Assembly (NCBI GenBank): GCA_043804925.1
Contig: JAZDIP010000022.1
Span: forward strand, 148,931 to 212,930
Direction of reading: 5' to 3'
Length of the DNA stretch: 64,000 nucleotides
Source: a bacterium
GTDB taxonomy: Bacteria; Bacteroidota; Ignavibacteria; Kapaibacteriales; UBA2268
Each line of letters begins with the position of its first letter. Position 1 is the first letter of the stretch. Shown piece after piece: positions 1-64,000 of the stretch. Below the pieces are notes generated by a model. That model searched no databases and was not told where the DNA came from. It saw only the letters and a list, made by a program, of their open reading frames with translations. The position numbers and the translations under genes were made by a program.

Positions 1-2
1 CG

Positions 3-1607
3 AACTATCTTTATATGACATATTCCGGTGATGAGAATGACACAATTCCTCAGAATAAAAATGAATCTGTTATTGTGCTTGGTTCCGGTGCCTACCGGAT
101 TGGCAGCAGTGTGGAATTCGACTGGTGCAGTGTAAATTCAATAATGGCTCTAAAAAAACAGGGAATTGAATCCATAATGATTAATTATAATCCCGAAACT
201 GTCAGTACCGATTATGATATTTGCGATAAACTTTATTTCGATGAACTGACATTTGAAAGAGTAATGGATATTATCGAGTATGAATCTCCGTTTGGTGTTA
301 TCGTTTCAATGGGCGGACAAATTCCGAATAATCTTGCAATGAGATTGAAAGACCAGAAAATTAATATACTCGGAACATCTCCCGAATCAATTGACAATGC
401 CGAAGACAGACACAAGTTTTCTGCTTTACTCGATAAGCTGGAAATCGAGCAACCAGAATGGATAGAATCAACGAGTGTTGAAGAAGTACACGATTTTGCA
501 AAAAAAGTTGGCTATCCTTTGTTGATACGTCCTTCTTATGTGCTTTCAGGTTCGGCAATGAACGTGGTTTCAAACGAAAGTGAGCTCGATAAGTTTTTGA
601 CAATTGCCGCAAATGTATCCAAGCGGTATCCTGTTGTAGTAACAAAATTTTTTGAAGACACAAAGGAAATAGAAATGGATGCTGTTGCAAAAAATGGAGA
701 AATCATCGCTTATGCAATTTCCGAGCATGTGGAATTTGCAGGCGTTCACTCCGGTGATGCAACAATGCTTTTTCCACCACAAAAAATTTATGTCGAAACA
801 ACCAGAAAAATAAAAAGAACAACAGGCAACATTGCGAAAGCATTGAATATTACAGGTCCTTTCAATATTCAATATCTTGCAAAAGATAATGACATTAAAG
901 TAATCGAATGTAATCTTCGTGCATCACGAAGTTTTCCGTTTGTGTCCAAAGTATTGAAAACAAATTTAATTGAACTGTCTACAAATGCAATGTTGGGATT
1001 AAAAGTTGAAAAGCCTGATAAATCTCTTTTTGATTTGGATTACATTGGTGTCAAAGCTCCGCAATTCTCGTTCTCACGATTGCACAAAGCAGACCCTGTT
1101 CTCGGTGTTGAGATGGCTTCAACCGGTGAGGTCGGTTGCCTTGGAGAAAATTACTACGAAGCAATTTTGTGTGCTATGCTATCTGTCGGATATACAATTC
1201 CAAAGAAAAATATTTTAATTTCTTCGGGTGCGATACGTTCTAAAGTAGAATTAGTCAAATCTGCAGAGATGTTGGTTGAAAATGGCTATAAACTATTTTC
1301 GACTCTCGGCACTTATGAATTCTTAAAAAATGCAGGTGTTATAACCACATTGGTTCTTCGACCTGATGAAAATTATAAGCCCGATGTAATTGATATGATT
1401 CGCGATAAAAAATTCGATTTAATCATCAACATATCGAAAGACCTTAGCGAGCGGGAATTGGACAGGGACTATCAAATCCGTCGCAATGCAGTTGATTACA
1501 ACATTCCATTACTGACAAATGCACGTCTTGCAAGTGCATTCATCTACGCTTTCTGCAAAATGAAAATTGAAGACATTGCAATTAAGAGTTGGAATGAATT
1601 TAATTAA
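3..1607 (+). CDS. carB: Carbamoyl-phosphate synthase large subunit, C-terminal half (5'-truncated by the window edge)
   Basis: Frame is open from the window start (NYLYMTY). Motifs include VLGSGAYRIGSSVEFD, NYNPETVSTDYD, ATP-grasp RPSYVLSG and EHVEFAGVHSGD, plus a C-terminal MGS-like domain. Confidence 0.97.
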   Translation, partial: NYLYMTYSGDENDTIPQNKNESVIVLGSGAYRIGSSVEFDWCSVNSIMALKKQGIESIMINYNPETVSTDYDICDKLYFDELTFERVMDIIEYESPFGVIVSMGGQIPNNLAMRLKDQKINILGTSPESIDNAEDRHKFSALLDKLEIEQPEWIESTSVEEVHDFAKKVGYPLLIRPSYVLSGSAMNVVSNESELDKFLTIAANVSKRYPVVVTKFFEDTKEIEMDAVAKNGEIIAYAISEHVEFAGVHSGDATMLFPPQKIYVETTRKIKRTTGNIAKALNITGPFNIQYLAKDNDIKVIECNLRASRSFPFVSKVLKTNLIELSTNAMLGLKVEKPDKSLFDLDYIGVKAPQFSFSRLHKADPVLGVEMASTGEVGCLGENYYEAILCAMLSVGYTIPKKNILISSGAIRSKVELVKSAEMLVENGYKLFSTLGTYEFLKNAGVITTLVLRPDENYKPDVIDMIRDKKFDLIINISKDLSERELDRDYQIRRNAVDYNIPLLTNARLASAFIYAFCKMKIEDIAIKSWNEFN

Positions 1608-1699
1608 TTGATAATTGTTAATTGATAATGGATAATTGTTAATTGTTAATGGATAATGAAAACTATTCCAGTTAAGTCAGTTGTAACATCTGACAGAAC
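1572..1699 (+). repeat. Direct repeat copy 1: carB 3' end plus downstream heptamer array (partner at 4923-5070)
   Basis: 1572-1598 matches 4923-4949 at 24/27 nt. Similarity continues through the ATTGATA/ATGGATA/ATTGTTA heptamers and GTTAAGTCAGTTGT...CATCTGACAGAAC. Confidence 0.9.
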
Positions 1700-1732
1700 T
1701 TCAAAGAGTAGGAATGAGATGTGAGTATAATA

Positions 1733-3214
1733 CTACCTACCTAAAGCTTTTAATAATATTTGCTTCGTTTTCTCATTACTTGGCCTTGTCATATTAGCAT
1801 TGATAAAATTTCCTTTTTTGTCTATCAGTATATAATGAGGTTCACCTTGAAACATGAATTTTTTACTAAGTTCTGCTGCCTGCTTAGCGTCGGCTATGAG
1901 ATGAACACCGGGAATTTCTTTTGTTATAATAAATTTCTTCAATCTTTCGATATCTATATCAGTACTGATGCAAAGGAAAACAATCCCCTTATCATTTTCA
2001 AATTCTTTATGTAGTTTTTGTGCATGTGGTATTTCTTGTAGACAGGGACCGCAGTTAGTTCTCCAAATATCGAGATAAACTATTTTACCTTTAAAATCCG
2101 AAAGAGAAACGGGATTGCCATAAAGATCGTTCAATTTAAAATTAAAGGCAAATTGTCCGGGCTGCAGTTTTTTCCTATAATTGTATAAAGTTGTTATTTT
2201 ATCAAAATATACTCTGTTCTCCACAATAGATTCAAACATATCTACGTATTTTTTCAACGTGTCCAATTCCTCAGGTTTCATCATATTCTCAATATCATCA
2301 GATAAATTCATTGCTAATGCAATATCCTTTCCTAAGCCATTATGTTTTGTTTTTATATATTCAAAGAGAGCTTTATTTTCAATGTCTTTACCATAAAAGC
2401 CGCCTAAATCATCCCTGATTTTTAACCTGATCAGTTTGCTGTACCACTTCATACAGTCAAGGTAAAAATACGAATTTTCGTTCTTTGGATTATCCAAGTT
2501 TAAATCATCAATAAATTCGAAATCCTTTCCATCAGGTACGATTGGTTTGTTGTCCGGATGCCAATAATAATGAAAAATATAATAATATATTCTATCATAA
2601 CCCCATTTGTAAATAATGTTATCTTTTGCTTCGTTACAAAGTTTTGAGGAAAGATTGTTTTCAGAGAAATAATTCTTACAAAATTCCAGCTGTTCCTTCT
2701 TTCTAAAATTAAAATATTTCTTGCATTTATCATAGTCATAACTATAATAAAAATGTTTGTAATATTCATCATCCGATGGAAATTCTTTTTCAAACACGAT
2801 AAAATAATTCTGAAATGCAGCTGATTCCCCATAAAAATCTACTTTGTATTCTTCTAATTCTTCATTAATCTCTATCTTCATTTCAAGTTTATCACCCGGA
2901 ATAAAATAAATATATGCCAGCTTATAGATATTTTCTGTGGCTATCCTTATTTTTGCAAAGAGATAAGAATTTATCTCAACATGAAAATTACCTTCTTCTG
3001 AAACATCTACAGAAATATTTTCTTCTTTAAATCCCAAACAACCTTGCTCGAAAATATTGAGTGATAATTCTCTAAGATCAGTTCCTGAAATGTTGCCGGA
3101 TATTACCATTGGTTCTTCTTTTAATGCTGATTGGCTAAAACATTTTGAAGTATTAGCATATGTGAATGCTATCAGAATTAGTACAATTCTTGTTAACATT
3201 AGGAGTATTTTCAT
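1733..3214 (-). CDS. TlpA-like thioredoxin/redoxin-domain exported protein (paralogue 1)
   Basis: N-terminal signal peptide. C-terminal redoxin domain FNFKLNDLYGNPVSLSDFKGKIVYLDIWRTNCGPC. Confidence 0.88.
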   Translation of the reverse strand: MKILLMLTRIVLILIAFTYANTSKCFSQSALKEEPMVISGNISGTDLRELSLNIFEQGCLGFKEENISVDVSEEGNFHVEINSYLFAKIRIATENIYKLAYIYFIPGDKLEMKIEINEELEEYKVDFYGESAAFQNYFIVFEKEFPSDDEYYKHFYYSYDYDKCKKYFNFRKKEQLEFCKNYFSENNLSSKLCNEAKDNIIYKWGYDRIYYYIFHYYWHPDNKPIVPDGKDFEFIDDLNLDNPKNENSYFYLDCMKWYSKLIRLKIRDDLGGFYGKDIENKALFEYIKTKHNGLGKDIALAMNLSDDIENMMKPEELDTLKKYVDMFESIVENRVYFDKITTLYNYRKKLQPGQFAFNFKLNDLYGNPVSLSDFKGKIVYLDIWRTNCGPCLQEIPHAQKLHKEFENDKGIVFLCISTDIDIERLKKFIITKEIPGVHLIADAKQAAELSKKFMFQGEPHYILIDKKGNFINANMTRPSNEKTKQILLKALGR

Positions 3215-3331
3215 TGCTTTGAATATTTATTATTAAATTCTTTTATTTTTAAAATTGTTGTAATATTATTTCGCCTTCTGAAATATTCAATTCACAGACA
3301 TTACTATCAAAAGACGAAATGAGATGTAAAT

Positions 3332-4807
3332 TTACATCCTTAAAGCTTCCAGTAATTTCTTCTTTGTTTTCGGATTGCTTGGTCTATACATATCGGCATC
3401 AATAAAATTGCCTTTGCGGTCAATCAACAAATATTGGGGTATTCCGCTGTACATGAATTTTTCCCTAAGCAATATATCTTCTTGCTGATTTGTGAAAAGA
3501 TGTATACCCGGCATACCTCTTTTCCTGATAAAGTCCTTTATTATTTCAGTGTAGCCGTTGTTTGTATTTATACTAAGAAAAATCAAATCCTTTTCATTTT
3601 TCAATTCATCATAAAGTTTTTTTGTATGAGGTATCTCTTCCATGCAAGGACCGCAGCCAAGCCCCCAAATATCTATATAAACAATTTTACCTTTAAAATC
3701 AGATAAATTCACCGTTTTGCCGTCAAAGTCTTTTAATGTGAAATTGAATGCAGGATTTCCCGGCATCATTTTCAATCGCCGATTATAAACATCCAATACA
3801 TTTTGAAAATATTCTTCGTATTTAACTTTTTTTCCGAACTTGTCAACAAACATTTTCATTGTGTCAAGCTTTTTTGCATCGCTTGTGTATTCAAGGTCTC
3901 CGGTTAGACGCATCGCTATAACAATATCTTTACATATACCTTCTAAATTTTTATCACAATAATTGAAGAATACGTTTAGTGATTTTTTATATCCGGGATA
4001 TTTATCCCATCTGCTATCTACTATCTTACCGATTAGATCTTTGTATTGATTTAAAAAGGATATATAAGAATAGCTATCCTTTGACCATGGATTGCTGACA
4101 AGAATCTCTTCCAGATAATCATAATCATTTCCGTCAAGTTTGATTGGTTCATGATTCGGATGCCAGAAATAATGATAATAAAGATAATATGTCCTGTTAA
4201 AAGCCCATTCGTAAATTATATCATTTTTCGCTTCCCTGACAGCTATCGTTGGAAGATTGGTGTTCTTAAAAGAACTGTCACAAAAAGCGAGTTGTTTTTC
4301 CTTCCTGTTATTCCAATATTTTTTACTTGCTTCATAATCATAGTTATCATAAAAGTGTTTATAAAATTCATCCTCTTTTGGAAAGAGCTTTTCAAATTGT
4401 ACAAAATAATTATGGAATTTTGCAAATTTGCCGCGAAAAGTAACATCGGGTTGCTCATCCTTTTTTTTGAACTTAATATTCATTTCAATTGAATCGCCCG
4501 GTATTAAATATATAGTCGCAATCGAAAAATAATTTCCAAGGGGTATCCATGTATGAGCCATCGTGTAAGCATCAATGTCAATTGAAAAAGTTCCATCCTT
4601 TTTAACTTTTGCTATCAAGTTGTCAAATTTGAATGCAATTGAACCTTGCTTTGACACATTAAATATTATTTCCTCAAATTTGGAACCTTCTATTTTTCCA
4701 AAAATGTGGACAGGTTTATCGGTATCAATTTGTAAATGCTTGTCGCAGGATGACAAAATAAAAACTATCATCAAAAGTGTTGATTTAAGATAAATAGACT
4801 TTTTCAT
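3332..4807 (-). CDS. TlpA-like thioredoxin/redoxin-domain lipoprotein (paralogue 2)
   Basis: Lipobox ILSSC. Redoxin domain FKGKIVYIDIWGLGCGPC. Colinear similarity to the 1733-3214 product. Confidence 0.88.
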   Translation of the reverse strand: MKKSIYLKSTLLMIVFILSSCDKHLQIDTDKPVHIFGKIEGSKFEEIIFNVSKQGSIAFKFDNLIAKVKKDGTFSIDIDAYTMAHTWIPLGNYFSIATIYLIPGDSIEMNIKFKKKDEQPDVTFRGKFAKFHNYFVQFEKLFPKEDEFYKHFYDNYDYEASKKYWNNRKEKQLAFCDSSFKNTNLPTIAVREAKNDIIYEWAFNRTYYLYYHYFWHPNHEPIKLDGNDYDYLEEILVSNPWSKDSYSYISFLNQYKDLIGKIVDSRWDKYPGYKKSLNVFFNYCDKNLEGICKDIVIAMRLTGDLEYTSDAKKLDTMKMFVDKFGKKVKYEEYFQNVLDVYNRRLKMMPGNPAFNFTLKDFDGKTVNLSDFKGKIVYIDIWGLGCGPCMEEIPHTKKLYDELKNEKDLIFLSINTNNGYTEIIKDFIRKRGMPGIHLFTNQQEDILLREKFMYSGIPQYLLIDRKGNFIDADMYRPSNPKTKKKLLEALRM

Positions 4808-4895
4808 ATTAGGACCTCAAAAATAATTTTTACGAGCCATTGTCAAAAGATTAATATTATATTTTTTGTTTTGGCATTCCTAACTTACAAAGAAA

Positions 4896-5070
4896 ATGGC
4901 ATTATTCAATATTAAAACACAAGATATTGCGATTAAAAGTTGGAATGAAATGTAATCAATGGATAATTGTTAATTGATAATGGATAATGAAAAATATTTC
5001 GGTTAAGTCAGTTGTTACAAAGATTTCATTCTCATACGAACATTCTGTCAAATGTTACATCTGACAGAAC
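4896..5070 (+). pseudogene. Orphan carB 3'-end remnant (mini-ORF MALFNIKTQDIAIKSWNEM*, 4896-4955) plus a duplicated downstream region
   Basis: DIAIKSWNE is identical to the CarB C-terminus, with 3 synonymous nucleotide changes. It is followed by the same heptamer array and a TTCTGTCA/TGACAGAA inverted repeat. Confidence 0.8.
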
Positions 5071-5192
5071 AAAAATATTCTAAATTTTAGTCGTTTGATA
5101 CACCTATCAACAATATATTTATTTGGATAATTAATTATACTGATTTATTTTAGTAAATAGTTAAATTGCTTTTTACTATCAAGGAGATTGTT

Positions 5193-7340
5193 ATGAAAAA
5201 GATTTTGGTTTTTCTTTCACTTCTGTTGATTTTTACTGTTAATTGCTTATCTCAAGACTTTTGGGAAAGGGTAAATGTCCCAAACGACTCACCAGTAATG
5301 GAAATTGCTCAATCACAAACAGGTGAATTATTTGCCGCTTCAGTCGGTGCATACAAATCTATAGATAATGCTGAGTCATGGATGGGAATTAACAAGACAG
5401 AATTCCAGGGACTAACTTTGGATTTGTTCGAAATGTATATTTATTTACGCTCTGTTTTAGTAGCAAAAGATAGTACGGTTTATATTAATATGGGAGATGG
5501 TATTGCATTCAAATCCGAAGATTCGGGTAATAATTGGATTCCATTAATGGATGGTCCACAAAATATTTATAATATTGTCGAAGATGATAGCGGAAGATTA
5601 TTCGCTTTAAAATACAATGGGCTTTATTATTCTGATGATAAAGGGATAACATGGATACAAGTTGAAGGTATTATTGATGAGGAAAACGATTATATCAGAA
5701 GTTGTAAAATGTCCATTACACCATGGGGAGATTTATTTATCCCGATAAAAGGAACTATGATAAAGAGATTAAATAGCGAGGAATATGAAAGTTCAGGTGA
5801 AGGTTTGGATTCAGCATATATCACTTGTTATGCTTTTAAAGATAATATTGTTTACGCCGGTGCAGGAGATAAAAGAGGACTTTTCTTTTCAAATGATTCC
5901 GGGAAAACATGGGCTCAGTTTGAGAGTTTTCCCGAAAATATCAATATTACAGCATTGGCATTCAACGATGCTGGAGTATTTTTCGCAGGAACCGACAGTA
6001 ACGGAGTTTGCATTTCAAATGATAATGGTTTAACATGGGAACAAAATTCACAGATACCTAATCAAGAAATTTATTCAATAAAATCAATTGGGGATAAAGT
6101 TTATATATGTACCAATGGTTTATATGTATCTGATGATGGTACAAACTGGACTTTAAAAAATAACGGATTATCATACCCAGGTGTAGGTGCCCATAATTTT
6201 AATAGCCAAAGTAATCATTATGCTATAACATATTTTAATTTCTTTAAATCAGACGATAATTGTGTTACATGGAATTCAATGGATTTGCCTTTCGATTTTC
6301 GTTACACATCCTTCTTCCTTATAGATAATGAAGATAATATGTATGCTGCCAGCTTCAATGATAACTGGTTTTACTATTCCACCGATTATGGTACGTCATG
6401 GGGAGATGTAAATGACTTGGTACAAAATCTTGGCATTACGATTAATGATGTCATCAGCTTAGCTATGAATAGCAAAGGAGATATATACTTAGCTTTCGAC
6501 GCTGGTGAATCAATTTGGAAATCAACTGATAACGGACACAGCTGGGTATTTTTTATGCAGGATGATATGGCATCGAGATTATTTATTGGTAATAATGATG
6601 AGCTATTAATATATAATCCTATGTACGGTTCAAAATTATCGAAAGATGATGGTGCATCTTGGATAAATATTAACATGAGACCGGCAATTGATGATTATGA
6701 ACAACCGCATCATATTTTAGTTGACGGCAATCTTATTTTTTCGGCAGGTTCCCAAACCGGTTTTTATATATCAACAGATAATGGTGAAACATGGGAAAAT
6801 AAAAATGAAGGCATTGCTCCCAACTTTGAAGAAGGTCCCGAAGGGAGTATTGAAATATTTAAAATTCAATATCTGAATGGTATTATTTACATCGCTACAG
6901 GTAGCGGTATTTATTATTCAGATAATCTTGCGGACACATGGCAACCATTGAACTCAGGAACAGTCAGAGCTAAAGCAGGCGATTTTTTATTCAAGAAAGA
7001 CAATCATTTATATGTTACTTCTTTATCCGGAGTCTATCGCAGCGTAGATGAAATTGTTGATGTTGAGGATGGATTATTAAGTGTTGGAAATGTTAACTTC
7101 AAAATATTTCCGAATCCTGTAAAAGATTTAATTAATATTGATGCTATTGGAAATCCTGAAGGTAAAATAAGAATTACATTATTTGATTTGAGTGGAAATA
7201 AATTATCAACTTTATTTGATGGTTATTGTCAAAACGGGAACATTCAAATCCCCATAAAGCATATTATATCAGGTAGTTATTTCCTAAAACTCGAATCAAA
7301 CTGTGAATCTGTGACAACAGTATTAAAAGTAATTAGATAA
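5193..7340 (+). CDS. Secreted BNR/Asp-box repeat beta-propeller protein with T9SS type A sorting domain
   Basis: AAGGAG RBS before ATG 5193 and a signal peptide. Many S-x-D-x-G-x-T/S-W repeats. C-terminal IFPNPVKD...SGSYFLKL sorting domain. Confidence 0.85.
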   Translation: MKKILVFLSLLLIFTVNCLSQDFWERVNVPNDSPVMEIAQSQTGELFAASVGAYKSIDNAESWMGINKTEFQGLTLDLFEMYIYLRSVLVAKDSTVYINMGDGIAFKSEDSGNNWIPLMDGPQNIYNIVEDDSGRLFALKYNGLYYSDDKGITWIQVEGIIDEENDYIRSCKMSITPWGDLFIPIKGTMIKRLNSEEYESSGEGLDSAYITCYAFKDNIVYAGAGDKRGLFFSNDSGKTWAQFESFPENINITALAFNDAGVFFAGTDSNGVCISNDNGLTWEQNSQIPNQEIYSIKSIGDKVYICTNGLYVSDDGTNWTLKNNGLSYPGVGAHNFNSQSNHYAITYFNFFKSDDNCVTWNSMDLPFDFRYTSFFLIDNEDNMYAASFNDNWFYYSTDYGTSWGDVNDLVQNLGITINDVISLAMNSKGDIYLAFDAGESIWKSTDNGHSWVFFMQDDMASRLFIGNNDELLIYNPMYGSKLSKDDGASWININMRPAIDDYEQPHHILVDGNLIFSAGSQTGFYISTDNGETWENKNEGIAPNFEEGPEGSIEIFKIQYLNGIIYIATGSGIYYSDNLADTWQPLNSGTVRAKAGDFLFKKDNHLYVTSLSGVYRSVDEIVDVEDGLLSVGNVNFKIFPNPVKDLINIDAIGNPEGKIRITLFDLSGNKLSTLFDGYCQNGNIQIPIKHIISGSYFLKLESNCESVTTVLKVIR

Positions 7341-7351
7341 ATCTAAAAAAT

Positions 7352-7398
7352 AATCAGTGAAGCTCTTATTAACAGTACAGAACTTCACTGATTTTTTT
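7352..7398. terminator. Probable bidirectional intrinsic terminator between convergent genes
   Basis: AATCAGTGAAG / CTTCACTGATT inverted repeat flanked by A and T runs. Confidence 0.7.
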
Positions 7399-7411
7399 GT
7401 TAACAGGATTT

Positions 7412-8143
7412 TCATCTCCTCTGATTCTCAATTCCAAGTTTTATTTCAATTGAAAGATCGGGAGGTATATAATCAGGTAGTCCCGGGGCTTCTGATGAAC
7501 CAACCTGCCATTTACTATCCAATATTTTAAGAACATCAAGATTCAAAGCATATTTTACTTCAAAAGAAACAAGGAAATTTTTAATTTCCTGCTCAGATTC
7601 TCGTACATTTATTCTCAAATCACATCCGCCTCCAAGTATTAAATTCAAATTAGATTTTTCATACTTATTCATTTTGTTGTCAAGATATTGAATCCCATGC
7701 ACTTCATTATATTTGATAGGCATAAGCAATTCAGTTTTTGAAAAGCCAATTCCAATTACAGGATGTACTGTTACCATCTTCATATAAGATTCAAAAACAG
7801 ATAGTTCTGCTGATAATGAATAAGTTTGTAATTCTGCATTATAAAATACATTACTTGTTTTTCTTGTAATGGGAAATCTGAAATCCAGTGAATATAAAAG
7901 AAAATACGGCTTGTTTGAAATAATAGGATTGTGATTAACCTTATAGCTTATTCCAAAATAATAAACATGACCCGTTAAATCATCGGTCTTAATGATTTTT
8001 TTCAGCAAAGAATTTATATTGTCAGGATTATCATAATATATCCCGTTTGAAACCGAGAAAATATCTGTTTTCGGATAATAGTAATCATCTGCCCAAGCAG
8101 TTGAAATAATAATTAGAAACGTTATTATGAAAAATGTTTTCAT
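7412..8143 (-). CDS. Hypothetical exported protein, possibly an outer-membrane beta-barrel
   Basis: Signal peptide ending AWA, alternating aromatic/hydrophobic strands. Confidence 0.55.
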   Translation of the reverse strand: MKTFFIITFLIIISTAWADDYYYPKTDIFSVSNGIYYDNPDNINSLLKKIIKTDDLTGHVYYFGISYKVNHNPIISNKPYFLLYSLDFRFPITRKTSNVFYNAELQTYSLSAELSVFESYMKMVTVHPVIGIGFSKTELLMPIKYNEVHGIQYLDNKMNKYEKSNLNLILGGGCDLRINVRESEQEIKNFLVSFEVKYALNLDVLKILDSKWQVGSSEAPGLPDYIPPDLSIEIKLGIENQRR

Positions 8144-8149
8144 ATTATA

Positions 8150-8180
8150 AAAAAGCCCGAAATTTTGTGAAATCCCGGGC
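8150..8180 (-). terminator. Probable intrinsic terminator after the GT2 gene
   Basis: AGCCCG...CGGGCT stem followed by a T run on the minus strand. Confidence 0.6.
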
Positions 8181-8200
8181 TATGACCAAAACATAAAAAA

Positions 8201-9652
8201 CTATTTAGCTAATGCATGCTTCAGCGATAAAGAACCTACCGCTCCGAAGCCAAATAAAAACATAAGTTGGAAAGGTATTGCCGCTATTTCAAGGTAGTAA
8301 GCAGATATTACAATTCCAATAAGAAAATATAAAGTCAACAATAATTCAAAAATAATAGTACCACTAATTTTTTTATCAACATATTTCTTTTTACGCCAAT
8401 CGTCAGTATTCTTTACGATATTATATTTCGGAGTCCTTTCGAATCCTGACTTCTTGTTAATTAAAGCTTCAATAACAGCTTTAGTGTTGTTTACAGCCAT
8501 GCCCATGCTTCCACCAAGGAAAATGGGAAAGAAGAGCAATCTTTTTCTCCAATCGAGATGTAACGCTCTTTGTCCGTAAAGATAAAATAAGAAAGTTGAA
8601 ATCGAAGCAAGAACAAATATTGACATCATAGTGTAATATTCATCATAACCTGCTATGTTATTTTTAATCACAACCAAGGGTATGTTGAGTAAGGCAACCA
8701 ATATAATAAAAGGAAATACTATATTTGAAGTCAAGTGAACGAAACATTCAAGTTTGATTTTCAATGGTTGGTCAGACTTGAAGACCTGCGGTAAAATCTT
8801 CTTAGCAGTTTCAACAGCTCCTTTTGTCCAGCGGAATTGTTGTGTTTTCAAAGCATTAATATCTGCAGGTAATTCAGCAGGGGAAGTTACATTATTAAGA
8901 AAGATGAACTTCCAACCCTTGAGTTGTGCCCTGAAACTTAGGTCCATGTCTTCCGTCAAAGTATCTTCCTGCCAGTTGCCTGCATCAATGATAGTGCTTT
9001 TTCTCCAAATACCTGCAGTACCGTTGAAGTTAATAAAAAATCCTGCTTTGTTACGAACCTGTTGCTCAATAGCAAAATGACCGTCTAAAGCAAGAGCCAG
9101 AGCTCTTGTTAATAGAGAATATTCTTCATTTAAATGTTCCCAGCGTGTTTGCACACATCCAACATTTTTGTCGGAGAACTGGGGAATTGTTTTCAATAAA
9201 AAATCCTTTTTAGGAACAAAGTCAGCATCAAAAATTGCAACGAACTCTCCTTTGGCAATTTCGAGTCCGTACTTTAATGCCCCGGCTTTGAATCCCTGGC
9301 GGTTCTCACGGTGAATATAGTTTATATCGTAACCTTGTTCTCTATAATAGTTAACAAGTCTGTTTGCGATATTTACCGTTTCATCAGTTGAATCGTCAAG
9401 CACCTGAATTTCAAGTTTATCCTTTGGATAATCGAAGTTACAAACAGCGGCAAGCAACCTTTCTATAACATACATCTCGTTATACATTGGCAATTGCACA
9501 GTAACATTCGGTAATACCCCGGGTAAATCCCGTACAGGTGATGTTATTTTCGATGTCTTATGATAGTAATACAGCATTACGATTCCGTGCATACCGAAAC
9601 CGAAAAGAATGCTGAGTCCTAATAAGTAAACAACTAGTATAATATTTTCCAT
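8201..9652 (-). CDS. Membrane-bound family 2 glycosyltransferase (cellulose synthase/CslA-like)
   Basis: DDSTD, GFKAGAL, DADF, TEDMD and QQFRW (QxxRW) motifs with flanking TM helices. Confidence 0.92.
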   Translation of the reverse strand: MENIILVVYLLGLSILFGFGMHGIVMLYYYHKTSKITSPVRDLPGVLPNVTVQLPMYNEMYVIERLLAAVCNFDYPKDKLEIQVLDDSTDETVNIANRLVNYYREQGYDINYIHRENRQGFKAGALKYGLEIAKGEFVAIFDADFVPKKDFLLKTIPQFSDKNVGCVQTRWEHLNEEYSLLTRALALALDGHFAIEQQVRNKAGFFINFNGTAGIWRKSTIIDAGNWQEDTLTEDMDLSFRAQLKGWKFIFLNNVTSPAELPADINALKTQQFRWTKGAVETAKKILPQVFKSDQPLKIKLECFVHLTSNIVFPFIILVALLNIPLVVIKNNIAGYDEYYTMMSIFVLASISTFLFYLYGQRALHLDWRKRLLFFPIFLGGSMGMAVNNTKAVIEALINKKSGFERTPKYNIVKNTDDWRKKKYVDKKISGTIIFELLLTLYFLIGIVISAYYLEIAAIPFQLMFLFGFGAVGSLSLKHALAK

Positions 9653-9696
9653 AAGCGGTGAACAACCTCACCATTGTTAATAATATTAATTATTTT

Positions 9697-10227
9697 CTAC
9701 CATCCTGAAACAACCGCTAACAAAATATCGTCAGTGGCTTGCTCCAACGCAACATTAATAGCTCTGTCTCTTTCGACCATTGCGTTATTCAAATTGTAAA
9801 CTTCAAAATTAGAAAAACTTTTTGTCCAGATAATTTTTTTCTTCACGGCGTCGTAATATTCTGCATCGCAAGAAACTGTTATTTTTCTTTCACTTTCGAC
9901 TTCACCGGGTCTGACTGTCTGCATTTCGTCTCTTATTGACTTGATGCTGACACTCAATCTTGCGTCGCCTCCTCTGTCCACAAGTTTCAAAGAATTATCT
10001 TTTTGAAATTTCTCAACTAATTTTTGAAATAACGTTTCTCTGTATGCCGGATTCCCGTACCCGCTGTTATCGCTAACAGACGATAAATATAATGTTTTCA
10101 AATGTTCGGGTATTGTCCCGCCCGTAAATGAATAACATCCCAAAAAGAACGTCAATACAAAAATGCAACTTAAGAAATAAATACATATCTTATAATTAAG
10201 TAAAAATGAATTTATTTTCATCGTCAT
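9697..10227 (-). CDS. lptE: LPS assembly lipoprotein LptE-like protein
   Basis: Lipobox FLGC followed by YSFTGGTIP, matching the Bacteroidota-type LptE pattern and length. Confidence 0.75.
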   Translation of the reverse strand: MTMKINSFLLNYKICIYFLSCIFVLTFFLGCYSFTGGTIPEHLKTLYLSSVSDNSGYGNPAYRETLFQKLVEKFQKDNSLKLVDRGGDARLSVSIKSIRDEMQTVRPGEVESERKITVSCDAEYYDAVKKKIIWTKSFSNFEVYNLNNAMVERDRAINVALEQATDDILLAVVSGW

Positions 10228-10254
10228 TTTTTGCTTTATAAATATACAAAAAAA

Positions 10255-10908
10255 TTAATAGAAAGAATAATTGGAACTATCATTAATAAAAGGATTATTT
10301 AACCTTTCAAATCCAACAGTCGTCAAAGGTCCGTGACCGCAATACAAAGTATAATCATCATCTAAAGTCATTATTTTCTCCATTATTGATTTTAGTAACA
10401 ACTCAGTTGAACCACCCGGAAGGTCTGTCCTGCCTATACTTTGATTGAAAATAGTATCTCCTGCAAAAACAACTTTATCTCGATGATTGACAAGACAAAT
10501 ACCTCCTTCAGTATGCCCCGGGGTATGACGAACTTCAAATTCGATTTCATTTAGCTTTATTATGTCTCCATCGTTCAAATACCTGTCCGGTTGACATACA
10601 TCAATTTCTGATGGAAGCAACATTATAGTATTTTCATTTGGTCTAAGAAGCCGATACTCATCGTCTTTATGAACCATAACAGAAGCTCCTGTCAGCTTAC
10701 GAAGCTCATTGGCATCACCGGAATGGTCCCAATGAGAATGAGTTAAAATAATACCTTCTATCCTGATATTCCGTTTATTTATTATTTCAAACAACAAATC
10801 TGCACTATCCAGAGCGGTATCGACGACATATGCATTGTTTTTATTGTTATCAATTATTATGTAACAATTTGTTAGTATCTGTCCCGCTTCAACACAAATT
10901 ATTTCCAT
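10255..10908 (-). CDS. MBL-fold metallo-hydrolase (glyoxalase II-like)
   Basis: THSHWDH, HTPGHT, GDTIF and GHG motifs. Confidence 0.93.
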   Translation of the reverse strand: MEIICVEAGQILTNCYIIIDNNKNNAYVVDTALDSADLLFEIINKRNIRIEGIILTHSHWDHSGDANELRKLTGASVMVHKDDEYRLLRPNENTIMLLPSEIDVCQPDRYLNDGDIIKLNEIEFEVRHTPGHTEGGICLVNHRDKVVFAGDTIFNQSIGRTDLPGGSTELLLKSIMEKIMTLDDDYTLYCGHGPLTTVGFERLNNPFINDSSNYSFY

Positions 10909-11137
10909 GTATCTTGTACTTTCCCAATTATATCAAGAACTAATATCAAATCCCAATTAGTACAACTTCAAATTTAATAAAAATAAGTATGCAAAAAAAA
11001 AATTTAAATAGAAATTGGAATTTGAGCTAAATATATTTTTTTGTATATTATAAGATTGAATTTCTTTGAATTTAATATTTGTAATTAATATTGCCAATAG
11101 GATTTTAAAATTTATAAATTATTAAGAGAGGATTATT

Positions 11138-12310
11138 ATGAGTTCAGTAATTATTTCAGCAGTTCGTACACCGATAGGAGCATTTATGGGCTCTCTGTCA
11201 TCACTGTCCGCTCCAAAACTGGGTGCGGTTGTCATAGCAGAAGCTATTAAAAGAGCAGGAATTAAAAATGAAGATGTTGATGAAGTTATTATGGGTAATG
11301 TTTTACAGGCGGGTATAGGTCAGGCACCTGCCAGACAAGCCGCGATTTATGCAGGTCTTCCTAATTCCGTACCATGTATGACTATAAATAAAGTCTGTGG
11401 GAGCGGACTGAAGTCGGTAATGCTTGCAGACCAGTCAATTAAACTTGGCGATTCGAATGTTGTAGTTGCCGGTGGTTTGGAGTCAATGTCTAATGCTCCA
11501 TATTATCTTTTCAAAGCGAGAACCGGTTATCGCATGGGAAATGGAGAAATAGTTGACGGAATGATTTTCGACGGCTTGTGGGACCCCTACAACAATTTCC
11601 ACATGGGAAATGCCGGAGAACTTTGTGCAACAGAGTGTAATATCACTCGTGCCGACCAGGATGAATTTGCAGTTTTGAGTTACCAAAGAGCTTTGGATGC
11701 TCAAAAGAACGGTTGGTTTGACAATGAAATAGTGCCGGTAAAAATTCAGGACAGAAAAGGTGAAATCATTGTTGACAAAGACGAAGAACCGCCAAAAATT
11801 AATTTTGACAAAGTAACTTCACTTAGAGCAGTTTTTAAAAAAGACGGGACAGTTACCGCAGCGAATGCTTCTTCCATCGATGACGGTGCATCTTGCGTTA
11901 TTGTCACCTCCGAAGAAAAAGCAAAAGAACTTGGTGCAAAGCCCTTGGCTAAGATTATAGCATATGCTACACATGCCCAACAACCCGAATGGTTTACAAC
12001 TGCTCCTGCTGAAGCAATGAAAAAATGTGCCAAAAAAGCAAATATGAAACTGGATGATATTGATTTATTTGAAATAAACGAAGCTTTTGCTTCTGTCCCG
12101 ATTGTTTCAAGCAGAACACTGAACATTCCTTATGAGAAAATAAATATTCACGGTGGTGCTATTTCGATGGGACATCCGATTGGACAATCCGGTTCGAGAA
12201 TTTTAACAACTTTAATTTTTGCATTGAAAAAAACGGATAAAAAATATGGTATGGCTTCTCTTTGTATTGGTGGAGGTGAAGCTGTCGCTATGATTATTGA
12301 AAATGTTTAA
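11138..12310 (+). CDS. atoB: Acetyl-CoA C-acetyltransferase (thiolase)
   Basis: NKVCGSG catalytic Cys, NEAF, GHPIG and SLCIGGG motifs. Confidence 0.93.
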   Translation: MSSVIISAVRTPIGAFMGSLSSLSAPKLGAVVIAEAIKRAGIKNEDVDEVIMGNVLQAGIGQAPARQAAIYAGLPNSVPCMTINKVCGSGLKSVMLADQSIKLGDSNVVVAGGLESMSNAPYYLFKARTGYRMGNGEIVDGMIFDGLWDPYNNFHMGNAGELCATECNITRADQDEFAVLSYQRALDAQKNGWFDNEIVPVKIQDRKGEIIVDKDEEPPKINFDKVTSLRAVFKKDGTVTAANASSIDDGASCVIVTSEEKAKELGAKPLAKIIAYATHAQQPEWFTTAPAEAMKKCAKKANMKLDDIDLFEINEAFASVPIVSSRTLNIPYEKINIHGGAISMGHPIGQSGSRILTTLIFALKKTDKKYGMASLCIGGGEAVAMIIENV

Positions 12311-12322
12311 TTTGTTTATATC

Positions 12323-12351
12323 TTAGGGGGTACATTAATATGTACCCCTAC
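12323..12351. repeat. REP-like palindrome (GTAG/CTAC type)
   Basis: GGGGTACAT-TAAT-ATGTACCCC followed by TAC. Related hairpins occur at 36456-36476 and 38062-38087. Confidence 0.55.
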
Positions 12352-12380
12352 AAATGACAAATAATTGGCAAGGATAAAAC

Positions 12381-12968
12381 ATGAACCAAATAAAATTATT
12401 ATTATTTTTGTTGATTTTAATTTTTCTGATTTCTTGCTCAGACGAAATTGAGCTGACTGAAGAAGAACGCGAAATATATACTCAAGAAGGAGTTGAAATT
12501 GTCCAAACAAGTTTCAATACATTGAAAGCTCATCTTGTTAAGACTATAGAAAGAGATGGAATTGGAGTAGCTATAAGGTATTGCAACTTAAGTGCTTATC
12601 CACTCATGGATTCATTGTCGGAGGTTTATGGTGCAGAAATAAGGAGGACATCTTTGAAAGTTCGTAATCCTAAAAATAAACCCCTGGATTACGAAGAAGA
12701 TGTTCTTTTTGAATTTCTGGAAAAATATAAAAAAGGTGAATCGTTGGGGATAGTTCTAAAAAAATTCAAGGATAAATCAATAGTATTTTATATACCAATC
12801 TTGCTTGAAGACCCTATATGCCTTAACTGTCACGGTCCAAGAAAATTAATGGTTACCGAACCAAATGAGAGAATAATAAAATCGCTATATCCCACTGATG
12901 AAGCTATTGGATTCAACATAGGGGATTTCCGTGGTATGTGGAGCGTAAGATTTAAATTGAAAAAATAA
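12381..12968 (+). CDS. DUF3365/Tll0287-like monoheme c-type cytochrome lipoprotein
   Basis: Lipobox LISC, RRTSLKVRNPKN, a single CLNCH heme motif and GDFRGMWSV. Confidence 0.85.
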   Translation: MNQIKLLLFLLILIFLISCSDEIELTEEEREIYTQEGVEIVQTSFNTLKAHLVKTIERDGIGVAIRYCNLSAYPLMDSLSEVYGAEIRRTSLKVRNPKNKPLDYEEDVLFEFLEKYKKGESLGIVLKKFKDKSIVFYIPILLEDPICLNCHGPRKLMVTEPNERIIKSLYPTDEAIGFNIGDFRGMWSVRFKLKK

Positions 12969-13067
12969 TAAACAAAACTAATTATCATTCTTCACTCTAT
13001 TCAGAACGACAATATCTTTCTCTATTTTTTAAGAAATCAATAATTTGTAGGAATAATTATTAACTGC

Positions 13068-13172
13068 TTATTTTTTGTTTTTCTTTTTTTCCTGTTTTTC
13101 TTTTCTTTTCTCAATTAATGTTTTACCGGCTTTCTTTTTTGCTTCTTTTTTAATATTCTTATCTTTTGCCAT
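13068..13172 (-). CDS. Small lysine-rich protein, 34 aa (MAKDKNIKKEAKKKAGKTLIEKRKEKQEKKKNKK), absent from the ORF track
   Basis: Read by hand: AAAGGA RBS, ATG at 13172, TAA at 13068-13070. Confidence 0.7.
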   Translation of the reverse strand: MAKDKNIKKEAKKKAGKTLIEKRKEKQEKKKNKK

Positions 13173-13535
13173 AATATAATCCTTTCTAAAAAATTGTCAA
13201 TAAAATTCTAATACAAAAATAATTAACATTTTACAAAATTCTTAATATTAATTTATCTAAAAAAGAAAATTTTCAAAAAGCTCACTAAAGTGGTTCTGAT
13301 TTTTTCACTTCTGGATGGGGGAAGAACTTGAAATTGAGGAAGGTAAACATCGATGTTCACCTAATGATATTTTGATAATAAAAAACAATGAAAAATATTG
13401 ACTTAAACTAAAAGAAAAAGTTAATTTAAGAAATTGTTAATAATTTGGGGATTCTTAAAAATTAATAATCACTAAGTTGAAAATGGAAAAAGGGGAAATT
13501 TTAATAATTAATTATTTTGAACAGGACGGGGAATT

Positions 13536-16500
13536 ATGCCTGAATATGTACATTTACATAATCATACTCACTACTCTTTGCTTGATGCTTTGTGTACAAC
13601 AAAGGATTTGATTGTTGCCGCCAAGGAAGATGGGCAAAAGGCAATTGCAATTACTGACCATGGAGTTATGTTTGGCTGTTTTGAGTTCTATCAGGAAGCA
13701 AAAAAGCATGACATCAAACCTATCATCGGCTTTGAAGCTTATGTTGCCAACGGAAGCAGATTTGACAAGATTTCAGGGAAATCGGCTACAAAAAAAAGAA
13801 ATTACTTTCACCTTGTCTTGCTTGCAAAAAATGAAATAGGTTATAAAAATCTAATGAAACTAACTTCCCTTGCCCACACCGAAGGTTTTTACTACAAACC
13901 GAGAATTGACAGGGAGCTTTTAGAAAAGTACAGGGAAGGAATTATTGCTACATCGGCTTGTATTGCAGGTGTTGTCAATGCACATTTGATTGCCGGTGAT
14001 TACAATGAAGCATATAATTCGGCAAAGTATTATAAGGATGTTTTTGGTGAAGACTTCTACATCGAACTTCAAAACCATAAACTTCCCGATGATAAAATTA
14101 TTTTGCTTGATGCTCCTAAAATTGCCGGACAACTTGGTATTAAAACGATTGCAACTAATGACATTCATTATTTGAAATCAGACCATGCAGTTGCACACAA
14201 TGTTCATCTGTTTATTAGGGATATTGGTCAAAGCAATGCAAATAGCATAGATATCTATAAGTTGAGGTACAGAACTCCTGAAATGTACTTTAAAACGCAG
14301 GAGCAAATGAACAATTTGTTTGCCGATATGCCTGAGGCAATAGCAAACACTATTGAAATTGCCGATAAATGCAACCTTACTATTGATACAACAAGGCACA
14401 TGCCAAAGTATGAAATTCCGAAAGATTCGAAATCGGAAACATTGGAAGAATATTTACGTGAGCTGACATACATTGGTTTAGGTGAAAAATTTGATAACAT
14501 TACTTCCGGCTTAAAAGATAGAATTGATTTCGAGTTAAACGTTATGAACGAAATGGGCTTTCCGGGATATTTCCTTATCGTGCAAGACTTCATTAAGGAA
14601 GCAAAAAAGCAAGGAATTCGGGTGGGACCGGGTAGAGGTTCTGCAGCAGGAAGCTTAGTTGCTTTTGTTCTTGGAATTACAAACGTGAATCCACTACCTT
14701 ACGATTTACTTTTTGAAAGATTTTTAAATCCCGAAAGAAAGTCAATGCCTGATATTGATATTGATTTTGCCGATGACAAAAGAGATAAAATTATTGATTA
14801 TGTTAAAAGAAAATACGGAGAGGACTCGGTAGCTCAGATCATTACTTTCGGAAAACTCTCGACAAGAGCCGTACTGAAAGATGTTGGCAGGGTTTTGGGA
14901 ATAGACCATAACGATATTAATGATATAAATAAAAAAATACCGGTCGTTCAAGGCAAAGTTACCGAACTGGAAAAAGCATTAAAACTTCCGGAATTGAGGT
15001 ATTTGTCTGAACGGGGAGACTCCAAAACACAGGAATTAATCAAATTTGCCCAATTATTGGAAGGAAAGCTACGCAACACATCGGTTCATGCTGCCGGTGT
15101 GGTTATTGCTCCCGGAGACGTTAGCGATTATGTGCCTTTATACAAGACATCAAAATCAAAGGACATGAGCGTTGAAGTTGTTTCGCAATACAGCATGGCA
15201 GATTTGGAAAGCGCCGGCCTTCTGAAAATGGACTTTCTCGGCTTGAAAACATTGTCCATTATTGACAATACATTGGATATGATTGAAAAAAATCATGGTA
15301 TCAAAATTGATATTGATGCCATTGATTTTAATGATACAAAAGTTTATGACATGATAGGCAAAGGATTAACTCTTGCAGTTTTTCAGTTTGAATCTTCCGG
15401 AATGCAGGATTACCTTACTCAGCTAAAACCACGTAGTCTTGAAGAATTAACGGCTATGAATGCTCTTTACAGACCGGGTCCGATGAATCATATTCCTGAA
15501 TTTATTGACAGGAAAAATGGAAATAAGCCCATCGAATATTTACATCCAATAATGGAAAAATCTTTGAAAAACACTTACGGTGTAATTGTATATCAGGAAC
15601 AAGTTATGCAACTTGCAAGGGATGTGGCTGGATTTTCCTTGGGTGGTGCTGACATTTTACGTAAAGCAATGGGGAAAAAGCAGACAAGAATAATGGACGA
15701 ACAAAAACCGCTGTTCCTCAAAGGTGCCGAAAAACACAACATTGATGAAAAACTCGCCAGCGAAATTTGGGAATTGATTCACAAATTTGCAGAATACGGT
15801 TTCAATAAGTCCCACTCTTTGGCATATTCCTATCTTGCTTTCCAGACTGCCTGGTTAAAAGCTTATTATCCTGCTGAATTTTTGGCAGCAAATATGTCTT
15901 CCGATATTGATGACCAGGACAAAATTGTTGCATTGATTGATGAGGCAAAGAAATTTCATATTGAAGTCCTTGCACCCGACATTAACCAATCAATTGCATC
16001 ATTCATGGCAGTTAACAATAAGATATTTTTTGGATTAGCTGCAATAAAAAACGTAGGGACAGGTGCTGTTGATATAATTGTCAAAGCACGCCAAAACAAA
16101 CCATTTGTATCCTTATTTGATTTCGCATCGAGAGTTGACACCAGATTGGCAAATAAAAAAGCTTTCGAAGCATTGATTTGTGCCGGGGCATTCGATTCCC
16201 TAAAAGCAGGTACCAGAGCCGAGATGTTTGCTTCAATTGAAATTTCCCTCGAGTATGCCCGCTCTTTCGGTGAATCTAAGAGTATGAGTATGGACAGCTT
16301 ATTCGGAACAGATGTTAAACATTCGATTAGCGAACCAAAATTAGTTGATGCAAGGTATTGGACTGATAAGGAAACACTCGAAAAAGAAAAGGAGTTTTTA
16401 GGATTTTACGTTAGCGGACATCCGTTAAACCGCTATAAACCTTATATTGATTCTTTGTCAGCATTCAAATTAGGTACAAAGTCCGATGAACTCGGTGGAG

Positions 16501-17006
16501 TTATAATTGTTAAAACCTGTGGTATTATTACCGATATGAAAATTAAGTATGACAGAAGAGAACAACAATATGCCATTGTAACGATAGAAGATTTTACGGG
16601 AAAAGCCGATTGCATTCTTTGGAGTAAAACTTATAACAGTTATGGAATGTATCTTCAAAAAGATTCTGTTGTAATGGTGTTGGGAAAAGCCGAATTCAGA
16701 GGAGACCGCCTGAACATCATCGTTGATGAGCTTTACTCAATCGAAAAAGCAGCAGAAATTTTCGGCAAAGGGTATAACATCTGGCTGGATTTGGAGGATA
16801 CATATTTGAATCAAGTAACGGAATTGTACAAACTTTGTAATTCTCCCGAATTAAAAAAATCCTTGTGTTTTCACATTAATGACAACAAGAACTCTTTAAA
16901 AAAATATTATGTTGCAGATGATGTGAATATATCTTTAAATGCTAATGTTGTTAATTCTCTGATTGATATTTTCGGTATGGACAGAATCAGGATTTTGATT
17001 AATTAA
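13536..17006 (+). CDS. dnaE: DNA polymerase III alpha subunit
   Basis: PHP domain HLHNHTHYSLLD, GRGSAAGS, catalytic PDIDIDF, GFNKSH and a C-terminal OB fold. Confidence 0.98.
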   Translation: MPEYVHLHNHTHYSLLDALCTTKDLIVAAKEDGQKAIAITDHGVMFGCFEFYQEAKKHDIKPIIGFEAYVANGSRFDKISGKSATKKRNYFHLVLLAKNEIGYKNLMKLTSLAHTEGFYYKPRIDRELLEKYREGIIATSACIAGVVNAHLIAGDYNEAYNSAKYYKDVFGEDFYIELQNHKLPDDKIILLDAPKIAGQLGIKTIATNDIHYLKSDHAVAHNVHLFIRDIGQSNANSIDIYKLRYRTPEMYFKTQEQMNNLFADMPEAIANTIEIADKCNLTIDTTRHMPKYEIPKDSKSETLEEYLRELTYIGLGEKFDNITSGLKDRIDFELNVMNEMGFPGYFLIVQDFIKEAKKQGIRVGPGRGSAAGSLVAFVLGITNVNPLPYDLLFERFLNPERKSMPDIDIDFADDKRDKIIDYVKRKYGEDSVAQIITFGKLSTRAVLKDVGRVLGIDHNDINDINKKIPVVQGKVTELEKALKLPELRYLSERGDSKTQELIKFAQLLEGKLRNTSVHAAGVVIAPGDVSDYVPLYKTSKSKDMSVEVVSQYSMADLESAGLLKMDFLGLKTLSIIDNTLDMIEKNHGIKIDIDAIDFNDTKVYDMIGKGLTLAVFQFESSGMQDYLTQLKPRSLEELTAMNALYRPGPMNHIPEFIDRKNGNKPIEYLHPIMEKSLKNTYGVIVYQEQVMQLARDVAGFSLGGADILRKAMGKKQTRIMDEQKPLFLKGAEKHNIDEKLASEIWELIHKFAEYGFNKSHSLAYSYLAFQTAWLKAYYPAEFLAANMSSDIDDQDKIVALIDEAKKFHIEVLAPDINQSIASFMAVNNKIFFGLAAIKNVGTGAVDIIVKARQNKPFVSLFDFASRVDTRLANKKAFEALICAGAFDSLKAGTRAEMFASIEISLEYARSFGESKSMSMDSLFGTDVKHSISEPKLVDARYWTDKETLEKEKEFLGFYVSGHPLNRYKPYIDSLSAFKLGTKSDELGGVIIVKTCGIITDMKIKYDRREQQYAIVTIEDFTGKADCILWSKTYNSYGMYLQKDSVVMVLGKAEFRGDRLNIIVDELYSIEKAAEIFGKGYNIWLDLEDTYLNQVTELYKLCNSPELKKSLCFHINDNKNSLKKYYVADDVNISLNANVVNSLIDIFGMDRIRILIN

Positions 17007-17075
17007 AATTTCTAAAAAAAACACTGAATATTGCGTATTTTCGTATTTTAATATATAATTAAATAAGAGTTTTAT

Positions 17076-17282
17076 ATGGTAAAAAGTATTATTACATGGA
17101 TTATCGCTTTATTCATATCTATGCTTGTGGTATGGATGTTTTGGTCATTGATAGTACCCGGTGAGGAGCCTTTTTTTAATGCATTATTTAGAGATTCAAC
17201 AGTTCTTATTATGTTTTCTTTTATAATATTTGTTGTAGCGATACCGGTTTATATGATTGTCAGAAAGAAATTAATTAAGTAA
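17076..17282 (+). CDS. Small two-TM hypothetical membrane protein
   Basis: Two hydrophobic segments. Lies co-directionally between dnaE and the next gene, with a GAG-like RBS. Confidence 0.6.
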   Translation: MVKSIITWIIALFISMLVVWMFWSLIVPGEEPFFNALFRDSTVLIMFSFIIFVVAIPVYMIVRKKLIK

Positions 17283-17297
17283 TTTTTAGGAGTTAAT

Positions 17298-18653
17298 ATG
17301 AAAAAAATTTTCAATTTAATAATAACAGCTTTTCTGATAATAATACAAATAGCAAATTCACAGGAAAGAACATTACCTGAAATTAATCCAAATCCAACGA
17401 CAATTGATATGGCTCGAATGTTGGGAAAAGATGTATTTAAACTCAACGGCGTCCCTTATTTACAACCGACGGTTGAAGTAGTAAACGCAACCTCTAACTC
17501 GAGATTTTATAATAAGGCATTTGTCCCATCAAAAGTTAATAAACCTTACTTTAAAGTTGGTATTCATGGCATGTATGGAGTAGTTCCCGATAGTAAAAAA
17601 ACCTATTCGCCACAATTGCCAAATGACAGTTTAACTTATGAAGAATTATTAAAATATGGAAATGTAAACTTGACAGATTTGACATATAACATTAATGATA
17701 CTGCCGGATTAATATATACTGCTCTTAAAGGGATTTTATTTGATGGTTTAAAAAATGGGAGTATTGATGTTCCAAAATCTGCTCCTACTTCTTTAGGTAG
17801 TGGAAAAGTTTCCTTTGTGTTACCTTATGATACTTTAAAGCAATTATTAAAAAATATGGAAGTGTATTTGCCCATAATAGGCAAAGTTAAAATCTATGAT
17901 TATTTACCTCCTGATGTTCAGGATTCGGTAGATAAGGTGCTTAAGGCATTTCCTGGTTTCTTCAATCTGCCGGAAGGAGGAAATTTGAATTATATTTTCG
18001 CCGCTGTTCCTCAAATTGAAATAGGTGCATTATTTGGTACTGAATTATTATTGAGATTCATCCCACCGGTCGATATGGGTAAAACTATCGGTAAATTTGC
18101 ATTTTGGGGTGTTGGTTTAAAGCACAGTATATCACAATATTTCAACGATGGCGATGAACCCGGACAAAGATATTTTGACATGGCTGTGCAAGTTGTTTAT
18201 CAGGGAACTTCTCTCGAAAATAAAATCGGAGTAACAAACACAAATCTGAAAGCCAATGCAACAATGTGGGATTTTAATGTTCATGCCAGTAAATATTTTG
18301 AAGATATTTGTGATGTTTATACCGGTTTTTCTTATTCCCTTATAGATATCACTTCAGAATATGTATATTATTTGCCGATTGAAATGCAATGGGAACTTGG
18401 ACTTATTGATAAATTTACAAATTTTCCCGATGCTCCTCCTCATTTTAATCCAAGCAAACCCGGTGATTACGGAGACACCCAATACGAACATCCGGGTGAC
18501 CAAAACCCACAAACAGCTATTACAAAGTTAAGCGATAAAGCTATTAAATGGAACATAGGTATTTCAAGAGACATTGGTCCCTTAACGGTTTTTGTTGATT
18601 ACAGTATCAGCAAGATAAATATGTTTACCGGCGGCTTAGTCTATAATTTTTAA
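17298..18653 (+). CDS. Exported outer-membrane protein, DUF6588-like
   Basis: Signal peptide, AAVPQIEIG...LLRFIPP...WGVGLKHSISQYF pattern and a C-terminal Phe (YNF). Confidence 0.65.
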   Translation: MKKIFNLIITAFLIIIQIANSQERTLPEINPNPTTIDMARMLGKDVFKLNGVPYLQPTVEVVNATSNSRFYNKAFVPSKVNKPYFKVGIHGMYGVVPDSKKTYSPQLPNDSLTYEELLKYGNVNLTDLTYNINDTAGLIYTALKGILFDGLKNGSIDVPKSAPTSLGSGKVSFVLPYDTLKQLLKNMEVYLPIIGKVKIYDYLPPDVQDSVDKVLKAFPGFFNLPEGGNLNYIFAAVPQIEIGALFGTELLLRFIPPVDMGKTIGKFAFWGVGLKHSISQYFNDGDEPGQRYFDMAVQVVYQGTSLENKIGVTNTNLKANATMWDFNVHASKYFEDICDVYTGFSYSLIDITSEYVYYLPIEMQWELGLIDKFTNFPDAPPHFNPSKPGDYGDTQYEHPGDQNPQTAITKLSDKAIKWNIGISRDIGPLTVFVDYSISKINMFTGGLVYNF

Positions 18654-18681
18654 ATTATATATTTTGAATTAAGGAATTATT

Positions 18682-19566
18682 ATGGCGTTTATTATTGATG
18701 GAAAAATTATTTCCGCTGAAATAAAAGAAGAATTAAAAGTTAAAACACAAAAACTGATTGAAGAAAAAGGTATTCATCCCGGCTTGGCAGTACTTCTTGT
18801 CGGTGAAGACCCTGCCTCGCAATCTTATGTGAATTCAAAGGAAAAATCATGTCAGGAGCTTGGCTTTAAATCCGTTGTTCTTAGAAAAAGTGCTGATATA
18901 TCTGAAGAAGAAGTTTTAAAAGTTGTGAATGAATGGAACAACGATATAACAATTCACGGTATTCTTGTTCAGCTTCCATTACCAAAACATATAAACGAGA
19001 GCAAAGTGATAATGACAATTTCACCGATGAAAGACGTTGACGGTTTCCATCCTGAAAGTTTCGGACGGCTTGTAATCGGGCTTCCGGGATTTGTACCCTG
19101 CACTCCTGCCGGAATTATGGAAATGCTTAAAAGGAGTAATATTAAAGTCAAAGGGAAACATGTTGTTGTCGTCGGCAGAAGCAATATCGTAGGTAAACCG
19201 ATTGCAAATCTGCTTTATCAAAAAAATCCCGATGCAAATGCCGTTGTTACTATCTGCCACACAGGTGCTGATGATATAATGAAATACGTAAGACAAGCTG
19301 ATGTTTTAGTCGCCGCAGTAGGTGTACCGGAATTAATTAAAGCAGAAGATGTGAAAGAAGGAGTTGTAGTAATCGATGTCGGAATCAACCGTGTTGAAGA
19401 TGCGAGTAAGCCAAAGGGATACCGGTTAACAGGTGACGTTGATTTCAATAGTGTCAAGGAAAAAGCTTCCGCCATAACACCCGTTCCCGGAGGTGTAGGG
19501 TTAATGACAGTTGCAATGCTTATGAAGAATACTTATTTATCGGCTTCCGGCGAGCTTTTCGGATGA
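18682..19566 (+). CDS. folD: Methylenetetrahydrofolate dehydrogenase/cyclohydrolase
   Basis: IIDGK, VQLPLP, KDVDGFH, PCTP, GRSNIVGKP and TPVPGGVG motifs. Confidence 0.98.
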   Translation: MAFIIDGKIISAEIKEELKVKTQKLIEEKGIHPGLAVLLVGEDPASQSYVNSKEKSCQELGFKSVVLRKSADISEEEVLKVVNEWNNDITIHGILVQLPLPKHINESKVIMTISPMKDVDGFHPESFGRLVIGLPGFVPCTPAGIMEMLKRSNIKVKGKHVVVVGRSNIVGKPIANLLYQKNPDANAVVTICHTGADDIMKYVRQADVLVAAVGVPELIKAEDVKEGVVVIDVGINRVEDASKPKGYRLTGDVDFNSVKEKASAITPVPGGVGLMTVAMLMKNTYLSASGELFG

Positions 19567-20327
19567 AAAAAAAAGATTCAAGGGTTCAAGTCTTGTTTGA
19601 AGATAATGATATTGTCATTGTCTCCAAACCTGTTGGCGTTTACTCCATCCCTGACAGGTATGACAAAACTGCATTCAATTTATCAGGTTATTTACAAAAA
19701 AAGTACAATAAAATATTTGTCGTACACCGGCTTGACAAAGATACAAGCGGTGTTATGTGTTTCGCAAAAAATGCCGGAGCTCACAGAGAATTAAACCAAC
19801 AATTTTTGGAGCAAAAAGTTAATAAAATATACCACATCGTAGTTGCAGGTGTGCTTAGGGAAGATGAACTTGACATTGATATTCCAATAAGTGATAATCC
19901 TGCTAAAAAAGGTTTAGCCATACCTTCTGCGAGAGGTAAATCTTCTCTGACAAAGCTCAAGGTTATCGAAAGATTCAGAATGGCTACTTTTTGTGAATGC
20001 GATCTCGTTTCCGGCAGACATCATCAAATACGTGTTCATTGTTCTGCAATTGGCTTTCCGTTGCTTGTTGACGAACATTACGGAAACAATACGGAATTCT
20101 TTTTATCTTCAATAAAAAGAAGATACAAGCTAAAGAAAAAAACCGAAGAAAAACCTATTATTGATAGAATCACAATGCATGCATACGAACTTGGTTTTAC
20201 TCATCCTTCTACAAAAGAATATATTAGTTTTAAATGCGATTACCCTCGTGATTTTACCGCACTACTGCAGGTCTTAAGAAAATATTCCGCTTTACCTGAT
20301 TATTCGGTATATAAAGTAACAGAGTAA
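19563..20327 (+). CDS. RluA-family RNA pseudouridine synthase
   Basis: VHRLDKDTSG catalytic motif and GRHHQIRVH. Confidence 0.93.
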   Translation: MKKKDSRVQVLFEDNDIVIVSKPVGVYSIPDRYDKTAFNLSGYLQKKYNKIFVVHRLDKDTSGVMCFAKNAGAHRELNQQFLEQKVNKIYHIVVAGVLREDELDIDIPISDNPAKKGLAIPSARGKSSLTKLKVIERFRMATFCECDLVSGRHHQIRVHCSAIGFPLLVDEHYGNNTEFFLSSIKRRYKLKKKTEEKPIIDRITMHAYELGFTHPSTKEYISFKCDYPRDFTALLQVLRKYSALPDYSVYKVTE

Positions 20328-20377
20328 TTTCTTTTTTTCCATACAGTCAAATTAATAATAAAAACTTTATATGAAAA

Positions 20378-20417
20378 GAAAAACCCGCTGCCCAAGAAGG
20401 ACAGCGGGTTCTTTATT
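20378..20417. terminator. Bidirectional intrinsic terminator
   Basis: AACCCGCTG...CAGCGGGTT stem between convergent genes, with A/T-rich flanks. Confidence 0.8.
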
Positions 20418-20442
20418 ACCGAATATTATCTTGTGAATAATA

Positions 20443-23400
20443 TTACTTAACTAATGACATCTTGCCTGTCAAAACTTTATCGCCTACAGTAAGTCTGTAG
20501 ATGTAAGTTCCGCTGGCAACTTTATTACCATTGCTATCATCGGCATCCCATATCTTTGAATGAGGACCTGCAGAGAGACTCTCATTTGCCAAAGTGTTAA
20601 CAACATTACCGTATACATCGAGAATTTCCAAAGAAACATTTGCATTCTCAGGAATCGAGAAGTTCAATGTTGTTGCTTCGATAAACGGATTTGGAGAATT
20701 CGGCATAAGTGATATGCTTCCCTTTTCAGTGTAAGTCAATGTAACGATATTTGAGAAATCGTCGCAGGACTGTGTACCGTCAAGGTCAACTTGTCTCAAT
20801 TTATACTGATATGTAGTGTTTGGAGTAACTTTTGTATCAACGAAATTATATTCGTGTGGTACGTTGGATGTTCCATGACCATTAATAAATTCAGGCATGG
20901 TATTCCATTCGTTACTTTCGTCACCTACAACTCTTCTTTCTACATAAAATCCATGGTTTTTAACTTCAGATGCTGTCTCCCAAATTAGGTCAATAGCACC
21001 CTGACGTACAGAACCTTTGAAGTATGTCAATTCTACAGGAATATCACAATTTTTGTATGGATATGTTGTGCTGTAGGTTCTGTGACCAAGATAGGGAACT
21101 ATCAAAGGCATCCATGTTCCACGTGACAGAGTAGCTGTAGCACCTCCATCTGCAGGAGTGAATCCCTGATGGTCCAAGTGAGCATAAGAAGGATTACCCA
21201 TCGTTGACATAAACTGTTCCCATGAACCGCTTCCCAACCCATTTTCATAAGCAAAGAAGTTCTTGTTCAATTGATTGCTTAGTTTGTCTCTTATCCTGAA
21301 TGATTTTTCAAGGTTAAGGTAAATACCCGATTGACCGTTTTTATCGGGAGTCTGTGGATTGTTGTAATAAAGGTTAGTACAACGCATACCGACTCTTGAT
21401 TTGGATGCACCAAGCTCGATACCTGTTTCACCAAGCTGAGATACTGCTACCCAATATATACCTTTTTTCAATACAATTGGTTCAGGCAACATTTCAAATA
21501 CAAATATATCCCACAATCCTGATGAATCAAGTAACTTATCATAACCGCGCTGGCTTTGGATTAGCGAACCGGGTATTTGGTTCGATGGTACATTTATTCC
21601 ATCATACATTCTGTATGTAACCCAATCCGGAGATGAGTTTTTGGGGCAATAGAATGCTCCATAACCGTAAATCGTATCTTCCGAAGTCAATTCAAATTTC
21701 ATTGCGATACTACCGGAACCGCCATCACCACCCGGGTCTCCAAGTTCCCATGCAATATTCCAACCGGCTAAGCCGCCGACACCACCCATTTTATATCCTT
21801 TCATCGTAAGTCCTCTGCCATATTCTTGGGCTTCAGCCATAACATCGTTGGATGCACGACGTAAATTATTTGGGTCGGTTACAGGATGATAAGCATACAT
21901 CGGACCGAAAGTTATAGTAAATGGACTATAAGTCGTATCATTCAATGGTTCCAAGTCTCCACCCGGTACATAAACATCACCTATTACAATGTATTTCCCG
22001 GGAGGTGAAAGTCTTGCATTCCAATTAGGCATTGTTATAGGTTCGTCAGAACCTGGTCTAAGGAATGGCATTTGTTTTGTTCTGCAATATATGGGTTGAG
22101 TTCTCATTAATACCCATCGTGCGGAATCTCTTGCCTGTTGATTGTAATATCTGAACGCTTCCATCATTTCTTCGTATTCAGGGTCGTCAGGAGAACCTCT
22201 CCATTGCCATTTATCCTTTAGGAAGAAACAATTACTTCCGTCAGCTCCACCGAAATCGGATTCTCTGACGATTGATGCTTTTACCCAAAACGATGGTGCC
22301 TGTCTGCTTGTATTGTTACTCAAAGACATCCTGATTGGGATAGCTGTTGCCTGACTGGCTGGAGTTATTGTGTAGGGCCAATCAATTTCGACTCTTGACA
22401 TTTCTATATCTACAACTTCCACATCAGAATAAAGAATTCTGACATTGTCAACATAGAACGGGTCTTCATCGTCAGCGATTGTCGTTGATGCCAACTGATT
22501 GTTTCTTGCATATACCCTTACTCTAAATCTGAAGTACAATGCTCCATCGGCAGGTGCTGTAATAAATGTATCCGGTATTGGGACATATAATTTTTTATAC
22601 TCAAAGTCAATACCGTCATCATAAAAATCATATCTCAAGCCATTTGGAGCTCTTTGACCGGTATATAATGGTGGTGCCAAAGCAGAGTCTTTGTCAGACT
22701 CGAGGAAACCGACCATGTAACCGCCGCCTCCAAATATTGTATAAGCAGCCATTTTCTTTTCTGTAGTTGCACCGCCTCTTCTCAAATGCCATCTCCAGTT
22801 ATCGGTGGCTATATTTGTAATATATGTACCGTCTCTCCAGTTTGGTGAAGGTCTGGCAAATTCGACGTGAAGCTGGTCGCATAATTCATTTGTTGTCGAG
22901 GAACCATAATTTGGATGATAAATGGCATACCAGTTTGATTGTACAACTCTATGCTCGCAACCAATCAAAGTTCCATCGCTCCATCCTCTTTCCCAATCAC
23001 TAACATAAGTTGACCTTTGGACAGCAAGCGTTAATACAGCGCCTAACTTACCCATCATATCAATTGGGAACGAACGAATTTCGTAACCGCCCCAAGCTCC
23101 AATACCGACAACTGATGGCGGAGGTCTTTCGATTTTGATTACGGGAGAAGCAATATCCGCGCCGGGAAAAACTTCATCATTTTCGCAAAGGAACCTGCCT
23201 CTTGGAGGTAATGGATTCTTTGATACCTGGTCTCCACTTGAAATTGTTGCACCAATACTTACCCATTTGAATACCGATGGGATTGGGACCGGTGAACCGT
23301 CATTGTTCGGAACAAAATGGAACTCGGTTACATCATCAATAAATTGTTCGTCATTTGGTATGTGTCTCATTACCCAGAATCTTAGATTCAAAGTGTCGTC

Positions 23401-25356
23401 AAAGGGCCACATATCTCCAAATCCTTCGTTTGTTCTCGGATCTGTCGGGTCAATCATAACAAAAGCTTTCATCAAGCCGATGTTTGACATATACAAATCG
23501 TTTGGTTCAAACGGAGGGAAATAAATTTGAACAAATGCATAAGGAGGACATCCGTCTAATCCGGGTTTAAGATGGTTACTTCCGTCATAATAGTCTGCAT
23601 GCATTGTGTCGGCTTCGTAGTTTGTACCCTTCAATGATACTTTTGCAAGCATGACTTTTTCGAATGCTTCATCTCCTGCCTTACGGGCTAATAATGTGCT
23701 GTCAACCTTCAAATATTTATTATATAAAGGTCTTCTTGTTGCCTGGTTAATAATAGCACAGCGAACTCTGAAGTTCAAATCCTGCGGCTGATAATTAACT
23801 CCGTTAGGACCCTGTATATCATTAGTAAGGTTTTGAACAATAGCTACAGGTTGCAACTGGCCGACTTGCTCATGACCTGCAAGTATTTCGTAGTCGGGTG
23901 CTTGTGCCGTCAAAACAGGTTCGGTATAAGCTGTATTACCTGCTTCTTGTTTTCTTACCCTGAAACCAAGGTCAACTACTCTTAAAGTATTCTTCCATGC
24001 TTTGAATTTAACAGCTGTAGTTGGTTCAGGATACCCGGGATGGTCAAGTCCTGTATAGTATTTTGACCAAACATAAGTGTATTGGTTGTAATCAGCTGCC
24101 CATGGAATTGTACCGGTATAAGACGGGTCTTCGGCTAACTCTTTAGAATCAAAGTTTAGATGACGTCCAAATCCGGTAACACAGGAGTGAGTATTGAAAA
24201 GCAACAAATCTTTACCTTCGGTTACATAATAGCCGGCGTATATATACCTTCCATATATTTTTTTATAATTGAAGGTAACAGTATTATCGGTACGGTCAAG
24301 TACAATTTGACCTGAAACACCAAGATAGCCATTATCTGCTTCTGTCATTGCATTTGGATTGTTTGAAGCCGATGTACTATTTGGATCAAGATTATAAGTT
24401 ACACCAGGGTAAGCAAGAAGATTGCCTTTATATTGCAACTCGGAAAAGTAAACAATCAGTTTATTGCCTGTCGGGTCTTTGTAAAAGTAAACCTTACCTC
24501 TGTCCCTTGGTACCTGGTTAGCAGCATCCCACTGTGACAAATAACCGTCACCCCAAAATGGTGCTAACATTGGAACATTTTTTGCTCCTGGATTAACAAC
24601 AATTGCTGAAGGTTGAGCAGTTGCAAAACCCGATCGGCTCAACTGGGTAGCCAACCACTGGCCGAAGTCATCTTCCTGACTGTCAACGCCTTCAGTACCA
24701 TCACCAATATGCCCGCTTACAATAAACCATTCATAACTGTGAGTATTATAACAGTTGGGTGTTGAATAATTATTTGATTCAACCTTTCTGTTTGGCGGAT
24801 TGGCGTTATCATACTTGTACCTGCCGTTCGAAAGCATTATAGCTCCGTTTGAAAAAACATAGAAGCTGTCATACTTCAAACCCATATACTCAAATTCGAA
24901 TCCAATTGGAATTGGACCCGCATAAACGTCATCAACCGAATCGCTTGTTATAGCGTCGTTACGGAAGAATCTATAACCGTCGTTTTTACGGGCAGGGTCT
25001 TCAAACCATGATAATTCTCTTTGGTTCGGACCCGATAAAATTCTTCTCCAGTTGAGAGCGTCTTCTGTGGTGTCGATAAAGTTATAATCGGGCATCCACG
25101 GTTTACCTGCTATATCACCGCTGTGTGCAAAGTAGTATCCGGTTGATATAGCTGCCTGTGCTTTCGGATTAACGATTGGGTCTCCGGTTTTTGTAAAGGG
25201 CAAGGGGTAACTTGTAGCCGGGAAAGCCCCACCGAAATCACTAGGAGCACTTTTCCGAAGCAGCTCAACTTTAATGTCTTTACTGTCTTTTGCGTATGTA
25301 TTAAGAGATAATAGCAATCCGCATATTACAGTAAATAGTAAAATGAATCTCTTCAT
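20443..25356 (-). CDS. Very large secreted protein (about 1637 aa) with C-terminal PVEL module and T9SS/FlgD-Ig-like sorting domain
   Basis: AAAGGA RBS before MKRFILL and a signal peptide. N-terminal DDVYAGPIPIGFEF...SNG module. C-terminal PVELTYFKG...YQYKLRQVDLDG and PNSPNPF...SGTYIYRL. Confidence 0.85.
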   Translation of the reverse strand: MKRFILLFTVICGLLLSLNTYAKDSKDIKVELLRKSAPSDFGGAFPATSYPLPFTKTGDPIVNPKAQAAISTGYYFAHSGDIAGKPWMPDYNFIDTTEDALNWRRILSGPNQRELSWFEDPARKNDGYRFFRNDAITSDSVDDVYAGPIPIGFEFEYMGLKYDSFYVFSNGAIMLSNGRYKYDNANPPNRKVESNNYSTPNCYNTHSYEWFIVSGHIGDGTEGVDSQEDDFGQWLATQLSRSGFATAQPSAIVVNPGAKNVPMLAPFWGDGYLSQWDAANQVPRDRGKVYFYKDPTGNKLIVYFSELQYKGNLLAYPGVTYNLDPNSTSASNNPNAMTEADNGYLGVSGQIVLDRTDNTVTFNYKKIYGRYIYAGYYVTEGKDLLLFNTHSCVTGFGRHLNFDSKELAEDPSYTGTIPWAADYNQYTYVWSKYYTGLDHPGYPEPTTAVKFKAWKNTLRVVDLGFRVRKQEAGNTAYTEPVLTAQAPDYEILAGHEQVGQLQPVAIVQNLTNDIQGPNGVNYQPQDLNFRVRCAIINQATRRPLYNKYLKVDSTLLARKAGDEAFEKVMLAKVSLKGTNYEADTMHADYYDGSNHLKPGLDGCPPYAFVQIYFPPFEPNDLYMSNIGLMKAFVMIDPTDPRTNEGFGDMWPFDDTLNLRFWVMRHIPNDEQFIDDVTEFHFVPNNDGSPVPIPSVFKWVSIGATISSGDQVSKNPLPPRGRFLCENDEVFPGADIASPVIKIERPPPSVVGIGAWGGYEIRSFPIDMMGKLGAVLTLAVQRSTYVSDWERGWSDGTLIGCEHRVVQSNWYAIYHPNYGSSTTNELCDQLHVEFARPSPNWRDGTYITNIATDNWRWHLRRGGATTEKKMAAYTIFGGGGYMVGFLESDKDSALAPPLYTGQRAPNGLRYDFYDDGIDFEYKKLYVPIPDTFITAPADGALYFRFRVRVYARNNQLASTTIADDEDPFYVDNVRILYSDVEVVDIEMSRVEIDWPYTITPASQATAIPIRMSLSNNTSRQAPSFWVKASIVRESDFGGADGSNCFFLKDKWQWRGSPDDPEYEEMMEAFRYYNQQARDSARWVLMRTQPIYCRTKQMPFLRPGSDEPITMPNWNARLSPPGKYIVIGDVYVPGGDLEPLNDTTYSPFTITFGPMYAYHPVTDPNNLRRASNDVMAEAQEYGRGLTMKGYKMGGVGGLAGWNIAWELGDPGGDGGSGSIAMKFELTSEDTIYGYGAFYCPKNSSPDWVTYRMYDGINVPSNQIPGSLIQSQRGYDKLLDSSGLWDIFVFEMLPEPIVLKKGIYWVAVSQLGETGIELGASKSRVGMRCTNLYYNNPQTPDKNGQSGIYLNLEKSFRIRDKLSNQLNKNFFAYENGLGSGSWEQFMSTMGNPSYAHLDHQGFTPADGGATATLSRGTWMPLIVPYLGHRTYSTTYPYKNCDIPVELTYFKGSVRQGAIDLIWETASEVKNHGFYVERRVVGDESNEWNTMPEFINGHGTSNVPHEYNFVDTKVTPNTTYQYKLRQVDLDGTQSCDDFSNIVTLTYTEKGSISLMPNSPNPFIEATTLNFSIPENANVSLEILDVYGNVVNTLANESLSAGPHSKIWDADDSNGNKVASGTYIYRLTVGDKVLTGKMSLVK

Positions 25357-25753
25357 TATGATTCCTTTAAATTGGTTAAACAAAATATAATTAGTTATAT
25401 TAAACATTTTATTAATTAAACATTTATTTTAGTTATCTTTTTCATTAATTAATTTCTTTTCCATATTCGGCTGTTTTCCTCGAATTCAAAGACTCAGCCG
25501 GTATTTTTTTCTTCTCGATTGTCCGGAAACATTCGATTAGTTACAGTTTATTTTCCATTAATCCGTAAAATATTGCTGAGGCAACTAATCCTCTGGCTCC
25601 GAATATTAAAATTCTTGAACTTTCAATTTGCATTCCCTTATACCAAATACTTAATAACATTAAATAATATCTATTAAAAATAAACTACAAATTAATAAAA
25701 ACTTTGAACTTTCACAAAATGTTTCCAAAAAATGTGCAAAGAAAAAAATTATA

Positions 25754-25846
25754 TTGTTTGAGCTTTCGCCCGAACAATGTTTTCAAAGAACGATTTATTG
25801 TTTCAAATTTATTTAACTATTTCAATCTTAGTAACATTCAAATATA
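25754..25846 (-). promoter_or_regulatory. Putative TAnnTTTG promoter, boxA-like element and GAAA-tetraloop hairpin in the leader of the 5-kb gene
   Basis: Minus strand: TATATTTG (25846-25839), CGTTCTTTGAAAAC (25792-25779), TTGTTCGGGC-GAAA-GCTCAAACAA (25777-25754). Confidence 0.5.
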
Positions 25847-26076
25847 AAAAAGTTATTTATATTTTGCATTATCTTTATATACAATGACACATTAGTTGGC
25901 AAATCGTCTCACAAATATATACACATATTGACGAAAAATATACAAACGACAGAAATTCTGCTACGAACGGTTTTTTTTTTGCGGTCAATGACTGACAAAT
26001 TTTGATAAAAAAAGAGAAAAACTTCTAAAAATTTAGTTTTTAAGACATTTATGAGGATAAATTAATAAGAACTTCA

Positions 26077-27426
26077 TCATATTTTAACTTTTAGCCACCT
26101 CTTTTTTTGAAGACTGAGTATTCCGATACCGGCAAATAAGATTTGACTCATTAAAATCGCTATCCAAATACCGTATTCCTCCAAACCTGTATAATGCGAT
26201 AAAATATATGCAAGGGGTAATTGGAAAAAATACAGGACAATTATAACCAGCTTTAAGCTTCGGAAATAATCACCCGCTCCACTTATAACTCTGATAGAAA
26301 TTAAACCAATAGCAAAAAACAGATAAGAAAATGATATGATTTTTAAATAATTGTCTGTCATTCCGATTATTTCAGTATCCAAGGTGAAGAACATTGTAAA
26401 ATATTTTCCGAAGAAAAATACAAGAATACACAAAAAAATCATTAAATAAGATATCTGTTTTATTGCTGATTTATGGAATTTGAATATTCGGTCAACCTGA
26501 CCGGCACCCAAATTTTGGCCGGTTATAATTTCGATTGCAACACCAACTGCAAAAATGCTCATGAATACAAAAAGGTCAACTCTAAGACCTATCATGTAAG
26601 TTGTGAGAACGGCAATTCCGAACAAATTTGTCATCCATGTAAGAATCATTCTGTTAACACTTATTGATACAACCTGCAGTGATGCGGGAACACCGAGCCG
26701 GAGAATTTTTTTAATAATGGTAAAATCAAATTTAAAATTTTTATAAGTTATTTCAATTTTCTTGTAATATCCAAAAAGGATAATTAATGCAATGATACTT
26801 CCCGTTGCCTGTGATAAAGCGGCAGCGAAACCTGCACCGTAAACTCCCCATTCCGGAAAAGGACCCAAACCAAAAATAAATAAAGGAGCCAGTATGGCGT
26901 TGATAACATTTGCTGTTATTAAAATCAACATGGGTATGAAGGAATTTCCTGTTGACCTAATCATTGAATTCACTTGGAAAATTAAGAAATTAAATGGTAT
27001 GCCATAAGAAATAACAGACAGATAATCATAAGCAAGTAACCTGACTTCACCTTTGAGGTTGAGCAAATCAAGCATAAATGATAATGATAGATTAAGAGTC
27101 AAAGCTATTGCAATGGCAAAAATGAACATGAAAACCAAACCCTGAGCGGCTGTTTCACCTGCTTTTTTAAAGTTTTGCTCTCCAACTCTTCTTGCAACGA
27201 TTATTCCTGTCCCGACACCAAATCCGATACCGATTCCAAATGAGAAGAAAAGAAGTTGTTCTCCTACCCCAACTGCAGCAATAGCGTTTGTTCCTATACG
27301 GCTTACATAAAACATGTCTACCCAAGCATATAGCATATGTATTAGAAAACTGATTGTTAAAGGTAAAGAGAACTTTCTCAAACTTGAATCAATGGGACCT
27401 TTTAATAAATCAACATTAGCCATCAA
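26077..27426 (-). CDS. MATE-family efflux transporter
   Basis: About 12 TM helices, VDMFYVSRIGTNAIAAVG, RSTGNS...PM and GAGDY repeats. Confidence 0.93.
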   Translation of the reverse strand: MMANVDLLKGPIDSSLRKFSLPLTISFLIHMLYAWVDMFYVSRIGTNAIAAVGVGEQLLFFSFGIGIGFGVGTGIIVARRVGEQNFKKAGETAAQGLVFMFIFAIAIALTLNLSLSFMLDLLNLKGEVRLLAYDYLSVISYGIPFNFLIFQVNSMIRSTGNSFIPMLILITANVINAILAPLFIFGLGPFPEWGVYGAGFAAALSQATGSIIALIILFGYYKKIEITYKNFKFDFTIIKKILRLGVPASLQVVSISVNRMILTWMTNLFGIAVLTTYMIGLRVDLFVFMSIFAVGVAIEIITGQNLGAGQVDRIFKFHKSAIKQISYLMIFLCILVFFFGKYFTMFFTLDTEIIGMTDNYLKIISFSYLFFAIGLISIRVISGAGDYFRSLKLVIIVLYFFQLPLAYILSHYTGLEEYGIWIAILMSQILFAGIGILSLQKKRWLKVKI

Positions 27427-27553
27427 ATTTTTTATTTTTTACTTATTAATTCAAAAGTTAACGTTTTTAAATGAATTTTGTTTGCTGAAATTATTTGACT
27501 TTATATTTTGCTATGCTGTTATTTATTACCAATATTTGTAATTTTGCAAATGT

Positions 27554-28696
27554 TTGAATATTGAAAATATTATTATGTACATAGATATAATTTTACTTAT
27601 TTCTTTTATTATTTTTTGTTTGAGAGTTTTAGTTTCATTTATTGGAGCCGTTAAGGAAAGAAACAAAAACATTTTCCGGGACTTTTCAGGTGAAGCATTT
27701 TCACTTTCCGTGGTTGTACCGGCGAGGAATGAGGAGAATACAATCAAAGAATGTATTCTTTCTATCTCGGGGAGTAATTATCCAATTGACAAATTTGAAA
27801 TAATAGCCGTTAATGACCGTTCGGCAGACAATACTTTGAAGATTTTGACTGAGTTGAAACAAACAATTCCAAATCTTACTATCATCAACATTGAAGACAA
27901 CATAAAAGAGAGAAACCTGCGGGGAAAACCGGGTGCATTGCAGGCAGGAATAGATAGTGCAAATGGTGAGATTATTGTTATGACCGATGCAGATTGTGTT
28001 GTTAATCCCGAATGGCTTATGACTCTTTCGAAAACATTTGAAGATGAGAAAATCGGTATGTCGGCAGGATACACCGCTATTAAAACTAAGTCAATATTTG
28101 ATAAAATTCAGTCGGTCGAATGGACATATCTTCATACTTTGGCAACTTCCGGAGTCGGCTTTGATATTCCTTTGAGTTGTTACGGGAATAATCTGGCAAT
28201 AAAAAAGAAAGATTTCGATTCTATCGGTGGTTATAATAGCGTTAGTTTTTCAGTTACAGAAGACCTTGCGTTGATGCATGCAATTCACAAAAGCGGCAAA
28301 AAGATAAGATACCTTACACTTGAAGAATCAACAATCACTACATTGCCTTGTCCATCTTTTAAAGAATATTTAAAACAAAAACACAGATGGGCAATAGGAG
28401 CAATGGACCTGGGATGGATTGCTTTTGTTTTTGTTCTCACTTCATTGTCAATGTGGCTCGGAATTGCAATTTCAATAGCATTTTGTCAACCCTGGTGTTT
28501 TTTTGCATTTCTTCTATTAAGAATTGCAGGCGATTCTTTAATTACAATACCGAGTGCAGTCATTTTGAAAAAGAAAGAAATTATTCCATGGGTTGTCCCT
28601 GCAATTTTCTTCTTTTTGTTAATGGAATTAATTGCTCCATTTTTACTATTGAAAAGAGATGTAAAGTGGAAAGGGCAAACGTTTAGTAATGGATAA
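27554..28696 (+). CDS. Membrane-bound family 2 glycosyltransferase
   Basis: VPARNEE, NDRSAD, GKPGAL, DADC, TEDL and QKHRW motifs. Confidence 0.9.
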   Translation: MNIENIIMYIDIILLISFIIFCLRVLVSFIGAVKERNKNIFRDFSGEAFSLSVVVPARNEENTIKECILSISGSNYPIDKFEIIAVNDRSADNTLKILTELKQTIPNLTIINIEDNIKERNLRGKPGALQAGIDSANGEIIVMTDADCVVNPEWLMTLSKTFEDEKIGMSAGYTAIKTKSIFDKIQSVEWTYLHTLATSGVGFDIPLSCYGNNLAIKKKDFDSIGGYNSVSFSVTEDLALMHAIHKSGKKIRYLTLEESTITTLPCPSFKEYLKQKHRWAIGAMDLGWIAFVFVLTSLSMWLGIAISIAFCQPWCFFAFLLLRIAGDSLITIPSAVILKKKEIIPWVVPAIFFFLLMELIAPFLLLKRDVKWKGQTFSNG

Positions 28697-28791
28697 TGGA
28701 GAAGGGAAAAGGGAGAAATAATTGCAAAGGGATTCATTGTAAAAACTCTGTGTAACTTAATTTCTCTCAAGTAATTTTAGTAAAGCATCTT

Positions 28792-29331
28792 TTAATCAGT
28801 TCCCGATTTTTGCTTTCTCATCACCATAACCATTCTTATAATGTAATATATGAATGAACCTGCCAAAAGGATTGTTGAAATCCGGATTCCCCAGAATGAA
28901 ACCGTTTCAAGATTCAATATGATGCACATCAGGGTAAGTCCCATAACGGTAATTGTCATTTTACCCAATACATTTGACGGAAGTACCCAACCGATTTTCT
29001 TTGCAGCCCAAAGACCTCCCAGCATCAGCAACAAATCTCTTCCCCAGATTATTAGGGCAAACCATATAGGCATACGTTCTTGAATTAGTAAAATAATTAC
29101 AATGACACCCACAAAAAGTTTATCTGAAAGAGGGTCAATGATTTTTCCGAATTCAGTAATCTGATTGAATCTCCTTGCAAAATAGCCATCGAGATTATCT
29201 GTTATAGCAGATAAAAAACCGATAAGAACCGCTATGACATTGTCATGCTCCCATAGGGCAATGCCCATCGGGATAACAAGCAGTATTCTGAACATGCTCA
29301 AAACATTCGGCAAATTCCAAACTTGACTCAT
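28792..29331 (-). CDS. pgsA: CDP-alcohol phosphatidyltransferase (PgsA-like)
   Basis: NLPNVLSMFR and the signature D-x2-DG-x2-AR-x8-G-x3-D-x3-D (TDNLDGYFARR...GKIIDPLSDK). Confidence 0.85.
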   Translation of the reverse strand: MSQVWNLPNVLSMFRILLVIPMGIALWEHDNVIAVLIGFLSAITDNLDGYFARRFNQITEFGKIIDPLSDKLFVGVIVIILLIQERMPIWFALIIWGRDLLLMLGGLWAAKKIGWVLPSNVLGKMTITVMGLTLMCIILNLETVSFWGIRISTILLAGSFIYYIIRMVMVMRKQKSGTD

Positions 29332-30731
29332 TTTTCATTCCTTTTTCTTATAAATATTATTGCCAAAATTAAAGATAATAAAATTCCGGGTATCATCGGT
29401 TCAATTTCAGAAAAAATTTCGATTGAGTCAAAAAATATTTTTCCCATTGTCCATAAAAAAGAGAGACCGGATGACGCTAACATTATTATAATTGCAATTC
29501 TTGGTTTGATGATGATTTTATTGCTATAACTGAACAGCATCGGTGCTAAAAGCCCGGGGATTGCAATAGATGAAGTCTTGTAGATTAAATCAACAGCGGA
29601 AGGAATCAGCATTGCAAGAAAGATGCTAAAGATTGAAGTTATTACAAGTCCGGTTTTAATTAATGATTTTGTTGACAATCTTTCCAGAGTACGAAAAAAT
29701 CTTTTTAAAGGTTTTAATATATCATTTCCAATTGTTGCCGCACTGATGAAAGCATAGCTGTCCAAAGTGGACATAATCGTTGCTAATAAAGCGACTGTAA
29801 ATAACCCTTTCCAGACAACGGGCAAAACGCTATCTCCTAACATTGGAAATGCCATGATTGGATTGTCTGTTATAAAGTACGCTTTTGAGTACAAACCAGT
29901 TATTAAAGTCATTGTATCGAAAATAATCCAAAATAAGACAGAAACCGCTATCCCCCTTCTTGCTGTCTTAGGTGATTTGGCGGCAGCACAGCGCTGATGA
30001 AATCCGGGGTCAATAAAAGTTTGCAAAGCAATGATAAACCAACTGATAATGTATTGCCAAGAATAATCGCCTGATAATTCCTTATGATTGACAGGTAACT
30101 TATCGAGCATTGTTCCAATGGGACCAAGGGAATTAACAGTAAAAAACAATAATACTCCAAAACCAATATACATCAACACGAATTGAACTGAATTAGTCAA
30201 TACATCTGCCCTGAATCCACCGGTATAGATATATGCTAACGATAGAATAGCTCCTGTTACAATGCAAATCCACAAAGACCAGCCGGTAAATAGATTAATC
30301 ATTACACCCAACATTAAAACATAGGCGGCAGGAATTGTAATAACTAAAACTATAAACGATGATAGCCAAGCCGCCCGCTTTCCAAAAGCATTTTCGATTT
30401 GCTCGGGAATCGTTCTGACTTTTGACTTTCTGATTTTCCCTGCGATAAAATAAGCGAACAGTAAAGCCGCAATATAATATGGCAAAGCAAAACAAACCCA
30501 GGCAACTATTCCACCTTTGTAGATGAATTCACCCATTCCGAGTATATTACCGTACCATGTTGCAACAAGAGTAGCAACAAAAAGAGGTAAAGTTACTTTT
30601 CTTCCGGCGAGTAAAAAATCAATTGTTGTCTCATTCGAGGAATCTCTTTTTCGTGACATGAAAAATCCCACATACAGAATGATGCAGAAGTAAAAGATGA
30701 TTACCAGCCAGTCAAAAAATTCTAAAGTCAT
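29328..30731 (-). CDS. Sodium:solute symporter family protein
   Basis: FLLAGRK, YTGGFRADVLT, QRCAAAKS and AATIMSTLDS-type motifs, about 13 TM helices. Confidence 0.92.
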   Translation of the reverse strand: MTLEFFDWLVIIFYFCIILYVGFFMSRKRDSSNETTIDFLLAGRKVTLPLFVATLVATWYGNILGMGEFIYKGGIVAWVCFALPYYIAALLFAYFIAGKIRKSKVRTIPEQIENAFGKRAAWLSSFIVLVITIPAAYVLMLGVMINLFTGWSLWICIVTGAILSLAYIYTGGFRADVLTNSVQFVLMYIGFGVLLFFTVNSLGPIGTMLDKLPVNHKELSGDYSWQYIISWFIIALQTFIDPGFHQRCAAAKSPKTARRGIAVSVLFWIIFDTMTLITGLYSKAYFITDNPIMAFPMLGDSVLPVVWKGLFTVALLATIMSTLDSYAFISAATIGNDILKPLKRFFRTLERLSTKSLIKTGLVITSIFSIFLAMLIPSAVDLIYKTSSIAIPGLLAPMLFSYSNKIIIKPRIAIIIMLASSGLSFLWTMGKIFFDSIEIFSEIEPMIPGILLSLILAIIFIRKRNEK

Positions 30732-30893
30732 AAAAATTGATTTTAAAAAAATAAAAAAAAGCTGATGACCGAAGCACGGTTCTTAGAATGATAGAAACAC
30801 TGATTGACCGAAAATCAAAAAAAGATATTTACGAAAGACAAGAAATATGAATTCCTGACTTTACAACTTTCTATTTTCTACAGATAGCGATTC

Positions 30894-31394
30894 TCATTTA
30901 ATAAGCAATGGTTTCAGCTTATGTACAATTATTTCGATTGACGATAATCCGTCATCAATATCCTTAAAAATATTTTTTGCCTGATGTTTTTGGTCAGGGA
31001 GTTTTGTCCTGACGTCATAAACATAAGCATTAATCAGAAGTTTTCCAGCACGAATATAAAAATTACCCGAAACAACTTTTTCGACATTCAGCGATGTAAC
31101 GGCTTTCCACATATCAGTCGGATACTGTGGATTTGTTGGGTCGAGATTTAATTCGGCGAGTAAATCCTCGATAGAATCCCCCGGAACAAGTTGAAATTGC
31201 TGCTGTTCGGCATCGAGAGCGAGAAGAGCTTTTTGCAAAGAATCCTGCAATTGATAGCACCAAATGTTTAAATCAATTTTACCTTCCTGATTTTGAAAGG
31301 GAAGTACTGCAATGCGTGTCTGTGAATTAATATTTGAAACAATTGCCAAATTAATTAAAACAGCAAAAGCAAAAAAAATAATGAGCTTTTTCAT
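30894..31394 (-). CDS. Exported hypothetical protein with CsgG/TolB-N/FlgO-like fold
   Basis: Signal peptide, RIAVLPFQN...VVSGNF pattern. Confidence 0.6.
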   Translation of the reverse strand: MKKLIIFFAFAVLINLAIVSNINSQTRIAVLPFQNQEGKIDLNIWCYQLQDSLQKALLALDAEQQQFQLVPGDSIEDLLAELNLDPTNPQYPTDMWKAVTSLNVEKVVSGNFYIRAGKLLINAYVYDVRTKLPDQKHQAKNIFKDIDDGLSSIEIIVHKLKPLLIK

Positions 31395-31432
31395 AACAAA
31401 TCCTCTTAATTGAAAAACAAATCAAGACATAT

Positions 31433-31741
31433 TTATTTATTTATTTGAGTATCAACGAAAACTTTAATATCGTTGAATGCTTCAATGATTTTCTTTTCCA
31501 ATTCTATAGCTTTTTCCCAGTTTTCTTCTTTTGAACAACCCATTAGTTCAATACCTAATTGCGCAGTTTCGTCAAAACCAAACTGTAAGCAAGAACCTTT
31601 GATTGTATGACCAAATCTGTAAAGTTCTTTAGCATCCCGTTCTTTGAGAATAACAGGTAACTGTGTTTTAATATCTTGTTGCCATGTTTCCAAAAATTCG
31701 GGTAACAGTTCAACAACGAAAGGGTCTTCGGGCATCTTCAT
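31433..31741 (-). CDS. Stand-alone Hpt (histidine phosphotransfer) domain protein
   Basis: GHTIKGS phospho-His motif, about 100 aa, helical, GAGGAG RBS. Confidence 0.85.
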   Translation of the reverse strand: MKMPEDPFVVELLPEFLETWQQDIKTQLPVILKERDAKELYRFGHTIKGSCLQFGFDETAQLGIELMGCSKEENWEKAIELEKKIIEAFNDIKVFVDTQINK

Positions 31742-31773
31742 AAATTTCTCCTCTTAATAAATAAAAAATGTTA

Positions 31774-32170
31774 TTGAAAAAGCTATAAGCCGAATTCTGT
31801 CTTGGGTTGCCCCGAGGCAATAATTTATCTGGGAGCAATGTCGCCACTGCCCTCATGCAGCCTACCCGAATACGTAGCTTAAAAAAGCATTGGACGGACA
31901 GTCCTCAGACGCATTCTTATTTGGCTTTGCTCCGCGTCGGGTTTACATAGCAAATCCGGTTACCTGGACTTCTGGTAAGCTCTTGCCTCACCTTTTCAAC
32001 CTTACCTCCATGACTCCCGTTAGGGACGGATTGGCGGTATTCTTTCTGTTGCACTTTCCGTCAGCTCACCCTAAAGCTTACTGCCTTCGCGTTACGAAGC
32101 ACGCTGTCCTGTGGAGTTCGGACTTTCCTCATTCCGATTAAAATCGAAACGCTATTGCCCGCTTTTCCAA
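31774..32170 (-). ncRNA. rnpB: RNase P RNA (bacterial type A)
   Basis: Minus strand has GAGGAAAGTCCGAACTCCACAGG near the 5' end and ACAGAATTCGGCTTATAG near the 3' end. The termini TTGGAAAAGC and GCTTTTTCAA pair as P1. Confidence 0.97.
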
Positions 32171-32395
32171 TAACAAAGTTTAATTATCAAATAACATTTT
32201 TCACAATTATTTTATTATAAGACAATATTAACAAATTTTTGTGATTAATCAAAATAAAACTTGTAATATGTTATCTGTTATCTGTGTTCCGTTATCTGAG
32301 ACTAATTGACTTGAGTCTCGGTTTTTATAGAAATATCGGATTCACATCAAATTTTTATTTGATATTCTCGTTTATTTACAATATATTAGAATGAT

Positions 32396-32704
32396 ATGGA
32401 AATTTTAAACGAAATAAAGCAAGCTATTATAAGTATTGAACCTGAAGCGGAGGTTTATCTTTTTGGTTCAAGGGCGAGAGGAACACATAAGGATGATTCC
32501 GACTGGGATGTTTTGGTTTTACTACCCGGGAAAGTTAATTATTTAAGAAAGGAAAAAATTTGGAATGCCTTATATAATTTACAATATTTTAATGGAATTG
32601 CTCTAAGTATTGCAGTTAAAGAAAAAGATTTTTGGGATAACAACCAAATCTATCATCATACAGAATTTTATAAAAATTTAACCAAAGAAATGGCAGCTTT
32701 ATGA
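32396..32704 (+). CDS. Minimal nucleotidyltransferase (MNT) antitoxin-like protein
   Basis: LFGSRARG...SDWDVLV motif, about 100 aa. Confidence 0.9.
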   Translation: MEILNEIKQAIISIEPEAEVYLFGSRARGTHKDDSDWDVLVLLPGKVNYLRKEKIWNALYNLQYFNGIALSIAVKEKDFWDNNQIYHHTEFYKNLTKEMAAL

Positions 32705-33117
32705 TTGATACTAATGCAGATTTAATTAAGTATAGAATATCAAAAGCATATATGGTGCTTGAAGAAGTAGAAGTACTTTGTCAAAATAATTATTATAGTG
32801 CTGCAATCAGCAGGTTGTATTTTGCTTGTTTTCATGCAGTCATTGCCATTTTGACATTGTTAGGATATTCTGCTAAAACACATAAAGGAACAATGGTGTT
32901 GTTATATCAACATATCGTATCAAATGGAATACTCTCTCAGGAACAAAGTAAATTCTACAGTTCTTTATTTCAAGCAAGACATGAAAATGATTATGATGAT
33001 TTTATCGAACCTGACTCAAGCACTTTGCCTGATTGGCAAATTAAAGCTAAAGAATTTATTGATACAATCAACGACCATATTACCAATGAATTAAGTTCAA
33101 ATGAAAACAAAGAATAA
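32701..33117 (+). CDS. HEPN domain protein (UPF0332-like), partner of MNT
   Basis: AISRLYFACFHA, THKG and RHENDY motifs. Overlaps the MNT stop by 4 nt. Confidence 0.85.
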   Translation: MIDTNADLIKYRISKAYMVLEEVEVLCQNNYYSAAISRLYFACFHAVIAILTLLGYSAKTHKGTMVLLYQHIVSNGILSQEQSKFYSSLFQARHENDYDDFIEPDSSTLPDWQIKAKEFIDTINDHITNELSSNENKE

Positions 33118-33123
33118 TAATAA

Positions 33124-33846
33124 ATGATTTATAAAATAAAAATATTGACCTTTTTATTCTTGTATATTGTTTCAGGTTTTGAAGCAAAATCGCAGATTAA
33201 AGGAATCGAAACTCCTGATGAAAACAAAGACACTGTCTATACTTATATATCACCAAGACCTTTGATATATAGCACAGAAGCGGAAGAGGAAGTGAACTCA
33301 GCTTGGGGTTTGGATTTGGTTTTTTCAGGCAACGGTTTCGGATTAGGACTTTTTTACCAGAAGAAATTCCTTAAGGATTGGTGCTTTTTCTCAAATTTGT
33401 ATTTTTCCGGAGCCAGAAATACCGATGAGCTCGAGTTCTTTGATTATGATAAGCAAATATATTACATACCCGGAAAAGTCAACCGCCTTTACATGATACC
33501 TTTGACAATAGGCATACAAAAATATCTTTTCAAAGAAATACTTCACGACAATCTTCAGCCATTTGTTAACTTAGGGATTGGTCCTTCTTTGATTATCTCT
33601 GCTCCATACCTCGATTACGAAAATAAATTTTTCAGCGCACTTGGAAATTCTGATTTGTTTGGGAGGTTTGGAGGTTTCGTTGGGATTGGTGCAAATGTCG
33701 GCTCAGGTGAAAAAGCTTTCATGTCCCTAAATATGAGATATTACTATATCCCATTCGGAAAAAACGGACTGGAAAGTGTGAAAGATAGCCCCTTAAAAGA
33801 TTTTGGCGGATTATTCCTATCTCTCAGCTTGGGAGCAAAGCTTTAA
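33124..33846 (+). CDS. Hypothetical outer-membrane beta-barrel protein
   Basis: Signal peptide, Gly/aromatic alternating strands and C-terminal LSLSLGAKL. Confidence 0.65.
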   Translation: MIYKIKILTFLFLYIVSGFEAKSQIKGIETPDENKDTVYTYISPRPLIYSTEAEEEVNSAWGLDLVFSGNGFGLGLFYQKKFLKDWCFFSNLYFSGARNTDELEFFDYDKQIYYIPGKVNRLYMIPLTIGIQKYLFKEILHDNLQPFVNLGIGPSLIISAPYLDYENKFFSALGNSDLFGRFGGFVGIGANVGSGEKAFMSLNMRYYYIPFGKNGLESVKDSPLKDFGGLFLSLSLGAKL

Positions 33847-33927
33847 CTAATCATACCAATATAACCCAAAATAATATTTCATAATTCCTGTAACTTTTTC
33901 ATACTTCCTTACGTCTATTGGATTAGA

Positions 33928-33983
33928 AACTAATTTTATAGTTAATAAACTAATTTTTTAGTTGCATAACTAAAAGATTAGTT
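33928..33983 (+). promoter_or_regulatory. Three tandem 16-bp palindromic operators (AACTAA-N4-TTAGTT) upstream of blaI
   Basis: AACTAATTTTATAGTT (33928), AACTAATTTTTTAGTT (33948), AACTAAAAGATTAGTT (33968), with an exact 20-bp period. Confidence 0.8.
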
Positions 33984-34015
33984 GTAAATTGCAGAAAAAT
34001 GATTAACAATAGGTA

Positions 34016-34420
34016 GTGAATATGACTGAATTAACAAAAGCGGAAGAAGAAATCATGCAGGTACTCTGGAAACTTGACAATGCATTCGTCAAGGATGTAA
34101 TAGAGGTTCTACCAGAACCAAAACCTGCTTACAATACAGTTTCAACCATCATCAGAATACTCGAAAAGAAAGGTTTTGTTGAGCATGAGGCATTTGGCAA
34201 GACTCACAGGTATTTCCCTTCCGTTTCAAAAAAAGATTATACTAAGGTATTTCTGAAAGGATTTGTAAACAATTATTTCAGCAATTCTTACAGGCAGATG
34301 GTTTCATTTTTCGCAAAAGAAAATAATCTAAGCATAAAGGAATTGGAAGAACTCCGAAAAATAATAGATGAACAAATGTCGGATAAAAGTTCAAAAACAA
34401 GAAAGAGGAAGGAAGGTTGA
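34016..34420 (+). CDS. BlaI/MecI/CopY-family transcriptional repressor
   Basis: LTKAEEEIMQVLW...YNTVSTIIRILEKKGFV...YFP pattern. Confidence 0.95.
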   Translation: MNMTELTKAEEEIMQVLWKLDNAFVKDVIEVLPEPKPAYNTVSTIIRILEKKGFVEHEAFGKTHRYFPSVSKKDYTKVFLKGFVNNYFSNSYRQMVSFFAKENNLSIKELEELRKIIDEQMSDKSSKTRKRKEG

Positions 34421-34421
34421 T

Positions 34422-36446
34422 ATGTCATCATTCATAACTTATATGCTCGAATCTGCAATCTGCATCACGATATTTTACTTGACATACAGATTGCTGTTTC
34501 ACCGCGATACATTTTTCACTGTTAACAGGTTTTTCCTGATTATCACTCTGTTTTTGGCAATGCTTATTCCGGCATTTTCTGTTTCAACCGGGATCGAAAG
34601 TGAGGTCATGTATTACGGTACTATTCAAACGATAATAGTAACTGCGGATAATATTGAAAGAACTGTTGAATCCGGTCTTAGCTCATGGGAAGTAGCCGCT
34701 ATTATTTACCTGACAGGTTTGCTGATATTCACAATAAGGTTTTTGGTGCAGATGATACAATTAATAATAATTATTCGTAAATGCGGAATAAATAAAATTC
34801 TTGGTTATAAAATCGTTTTCACTGAAGGCAAGTTTGCACCCTTCTCGTTTTTCAATATTATTTTCCTGAACGAATCATTTATGTACAATGATGATACCGC
34901 ACAAATACTCGCACATGAGAAAATACATATACAAAAAAAACATACTTATGATATAATCCTATTAGAAATTTTTACGATTATCCAATGGTTCAATCCTTTC
35001 ATCTGGTTTTACAGAAACTCGATTCGCGACGTACATGAATACCAGGCAGATGAAGGAGTTGTAAGCAAAGGGTATGATAAAATAAATTACCAAAAGCTGA
35101 TACTGAAACAGATCACCGGCGCCGAAGGGGTGAACAGCCCCGATCTGTTTCAGCCGGCTAATAATTTCAATTATTCAACAATTAAACGGAGGATTATTAT
35201 GTTAACAAAATCAAGAACTAAGAAAATGGCAATATTGAAATTCCTTTTGGTCTTACCGATGTCGGCGCTGTTAGTCTTAGCATTCTCATGCTCAGAATCC
35301 GGCTCCGGGAATAAAACCATATCCTATACATTAGAATATGAAGATGGAACAGAAACTGTAAAATATGACACTCCGCCACAATTTCCAGGTGGTCACAAAG
35401 CACTATCTGAGTTTCTCAGAAACAACCAAAAAGTACCCGAAAAAATGGTTGAGGCAAAGACAGCAGGTAAAGTTACAGTTCGATTTAAAGTCAATACGGA
35501 TGGGTCTCTTGAAAAAATAAGGGTTGCTCAGACTTTAAAAAAGGGTGGCAAGTGGTCTAAGGACAAACTCGGTTACGGTTGTGACGAAGAAGCTTTACGG
35601 CTTGTAAAAAGTATGCCTAAATGGAAACCGGCTGTATATAAAGGTAAACCGATTAAAATAACTCAATCCTTAATATTTTTCTTTGGGACAGAGGAGATGC
35701 AGAAAAACTGGAATGATTATTACAATGATGAGGCAAATTGGACTGCGTTTAAATTAACATCCGGCTCAAAGGAAGGAAATTTGGTTGATGTTCTGTTCGC
35801 GGGTGGACACATTAATATGGTAGAATACTTAAGTAAGAATCTGAAATACCCAGAAGAAGCAAGAAAAAAAGGAGTCGAAGGTACTGTTATCGTTGCTTTC
35901 AAAATAGGGAATGATGGAAAAGTTTCTGAAGCAAAGGTTGTCCAAAGTATAGGTTATGGCTGTGATGAGGAAGCCGTCAGGGTTGTTTCAAAAATTCCAA
36001 ACTGGGAAATTAAAAATAAAGTTTCAGATGATTTTAAATGCGAAATGAAAATACCGATAAAATTTAAACTTCAGGATAAAGGTAGTTCGGGTGAACACAT
36101 TAATGCAGTGAAAGTACAGTTTGTTCCTCAAAAGGCAAACGAATATATTGAAATTGACCAAATGCCAAAGATGGATGTCAATACATATATAGCAAACTTC
36201 AAGTATCCCGAAGAAGCAAGAAAAAAAGGAATTACAGGGACTGTATATGTCAGGGCATTAGTCGGAACAGACGGTAAAGTTAAAGAAACAAAAATTGAAT
36301 CAAGCGAAAACGACATTTTGTCTGAAGCGGCTGTCAAAGCCATTGAATCAACTGTATTTGAACCTGCAATGGACAAAGGCAAAAAAGTTCAAGCATGGGT
36401 AACAATACCGGTGAAATTTCAGTTGGGGGAGAAAAAAGATAAATAA
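34422..36446 (+). CDS. M56 (BlaR1-like) metallopeptidase fused to three TonB C-terminal domains
   Basis: TM segments, HEKIH zinc motif, WFNPFIW and HEYQAD. Three YP..A...G..G.V.V.F/GYGCDEEA TonB_C-like repeats. Likely start ATG 34422. Confidence 0.9.
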   Translation: MSSFITYMLESAICITIFYLTYRLLFHRDTFFTVNRFFLIITLFLAMLIPAFSVSTGIESEVMYYGTIQTIIVTADNIERTVESGLSSWEVAAIIYLTGLLIFTIRFLVQMIQLIIIIRKCGINKILGYKIVFTEGKFAPFSFFNIIFLNESFMYNDDTAQILAHEKIHIQKKHTYDIILLEIFTIIQWFNPFIWFYRNSIRDVHEYQADEGVVSKGYDKINYQKLILKQITGAEGVNSPDLFQPANNFNYSTIKRRIIMLTKSRTKKMAILKFLLVLPMSALLVLAFSCSESGSGNKTISYTLEYEDGTETVKYDTPPQFPGGHKALSEFLRNNQKVPEKMVEAKTAGKVTVRFKVNTDGSLEKIRVAQTLKKGGKWSKDKLGYGCDEEALRLVKSMPKWKPAVYKGKPIKITQSLIFFFGTEEMQKNWNDYYNDEANWTAFKLTSGSKEGNLVDVLFAGGHINMVEYLSKNLKYPEEARKKGVEGTVIVAFKIGNDGKVSEAKVVQSIGYGCDEEAVRVVSKIPNWEIKNKVSDDFKCEMKIPIKFKLQDKGSSGEHINAVKVQFVPQKANEYIEIDQMPKMDVNTYIANFKYPEEARKKGITGTVYVRALVGTDGKVKETKIESSENDILSEAAVKAIESTVFEPAMDKGKKVQAWVTIPVKFQLGEKKDK

Positions 36447-36491
36447 AAAATGTGGGGGTAGGTTCAAAACCTGCCCAATTTATAAAAAAAT

Positions 36492-36540
36492 TGTCAACCT
36501 GAGCAGTCGAAGAATGTCATTCTGAACGAAGTGAAGAGTT
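36492..36540. repeat. GTCATTC-type intergenic palindromic element fragments (also about 42340-42365, 43705-43790, 50836-50910)
   Basis: TGTCATTCTGAACGAAGTGAAG, TGTCATTCCGCGAAAGCAGGAATC, GTGAAGCGGAGAATCC...GGATTCCTCGCTTCAC and GCAGGAATC...GAAATGACA. Confidence 0.55.
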
Positions 36541-36676
36541 TTTTTAATTTCAATACATAAGTTGTCTGAATGAAAAAAAGAAATTTCCGAAAAATTATAA
36601 ATAATAATTTCCCTCTTGAGTAATGGTAGTGTATACTACTGTTTTAAAACTTCCTTAACAATCTTACTATAAAAAA

Positions 36677-36728
36677 TACTATGTCTATAAAAATACCTTG
36701 ACAGACATAGTAATTTTTATTATATTTG
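36677..36728 (+). promoter_or_regulatory. PadR promoter with an inverted-repeat operator
   Basis: TACTATGTCT (36677) and AGACATAGTA (36703) form a perfect 10-bp inverted repeat overlapping TTGACA (36698). TATATTTG at 36721. Confidence 0.65.
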
Positions 36729-36764
36729 TTTTGTTGTTTGTTTAACATTAGAAAAAAGACGTTT

Positions 36765-37085
36765 ATGACTATAAATTCGGATTTAATCAGAGGTCATATT
36801 GACACAGTAATATTAAACTTATTAGCTAAGGGTGATAAGTACGGTTATGAAATCTCCAAAATCATTAATTTTCAAACAGGAGGAGAATATGAAATCAATG
36901 AAGCGACTTTGTATTCAAGTTTAAAGCGGCTTGAAAGGGTTCAATCAATTATCTCCTATTGGGGTGATGAAACTCAGGGAGGAAGAAGAAAATATTATAA
37001 AATTACCGATGATGGTAAAAATGTATTAATCCAAAACAAACTCAATTGGGAATTTACGAAAAAAATTATTTCAAAACTTATATAA
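36765..37085 (+). CDS. PadR-family transcriptional regulator
   Basis: DLIRGHID...DKYGYEI...EATLYSSLKRLE...GRRKYYKIT motifs. Confidence 0.93.
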   Translation: MTINSDLIRGHIDTVILNLLAKGDKYGYEISKIINFQTGGEYEINEATLYSSLKRLERVQSIISYWGDETQGGRRKYYKITDDGKNVLIQNKLNWEFTKKIISKLI

Positions 37086-37097
37086 AAAGGTAAAATT

Positions 37098-38033
37098 ATG
37101 AACGACAAAATAAAATCACATTTAGAGAAAGTATTTGGTACTTACCCGGATTTGAATAGCGTAAAAGAATTAAAAGAAGAACTATATTCGGATTTGCAGG
37201 AGCGGTACAGTGAACTCAAAGCTGATGGCAAAGATGATGAAACAGCTTTTAAGATGACAATAGACAGTATTGGAGACATTGAGATGACTCTCAAGGAAAT
37301 AGCTAATTTATCAGACTCAATGGAGGAGGAAGTACTTGCAGATTTCAGTGCAAGCAATTTACCAAAAAGCGACTTTGCGGGTGTAACGGCAAATGAAGGG
37401 CAATTTAATGCGAGTAACCTTAAGGAAAGCGACTTTGCCGGAGTAACCGTACATAATGGAAAATTTATTGCAAGTGCTTTGCGTGGCGCTGACTTTTCAG
37501 GGGCTGATCTGACCGGTAGCATTTTTAAGGTAAGTGATTTGCGGGAAGCCAATTTTGACAAGGCAAATCTAACAGACTGCAACTTTACGACTCTTGATTT
37601 AGCAGATGCGAGCTTCAATCAATCTAACCTTTTACGTACTAATTTCGACAAATCGGGGTTTGATGGAGCAAAATTTATTGAAGTTAATTTTAACAACTCT
37701 AAGCTAATTATGTGTGACCTTAGAAAAACAAGATTCGAAAGGTGTACCTTCAAAGGTGTTGACTTCAAATATTCCGACCTGCGGAGACAGTGCCTGGACG
37801 GACTGACTTTTATCAATGTCAAGTTTGATGGAGCAGGACTTAACGACGTTTCTTTTAAGGGTGCGACACTTAAAAATGTATCGTTCCGTTCGCTATTTGC
37901 TTTGACAAATAGATATTACAAAGCACTCGGAACAATCAGCTTTGAAGCTACTAAAATGGATAAACTTACATACAATTTACTCAAGGGTTTAAATGCTAAT
38001 CTCAGTAATGTAACGATATTGGATAAATTCTGA
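37098..38033 (+). CDS. Pentapeptide-repeat protein with N-terminal permease-prefix-1/HAAS-like domain
   Basis: N-terminal IKSHLEKVF...KEELYSDL...G...A...IGD pattern, then A(D/N)(F/L)xx repeats. Confidence 0.85.
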   Translation: MNDKIKSHLEKVFGTYPDLNSVKELKEELYSDLQERYSELKADGKDDETAFKMTIDSIGDIEMTLKEIANLSDSMEEEVLADFSASNLPKSDFAGVTANEGQFNASNLKESDFAGVTVHNGKFIASALRGADFSGADLTGSIFKVSDLREANFDKANLTDCNFTTLDLADASFNQSNLLRTNFDKSGFDGAKFIEVNFNNSKLIMCDLRKTRFERCTFKGVDFKYSDLRRQCLDGLTFINVKFDGAGLNDVSFKGATLKNVSFRSLFALTNRYYKALGTISFEATKMDKLTYNLLKGLNANLSNVTILDKF

Positions 38034-38144
38034 AGAAACTTAATAATATTTTTTAAAAAAGAGGGGAAGGCTCAAAACCTGCCCTACTGTAACATTCTAA
38101 CAATTAATTTCGTATTTTAGAAAAAATTGTTGCTGAGAATTATT

Positions 38145-38822
38145 ATGAATGATACAAAAAGTTTGAAGATTAATGCTTATTCAAAATTATTTTTGATGCC
38201 CTTTGTGCTAGGTTTGGCTTTTTTTCTGCCTGCAGGCACATTTGACTATTGGCAGGCATGGGTATATATGGCAGTTATTGGTATTCCTGCTTTTTTTCTA
38301 ATTAAGCATATGCTGAAATATAATCAGGAACTAATGAGAAGACGCATGCAATTTAAAGAAAAAGAAAAAACTCAAACAAAGTTAGTAAACTACGGTTCAA
38401 TAATCTACATTTTCCTTTACTTGCTTCCCGGTTTTGACAGAAGATTTATTTGGTCATCGGTTCCCGACTGGCTCGTTATAATCTCAAACATAATTGTTTT
38501 TTTAGGTTATCTGATTGTCATTGTCGTGTTTAAACAAAACAGTTACGCATCCAGAATTGTAGAAGTCGAAGAAGGACAAACAGTTATTACAAACGGACTA
38601 TATTCAGTTGTCAGGCATCCTATGTATATAGGTACGTTATTGATGATGCTCGCAACTCCTCTTGCCCTTGGTTCTTATTGGGCATTAATTCCTGCCATGT
38701 TTATGCCCGGAATTTTAATAATAAGAATATTCACTGAGGAGAAAGTCCTTCGGAAAAACCTGATTGGATATAACGAATATTGCGAAAAAACCAAATACAG
38801 GTTGATTCCCTTTATTTGGTAA
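38145..38822 (+). CDS. Isoprenylcysteine carboxylmethyltransferase-family membrane protein
   Basis: GTFDYWQAW, GLYSVVRHPMY and EEKVL...GY.EY motifs. Confidence 0.88.
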   Translation: MNDTKSLKINAYSKLFLMPFVLGLAFFLPAGTFDYWQAWVYMAVIGIPAFFLIKHMLKYNQELMRRRMQFKEKEKTQTKLVNYGSIIYIFLYLLPGFDRRFIWSSVPDWLVIISNIIVFLGYLIVIVVFKQNSYASRIVEVEEGQTVITNGLYSVVRHPMYIGTLLMMLATPLALGSYWALIPAMFMPGILIIRIFTEEKVLRKNLIGYNEYCEKTKYRLIPFIW

Positions 38823-38954
38823 TTCAAATCATTCGCAAAGAAACCTCCAATGATAAATATTTCCTCTTCGGTAACTTTTTCTTTCTTTTAATCGTCTTTA
38901 GATAAAATCTATTGTGTATTATTTAAGAAGTTAATTAAAACAGATGGCAGGAGT

Positions 38955-40073
38955 ATGAGAATAATTGATTTAAAAAAGATTGGATTATATCTTTTATTTT
39001 TTATAATTTTTACTGAGATAGATATTTTTTGCAGGCAATTATATCCAATAGCAGTAGATGATAAAGTCGGATATATTGATTCAACGGGTACCATAATTAT
39101 CGAACCTCAATTTGAAACGATAATTCAATATTATGAGATTACAGCAAACGGAGAAAAATTAAAAGGTGTAAAGTTCCCTTCAAATGCTCACTTTTCCGAA
39201 GGTTATGCAACCGTCAGGGATGCTGATTATTTTCTGTTTATACCTCTCAGGTATCATTACAGTTTAATTAACTCCGACGGAAAATTGGTATTATTTGAAA
39301 CCGATTACGAAATAGGTCCATTTAAAGATAATTTTGCCGTTGTCAGGCAACCTATAAAACATTTTCAATATGTTTATGATAATAAATTTGGATTAATAAA
39401 TAATAAAGTCCAAACTATTATTCAACCAAAATATAAATGGGTAGGACAATTTAACGAAGGTTTGATATTAGTTTTACTTAACGATGGATACGGGTATACC
39501 GATTTATATGATTCATTGGTAATTTACCCTGCTTTTCAAGATGGTACAAATTTTTCTGAAGGTTTGGCAGCAGTATCCATAAACGACAAGTACGGATATA
39601 TTGATAAAAATGGAAGCATGATAATACCGGAACAATTTGTTAAGGCATGGTCCTTTGTTGACGGTTTAGCCCGTGTTTATGACGGTAACAGATTCTTTTA
39701 CATTGATAAAAAAGGTAATAAGCTATTCGATAATACTTATACCTCAGCAGCAAATTTTTCTGAAGGGTATGCAAAAGTTTTTGTAGATGGATTTGTCGGA
39801 TTTATTGATAAGTCGGGAATCATGGCGATACCGGCACAGTTCAATAATGCTACCGATTTTACAAATGGAACTGCAGCAGTGGAAATTAATGGAAAATGGG
39901 GCTTTATTGATAAATCCGGAATGTTTATTCTTCAGCCAAAATATGATTATGCAAACAATTTTGAGAAGGAACTATCAGAAGTTTGGATTGATAAGGAAAT
40001 GTGGTATATAAACAAGAAAGGTGAGAAAATTTCAAAGGTTTTTTGGGATGAAAAAACTTTTCTTTGGTGGTAA
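38955..40073 (+). CDS. WG-repeat (KWG) protein
   Basis: Repeated F(S)EG(L/Y)A.V...K(W/Y)G(F/Y)IDK.G units. Confidence 0.9.
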   Translation: MRIIDLKKIGLYLLFFIIFTEIDIFCRQLYPIAVDDKVGYIDSTGTIIIEPQFETIIQYYEITANGEKLKGVKFPSNAHFSEGYATVRDADYFLFIPLRYHYSLINSDGKLVLFETDYEIGPFKDNFAVVRQPIKHFQYVYDNKFGLINNKVQTIIQPKYKWVGQFNEGLILVLLNDGYGYTDLYDSLVIYPAFQDGTNFSEGLAAVSINDKYGYIDKNGSMIIPEQFVKAWSFVDGLARVYDGNRFFYIDKKGNKLFDNTYTSAANFSEGYAKVFVDGFVGFIDKSGIMAIPAQFNNATDFTNGTAAVEINGKWGFIDKSGMFILQPKYDYANNFEKELSEVWIDKEMWYINKKGEKISKVFWDEKTFLWW

Positions 40074-40344
40074 TTATTAATAACTACAACAATCTTAAAA
40101 TATTTATTCGTTAAGTCAACCTTATAAAGAATCCTTCTATCTGTTCTCACAAAAAATCAATTATTGGTACGGATTTTGTAATATGATAATATATTAATAA
40201 TTTTATATAATTATTTTCAACAAAAATTGTCATTTTAGTAATTTTTATGATATTTAAGTAAATTTATTTTAAATAACAAGTTGGCGAAGAAAAAATTATT
40301 TTTATAAAAAGGAAATAAATATTCATATTATTTTGGACGGGAAG

Positions 40345-42270
40345 ATGAAAAAACTAAATTACTTATTAGCAGTTTTAATGCTGTGTGCAACAACATTAGT
40401 ATGTTCACAATCGCCGATTAAAGTTGTAAATTTCAGTGAATATGCTGAGATTACTAAGGGAGAAACTGCTAAAATATCATGGGAATTTCAAAATGCTCAA
40501 AGCGTAAAAATTTCCGGCATCGAGACTATTTTTAAAGCTATGGATTCTGTCATTCTTTCACCCGAACGAACTGAATTTTATACAATAACAGCATATCAGG
40601 GTAAAAAGGATTCATTGAAACTAAACTTTATTGTCAACGTACAAAGTTCTAAAGTTACTGAAAAGAAAGCCGAATCCGAAAAAAAACCTGAATCCGAAAA
40701 GAAAGCTGAATCTGAAACCACCCCAAATGTACAAAGAGGACCTGTCCAATATAAATATAAAAGACTTGGAGCTTCATTTGAAAAAAACGAATTTTTGAGT
40801 GGTAACGTAAAAGCAACTCCCAAAGCACAAGATAAATATTTAAAAATCATGAGAACCATGGGACCAATGGATGATGAACAATATCTTATTAGGGCAATTG
40901 TATTGGATGAATACGGTAATTACCTTTCCGGATTAGGCGGTTTTGATGATATTGATTGGTCTGTTAACAGGATTACAAAAACACTCAATGATAAAAAGGA
41001 TATTGATGAACTTTTTGAGCAACCTTTTAATGACAGCATTCATATTGATATAGGTTTGGCTCTCGATAATTCTGCTGCATCTTCGCAACAAAATGAAATA
41101 TTAAGACAAATAAGTGAGTTTATACAATATTTGTCTCCGGATGATAATTTTTTCTTTTCGACATTTAATCAAAATTATTTGCAGATGTTTGCACTATCGC
41201 CTCCCGAAAAAGCTTTATGGGAGCTTCAAAATCTTAATTTAAGCAAACCATCCGGTTTGAATGCTTTGCATAAGGCATCGTTTAAAACAATTGAAAAATT
41301 GGGGGATGGATTTTATGATGACAGAATTTGCATTTTAATTACTTTTAATTCCGATAATTCTTCAATAATATATACCGCTAACGATGTTGCCGCCATTGCA
41401 CAGGAATCGGAAACACCTGTCTATATTATTGGAATCGGTAATACTGTTGAAAGCTACACCCTGAGATTTATAGCCGATGCATCGGGAGGGAAATTTTACC
41501 ATATTTTTGAAAATGAAATCGAACAGTTAAAAAGTATTTTGGTTGAAATTATACTGTCTCAAAAAGGATATTACGAATTTTCAGTACCAATAAAAGATGC
41601 AGGAAAAGTTGAGGAGATTGCTACAGTTTTAACTCTAAAATCAAAAAATTCCGAAATCCAAACAAAAACAAATCTTATTCTGGAGCCAAAACTTCAACCG
41701 GTTAAATACCAGGTCGTTTCTAATTTCGATTACAAGGAATCATACATTAAAACAGATTACGAAGAAATGCTGAATTCTCTTGCGTATATTCTTCATAATA
41801 ATCCCGGCTTCAGTATTCAGTTGATTGGTCATAGCGGTAACGAAGGTACCGGCAAAGAATGTTATGACCTCTCGGTTCAACGGGCAGAGAATGTAAAAGC
41901 TTATCTGATGAGTCAACAGATTCCGGAGCATATTATTAAAATAAGGGGTGATGGCAATCACAGACCGCTTTTTTATTCGCCGCAAACCAACTGGCAGAAT
42001 GATTATAACAGAAGAGTAGAAATTAAATGGTTAGACCCGGATTTGAAGCCTTTCGAAATTTTAACTGATATATTCGAATCACAAACTGAAGCTGAAAAAT
42101 CTTTGAAATTTTGGTATGACTATGGCTACAAAGCATATTTTGACAGATTCTTTATGGATGACAAACCTCTTTATGAAGTGAAAATATGGGGCTTCGGAAC
42201 ATTGGAACAAGCTGAAAAGACTGCTGCAACCATAAGCAACAAATATAATAAAAAAGTAAAAGTGGAATAA
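40345..42270 (+). CDS. OmpA-family exported protein with vWA-like middle domain and probable C-terminal SPOR-like domain
   Basis: Signal peptide. vWA-like LALDNSAS...ILITF...VYIIGIG...FIADASGGKFY. OmpA IQLIGH...LSVQRAENVK...NRRVEI. Confidence 0.8.
   Translation: MKKLNYLLAVLMLCATTLVCSQSPIKVVNFSEYAEITKGETAKISWEFQNAQSVKISGIETIFKAMDSVILSPERTEFYTITAYQGKKDSLKLNFIVNVQSSKVTEKKAESEKKPESEKKAESETTPNVQRGPVQYKYKRLGASFEKNEFLSGNVKATPKAQDKYLKIMRTMGPMDDEQYLIRAIVLDEYGNYLSGLGGFDDIDWSVNRITKTLNDKKDIDELFEQPFNDSIHIDIGLALDNSAASSQQNEILRQISEFIQYLSPDDNFFFSTFNQNYLQMFALSPPEKALWELQNLNLSKPSGLNALHKASFKTIEKLGDGFYDDRICILITFNSDNSSIIYTANDVAAIAQESETPVYIIGIGNTVESYTLRFIADASGGKFYHIFENEIEQLKSILVEIILSQKGYYEFSVPIKDAGKVEEIATVLTLKSKNSEIQTKTNLILEPKLQPVKYQVVSNFDYKESYIKTDYEEMLNSLAYILHNNPGFSIQLIGHSGNEGTGKECYDLSVQRAENVKAYLMSQQIPEHIIKIRGDGNHRPLFYSPQTNWQNDYNRRVEIKWLDPDLKPFEILTDIFESQTEAEKSLKFWYDYGYKAYFDRFFMDDKPLYEVKIWGFGTLEQAEKTAATISNKYNKKVKVE
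40660..40713 (+). repeat. In-frame 18-bp tandem repeat x3 (EKKAES/EKKPES/EKKAES)
   Basis: GAAAAGAAAGCCGAATCC GAAAAAAAACCTGAATCC GAAAAGAAAGCTGAATCT. Confidence 0.85.
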
Positions 42271-42451
42271 GTTTATAAGGTAGAAAGTTTATAAAGTTTT
42301 TAAAGTTTTTAAAGTTTGAGCATGCCGTAAAAAATCAGTCTGTCATTCCGCGAAAGCAGGAATCAAAAGCGCCTTTTTTATTTTACAGTTAAAAAAATAA
42401 TTGTCAATTACTTTTCTATATTGTCTAAAACAAGCCCCAAATCCCAATCTC

Positions 42452-43564
42452 CTAATCCCTATAATAAATTCCTCTGTCTCTCAAATAATTTATGATGAAA
42501 TTAAATAAAGTTTCATCTTCACCCAAATATTCGGGAGGTATAATGCCTTTTCTATCGTATTTCCCAAGCAAAACGAGATTTGCTGCGGCTGTTGCGGTGT
42601 ACCCCGTTGTCCTTGCCATTGAAGAAGTCTTTGTTTCCTTATTATATTTGTCAAAAAGATTGTAAATATGTTTTACTTGCTCACCGCTTTCCTCACCTTC
42701 GATTATAACTCGCATTACCGTAAACTCTTCTTCCTCAGGATTTATTTTCCATTTCTGGAACAATACCTTCGATGTAAAATCAATCGGTGATACATCCACC
42801 CCATTTATATTAATTTTATCTACTCCGAAAAAGCCACTTTCCTTCAACACTTTTATATACTCGATATGTCCCGGATATCTCAATGTTTTTTCTTTCATAT
42901 TGGGAATTTTCATAGTAAACATTAGCGAACGCAAACCATCTGTGTTGAATGCTTCTAATGTTCCAACGGGTTCAAAATCAAGGTATTCAGTATCCGAAAG
43001 CGCAGGTTTGGATACAATAAATCCGTTTTCAACATAACGGGCAGGTCTTGTGTATTCTTCCAGAACATCTACAGGAGAAAAAGGAGCTTTGTATTCAAAC
43101 GGCTTTTCTCTTTTGACCGGCAAGCCACCAACATAACATTCAAAATTTTGTACATTCATTCTTTTGTTATGGTATCCCAACAGGATATTGTCCATTCCCG
43201 GAGCTACTCCGCAATCAACAATAGCCGTAACATTATTTTGTTTTGCCAAATCATCAAGTCCGAAACAATCTTCGGGAAAAAAGGATATATCAACTATATT
43301 TTTTCCTGATTCTATGACAGCTTTACAAGTGTTGTAACCCATAAATCCCGGTACTGCTCCGATTACTAAATCGAAGTCTGCAACAATTTCCTTAACCACA
43401 TTTTCATTCGATAAATCAGCATTAATAGTTTTTATATTAAAAGCAGGAAGTTCATTCAAAGCAGATTCATTTAAATCAACAGATGTAACATCATGGTCTT
43501 TAGCTAAATCAATCGCCATCGCTTTACCAACCATGCCTGCACCGAGTATAACAATTTTTTTCAT
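42452..43564 (-). CDS. Saccharopine dehydrogenase-family oxidoreductase
   Basis: Rossmann motif ILGAGMVG, DCGVAPG, YVGGLP, FNTDGL and KTLRYPGH. Start at MKKIV. Confidence 0.9.
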   Translation of the reverse strand: MKKIVILGAGMVGKAMAIDLAKDHDVTSVDLNESALNELPAFNIKTINADLSNENVVKEIVADFDLVIGAVPGFMGYNTCKAVIESGKNIVDISFFPEDCFGLDDLAKQNNVTAIVDCGVAPGMDNILLGYHNKRMNVQNFECYVGGLPVKREKPFEYKAPFSPVDVLEEYTRPARYVENGFIVSKPALSDTEYLDFEPVGTLEAFNTDGLRSLMFTMKIPNMKEKTLRYPGHIEYIKVLKESGFFGVDKININGVDVSPIDFTSKVLFQKWKINPEEEEFTVMRVIIEGEESGEQVKHIYNLFDKYNKETKTSSMARTTGYTATAAANLVLLGKYDRKGIIPPEYLGEDETLFNFIINYLRDRGIYYRD

Positions 43565-43851
43565 AAATATCCTTTCATATAGATAATTTCCGTCTGTTGT
43601 TTCAACTGATTGTACAAGTAACATTTAGAAATATGATGCAAAAATAATAAATAAAACAATATAAAAGCACAATACGGATTAATTGCAATTCAAGAACAAG
43701 TCATTTTGTGAGAAATGTAGTGAAGCGGAGAATCCAAGTCACATAAAAACAGGATTCCTCGCTTCACCGGACATAGCAGGAATTGACACTAGAATTATGT
43801 AATGATTTATGTTCCGATTTTATTATTTGGAAGAAATTACCGAAAATCCAA

Positions 43852-44736
43852 TTAATAGTAAAATTCGTACTCAATTTTAAATTTTGTATTCCCAAATGCT
43901 TTATTTATATATCCAACAATATTATTATCGGCATCAAACTCAAAATTTTCTATATCTTCAGGATTCATAAGGTATCCTTTATACATTACCCTATTTGAAA
44001 TTTTGGTATTACTAGTGTCATTGTTTTCTTTTGTATATGACTTTCGCTTAATATTATTCCCATCATCATCATAAAAATATTCGGTAACATTTCCACTTAT
44101 TGTATCGTTCCCCCAAATGACATATTCCAGTTGATTCTTCTCATTATATCGCCGATAGGCTTTTTTGTTATTATTTGAATTAACGCTTGAATCAATTTGT
44201 AAAATGCAAAATCCCTTTGAATTATAAAAAAATTCCATTACCTTGTCAAGAACTCCATCTTCATATACACTCATTTTAATTAATTTATCACCATCCCTCT
44301 TGTAAATTACATTTAATGATTTATTAGATGACGAAAATGATTGCATATCGGCTTTTGACATAAAACCTTCATTATCATATTCAATAGAAGTAATCATATA
44401 GATACTGCTATCACTTGAATACTCGATATCCTTAGTTTGACAACCGAATTTGCTATAAGGGAGTGGAACATTAGCCCTTTGTTGGCTTAATTGGCTTTTG
44501 TAATTGGCATCACCAAACATCTTAGCAAATGTTCTTTTTGGAAGTCCCTCAACATCGCCATCAAAGTAATATTCCGATTCTTTGATGAACTTATTTGAAT
44601 CATTCATATCAGAAATATAAATAGTCATTTTAAGTTTTCGGAAATTATTTTTGATGGGATCAGAGCCGTTATCAGTACATGAATTGATAATTATAAATAA
44701 GAAAATACTTAAAATAGCATTAAACATTTTTTTCAT
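43852..44736 (-). CDS. Hypothetical AT-rich lipoprotein with YD/RHS-like short repeats
   Basis: Lipobox INSC, repeated (E)Y-x-Y-D/N-x-x-G motifs. Confidence 0.65.
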   Translation of the reverse strand: MKKMFNAILSIFLFIIINSCTDNGSDPIKNNFRKLKMTIYISDMNDSNKFIKESEYYFDGDVEGLPKRTFAKMFGDANYKSQLSQQRANVPLPYSKFGCQTKDIEYSSDSSIYMITSIEYDNEGFMSKADMQSFSSSNKSLNVIYKRDGDKLIKMSVYEDGVLDKVMEFFYNSKGFCILQIDSSVNSNNNKKAYRRYNEKNQLEYVIWGNDTISGNVTEYFYDDDGNNIKRKSYTKENNDTSNTKISNRVMYKGYLMNPEDIENFEFDADNNIVGYINKAFGNTKFKIEYEFYY

Positions 44737-45031
44737 TTTTCGGTCCTTTTGAATATATTAAATAACATAATTACATATTTAATTAAAATTAGATATCAAA
44801 GATACAAAGATTTGATTTATTTTATTTCGATTTTTTTATTATTATAATGTTCTAACATTAAATATAACAATCTTTACTAAATTACATTATTTTCTTTCAT
44901 AGTATTTTTTCATATTATTCCTTATTCGTAATTCGTAATTAATTTCACTTTCACTAATTAGTCGAAAAGTCTGACGTTTTCTATCCATTTATATTTATTT
45001 TAATTGATTGCTTTAAGATTAAATATTAACC

Positions 45032-46831
45032 TTACTTAATTTCGTATTTTATACCATGATGGCTGTATATTGTATTTCCAACAAAAATAGTTTGATATCC
45101 ATACATAAAGAGTTGGCTCCCATCTGCAGGTATTTCCCTTAAAATAGTCCCATTATCCAAACTGCAAATTACTATATTCCCATTAGAGCAAAATATCTTG
45201 TTTGAGTAGAAATTAAAATTAACGATTTTACCCACATCTAATGTATAAGAGTATAATTCAGAGCCATCGTTGATATTTCTTATTGTAAAAATATTGTCAC
45301 TTGACCACGTATAACAAACAGTATTATCTAAGGGATTAAAGTAATATCCCTGATACAATTTTGTCCAGTCTTTTTCTTCCCATAGTACTTTAAATGTATT
45401 ATTGATAAAGCTACAAAGTTTCATGTCCCCAGGAATGAACATGTGTTTACCATCCGAAGAAATAGCTGGTCCATAACTGATAGCTGTGAATTGAGTTGAA
45501 TAAATCTTATTACCTTTTGCAACATCATAAAGAGATAATTTATCATTGTCTGACATAATAGCTATTAAATTGTCAGAAACAGCTGGTAATCGAAATGCAG
45601 ATTTAAATTTATATTTCGGAGTTTGAGTCATTTTTTCAGACTGCCAAAAACTCAAATAAGGAACATATTCGTTTGCATCCAACGCATAAAAATATTTTCC
45701 ACCAGGTGTTGCATTTAAAAACTCATAATCTACACTACTGTTTATAATAGAATCAATATCATTTTCCCTTTCAAGATCCCTTTTATATATATTCCCATTT
45801 TTTGTATATACAACTGTTTTGTTATCAACAATTGCTATCCTGTCAAATTTGAAACTTTTCTCTCCGTACATAATATAAATAAAATTTCCGTAAATTTGCC
45901 AGTTGTTTATTGTAACACCATGAGGAAATTCTTTTGGTAATATTCTTAACCAGAACCGTTCTTCTTGAGCAAATTTCGCTTGAGTGTTGTGATACGCAGT
46001 ATCTTGTATATTTGAAGTGCTGTATAGCAATTCCGGATAGGAGTTGCTTCCTGTGGTTAGTTGGTATTCACCAAAATTATTATAATATTTACATGCGCTA
46101 TGAAATATAATGTAGCCTTCAGTAGGATGTTGAGATACATAATAATTTATTTTTTCTTTTTCTTTTTTGTAGTACCAAAGATTCTGTCTAACGTTTTCGT
46201 TATTGATCACTGAAATTTTATATACAACTTCTTCGCCTACGTAATAATAATCAATAAATATGGAGTCAGGTTCTTCAAATTTGTGACAAAGATCAAGATT
46301 CTCACCTATAAATCTTTCAATCAGATAATATTTAGTATGTTTTTTATCTAGTTCAGGCCAGGTTAATTTCAATGTTCCATCTGCCTCATCAATTTTTATA
46401 AACTGATGACTTAAATTTTCTACTATTTTCAAGATAAGAGGTTTAGTACCAAAATGTACTGTGTCTCCAGTATTGATGTTAACAGTTCTAAAGTAAAATT
46501 GCAGTGTACTACCTGTTTTTGAATCATGCATAAAGGAATATGTTGTAATTATAGTTGTATCAACTCTAATAATCCTATTACTATCAATTATCATTGTCAC
46601 TGAATCAATATCAAATTCGTCTATATCTACCCGGAAATCAATTGCATAATTTTTATCCAAAAAAATTGTATCTCCGGAAAAAGGAATATTATATAAGAAA
46701 TCACAAGGATTCAGTATTTCCATTGTATCAGGTATTTTTGGTGTTATAACAGTGTCATTCGGATTGTCATCACAAGAAAATGAAATTAATAATACACATA
46801 TTAAAATACTTGTAAAAAAAAGATTTTTCAT
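45032..46831 (-). CDS. Hypothetical AT-rich lipoprotein
   Basis: Lipobox SFSC, 599-aa open frame, no recognisable catalytic motif. Confidence 0.7.
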   Translation of the reverse strand: MKNLFFTSILICVLLISFSCDDNPNDTVITPKIPDTMEILNPCDFLYNIPFSGDTIFLDKNYAIDFRVDIDEFDIDSVTMIIDSNRIIRVDTTIITTYSFMHDSKTGSTLQFYFRTVNINTGDTVHFGTKPLILKIVENLSHQFIKIDEADGTLKLTWPELDKKHTKYYLIERFIGENLDLCHKFEEPDSIFIDYYYVGEEVVYKISVINNENVRQNLWYYKKEKEKINYYVSQHPTEGYIIFHSACKYYNNFGEYQLTTGSNSYPELLYSTSNIQDTAYHNTQAKFAQEERFWLRILPKEFPHGVTINNWQIYGNFIYIMYGEKSFKFDRIAIVDNKTVVYTKNGNIYKRDLERENDIDSIINSSVDYEFLNATPGGKYFYALDANEYVPYLSFWQSEKMTQTPKYKFKSAFRLPAVSDNLIAIMSDNDKLSLYDVAKGNKIYSTQFTAISYGPAISSDGKHMFIPGDMKLCSFINNTFKVLWEEKDWTKLYQGYYFNPLDNTVCYTWSSDNIFTIRNINDGSELYSYTLDVGKIVNFNFYSNKIFCSNGNIVICSLDNGTILREIPADGSQLFMYGYQTIFVGNTIYSHHGIKYEIK

Positions 46832-47194
46832 TTTCTCACCTTTAAAATTATCTATATATATTTACTTTTTCATATCCAAATATAAAACATATTCCTAGTA
46901 AAGTAATCTTCAGATTCACTCAATTTAAAACTTTTACCTTAAAATAAAATTCACCTATCAATCAATCTTTCTTTGCCTCTAATCTGCAGTTATCTCCAGA
47001 CCTCTCTCAATTTTTTTTACTATCTCTTACTTTTTTAACTTTTATACAATTTTCCTAAGTCGTCTTCAAACGAAAATAATTTTTTATCCAAAATAACAAT
47101 ACAATTTAAGACAATAATCTATAATTACATAATTTTATATCAAGATTAACCTTCCTCCGGCTTCGTCTCTTTCTTTAATCAATAACTAACAGAA

Positions 47195-47329
47195 TTATTC
47201 CCACTCTATCTTCCCAGGCGGCTTACCCGTAATATCATAAGTAACACGATTGATGCCACGAATCTCGTTTATGATTTGGTTACTCATTTTTGCGAGTACG
47301 TCATTAGGCATCTGGAACCTGTCTGCTGT
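47195..47329 (-). pseudogene. guaA: Orphan 3'-terminal fragment of GMP synthase (44 codons, no start)
   Basis: Minus strand reads [44 protein letters not shown], matching the GuaA C-terminal signature INRVxYDIxxKPPxTIEWE. Confidence 0.9.
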
Positions 47330-47395
47330 CTGACATCTGCTTTAAAACTTTTAAACTTTATACTTTTTAACTTTATACTTTAAAACTGTCTCTGA

Positions 47396-48382
47396 CTACT
47401 TCCCGCTAAAATGCTTCATAAACTGGACTCTTTCGAAAGAGGCAGGATTGTCGCTCTGGGACTGGCTTAGTTTTCCCCGAAATTCATCAATAGTTTTGTA
47501 ATTTTTCCGGTTCATCCATTCTTCTACTTCATCGAGCATTTTTTGAATTTTTGGAAAACCGTTTCTGTATAATGCAGATGCAACCTGCACGGCATTTGCT
47601 CCGGCAAGCAATTGCTTAATAACAGCTCTTCCGTCATGAATACCTGTTGAAGCCGCTAAATCGCATTTTACGCGGTTTGCCATTATAGCAATCCACCTTA
47701 GTGAAATTGCTAGTTCTCCTGGTGTACTCAAAACATGTGAGGAAAGTAATTTGAAAGTTTCTATATCAAAATCGGGACTCCAAAACCTGTTAAAAAGCAC
47801 TAATGAACTTATTCCGGTTTCTGATAGTTTCTGAAGCATCTGCCCCAAATTTGAAAAGTAAAAACTGGTTTTAAGAGCAATAGGTAATTTTACCTCTTTT
47901 TTTACACTATTGATAACGTCAAAATATACTTTCTCTGTATCTTCTATGCTCCTGTTGAAATCGCTCGGTAATATAAAAAGATTTAATTCTATTCCGTCAG
48001 CACCTGCCTCTTCAATCCTCTTCGAAAAGCCAATCCAATCTGTTGCCGACATACAATTAATACTTGCAATTACAGGGATTTGCAATACTTTCTTTGCTTT
48101 CTCAATTAAAAACAGATATTTACTAACACTGTCCTCAGCGTCGTCATAACTAAAAAAATCATAAATTTCCGGGTATAAAGTCCCGGGGCGGTTCATCTCT
48201 GTCAGTGACTTTTGCAGTTCAATATTTATTTCTTCTTCAAATAAAGATTTCAATACAACAGCTCCTGCTCCGAATTTTTCTATTTCCTTTAAATCCTGTA
48301 AAGAATTTGTCAATCCAGAACTTGCGGCAATAATCGGGCTTCTTAGATTGAATCCCATATATTTTGTTGATAAATCAGCCAT
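47396..48382 (-). CDS. Dihydroorotate dehydrogenase-like protein (DHOD_like subfamily)
   Basis: LSTKYMG..L.SPIIAASS, VLKSLFEE, DLAASTG and GANAVQVAS motifs. Confidence 0.85.
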   Translation of the reverse strand: MADLSTKYMGFNLRSPIIAASSGLTNSLQDLKEIEKFGAGAVVLKSLFEEEINIELQKSLTEMNRPGTLYPEIYDFFSYDDAEDSVSKYLFLIEKAKKVLQIPVIASINCMSATDWIGFSKRIEEAGADGIELNLFILPSDFNRSIEDTEKVYFDVINSVKKEVKLPIALKTSFYFSNLGQMLQKLSETGISSLVLFNRFWSPDFDIETFKLLSSHVLSTPGELAISLRWIAIMANRVKCDLAASTGIHDGRAVIKQLLAGANAVQVASALYRNGFPKIQKMLDEVEEWMNRKNYKTIDEFRGKLSQSQSDNPASFERVQFMKHFSGK

Positions 48383-48618
48383 ATATACACCTGTTTCTCA
48401 TTTATAAATAATAATTTTTCAATAATACATTTTTTTTGGAAAATAACAAAATTATTTTGTCGTTTTATAAAAATAAGCTGTTTAAAAAAGTTTTGATATA
48501 TTTATATTAGACAAAATATTATTTTATTCGTATTTTGTATGTAAATTATTTATATTTGTAATCTATTAGTTTTGAAATTATTTTTATTATTAATCTTTAT
48601 TAATTATAGGAGGTCTTT

Positions 48619-49788
48619 ATGAAATTTTTAAAATTTAGTGCATTATTTTTAATGCTTGTTTCCATTAGTATAATTTTTTACTCATGTAATGAAACCACAA
48701 GTACGGGTGATAGCCCTGTAATTGACAGTATTAACCCGACAAATGGAGTTCCGGGTACTGAAGTAACCATATTAGGTTCAAACTTTGGTGATTACAACCA
48801 GTTAAAATGCAAAGTGTATTTCAACGGTGAAGAGGCTCAGCCTAAATTTATTGGAAATGAAATCCAATGGTTCGATGATGAAATTGTTGCAATTGTCCCA
48901 ACAAGAGCAACGACAGGTAATGTTATTGTTGAAGTTGACGGATTGACAAGCAATGGCATTGTTTTCACAGTACCTTCGGTAAATCCGGCAACAGCTGTTA
49001 TGGCAACATCAAAGGATGATAACTCCGTATCTTTGAAATGGACAGCATCAACTGATGAAAGCAATACGGATTTTGCAGGATATTGGCTTTATGTTTATCC
49101 AAACAATGGTACTCCCGGAAGTTATTTTGAAATACCAAAGGGAACAACAACTTACTTGGCAACCGGTTTGACGGAAGGCACGATTTATAATTTCGACATA
49201 CATGCCGTTAAAAATTATGGTGGCAATTTTCTTCTAAGCCCGAAAGCAACAGTAAAATGGTCACCGGCTTCAAGATTTATTTATAATATCAATGACGCTG
49301 AAATTAGGATTTATGAAACAGCATCCACAGATTTCGGTAGCGGTTTACAGCTTTGCGAAGGAACTGAACTAAAACCGAAAACATTGAAATTAGCAAGTGC
49401 TGCTGATTGGGATTTAGGCATTTATACAACAGGTAACAGCATTTGGTTCGGTACACCTTCAAAGATGAAATCCCGTTATTCGAATTTTAATGCAACTGCT
49501 AAACCATGCCAGATTGCAGGAACACATTATTTCTATAATTCACTGGATGAACTTTTTGATTCTCAGGCATTGGACGGGCAGACATATTCTGAAATGGAAA
49601 TAGACTTATCCACATTAACCGATAATAAAAATGTTATCTTTATTGTAAGAACAAACAGCCCAACCTGGAATTACGCAAAAATTATGTTGTTTTATAACGA
49701 TGGATATTTGCAGGGAGATAGCCCAAACAGATATATTAAAGCCCATGTTTCTTATCAGAAAACTGCCGGTGTTCCATACGCTCTATAG
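48619..49788 (+). CDS. Lipoprotein with IPT/TIG and fibronectin-III-like domains
   Basis: Lipobox FYSC, PVIDSINP...GTEVTILGSNFG, and LKWTAS...GY...GLTEGTIYNFDIHAV. Confidence 0.8.
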   Translation: MKFLKFSALFLMLVSISIIFYSCNETTSTGDSPVIDSINPTNGVPGTEVTILGSNFGDYNQLKCKVYFNGEEAQPKFIGNEIQWFDDEIVAIVPTRATTGNVIVEVDGLTSNGIVFTVPSVNPATAVMATSKDDNSVSLKWTASTDESNTDFAGYWLYVYPNNGTPGSYFEIPKGTTTYLATGLTEGTIYNFDIHAVKNYGGNFLLSPKATVKWSPASRFIYNINDAEIRIYETASTDFGSGLQLCEGTELKPKTLKLASAADWDLGIYTTGNSIWFGTPSKMKSRYSNFNATAKPCQIAGTHYFYNSLDELFDSQALDGQTYSEMEIDLSTLTDNKNVIFIVRTNSPTWNYAKIMLFYNDGYLQGDSPNRYIKAHVSYQKTAGVPYAL

Positions 49789-49857
49789 TTTAAAGTTTAT
49801 TGAGTTTAATAAGTTTAATGAGTTAATTAGTTGAAACGAATTTGAAAGGAAAAAAAA

Positions 49858-50226
49858 ATGTATAAAATGATTGCATTGTTATTATTGGCCGGAGTCCTGT
49901 TTAGTGCTACTGTAAATACTGAAGCCGCTCCACCGAAAGCAATAAAAGGTTATGTCGCAAGCTTAGATGATATAGTCCTTGGAGGAACAGGTAAAGTTGA
50001 CAAAGCTAAAGCTACCGAATTAGCTGAAAAAGGCAGTCCTATTGTTTTTGTTACAGGTAAAGGCAAAAGTGCAAAGATATATTTCGTTTATCACGAAGAT
50101 GGTTCTTTTGCAGCAAAAAAACTTGCAAAATATGCCAGCAATACAAATGTTGGTATTATCGGAAAAGCAAAAAAAATCAATGGCTTGAATATTCTTATCG
50201 CTGAGAGTATCGAATCAATGGACTAA
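49858..50226 (+). CDS. Small exported hypothetical protein (paralogue of the 50312-50830 C-terminus)
   Basis: Signal peptide. Shares FVY.EDGSFA.K.LA.YA.N...GIIGK.K.I.GLNI.IA..IES.D with the next ORF. Confidence 0.75.
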   Translation: MYKMIALLLLAGVLFSATVNTEAAPPKAIKGYVASLDDIVLGGTGKVDKAKATELAEKGSPIVFVTGKGKSAKIYFVYHEDGSFAAKKLAKYASNTNVGIIGKAKKINGLNILIAESIESMD

Positions 50227-50240
50227 TTTTTTTATTACTT

Positions 50241-50282
50241 AGGAATGTCGTTTTGTCTTTGCTTAGCGGCATTCCTTTTTTA
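50241..50282 (+). terminator. Intrinsic terminator
   Basis: AGGAATGTCG...CGGCATTCCT stem followed by a T run. Confidence 0.65.
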
Positions 50283-50311
50283 TTTATATAAATTAATTTA
50301 AAAGGCATAAG

Positions 50312-50830
50312 ATGAAAAATATAATAATTTTAACAGCTTTGGTTGTTTTTTCGTTTCTAATAATTTCTTCCTGCGGTGAACCAAAGAAAGATGCCCCGGA
50401 AGATACTAAACAAGAGCAATTACAACAAGAGCAAAAAAATATTGAGGCCCCTGCTGCCGGACAAACGGAAGATAAGATTGAAGAAGGAGATACCCAACTC
50501 GGTGAAGCACCCGAAGCAGTTGAACCGGAAAAAAAGGATTATTCAAAAGAAGCATTAAGATGCCAGATTGTTTTGTTGGATGATGTTGCAACCGGAAACT
50601 TTAGAAAACTGACTAAACCGCAAGCTCTCGAATTTGTTGAAAAAGGTAAAATCTTAGTTGTCAGGGCAGAAAATGGAGCAATTTTTTTTGTATATAACGA
50701 AGATGGTTCTTTCGCAAGTAAAAACTTAGCAAGATACGCAGCTAATAATTATATAGGTATTATCGGAAAACCTAAATACATATACGGATTGAACATTATT
50801 ATCGCACAAATAATTGAATCATCCGATTAA
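50312..50830 (+). CDS. Hypothetical lipoprotein with acidic linker and shared C-terminal domain
   Basis: Lipobox ISSC, E/Q/P-rich linker, C-terminal domain paralogous to 49858-50226. Confidence 0.78.
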   Translation: MKNIIILTALVVFSFLIISSCGEPKKDAPEDTKQEQLQQEQKNIEAPAAGQTEDKIEEGDTQLGEAPEAVEPEKKDYSKEALRCQIVLLDDVATGNFRKLTKPQALEFVEKGKILVVRAENGAIFFVYNEDGSFASKNLARYAANNYIGIIGKPKYIYGLNIIIAQIIESSD

Positions 50831-50922
50831 TTTGTGGTAGGTCAATCCTACGAATGCAGGAATCTAAAATCGCTTTAATACCGTATTCCTTAGTTCGCTG
50901 AAATGACAAAACAAGAGTTTTT

Positions 50923-51774
50923 ATGAAATATTTAATCATCGGTTATAAAGGACAGCTTGGCTCTGAATTTGAAAAAAAATTTAAAGAGCTTAATTACAAT
51001 TTTTCAGCTGTGGATATTGATGAATTAGATATTACTGATTACTCTTCAATCAAAGCAATATTTTCATCCGTAAAACCGGGTATTGTTATAAACTGTGCCG
51101 CTTACAATGATGTTGACGGTGCCGAAACAAATCCGGATATTGCCTTTCAGGTCAATTCCGGTGCTGTTAAATATTTATCTGCAGCGGCACATAAGCATCA
51201 TTCTTTTTTGATTCACTTTAGCTCGGATTACGTTTTCGATGGCACAAAATCCGATGGATTGTATGTTGAAAAAGATGAAACCAATCCTATAAATCAATAC
51301 GGAAAAAGCAAACTTGCAGGAGAAAAAAGCATATTCGATGAATTGGAAAAGTATTTGTTATTCCGTTTAAGCTGGGTATATGGTAAAGGAACACAGAATT
51401 TCATTTATAAATTGAACCAATGGGCTAAGAATAAAAGTGAATTGAATATCTCCCGGGACGAAATTTCAATCCCAACTTCAACAGATATCATTGTTGACAT
51501 TGTGATGAATAGCATTCAAAGTGGTATCGAAGGACTTTACCATTTGACGAGCAGTGGATTTACATCACGATTTGACTGGGCAAAAAGTATCGTTGGGCTT
51601 TTGGGACTCGATGTAAAATTAATACCTGTTTCTCAGGATTATTTCAATCTCCCGGCAAAAAGACCAAAATTTTCAGCAATGAGCAATTCGCTGATTTCAT
51701 CTGATTTGAATATTGAAATTCCTGATTGGGATTATGGATTAAGGAATTATCTTTCAGAGTTCGGAGAACTGTAA
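50923..51774 (+). CDS. rfbD: dTDP-4-dehydrorhamnose reductase
   Basis: GYKGQLG, NCAAYNDVD, HFSSDYVFDG, YGKSKLAGE and AKRP motifs. Confidence 0.95.
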   Translation: MKYLIIGYKGQLGSEFEKKFKELNYNFSAVDIDELDITDYSSIKAIFSSVKPGIVINCAAYNDVDGAETNPDIAFQVNSGAVKYLSAAAHKHHSFLIHFSSDYVFDGTKSDGLYVEKDETNPINQYGKSKLAGEKSIFDELEKYLLFRLSWVYGKGTQNFIYKLNQWAKNKSELNISRDEISIPTSTDIIVDIVMNSIQSGIEGLYHLTSSGFTSRFDWAKSIVGLLGLDVKLIPVSQDYFNLPAKRPKFSAMSNSLISSDLNIEIPDWDYGLRNYLSEFGEL

Positions 51775-51931
51775 ACCGAAAAACCGAAGGACAGAAAAAC
51801 AGAATTGCAAATTGTTAATATCCCGTTTTGAATTGAATTATGGCAACAACTCAAAAAAAGACGTTTATATCCCAGAAGGATTATATGTTTGTAACTGCAA
51901 AAATAAGCTAATGTTCACACCTCTATTCTTT

Positions 51932-52753
51932 TCATTCATATATCGGAATTGTAATTTTATCATTGTGAAATACTATCGCCAAACCAAAGTTTGCATAATA
52001 AAAGTGCCAATGTGCTTCCTTAAATTCAGGCAGTACTTTAATCCCAAAATAAATCTGAGGTAAAATTGATAAATTGAAAAGATATGATGGATATATCTCA
52101 TAACCGGCACCCACTATCAAATTTAAGTTATATTTATTATCAGTAAGATAACCTTCCAAATCAAATGTTCTCGTTCTAAGACCATTTGTAAATGATAAAT
52201 CATATGGTCTTATGATTGTTTCTCGATACTCTAATTCAGAACTTGACGAATAATCAATTCTAATTCCACCAAAAAATTCAAGATTAAAATTAGTATTGTA
52301 ACTCAATCCTGATTCAAAATAGAAAATGTCTTTTAAGATGTTGAATTTTGTTTCAATTTCTGCTTCCGCAGGGAAATCTTCACCCCCAAAAAGTTCTTTA
52401 TCTCTCCTGATAAAATTATAATTCAGATTATGATATCCTAACCTAAAATACAAATCAAGTGTATTTCTTTTCAGTTCGAGAAAATAATCGCTGTAGCTTT
52501 TTTGAGTTATATTCTCATCTTCAAAGAGTGGAACTTTCAACATAATATTAAATCCAAAATTTGATTCCCTAAATGATTCTAAGGGACCGGAAGCGAAAGG
52601 AATTTCATCTAAATAACCGGTAGAGTTTAAAACAATATCACTGAAACATACTCCGAAACTCCAACCCTGCTCTCGTGTTATGGTATCCTTCTGAGCAAAC
52701 GTTTTAGTTGTTAATAATAATATCAATAGAACCAATAAACTATACTTTTTCAT
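51932..52753 (-). CDS. Hypothetical outer-membrane beta-barrel protein
   Basis: Signal peptide and alternating strands with Gly/aromatic residues. Confidence 0.6.
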   Translation of the reverse strand: MKKYSLLVLLILLLTTKTFAQKDTITREQGWSFGVCFSDIVLNSTGYLDEIPFASGPLESFRESNFGFNIMLKVPLFEDENITQKSYSDYFLELKRNTLDLYFRLGYHNLNYNFIRRDKELFGGEDFPAEAEIETKFNILKDIFYFESGLSYNTNFNLEFFGGIRIDYSSSSELEYRETIIRPYDLSFTNGLRTRTFDLEGYLTDNKYNLNLIVGAGYEIYPSYLFNLSILPQIYFGIKVLPEFKEAHWHFYYANFGLAIVFHNDKITIPIYE

Positions 52754-52829
52754 AATAGCAGAACTTATTTATTGAGTATCATTTTATTTTAAATAGTTTG
52801 AAGTTTGAAAATCTAATTTATTTTATTTC

Positions 52830-53942
52830 CTAAATTCTTTTCATCCACTCTGACATTAATATGTCTGAAAGATAATATTTGCCATCTTCTTTGTAGATAA
52901 ACTCTTTGTCAAGCAAATAGTCAAGTACAACTTTAACAGTACTAGCCGAGCCGAGTCTGTGTTCAATTAAAAATTCACTCCCCATTGGTTTATCTATGCT
53001 ACTTTCTTTTGCTATTCCCTTTAGCACTTCAAACTGTTTTCTTGTGAGTAGATTCACAAGATACTCATAATAGCTTCTCCTTTCTTCAATTGCCTTGTTA
53101 AATATCCTTGTAGTAACATCAACATTGATTTTCTTGTTATTGCTATTATATAAATCATGGCAAATTAGCTGTATGAAATAAGTAATTCCCCTTGATTTTT
53201 CAAAGATAAAATCCATAGATTCGTTGTCAATCCTGATATTATTTTTAGCGAAATTATAGATTATAAAATTACTGTAGATATCTTTGTCAATTGGTTTAAG
53301 TTCGAGAAAACTTGTGCTTTGATAAAATGGCTTTGAATAAGAGCCAAACATCAAAAGAAGCATATCCTTTTTGCTCCCCGAAAAAATAAAAGATGTATTG
53401 TTCAAAAACTGGATTTTAGAACGCAATAATGCTTCAGCATTTTTATCAGGATAATTTACAATTTGCTGAAATTCATCTATAGCAATAAAATATTTTTCAT
53501 CAGAATCTTTTATAAAATTGCAAATATTATCAAGGTCGTATTCCAGTGCATCCGGTCTGTTCAATTTCAGCTCAAAACTTAAAGCACCGGTAAGCGGGTC
53601 AGTACTAACAATTGGAGAAAAAGCTTTAAATAAGCTTGTAGCTTGTTTCATCAATTTCTTTGAATTAGTCAATCCCTGATTCAAAAAAGCTTTTCCAAAT
53701 TCAGCTACAAAGTCACTAAGTGATTTGGTCGTGATAATATCAAAATAGATACATCTGAACTTTCTTCTTTTCAATTCACTCATGCTATGAAGAATCAAAC
53801 CCGTTTTTCCCATTTTTCTTAAGGAAAAAATTGTCATGTTGCTTGAATCATCTGCTTCTGCAAATATCCTGTTTGTTTCAGCTTCTCTATCACAAAAGTA
53901 TTCCGGAGAAATATACCCTGTTGTTAAAAATGGATTTTCCAT
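52830..53942 (-). CDS. AAA-family ATP-binding protein (archaeal-ATPase-like) with probable C-terminal wHTH
   Basis: ENPF...FCDRE N-terminus, degenerate Walker A SLRKMGKT, Walker B IAIDEFQ and FIFSGS. Confidence 0.85.
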   Translation of the reverse strand: MENPFLTTGYISPEYFCDREAETNRIFAEADDSSNMTIFSLRKMGKTGLILHSMSELKRRKFRCIYFDIITTKSLSDFVAEFGKAFLNQGLTNSKKLMKQATSLFKAFSPIVSTDPLTGALSFELKLNRPDALEYDLDNICNFIKDSDEKYFIAIDEFQQIVNYPDKNAEALLRSKIQFLNNTSFIFSGSKKDMLLLMFGSYSKPFYQSTSFLELKPIDKDIYSNFIIYNFAKNNIRIDNESMDFIFEKSRGITYFIQLICHDLYNSNNKKINVDVTTRIFNKAIEERRSYYEYLVNLLTRKQFEVLKGIAKESSIDKPMGSEFLIEHRLGSASTVKVVLDYLLDKEFIYKEDGKYYLSDILMSEWMKRI

Positions 53943-54017
53943 AAAAACCTCATTGATTTCAAATTTTTCAATATAAATATTACGTAAATATAATAAAATA
54001 TATTGATAATATCAAAT

Positions 54018-54045
54018 ATATTACATAATAAACGTTACGTAAAAT
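54018..54045 (-). other. dif/Xer-like 28-bp site (11-6-11), or an operator of the adjacent ATPase gene
   Basis: Minus strand ATTTTACGTAA-CGTTTA-TTATGTAATAT. The right arm matches the E. coli XerD arm TTATGTTAAAT at 9/11. Confidence 0.4.
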
Positions 54046-54250
54046 ACGTAATAAATGATTAATATTATAATATTATTACGTAAATAACGTTACATATTTT
54101 TCGTGATATTATTTTTATTTCCAATATTTAATTTATATTTGTATTAATTATTTGTAATATAATGATTTATATTGTATTTTTGTAATTGTAATCGAAAATA
54201 GTTAGTACTTTAAGCGATTGTAATCGTAAACAGTCAAAATGGAGGCAAGT

Positions 54251-55387
54251 ATGATTAATAGGAAAATTGCTGATGAGCTAATTAATAACCTGAATTCAGG
54301 TAAAGTTTTGATAATATATGGTCCAAGACAAGTTGGAAAAACTACTTTGTTGTTAGAGTTGTCTGCTAAAATCAATAAAAAAATTATTTGGTTGAATGGA
54401 GACGAACCGGACATAAGAGCAATTCTTGATAATGCTACTTCAACAAAATTAAGGACAATAATTAATGATAATGAAATAGTCATAATTGATGAAGCTCAAA
54501 GAATTGTGAATATTGGAATGGTATTAAAACTCAAACATGACAATATAAAAAAAATAAATTTGATTGCTACAGGTTCATCCTCATTTGATTTGTCAAACAA
54601 TATTAATGAACCTCTTACCGGAAGAAAATTCGAGTACAATCTTTATCCATTATCATTTCAAGAGATGGTTGAACATCATGGGATTCTTGAAGAAAAACGT
54701 TTACTTGAACACCGTCTGATTTTTGGTTATTATCCCGAAATTGTTACAAGTGAGGGTGATAAAAGTAAACTTTTAATAAATCTTTCAAATAGTTATTTAT
54801 ACAAAGATTTATTAATATATGACGCTATTAAAAAGCCATCTCTGCTTGAAAAAATATTAAAATCATTGGCGTTGCAGGTTGGATGTGAAGTCAATTATAA
54901 TGAACTGTCTAATCAATTGCAATGCGATAAAGGAACAGTTGAAAAATATATTGACCTACTTGAAAAAGTATTCGTTATTTTCCGGCTTCATTCATACAGC
55001 AAAAACATAAGGACTGAGATTAAAAAATCAAAAAAAGTATATTTCTTTGATAACGGTATTATGAATGCAATTACCGGAAATTTTAATCCTATTGAAAGAA
55101 GAAATGATATTGGTGCTCTTTGGGAAAATTTTTGTGTTTCTGAGCGGAAAAAATTTAATAGTAATAATAATCGAAGAGTAAATGCATATTTTTGGAGGAC
55201 AAAAACACAACAGGAAATTGATTACATTGAAATAGAAAATGATAAGTTCTTTGCATATGAATTCAAATGGAACCCGACGTCTAAAGGGAAGTTTACAAAA
55301 TCCTTTTTTGAATCATATGATGTAACGGTTAGTAAAACTATAAATCGTGAAAATTATTTAGAGTTTACTGCTGGGATAAATTTCTGA
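54251..55387 (+). CDS. AAA_14 ATPase with DUF4143 domain
   Basis: Walker A GPRQVGKT, Walker B IIDEAQ, ATGSS, LTGR, KKVYFFDNG, LWENF and QEIDYI motifs. Confidence 0.92.
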   Translation: MINRKIADELINNLNSGKVLIIYGPRQVGKTTLLLELSAKINKKIIWLNGDEPDIRAILDNATSTKLRTIINDNEIVIIDEAQRIVNIGMVLKLKHDNIKKINLIATGSSSFDLSNNINEPLTGRKFEYNLYPLSFQEMVEHHGILEEKRLLEHRLIFGYYPEIVTSEGDKSKLLINLSNSYLYKDLLIYDAIKKPSLLEKILKSLALQVGCEVNYNELSNQLQCDKGTVEKYIDLLEKVFVIFRLHSYSKNIRTEIKKSKKVYFFDNGIMNAITGNFNPIERRNDIGALWENFCVSERKKFNSNNNRRVNAYFWRTKTQQEIDYIEIENDKFFAYEFKWNPTSKGKFTKSFFESYDVTVSKTINRENYLEFTAGINF

Positions 55388-55462
55388 TACTATCGAAAAA
55401 AATAAACCAATCCAGCTTTCGGATATTTTTGGATACACTTGTATATTATTTTTTATAAATTA

Positions 55463-56098
55463 CTAATTTACCCTTCCTTCCCGAATCTCCTGAATCAATC
55501 TGTTGACTTCGTTTTCATAACCGTCACGATTAGCATTCAATTCGAGATATTTTTCCAAATCTCTCAAAGCCGCATCACCTCTGCCTTCCAACTTATGTAA
55601 TGCGCCACGTGCATAATAAGCCAGTCCATATTTTGAGTCTAAATCTATTGCTTTGGAGAAATCTATTAGAGCTTTGTCGTATTGGCTGTTTAGTTTGAAA
55701 GCATTGCCTCTTGCATAAAAGTAATCCGATTTTGTTTTGTCCAAATCAATTGCTTTGTCTAAGCTGCTGATTGCTTCAGTATAACTTCCGTCTTGAATAT
55801 AACTCAAGCCCAAAGCATAATGAGCATCTGCCATATTATTGTCGTAATATACCGCTTTTGAAAAATCATTGATTGACTCTTTTACTTTTCCCAAGTTTGA
55901 ATTGGCAAGACCTTTGCCGTAATAAGCAGGGGCATAGTCGTCTTTAGCTTCTATTGCTTTATCGTAAAAAACAACTGCCGATTCAAATTCACCGGCAAGC
56001 AGTGCATCATAAGCCGATTGCAAGTATCCTTTTTCATCTGCTTTTAATATGTTAATTATCGTAAAAAACGATATTAATAATATAAGAAACTTTTTCAT
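55463..56098 (-). CDS. Exported tetratricopeptide-repeat protein
   Basis: Signal peptide and repeated AYY.RG.A......A..DF.KAI.LD units. Confidence 0.9.
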   Translation of the reverse strand: MKKFLILLISFFTIINILKADEKGYLQSAYDALLAGEFESAVVFYDKAIEAKDDYAPAYYGKGLANSNLGKVKESINDFSKAVYYDNNMADAHYALGLSYIQDGSYTEAISSLDKAIDLDKTKSDYFYARGNAFKLNSQYDKALIDFSKAIDLDSKYGLAYYARGALHKLEGRGDAALRDLEKYLELNANRDGYENEVNRLIQEIREGRVN

Positions 56099-56264
56099 TT
56101 TTTGAACTCCACTTTATTCTTTGTTCTTTTCTGTTTTATAAACTTATAAATTAAAAAAAAATTGTCAATTCCATTCATTTTTTTTTCAAATATAATAAAT
56201 GTTGAGAAAAATCTGTAAATTTGCATGCTTTTTTAAGAATAAATTTATTGAAACAGGTTAAACT

Positions 56265-57497
56265 ATGGAATTAATTAACGAAAATTATTACATAGGCGGT
56301 CTTAAAGTATTGGATTTATGTGAAAAATACTCGACACCGCTTTATGTTTACGATACATCTAAAATGATTGGGCAATATAACAAAATGCTCAATGCTTTTT
56401 CTTACCCGAATGTTAAAATCAACTATGCCTGCAAGGCATTAACAAATAAAAATATTTTGAAACTCTTTAAAAATCTTGGTTCAGGATTGGATTGCGTTTC
56501 GATTCAGGAAGTATGGTTAGGACTTAATGCTGGATTCAAGCCACAGGATATTATTTACACTCCGAACTGCGTGTCTTTCGAAGAAATCGCATTAGCTGTC
56601 AAAGAGGGAGTAAAAATCAATATTGATAATATCTCGATTTTAGACCAGTTTGGGCATGAGTTTGGAAATAAAATTCCTGTTTGCATTAGGGTTAATCCGC
56701 ATATCATGGCAGGTTCCCATACAAAAATTTCAGTGGGGCATATTGACTCTAAGTTCGGTATTTCTATTCATCAAATCCCACTTGTCGAACGTATCGTTCA
56801 AACTCATAATATTATTGTTGAAGGTATCCATATGCATACCGGCTCGGATATACTCGATGTTGAAGTGTTCTTACAGGGTGCTGAAATACTGTTTGATGTT
56901 GTCAAAAAATTTCCGAATATCGAATACATTGATTTCGGCAGCGGTTTCAAGGTTCCATACAAACCTGACGACATAGAAACAGATATCGAAGAGCTTGGAG
57001 AAAAAATATCCGAACGCTTCAACAAATTTTCAAAAGAATTAGGCAAGGAAATTACACTTATGTTTGAACCCGGGAAATATCTGGTTAGTGAATCAGGATA
57101 CTTCTTAGTTACGGTTAACGTTGTAAAACAGACAACATCTACAATTTTTGCAGGTGTTGACTCCGGTATGAACCACCTAATCAGACCAATGTTTTACGAT
57201 GCATATCATCATATTGTCAATGTTTCTAAACCAATGAACAAGCCGCGTATTTATTCAGTTGTAGGGTATATTTGCGAAACTGATACTTTCGGTTACGACC
57301 GCAAAATTGCGGAAATTTCTGAAGGGGATATTTTAGGATTCAGAAATGCAGGTGCTTATTGCTATGCAATGTCATCAAATTATAATTCCCGTTTTCGCCC
57401 GGCAGAAGTTATGATTCACGAAGGCAAAGACTATTTGATAAGAGAACGCGAGACGATAGAAGACCTAATGAAAAATCAGGTGGATGTGGAGTTTTAA
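56265..57497 (+). CDS. lysA: Diaminopimelate decarboxylase
   Basis: YACKA (PLP Lys), SKFG, HMHTGS, FEPGKYLV, YICETD and GAYCYAMSSNYN motifs. Confidence 0.96.
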   Translation: MELINENYYIGGLKVLDLCEKYSTPLYVYDTSKMIGQYNKMLNAFSYPNVKINYACKALTNKNILKLFKNLGSGLDCVSIQEVWLGLNAGFKPQDIIYTPNCVSFEEIALAVKEGVKINIDNISILDQFGHEFGNKIPVCIRVNPHIMAGSHTKISVGHIDSKFGISIHQIPLVERIVQTHNIIVEGIHMHTGSDILDVEVFLQGAEILFDVVKKFPNIEYIDFGSGFKVPYKPDDIETDIEELGEKISERFNKFSKELGKEITLMFEPGKYLVSESGYFLVTVNVVKQTTSTIFAGVDSGMNHLIRPMFYDAYHHIVNVSKPMNKPRIYSVVGYICETDTFGYDRKIAEISEGDILGFRNAGAYCYAMSSNYNSRFRPAEVMIHEGKDYLIRERETIEDLMKNQVDVEF

Positions 57498-57526
57498 CAA
57501 ACATTTATTTTGGGAAAATGTAAAAA

Positions 57527-58563
57527 GCGAAACGTGAAACGTGAAACGGAATACAATGTCTGACCGCTGATTTAAACTGATTGAGATGATTTCTATGATT
57601 TTCACCTTGTCTTGATTTGTTATTACACTGAGAGGTGAAATTCAGGGATTTCGTAATTCGTTATCAATAAAGGATATATTGGATTTAAAAAAATTAGTTT
57701 CACCTAATGCACCACAGTTTTAGATTTTTTATTTTGTCGGTTTCATTCGACAGTGGAATCTTTTGTACCGACAAGAAAGCAATCCGTTAAGTTTAGATTT
57801 TCAATATATTTACTGCGATTAAAATATAAAATGTCGCATTTGTCGTGTTTTTTTATTTTTTCGTTTTCGGTTGTCGGAACTGTGATTTTTATGATTAATT
57901 TGATTATTATGATTTTTTCGTGAAACGCGAAAACGTGAAACGTAAAACGAAATTCAGTTACACTGAGATACACTGAGAATTCACAGAGTTCCACAGAGAA
58001 TTTTCCGAACAATTAATTTGCAAAGAACGAGATGGACGAAATTACGAGTTTGGTGCGAAATGTAATTTATTTTATTTTGATTTTATTTTAATTATAAAGC
58101 GGAATGTGAAACCAAAGACAATTACACAGAGCTACTCAGAGGATGCACAGAGTTGCACAGAGCTACACACCCCTAACCCCTCTTAATAGAGGGGATTATT
58201 AACATTTCTATTTGCAAAGAACAAGATGGACGAAATTACGAGTTTGGTGCGAAATGTAATTTATTTTATTTTGAAAAGGTTTTTATTTCGTGAAACAGCG
58301 AAACTGCGAAAACGTGAAACGTAAAACGAAAGACAGTTACACGGAGTTACACTGAGAATTCACAGAGTTGCACAGAGAAAATGTCTGAACCGCTGATTTA
58401 GCTGATTGAAATGATTTCGCTGATTTTTTGCTGTCAGGTGTAACAAAGACAGAACGAAATTAAAATGTAGTATGTAAAATGTAGAATGGAAGGCGGTTAC
58501 ACGGAGTTACACAGAGGAGGCACAGAGGGGCACAGAGAAATTAACAATTAGCAATTAACAATT
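57527..58563. repeat. Intergenic modular repeat mosaic between lysA and the defence island
   Basis: (TGAAACG)n heptamers, ACACAGAG-type decamer arrays x4, a duplicated CCGCTGATTTA..CTGATTGA.ATGATTTC module (57555, 58380), a duplicated 85-95-bp block (57917, 58287) and a duplicated 64-bp block (58017, 58211). Confidence 0.88.
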
Positions 58564-58570
58564 GCTTTCT

Positions 58571-59653
58571 CTATTTTCCTGCTTTTCGTCTATTATCTTC
58601 TTTACAGAGCATTTGACAATTTTCAGCTATTGTTTTTCCTCCTAAGTGCCATGGTGTAATGTGGTCTGCTTCCATATCTTCTAATTCAAACTTCTTTTTG
58701 CATTTAACACAAATACCTTTTTGTCTTTCGTAAGATTCTCTTTTTTGGTTATCTGAAAAAGCACGAATGTTTAAATATTTTTCATCTTCAGTAAGAAGAT
58801 ATTCATAGATACCTTTTTTACTCGTAACATCTTCGTCCATCATCAAGCGGACGATTTCCTTTTCAAATGCTTCGGGTACAAATTTTTTATCCTTAAATTT
58901 ATTATATAAAACTCCCCATTCGATGCCCTTCATCTCTTTGCGGTACTTTGGGAAAATTTTCCGGACCCATTCAATCACTCTTTGAAAATAAACCCATAAA
59001 TCCTTAGCGTCATCATCATGTTGGTGCTTTGACATATAGTCTTCTATATTGCCGTTTGAAAGCCAATCGATAGCTGTTTCCAAATATTCCTGACGGATGG
59101 CTGTTCCGCTAAGATAATCATGGCCGATTTGATAAGCGACACATCCGTTTTTGCTGAAATACCGCTTTGCATCGGTTACCCATGAACCCGAATACACAGC
59201 ATTACGCAATTCTTGGTCTGACAACTTTTCTCCGGCAATGTTAATTGTCCTGAACCAATCCAATCTTTCGCTATCAGTGCCACTGCAAAAATATATCATT
59301 AATTTATAATTATGGATTTGCTCTTTTTTATCATCTTGTAGATTATGGAAATATAGTTTCTCAAAAGAAAAATCCCCGTTTACATATTGACAAATTGAAA
59401 TTGTCCGTTGCTGTCCGTCTATAATTTCAAAATTGCCGTCGTCGCGAACATGCCAATACATCACATTCAAAGGAAAATCTTTTTTAATAGTATCAATAAC
59501 AGCATCACGTTGCTTGTCCTTGTAGATAAATTCCCTTTGGTATGGCGGGCGAATGTCAAGTTTGCCTCCAAAACCAATAACACCGTCTTCGGCATTGTCT
59601 TTGTAGCCCTCTGCCAATTGCTTTACGGTAATTTCTTTAAGTTCTATTTTCAT
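58571..59653 (-). CDS. DUF262 (GmrSD-like) domain plus C-terminal HNH endonuclease
   Basis: LDIRPPYQREFIY, IIDGQQR, and C-terminal CVKC...ADHITPW..GG.T...NCQMLC..DN. Confidence 0.92.
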   Translation of the reverse strand: MKIELKEITVKQLAEGYKDNAEDGVIGFGGKLDIRPPYQREFIYKDKQRDAVIDTIKKDFPLNVMYWHVRDDGNFEIIDGQQRTISICQYVNGDFSFEKLYFHNLQDDKKEQIHNYKLMIYFCSGTDSERLDWFRTINIAGEKLSDQELRNAVYSGSWVTDAKRYFSKNGCVAYQIGHDYLSGTAIRQEYLETAIDWLSNGNIEDYMSKHQHDDDAKDLWVYFQRVIEWVRKIFPKYRKEMKGIEWGVLYNKFKDKKFVPEAFEKEIVRLMMDEDVTSKKGIYEYLLTEDEKYLNIRAFSDNQKRESYERQKGICVKCKKKFELEDMEADHITPWHLGGKTIAENCQMLCKEDNRRKAGK

Positions 59654-59661
59654 AACATTTC

Positions 59662-60468
59662 CTATTTCAATAATTTTCTATTTTCCGATTCCGATAAAAC
59701 AATCATTTGATGAATTGCTATATTATTTAATTTGATTAATCTGTCTTTTTGTGGCAATCCGTCACTAATTAGTACTGCATTCAAGCTTTCCATATTCGAT
59801 AAGCAAATTAATTCATTAATCGTCGCATAATCCCTGATATTTCCTTTTAAGTCCGGGTTTGCCTCCCGCCATTGTTTGGCAGTTATACCGAACATAGCAA
59901 CATTAAGCACGTCTGCTTCGCTGGCATAAATAACAGATGTTTGGGCAGTTGTCAATTCTTTCGGAATCAGGTTTTGCTTTATTGCATCAGTATGAATACG
60001 GTAGTTAAGCTTTGCCAATTCACGTTTTGCAGTCCATCCGAGTTGTTTTTGTTCTTCCTCTTTCAACCGCTGAAATTCTTTAATCAGGTATAATTCAAAC
60101 TCGACAGAAATCCAACTTGCAAATTTGAAAGCAATATCTTTATGGGCAAAAGTTCCGCCATAACGTCCTGATTTTGAAACAATTCCTTTAGCATTAGTAG
60201 TGGTAATCCATTTTTGCGGAGATAAAGTAAAAGCATTTAATCCGGCTTCTTTTTTAAACCCCTCGAATTCGAGGTGTTTAAATTCTGTGTTGTTTAAGGT
60301 TTCCCAAATCCCTAAATATTCAATTGTATTTCGATTTCTCATCCAATTTGCTATAACGGCTGTCGGTTCATCGCTTTTATATCTGGCAATATCCGTTATA
60401 GAAACATAATCTGTTTCGTTTATATGCAATATTGAAATGCTCGTTTGTTTAACTTCTATTTTTGCCAT
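59662..60468 (-). CDS. KilA-N domain DNA-binding protein
   Basis: DYVSITDIARYK...I.NWMRNRNTIEYLGIWE, KSGRYGGTFAHKDIAFKFASWIS. Likely start is MAKIEVK at 60468. Confidence 0.88.
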   Translation of the reverse strand: MAKIEVKQTSISILHINETDYVSITDIARYKSDEPTAVIANWMRNRNTIEYLGIWETLNNTEFKHLEFEGFKKEAGLNAFTLSPQKWITTTNAKGIVSKSGRYGGTFAHKDIAFKFASWISVEFELYLIKEFQRLKEEEQKQLGWTAKRELAKLNYRIHTDAIKQNLIPKELTTAQTSVIYASEADVLNVAMFGITAKQWREANPDLKGNIRDYATINELICLSNMESLNAVLISDGLPQKDRLIKLNNIAIHQMIVLSESENRKLLK

Positions 60469-60476
60469 GACGATTC

Positions 60477-60509
60477 TTTGACAGTAATTTCTTTTAGTTC
60501 GATTTTCAT
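60477..60509 (-). repeat. Copy B of the HNH gene 5' end (MKIELKEITVK)
   Basis: 28/33 nt identical to 59621-59653 with all 5 changes synonymous. Preceded by an AGGAAATATT RBS similar to AGGAAATGTT of the intact gene. Confidence 0.9.
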
Positions 60510-60580
60510 AATATTTCCTTTCTACTCCTTCCAATGCTCCCGGAATTTTGAAATATTGCAACAAATTGCAGGGAGAATTT

Positions 60581-60769
60581 TTAAAATGGGCTTTTTATTT
60601 CCAACTGTTTACAAATAATTTTACAGGTTACTTTCACAATTTCATTATGGCGGGGAATACTTGATTGCTTAGCATTTTTTGGATTTTGCCAAATAGTATG
60701 ATTGCCGCCTTCACGAAATTTAATGCATCCATTACTTTTTAGATACCGCTCAAAATCTATTCTTTTCAT
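60581..60769 (-). CDS. hicA: HicA-family toxin (dsRBD-like mRNA interferase)
   Basis: LKSNGC...REGGNHTIW.NP.....IPRH.EI pattern. Confidence 0.9.
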   Translation of the reverse strand: MKRIDFERYLKSNGCIKFREGGNHTIWQNPKNAKQSSIPRHNEIVKVTCKIICKQLEIKSPF

Positions 60770-60996
60770 TAGGCATAAATTAGTTTTCTTTTGAGGACTT
60801 TTTGTTCTTTATAATCATTCTTTAATTGAGCCGATTGGGTATCGAGCAAAAGTTTTAATGCGTCCAATAAATTTTCTTTTAATTCTTCAATAGTCCTGCC
60901 TTGGGATATTGCCGCCGGGAATTCTTCAATTTGTCCTGCGTACCAGCCGCTTTCCTCGTCTTTTTGGATAAATATTGTCAATTTTGCATTTTTCAT
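60769..60996 (-). CDS. hicB: Short HicB-like antitoxin (75 aa)
   Basis: ESGWYAGQIEEFPAAISQGRTIEELKENLLDAL pattern. Likely start MKNAK at 60996 after AGGT. No C-terminal DNA-binding domain. Confidence 0.85.
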   Translation of the reverse strand: MKNAKLTIFIQKDEESGWYAGQIEEFPAAISQGRTIEELKENLLDALKLLLDTQSAQLKNDYKEQKVLKRKLIYA

Positions 60997-61067
60997 TTTT
61001 ACCTTAACCTTAATTAATCTTTTAATTATTAGTTGTGACGATTTACAATCACCGAAATTATTTTCAC

Positions 61068-61118
61068 TCAATCTTCTGCCAATTGCTTTACTGTAATTTC
61101 TTTTAGTTCGATTTTCAT
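61068..61118 (-). repeat. Copy C of the HNH gene 5' end (mini-ORF MKIELKEITVKQLAED*)
   Basis: 41/45 nt identical to 59609-59653 with all 4 changes synonymous. Confidence 0.92.
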
Positions 61119-61152
61119 ATAATATTTTCAATGATATTTTATTATATATTAA

Positions 61153-63000
61153 TTAATTTCCATCAACATTAAAATTACTTTTAATTAAATTTAAGAATGC
61201 CGAGTTTCTTAAATGCGCATCTTCTATAACTGCATTGATATCCCATATAAAAACTCCAATTGGTAGAACTTTTTTTGGTTCCAATGAAATGGCTACAGTT
61301 GTTTCTTTATAATACATTTTACCAGAAGAATATAGTTCAGTATATTCACCTGAAAGTTGCAATTCTACTTCTTCATTAAATTCAATAATCCCATAAAACC
61401 AAATTCTTTGAATTTGATTATTATAGTATTGCATTAATTTTCTTGCTCTTTTTTCAAGTTGAGTAATTACTTTCATATTTTCTTCTAAAGATATACCCTT
61501 TTTCTTTAATTCTACGATTACTACATCAAAAGGTTTTGAATTTTTAGGATTATTAGAAAAAATCAAAGCAATATCAATTCTGTCATCATCTCTTTTTACT
61601 TCATTCTCTGTTACAAATTTTAATACATCGGATAATTCTCTATCACTTAAAACAGTTTCATAAGTCATATATTTGTCATCAAGTAACCAAGAATTGTTTC
61701 TATAAATATCATTTATGAAATTCGATTTTTCAAATTTCCCTTCTTTTCGAGTAGGTACAAAAAGTTTATGTAGTTCAAATTCACTGTTGTTACCTGTAGT
61801 TTTCCTTAGTTTTTCAATAGTTAATTGTCTAAATAAAATGTATTCCGTCAAAGACCTTGAGGACATATCTAATGCTTTAATAAACTGTTCATCGGTTAAA
61901 CTGCTTGCATCAAGCAATTCTTTCTGATTTTTAAAAAATTCATTTTGAGCTTTTTGTATAATATCATCCCTTTTGATATAACCAATATTTTCTTTTTCAA
62001 AATATCCAATTAAATGAGGGTATGTTTTTGATAATTTTTTATTTGTATCAAGATTTCGTTCTTTTATTTTTGGAATTTCTTTTTCAATAATCGATGCAAC
62101 TTCTTTTCTGAAAAAGGCTTCGATATCCCTAAGTTCACTTTTTGAAATTGTTAAATCTTGCCTTTGCATATCAACTTTTCCAAGAAAATAATCTGAAAAT
62201 AAAAGAAATACCATTTCATAACCTACTGGAATATTTTCTTCAGCTATTAGATCGATTTTGAAAGTTCTATTGTCAACAGTTACTGCTGAAATAAATGATT
62301 GTGTAGTATTAACTTGAATAATTGAGTAATATAAAGTAAATGTATCAGTTAAATTAATAGTATTATTAATTTCTACGATTTTAAACTCAGGTATATCGGA
62401 ATTGTTTAAAATTTCTTCAGTTCTCTTGCTATCAATTTCTGTTATAATCTTTATTTGAAAATTATGACCGTCATTTTTTAAATGAAAAAGACGTGAATAA
62501 AATTCTTCTAAAATTCGTTTTTTTAAATAAGAGGCATGTATATATTCACTTTTTGCAATCCTATGTAATGTATAACCTTGCATTTTAAAAGTAGTACTTG
62601 ACTCACTTTCTGAAACAATTTTTTCATAAGAATTTGTTTCGTCGAAATTTTCATCAAATTTAAAAACACGATATTTATTTTTATTATAGAAACTTAGAAC
62701 TTCTATTTCATTAAAATAGCATAAATAAACTAATCTACCTAAGCCTTTATGAGTGCTTTCATCTACATCAAATAGAATAGAAAATTTTTTATATCTTTCA
62801 TCTGTAAAACCTTCTCCGTTATCTGAAATTTCAACATGTAAAGTTTCTGGGTGATTTAAGGCTTTAGCTGATATTGTAATAGTGATCTTATCAGCATCAG
62901 CATCAAGTGCATTAGCAATAGCCTCAATGTAAACCATCTCTAATGATGAATTACTAAAAAACATTTTAACAGCTTGATCTAGTTTTACTCTCATACTCAT
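61153..63000 (-). CDS. GHKL (HATPase/MORC-like) ATPase with C-terminal PD-(D/E)xK-like nuclease motif
   Basis: EAIANALDA (N box), ISDNGEGF (G1), KGLGR (G2), and C-terminal RIDIAL...VVIVELKK. Confidence 0.75.
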   Translation of the reverse strand: MSMRVKLDQAVKMFFSNSSLEMVYIEAIANALDADADKITITISAKALNHPETLHVEISDNGEGFTDERYKKFSILFDVDESTHKGLGRLVYLCYFNEIEVLSFYNKNKYRVFKFDENFDETNSYEKIVSESESSTTFKMQGYTLHRIAKSEYIHASYLKKRILEEFYSRLFHLKNDGHNFQIKIITEIDSKRTEEILNNSDIPEFKIVEINNTINLTDTFTLYYSIIQVNTTQSFISAVTVDNRTFKIDLIAEENIPVGYEMVFLLFSDYFLGKVDMQRQDLTISKSELRDIEAFFRKEVASIIEKEIPKIKERNLDTNKKLSKTYPHLIGYFEKENIGYIKRDDIIQKAQNEFFKNQKELLDASSLTDEQFIKALDMSSRSLTEYILFRQLTIEKLRKTTGNNSEFELHKLFVPTRKEGKFEKSNFINDIYRNNSWLLDDKYMTYETVLSDRELSDVLKFVTENEVKRDDDRIDIALIFSNNPKNSKPFDVVIVELKKKGISLEENMKVITQLEKRARKLMQYYNNQIQRIWFYGIIEFNEEVELQLSGEYTELYSSGKMYYKETTVAISLEPKKVLPIGVFIWDINAVIEDAHLRNSAFLNLIKSNFNVDGN

Positions 63001-63983
63001 AATCTCTTATTCCTTATAAATATTCTTCCATATAGTCTATTGCCATTTATATATCCACGACCTTTTTCAATATTTAAATCATATTCATTACCCAAAATCT
63101 CAAACTGTTCAGGATTAAATTTATCAAGGAAAGTAATTGGCACACCCATAGCACCTTTGTAATCCATAGGAATATCTTTGGTTTTGTCAACATTAATAGC
63201 ATCGTAGTTGTCGTACTTGGGATATTCTTCGGGAGTGTATTTCTTATATAGTGTTAAATCTTCGTGTCTTTCTTCATAATCTATATTTGTAAACCACCGA
63301 ACACCTTTAACTCTTATGTATTTTCTGCCATTTTCATCAATTCTGTGACCGGCGGCAGTTATAGGGTAATTATCAGGCACACCGAATTCCCTGTCACCAC
63401 TATGAATACTTGCTCCTAACCATAATTTATTTTCTTTAATTAGTTTGAAAATTTCCTTATAAGTTATTGCATTCTGATTGCCAATAATCACAAACTTTTT
63501 ATCATATTCGATTAATTGTGTAACATATTCCCTGAATAATGAGAAAGGTGGATTTGTAACTACTATGTCAACTTTTTTTAAAAGTTCGATACATTCCTGG
63601 CTACGGAAGTCGCCATTGCCTTCAAGGTGCTTTATACCAATTTCTTCCGGTTCGGGAACTTTGTCACCGTCTTTGTCGCCATTGTATTCAAGGTAAATTG
63701 CTTTCTCGGAATCGTTTTGACTGAACAATTCGGAATTTTGATTTTTATAGCAGGTTGTGATTAATTTTTTCAGTCCTAAGGATTCAAAATTATATGAGAA
63801 ATAATGAAAGAAATTGCTAATACGCGGGTCGTCGCAGTTGCAAAAAACGACTTTGTCTTTAAAGTGTTCTTTGTAATGCCAAAGTTCTTTTTCAATATCC
63901 GAGAGTTGAGTATAGAACTCATCTTTTTTTGCATTTTTTGCAGTATGCAAATTTTTATTTAAGGATTCTTTTTTCAATAGCAT
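62997..63983 (-). CDS. Adenine-specific DNA methyltransferase, EcoRI family
   Basis: KKDEFYTQLSDIE, KVVFCNCDDP, GDFRS.EC, VTNPPFSLF and MGVPITFLDK motifs. Confidence 0.93.
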   Translation of the reverse strand: MLLKKESLNKNLHTAKNAKKDEFYTQLSDIEKELWHYKEHFKDKVVFCNCDDPRISNFFHYFSYNFESLGLKKLITTCYKNQNSELFSQNDSEKAIYLEYNGDKDGDKVPEPEEIGIKHLEGNGDFRSQECIELLKKVDIVVTNPPFSLFREYVTQLIEYDKKFVIIGNQNAITYKEIFKLIKENKLWLGASIHSGDREFGVPDNYPITAAGHRIDENGRKYIRVKGVRWFTNIDYEERHEDLTLYKKYTPEEYPKYDNYDAINVDKTKDIPMDYKGAMGVPITFLDKFNPEQFEILGNEYDLNIEKGRGYINGNRLYGRIFIRNKRL

Positions 63984-64000
63984 AGCTCAAAATAAAGCAA

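What the first reader, a model, noticed from the sequence alone, without database searches (positions are those of the whole stretch)
59609..61118. HNH gene start occurs three times and delimits two gene cassettes inside an R-M locus
Seen on the minus strand: copy C (61118, MKIELKEITVKQLAE) - hicB - hicA - copy B (60509, MKIELKEITVK) - KilA-N - intact HNH (59653). The units are 609 bp and 856 bp. All six variable positions among the copies are synonymous third positions, and B retains the AGGAAAT RBS. Copy B's mini-ORF (60509-60456) overlaps the KilA-N start, which has no obvious RBS. Established: EcoRI-family MTase and DUF262-HNH genes are commonly adjacent, and a short ORF in integron attI1 boosts translation of the first cassette. 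Inference: an expandable cassette array in which each incoming unit supplies a fresh RBS and 5' end for the nuclease, while the displaced start translationally couples the cargo.
Basis: partly seen in the sequence, partly recalled or inferred. Interest (0 to 1): 0.76.

Follow-up and report, generated by a model that had tools for sequence, protein, structure and literature searches.

The report
Duplicated nuclease gene starts flank inserted genes
The start of a restriction-nuclease gene really is present three times, because small accessory genes (a toxin-antitoxin pair and a KilA-N gene) were inserted into it with a 40-50-base duplication of the target that keeps the nuclease intact. The same KilA-N gene family carries such duplications at many unrelated sites, which points to a little-known, enzyme-unassigned way of moving single genes.

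Summary
On the minus strand the first 37-46 nt of the DUF262(GmrSD_N)-HNH gene occur at 61118 (C), 60509 (B) and 59653 (A, the intact gene). The spacings are 609 and 856 bp, and no such match is expected by chance.

In 96 of 113 related loci the EcoRI-family methylase abuts the nuclease with a single start. The window therefore carries three inserts: a GHKL ATPase, hicB-hicA and KilA-N (PADLOC candidate PDC-S22).

The integron-like reading is only partly supported:
- No recombinase or attC-like hairpins were found.
- Stub lengths vary (27-46 nt).
- Most relatives with cargo have no stub.
- Translational coupling is not conserved.

The stubs fit "insertion with long target duplication" (Nobusato 2000; Furuta 2010). 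Sister loci L065 and L166-168 share the KilA-N stub.

KilA-N relatives elsewhere are flanked by 24-115-nt direct repeats of quite different targets. This holds for 12 of 80 loci, against 5 of 416 control genes. L193 repeats the window's architecture on a helix-turn-helix (HTH) gene. Cargo that has left a nuclease locus still carries 11-27 nt of the nuclease start (L116, L054).

The duplicating mechanism is unknown. I rate this a new variant of a known kind.

The parts
62997..63983 (-). EcoRI-family N6-adenine DNA methyltransferase, the first gene of the R-M module
   Evidence: Pfam PF13651, E=1e-143. PADLOC MTase_II. A homologue lies directly upstream of the nuclease in 113 of 117 related loci.
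61153..63000 (-). GHKL-type ATPase (615 aa); insert 1. Its start overlaps the methylase stop.
   Evidence: Pfam HATPase_c and HATPase_c_3. Homologues are stand-alone defence-island genes and are never found with this R-M pair, except in L065 at 83% identity.
61073..61118 (-). Copy C: a dead stub holding nt 1-46 of the nuclease gene. Its mini-ORF is 61118-61068.
   Evidence: C is identical to B over nt 1-26 and identical to A over nt 28-44 (the rare KQLAE allele). Its junction ...GCAGAAGATTGAGTG is shared with the L065 stub.
60769..60996 (-). hicB-like antitoxin (75 aa); insert 2
   Evidence: Pfam UPF0150-like, 22.8 bits, below the 27.3 cutoff. It overlaps hicA by 1 nt.
60581..60769 (-). hicA toxin (62 aa); insert 2
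   Evidence: Pfam PF07927, E=7e-11.
60473..60519 (-). Copy B: a stub holding nt -10 to +37 of a nuclease gene start of a different allele (KE, not KQ). Its mini-ORF 60509-60456 overlaps the KilA-N ATG.
   Evidence: Its junction type resembles the decayed stub in L166.
59662..60468 (-). KilA-N domain protein (268 aa), PADLOC defence candidate PDC-S22; insert 3
   Evidence: Pfam PF04383, E=3e-22. PDC-S22, E=2e-134 over the full length. The family is about 80% identical across phyla.
59608..59663 (-). Copy A: the functional start region (-10 to +46) of the nuclease gene
58571..59653 (-). DUF262/GmrSD_N + HNH nuclease (360 aa), the restriction component
   Evidence: Pfam PF03235 and PF01844. PADLOC REase_II over the full length, E=4e-137. 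70-80% identical homologues occur across many phyla.

Best explanation
The locus is a two-gene Type II restriction-modification module: an EcoRI-family methylase followed directly by a DUF262-HNH nuclease. It has taken up three accessory units between its two genes.

Copies C and B are dead stubs left by insertions that landed inside the first 37-46 bp of the nuclease gene and duplicated that stretch. This is 'insertion with long target duplication'. The upstream copy is cut off from the gene. The downstream copy stays joined to the rest of the gene, so the nuclease is never inactivated.

The agent is not specific to the nuclease. The KilA-N (PDC-S22) gene family, and a Bro-N gene, show the same signature at many unrelated targets. 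They typically sit at the very start or very end of a neighbouring gene. When they move on they can carry a few bases of the previous target with them.

The present three-copy array needed at least two events. One is the old KilA-N insertion shared with L065 and L166-168. The other brought in hicBA, either as a further insertion or as recombination between two diverged sister loci.

Shown: the structure, the empty sites, the shared and independent examples, and the enrichment over control genes.

Inferred: the molecular step that makes the duplication. Candidates are replication template switching, or ends-in (Campbell-type) recombination of a circularised fragment that carries a short homologous stretch. 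Also inferred: the 26-47-nt repeats allow cargo to be lost again as 609-, 856- or 1465-bp circles.
For: Empty sites:
- 96 of 113 related loci have the methylase stop within 30 nt of a single nuclease start.

Shared event:
- L065 has methylase, GHKL, stub, KilA-N, nuclease. Its stub junction GCAGAAATGAGTG matches C.
- L166-168 have methylase, a decayed stub (26 of 30 nt to the L065 stub), KilA-N at 82% identity, nuclease.

Mosaic origin:
- Between the window and L065, GHKL is 83% identical, KilA-N 65% and the nuclease 73%.
- B is a different allele from A and C.

The signature follows the cargo:
- L193: KilA-N sits at +42 of an HTH gene, whose start is duplicated upstream. L254 resembles the empty site, but only distantly (37% identity in the neighbouring gene).
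- L116: a 62-nt repeat flanks KilA-N (88% identical to the window's). ATGAAAATTGA, the nuclease start, follows 8 nt after its stop in a non-R-M context.
- L169/170: a repeat of at least 93 nt.
- L054: a Bro-N gene plus nuclease nt 1-27 lies inside a 79-nt repeat.

Enrichment:
- Flanking repeats (E<=1e-5, both copies within 200 nt of the gene) occur in 12 of 80 KilA-N loci against 5 of 416 control ORFs, p=5e-7.
- By context cluster the figures are 5 of 43 against 5 of 416, p=1e-3.
- Two of the five control hits are themselves KilA-N or Bro-N cargo.
- The repeat sequences differ between loci.

Precedent:
- PMC2853133 reports 46-bp and longer target duplications around inserted R-M units that carry no mobility genes.
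- PMC3457768 gives two candidate pathways.
Against: - No recent filled-versus-empty pair at near-identical sequence was found for the window itself. The order and number of events therefore cannot be resolved.
- C looks chimeric (nt 1-26 like B, nt 28-44 like A). This needs either gene conversion or a crossover inside the repeat.
- hicBA was not found next to a nuclease of this family anywhere else.
- Most KilA-N contexts (about 75-90% of clusters) show no repeat, and neither do cargo-bearing loci such as L005, L021, L024, L032 and L045.
- Some weak repeats in the viral set look like similar terminators rather than duplications.
- Control ORFs came from bacterial flanks, whereas most KilA-N test loci came from viral contigs, so the backgrounds are not matched.
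Confidence: 0.6

Rival explanations
1. This is the first reader's model: an integron-like, expandable cassette array. A dedicated site in the nuclease 5' end captures circular cassettes. Each cassette brings a fresh ribosome-binding site and start, and the displaced start is kept to couple translation of the cargo.
For: - Two units lie in tandem, each bounded by a start copy.
- B and A share AGGAAATRTT before the ATG.
- B's mini-ORF overlaps the KilA-N ATG, and the L065 stub ORF stops 7 nt before the KilA-N ATG.
- C and B are identical over 26 nt, as expected if a crossover occurred there.
Against: - No integrase lies in the locus or in 14 kb downstream, and there is no attC-like hairpin.
- Stub lengths differ (27, 37 and 46 nt).
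- Only 4 lineages among about 117 nuclease loci carry stubs, and about 10 cargo-bearing loci have none.
- Synonymous sites of the 5' end are only mildly constrained.
- The C mini-ORF ends 72 nt before hicB, and the L166 stub is in frame with KilA-N, so coupling is not conserved.
- The same signature occurs at unrelated targets.
Confidence: 0.1
2. There was only one duplication event, the ancient KilA-N insertion. C and B are then the same stub inherited by two diverged sister loci. One unequal or illegitimate recombination joined methylase-GHKL-stub of an L065-like locus to hicBA-stub-KilA-N-nuclease of an L166-like locus, which placed the two stubs in tandem.
For: - C shares the junction ...GCAGAA(G)A(T)TGAGTG with L065, and GHKL is 83% identical.
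- B's junction and the window's KilA-N (82%) are closer to L166 than to L065 (65%).
- B is a different nuclease allele.
- Cargo leaving such loci takes stub pieces along (L116, L054).
Against: - No locus with hicBA upstream of a stub or a nuclease was found.
- C matches the resident allele A (KQLAE) over nt 28-44, which needs an extra gene conversion.
- The original duplication still needs a mechanism.
Confidence: 0.2
3. The repeats are an assembly artefact: strain variants with different cargo were collapsed or chimerically joined at the shared nuclease start.
For: The source is probably a metagenome contig. The hicBA-containing arrangement is seen only in the window. L169/L170 show that assemblers do break at such repeats.
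Against: - The longest exact identity between copies is 26 nt, below usual assembly k-mers. That threshold is my own inference.
- The stub-KilA-N-nuclease arrangement recurs in independent assemblies: L065, and L166-168 from three samples.
- Repeat-flanked KilA-N genes occur in contigs whose IMG/VR identifiers look like isolate-genome entries (L247-L252). The isolate origin is inferred from the identifier format, not stated by the tool.
Confidence: 0.03
4. The stubs are kept by selection as regulatory upstream ORFs or leader peptides. They would tune expression of cargo and nuclease within one operon, whatever their origin.
For: - All differences between copies within the shared codons are synonymous.
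- Each stub keeps its ATG and an open frame of 16-17 sense codons before the stop.
- No terminator is predicted between the genes.
Against: - Synonymous-only differences are equally expected if the stubs were copied from different functional alleles.
- The L166 stub has decayed and is interrupted by a hairpin.
- Frame and spacing relative to the cargo are not conserved.
Confidence: 0.07

Closest known systems
Insertion with long target duplication (Nobusato, Uchiyama, Ohashi & Kobayashi, Gene 2000; Furuta, Abe & Kobayashi, NAR 2010, PMC2853133)
   Same: - A DNA unit without integrase or transposase is flanked by direct repeats longer than 30 bp (46 bp in H. influenzae).
- The repeat sequence is single-copy in the empty site of relatives.
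- Repeat length is variable.
- It is associated with R-M loci.
- The mechanism is unknown.
   Different: - There the inserted unit is a whole R-M system. Here the inserts are a toxin-antitoxin pair and a KilA-N gene placed inside an R-M operon.
- Two units lie in tandem on the same target.
- The target is the first 40-46 nt of a coding sequence, so a gene start is regenerated.
- The signature tracks one cargo family (KilA-N/PDC-S22, and also Bro-N) across many targets.
Integron gene-cassette arrays (attI/attC, IntI; ORF-11 translational enhancement)
   Same: Tandem small promoterless units lie in one orientation, each bounded by a repeat. A short upstream ORF could aid translation of the next gene.
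   Different: There is no IntI, attI or attC hairpin. The repeats are copies of the target gene's own start. Their lengths vary, and they are absent from most relatives that carry cargo.
Integrative elements that replace the 5' end of their target gene (for example SXT/R391 in prfC; recalled from memory)
   Same: Insertion into a gene's 5' end leaves the gene functional, because a replacement start lies next to the remainder of the gene.
   Different: Those elements are about 100 kb and encode a tyrosine recombinase acting on a fixed short core. These units are 0.6-0.9 kb and encode no recombinase.
Accessory genes embedded in R-M operons (prrC inside the Type IC locus EcoprrI; review PMC12707154)
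   Same: Non-R-M defence genes are lodged between R-M genes and probably co-transcribed. This may provide a back-up that senses inhibition of the restriction enzyme.
   Different: That precedent concerns function, not how the gene was inserted. No flanking duplication is described there, and the function of the cargo here is untested.
Tandem duplication followed by homologous substitution from a diverged locus (Lim et al., MBE 2012, PMC3457768, fig. 6A(ii))
   Same: It yields direct repeats separated by foreign DNA without any transposase, and it fits the mosaic nature of these loci.
   Different: It was proposed for rRNA genes. It does not by itself explain why one cargo family shows the pattern at many different targets.

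Membership tests
Insertion with long target duplication (criteria of PMC2853133) | The insert is flanked by direct repeats longer than 30 bp | tested here: met
   B/A: 47 nt at 85% identity. C/A: 46 nt at 91%. C/B: 37 nt at 89%, with the first 26 nt identical.
Insertion with long target duplication (criteria of PMC2853133) | The repeat sequence is present once at the uninterrupted site in related genomes | tested here: met
   96 of 113 related loci have the methylase directly followed by a single nuclease start. The relatives are 70-80% identical, not same-species.
Insertion with long target duplication (criteria of PMC2853133) | No mobility gene in the insert, and insert shorter than 20 kb | tested here: met
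   The inserts are 609 and 856 bp and encode only HicB/HicA and KilA-N. No recombinase was found in the 14 kb downstream.
Insertion with long target duplication (criteria of PMC2853133) | The insert contains both the R and the M gene (an operational criterion of that survey) | tested here: not met
   The inserts carry a toxin-antitoxin pair and a KilA-N gene. In L054 the segment between the nuclease-start stub and the intact start does include the methylase.
Insertion with long target duplication (criteria of PMC2853133) | The repeat is not a multicopy genomic element | tested here: met
   There are only three matches in the 64-kb window. The rest of the genome was not available.
Integron cassette array | An adjacent intI tyrosine recombinase and an attI site | tested here: not met
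   No Phage_integrase hit in the locus or in 14 kb downstream. The side beyond the methylase lies off the window.
Integron cassette array | attC imperfect inverted repeats at each cassette end | tested here: not met
   No inverted repeat lies at the unit boundaries. The boundaries are copies of the nuclease start.
Type II R-M module (EcoRI-family methylase + DUF262-HNH nuclease) | Methylase and nuclease domain content, and conserved adjacency | tested here: met
   PF13651; PF03235 and PF01844; PADLOC MTase_II and REase_II over the full length; adjacency in 113 of 117 loci.
Type II R-M module (EcoRI-family methylase + DUF262-HNH nuclease) | Sequence-specific methylation and cleavage of unmethylated DNA | not testable with these tools
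   Needs biochemistry or methylome data.
HicAB toxin-antitoxin | A HicA toxin domain next to a HicB antitoxin | tested here: inconclusive
   HicA PF07927 is above its cutoff. The partner has only a UPF0150-like hit at 22.8 bits, below the 27.3 cutoff. The two genes overlap by 1 nt.
KilA-N / PADLOC PDC-S22 | An N-terminal KilA-N domain and a full-length match to the PDC-S22 profile | tested here: met
   PF04383, E=3e-22. PDC-S22, E=2e-134, residues 3-266. Defence activity is untested.

The most novel reading that the evidence does not exclude
KilA-N (PDC-S22) genes, and probably Bro-N genes, may be autonomous or semi-autonomous single-gene mobile elements. They would insert at the extreme 5' or 3' ends of other genes by a reaction that duplicates 25-115 bp of the target, and so never inactivate that gene. 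The KilA-N protein itself would take part in the reaction, or in excision through the repeats. Such elements would be a main route by which R-M operons, defence islands and phage genomes acquire single 'moron'-like genes. They would also give the first identifiable agent for the long-unexplained 'insertion with long target duplication'.
Probability: 0.15. Interest if true: 0.85.

Novelty: new variant of a known kind. Interest (0 to 1): 0.6.

Why it matters
How single accessory genes get into operons, defence islands and phage genomes without transposases is poorly understood. 'Insertion with long target duplication' has been on record since 2000 with no known agent or mechanism.

This locus, with its relatives, shows that the process can hit the first 40 nt of a coding sequence and still leave the gene intact. 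It also shows that two units can stack on one target.

Most importantly, one very widespread and highly conserved gene family (KilA-N/PDC-S22) carries the signature at many unrelated targets. That makes the question experimentally approachable: one can test excision circles, recA dependence and dependence on the KilA-N protein.

It also documents that a compact, cross-phylum Type II R-M module is a hotspot for embedded defence-type cargo (KilA-N, Bro-N, ORF6N, HicAB, nucleotidyltransferase-like genes, a GHKL ATPase).

Tried and rejected
1. GHKL as a guide to sister loci. The metagenome scan and the protein search found only one close relative, L065. All other homologues sit in unrelated defence islands, so GHKL is cargo and not part of the R-M pair.
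2. Looking for stubs through N-terminal extensions of called KilA-N proteins (the ENRTKRNY frame). None was found.
3. Exact-protein look-ups of the window's nuclease and HicA found nothing on record. A HicB scan of viral contigs gave no relative.
4. Population variation around one nuclease allele (P0110, 23 contigs) showed only the canonical arrangement.
5. Homology between the regions upstream of the ATGs of C, B and A, or a remnant of the KilA-N 3' end upstream of C, was not significant.
6. The idea that the L116 unit is a circular permutation, with the left part of the nuclease stub in its leader, found no significant similarity.
7. The idea that the nuclease 5' end is a conserved DNA site found only a mild A-rich codon bias.
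8. The AlphaFold2 model of KilA-N had mean pLDDT 48.5 from a shallow alignment, so no fold search was run. The PDB sequence search gave no hit.
9. Sigma-70 promoter and terminator scans were uninformative: 29 sites found against 28.7 expected.
10. A possible 18-nt nuclease-start remnant at the Bro-N gene start in L045 cannot be told apart from an ordinary MK... start.
Full report
**1. What is in the sequence**

Read on the minus strand, the region holds six co-directional, tightly packed genes. Pfam and PADLOC identify them as follows:
- an EcoRI-family adenine methylase (62997-63983; PF13651, MTase_II);
- a 615-aa GHKL ATPase (61153-63000), whose ATG overlaps the methylase stop;
- a HicB-like gene (60769-60996; sub-threshold UPF0150 hit);
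- HicA (60581-60769);
- a 268-aa KilA-N protein (59662-60468), which matches the PADLOC defence candidate PDC-S22 over its full length (E=2e-134);
- a 360-aa GmrSD_N(DUF262)+HNH nuclease (58571-59653), which matches PADLOC REase_II over its full length.

The nuclease start ATGAAAATHGAACTNAAAGAAATTAC occurs three times, at 59653 (A), 60509 (B) and 61118 (C). No match is expected by chance, and the spacings are 856 and 609 bp.
- C matches A to about +46. It then reads GATTGAGTG..., giving the mini-ORF 61118-61068.
- B matches to about +37 and also shares 9 of the 10 nt before the ATG with A. Its mini-ORF 60509-60456 overlaps the KilA-N ATG at 60468.
- C equals B over nt 1-26. C equals A over nt 28-44, the rare KQLAE allele. 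B carries the family's common KE allele.

One small correction applies: B's codon 12 differs non-synonymously from A.

**2. What the normal locus looks like**

The nuclease belongs to a very conserved family, 70-80% identical across Bacteroidota, Ignavibacteriota, Chloroflexota, Acidobacteriota, Planctomycetota, Patescibacteria and even an archaeal MAG. It is also present on plasmids, annotated as 'DUF262' next to an 'EcoRI family methyltransferase'.

In 113 of 117 loci with a full nuclease gene, a methylase homologue lies upstream on the same strand. In 96 of those the methylase stop is within 30 nt of the nuclease ATG, often as an ATGA overlap. These are the empty sites.

Fifteen loci have a gap of more than 150 nt that holds cargo:
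- KilA-N (window, L065, L166-168; fragments in L005 and L070);
- Bro-N (L045);
- ORF6N (L024);
- a nucleotidyltransferase-like gene (L021);
- DUF6932 (L005);
- unknown ORFs.

GHKL homologues elsewhere are solitary defence-island genes, for example next to AbiEii and DUF4365. They are never with this R-M pair except in L065. The window thus carries three inserts.

**3. Where else the nuclease start is duplicated**

Scans of all nuclease loci found extra copies only in three other places.
- L065 (an Ignavibacteria MAG). The order is methylase, GHKL (83% identical), stub, KilA-N, nuclease. Its stub runs to +46 and has the same junction as C: GCAGAAATGAGTG against GCAGAAGATTGAGTG.
- L166-168 (three samples). 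The order is methylase, a decayed stub that matches the L065 stub at 26 of 30 nt and is interrupted by a perfect 9-bp hairpin, KilA-N (82% identical to the window's), nuclease.
- L054 (Cytophagales). A Bro-N gene's stop overlaps ATGAAAATAGAACTCAAAGAAATTAC (nt 1-27 of the nuclease gene). It lies upstream of the methylase.

About ten cargo-bearing loci have no stub. The loci are mosaics. Between the window and L065, GHKL is 83% identical, KilA-N 65% and the nuclease 73%. The window's KilA-N is 82-88% identical to those of L166 and L116.

**4. The repeats follow the cargo, not the nuclease**

The KilA-N family is about 80% identical over thousands of sequences and mostly sits alone in unrelated contexts.

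L116. The KilA-N gene (88% identical to the window's) is followed, 8 nt after its stop, by ATGAAAATTGA. These are the first 11 nt of the nuclease gene, at the window's spacing, yet no nuclease gene is present. The whole unit lies between 62-nt direct repeats (88% identical) that encode the C-terminus of a small ORF.

L169/L170. The KilA-N gene (83% identical) lies between repeats of at least 93 nt (97% identical), which form the upstream region of a DUF4258-MqsA pair. Both contigs begin exactly at the repeat.

The viral set. I ran a scan of viral contigs with a KilA-N alignment (80 loci) and compared 800-nt upstream and downstream flanks by blastn.
- The direct repeats are 24-115 nt long and 80-100% identical.
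- The upstream copy ends 18-120 nt before the ATG, and the downstream copy starts 19-70 nt after the stop.
- The repeat sequence differs between context clusters.
- Several repeats end in a stop codon, so they are the 3' end of the upstream gene.

L193. The repeat is the first ~42 nt of the downstream HTH gene (MSDNIVKKVYKELG against MNNENIVKKVCKELG). The stub's ATG overlaps the stop of the upstream gene. This is exactly the window's architecture on another target. L254, a distant relative (37% identity in the neighbouring gene), has the two flanking genes adjacent without KilA-N.

L054. The Bro-N gene plus its nuclease stub lies inside a 79-nt repeat (95% identical), and a second 66-nt pair sits next to the methylase.

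Control. Of 416 random 200-350-aa ORFs from the nuclease-locus flanks, 5 had such repeats (E<=1e-5, both copies within 200 nt). Two of those five are the L065 KilA-N gene and the L054 Bro-N gene. The comparison with KilA-N loci:

| Set | KilA-N with repeats | Control ORFs with repeats | p |
|---|---|---|---|
| All viral loci | 12 of 80 | 5 of 416 | 5e-7 |
| Context clusters | 5 of 43 | 5 of 416 | 1e-3 |
| Clusters plus six non-viral contexts, control excluding the two cargo ORFs | 8 of 49 | 3 of 414 | 1e-6 |

Caveats: the control ORFs are bacterial whereas most test loci are viral, and some weak hits are probably similar terminators.

**5. Interpretation**

The structure fits 'insertion with long target duplication'. 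This was described for whole R-M units, with repeats longer than 30 bp (46 bp in H. influenzae), no mobility genes and no known mechanism (PMC2853133). PMC3457768 lists two pathways: insertion with duplication, or tandem duplication followed by homologous substitution from a diverged locus.

Here the inserted units are accessory genes, and the target is the first 37-46 nt of the restriction gene. The upstream copy becomes a stub and the downstream copy keeps the gene whole.

Long duplications explain why these units can sit at the extreme ends of genes without killing them. Cargo that has left a nuclease locus keeps 11-27 nt of the nuclease start (L116, L054). This shows imprecise, recombination-like transfer rather than base-precise site-specific recombination.

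For the window, at least two events are needed. The KilA-N stub is old, being shared with L065 and L166-168. hicBA came either by a further insertion or by unequal recombination between an L065-like locus (GHKL-C) and an L166-like locus (B-KilA-N). I cannot order the events. C's chimeric pattern needs either a crossover inside the repeat or gene conversion.

The differences between copies are all synonymous. That is what one expects if the copies derive from different functional alleles, so it needs no selection on the stubs.

**6. Why the integron-like model is not favoured**

- No recombinase was found in the locus or in the 14 kb downstream, which holds a LysA-type Orn/DAP/Arg decarboxylase, a TPR protein, AAA ATPases and an RmlD-family gene.
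- There are no inverted repeats at the unit ends.
- Stub lengths are variable.
- Stubs are rare among cargo-bearing relatives.
- Synonymous constraint in codons 2-10 is only mild (ratio 0.8 against 1.0, p=0.026) and is explained by AAA/GAA preference.
- Translational coupling is plausible for B and KilA-N, but C ends 72 nt before hicB and the L166 stub reads in frame into KilA-N.
- Promoter and terminator scans add nothing.

An assembly artefact is unlikely. The longest exact identity between copies is 26 nt, and the stub-KilA-N arrangement recurs in independent assemblies. Repeat-flanked KilA-N genes also occur in contigs whose identifiers look like isolate-genome entries; the isolate origin is my inference from the identifier format.

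**7. Function (inferred)**

The cargo is probably co-transcribed with the R-M genes. By analogy with prrC inside EcoprrI (PMC12707154), it may act as a back-up or sensor module. This is untested.

The 26-47-nt repeats should allow occasional loss of hicBA (609 bp), of KilA-N (856 bp) or of both (1465 bp). Each loss would leave an intact nuclease gene.

**8. Verdict**

- The closest known kind is insertion with long target duplication, of which this is a new variant. The cargo is non-R-M, the units are tandem, the target is a 5' coding end, and the signature tracks one cargo family.
- The literature search found nothing linking KilA-N to such duplications.
- The most novel reading not excluded is that KilA-N/Bro-N genes are themselves mobile elements responsible for the duplication.

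Noticed in passing
window 57500-58570: The 1-kb non-coding stretch just downstream of the nuclease stop holds four ~74-nt modules (57927, 58091, 58306, 58466). Each carries 4-5 copies of a 10-nt unit TACACNGAGN. There is also a 78-nt pair (58016/58210, 91% identical) and runs of CGTGAAACG. The pattern has 4 hits against 0 expected in the window and none in the 259 fetched loci. It looks iteron-like and its function is unknown.
   Followed up: partly
window 31770-32170 (-): Bacterial RNase P RNA class A (Rfam RF00010, 276 bits). No tRNA genes were found in the whole window.
   Followed up: no
L158-L162 (GHKL homologue at 5001-6842): The GHKL ATPase family of window 61153-63000 is elsewhere a solitary gene between an AbiEii-domain gene and a DUF4365 gene. 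It has no PADLOC model, so it may be an undescribed defence gene.
   Followed up: partly
L054 7014-8916: Nested long duplications. A Bro-N gene (7224-8078) plus nuclease nt 1-27 lies inside a 79-nt direct repeat (7014-7092 / 8179-8256, 95% identical). A second 66-nt pair (7117-7181 / 8853-8916) lies just before the methylase, with about 600 nt of unknown DNA in between.
   Followed up: partly
L166 245-340: The decayed nuclease stub between the methylase and KilA-N is interrupted by a perfect 9-bp hairpin, CCCACGAAT-TT-ATTCGTGGG, followed by a G run. The gene caller fused the whole stretch to KilA-N, giving a 299-aa product.
   Followed up: no
L169 1-93 and 1290-1382; L170 1-93: Two independent metagenome contigs begin exactly at the repeat of at least 93 nt that flanks KilA-N. 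This would be expected if the population is polymorphic for the insertion.
   Followed up: no
L024 8131-9283: A transposase gene (313 aa) splits the methylase gene of an otherwise canonical locus. An ORF6N gene sits directly before the nuclease.
   Followed up: no
L155 8001-8231; L156 8001-8237: In two long viral contigs the nuclease gene stops matching after 77-85 codons, although the methylase is intact. These may be larger insertions or deletions inside the nuclease gene.
   Followed up: no
L070 and L076, upstream of the nuclease: ORFs that look like REP-associated or IS200-like transposases (identified by eye from motifs such as MPTHFHFLV, without a profile search) lie directly upstream of the nuclease in place of, or after, the methylase.
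   Followed up: no
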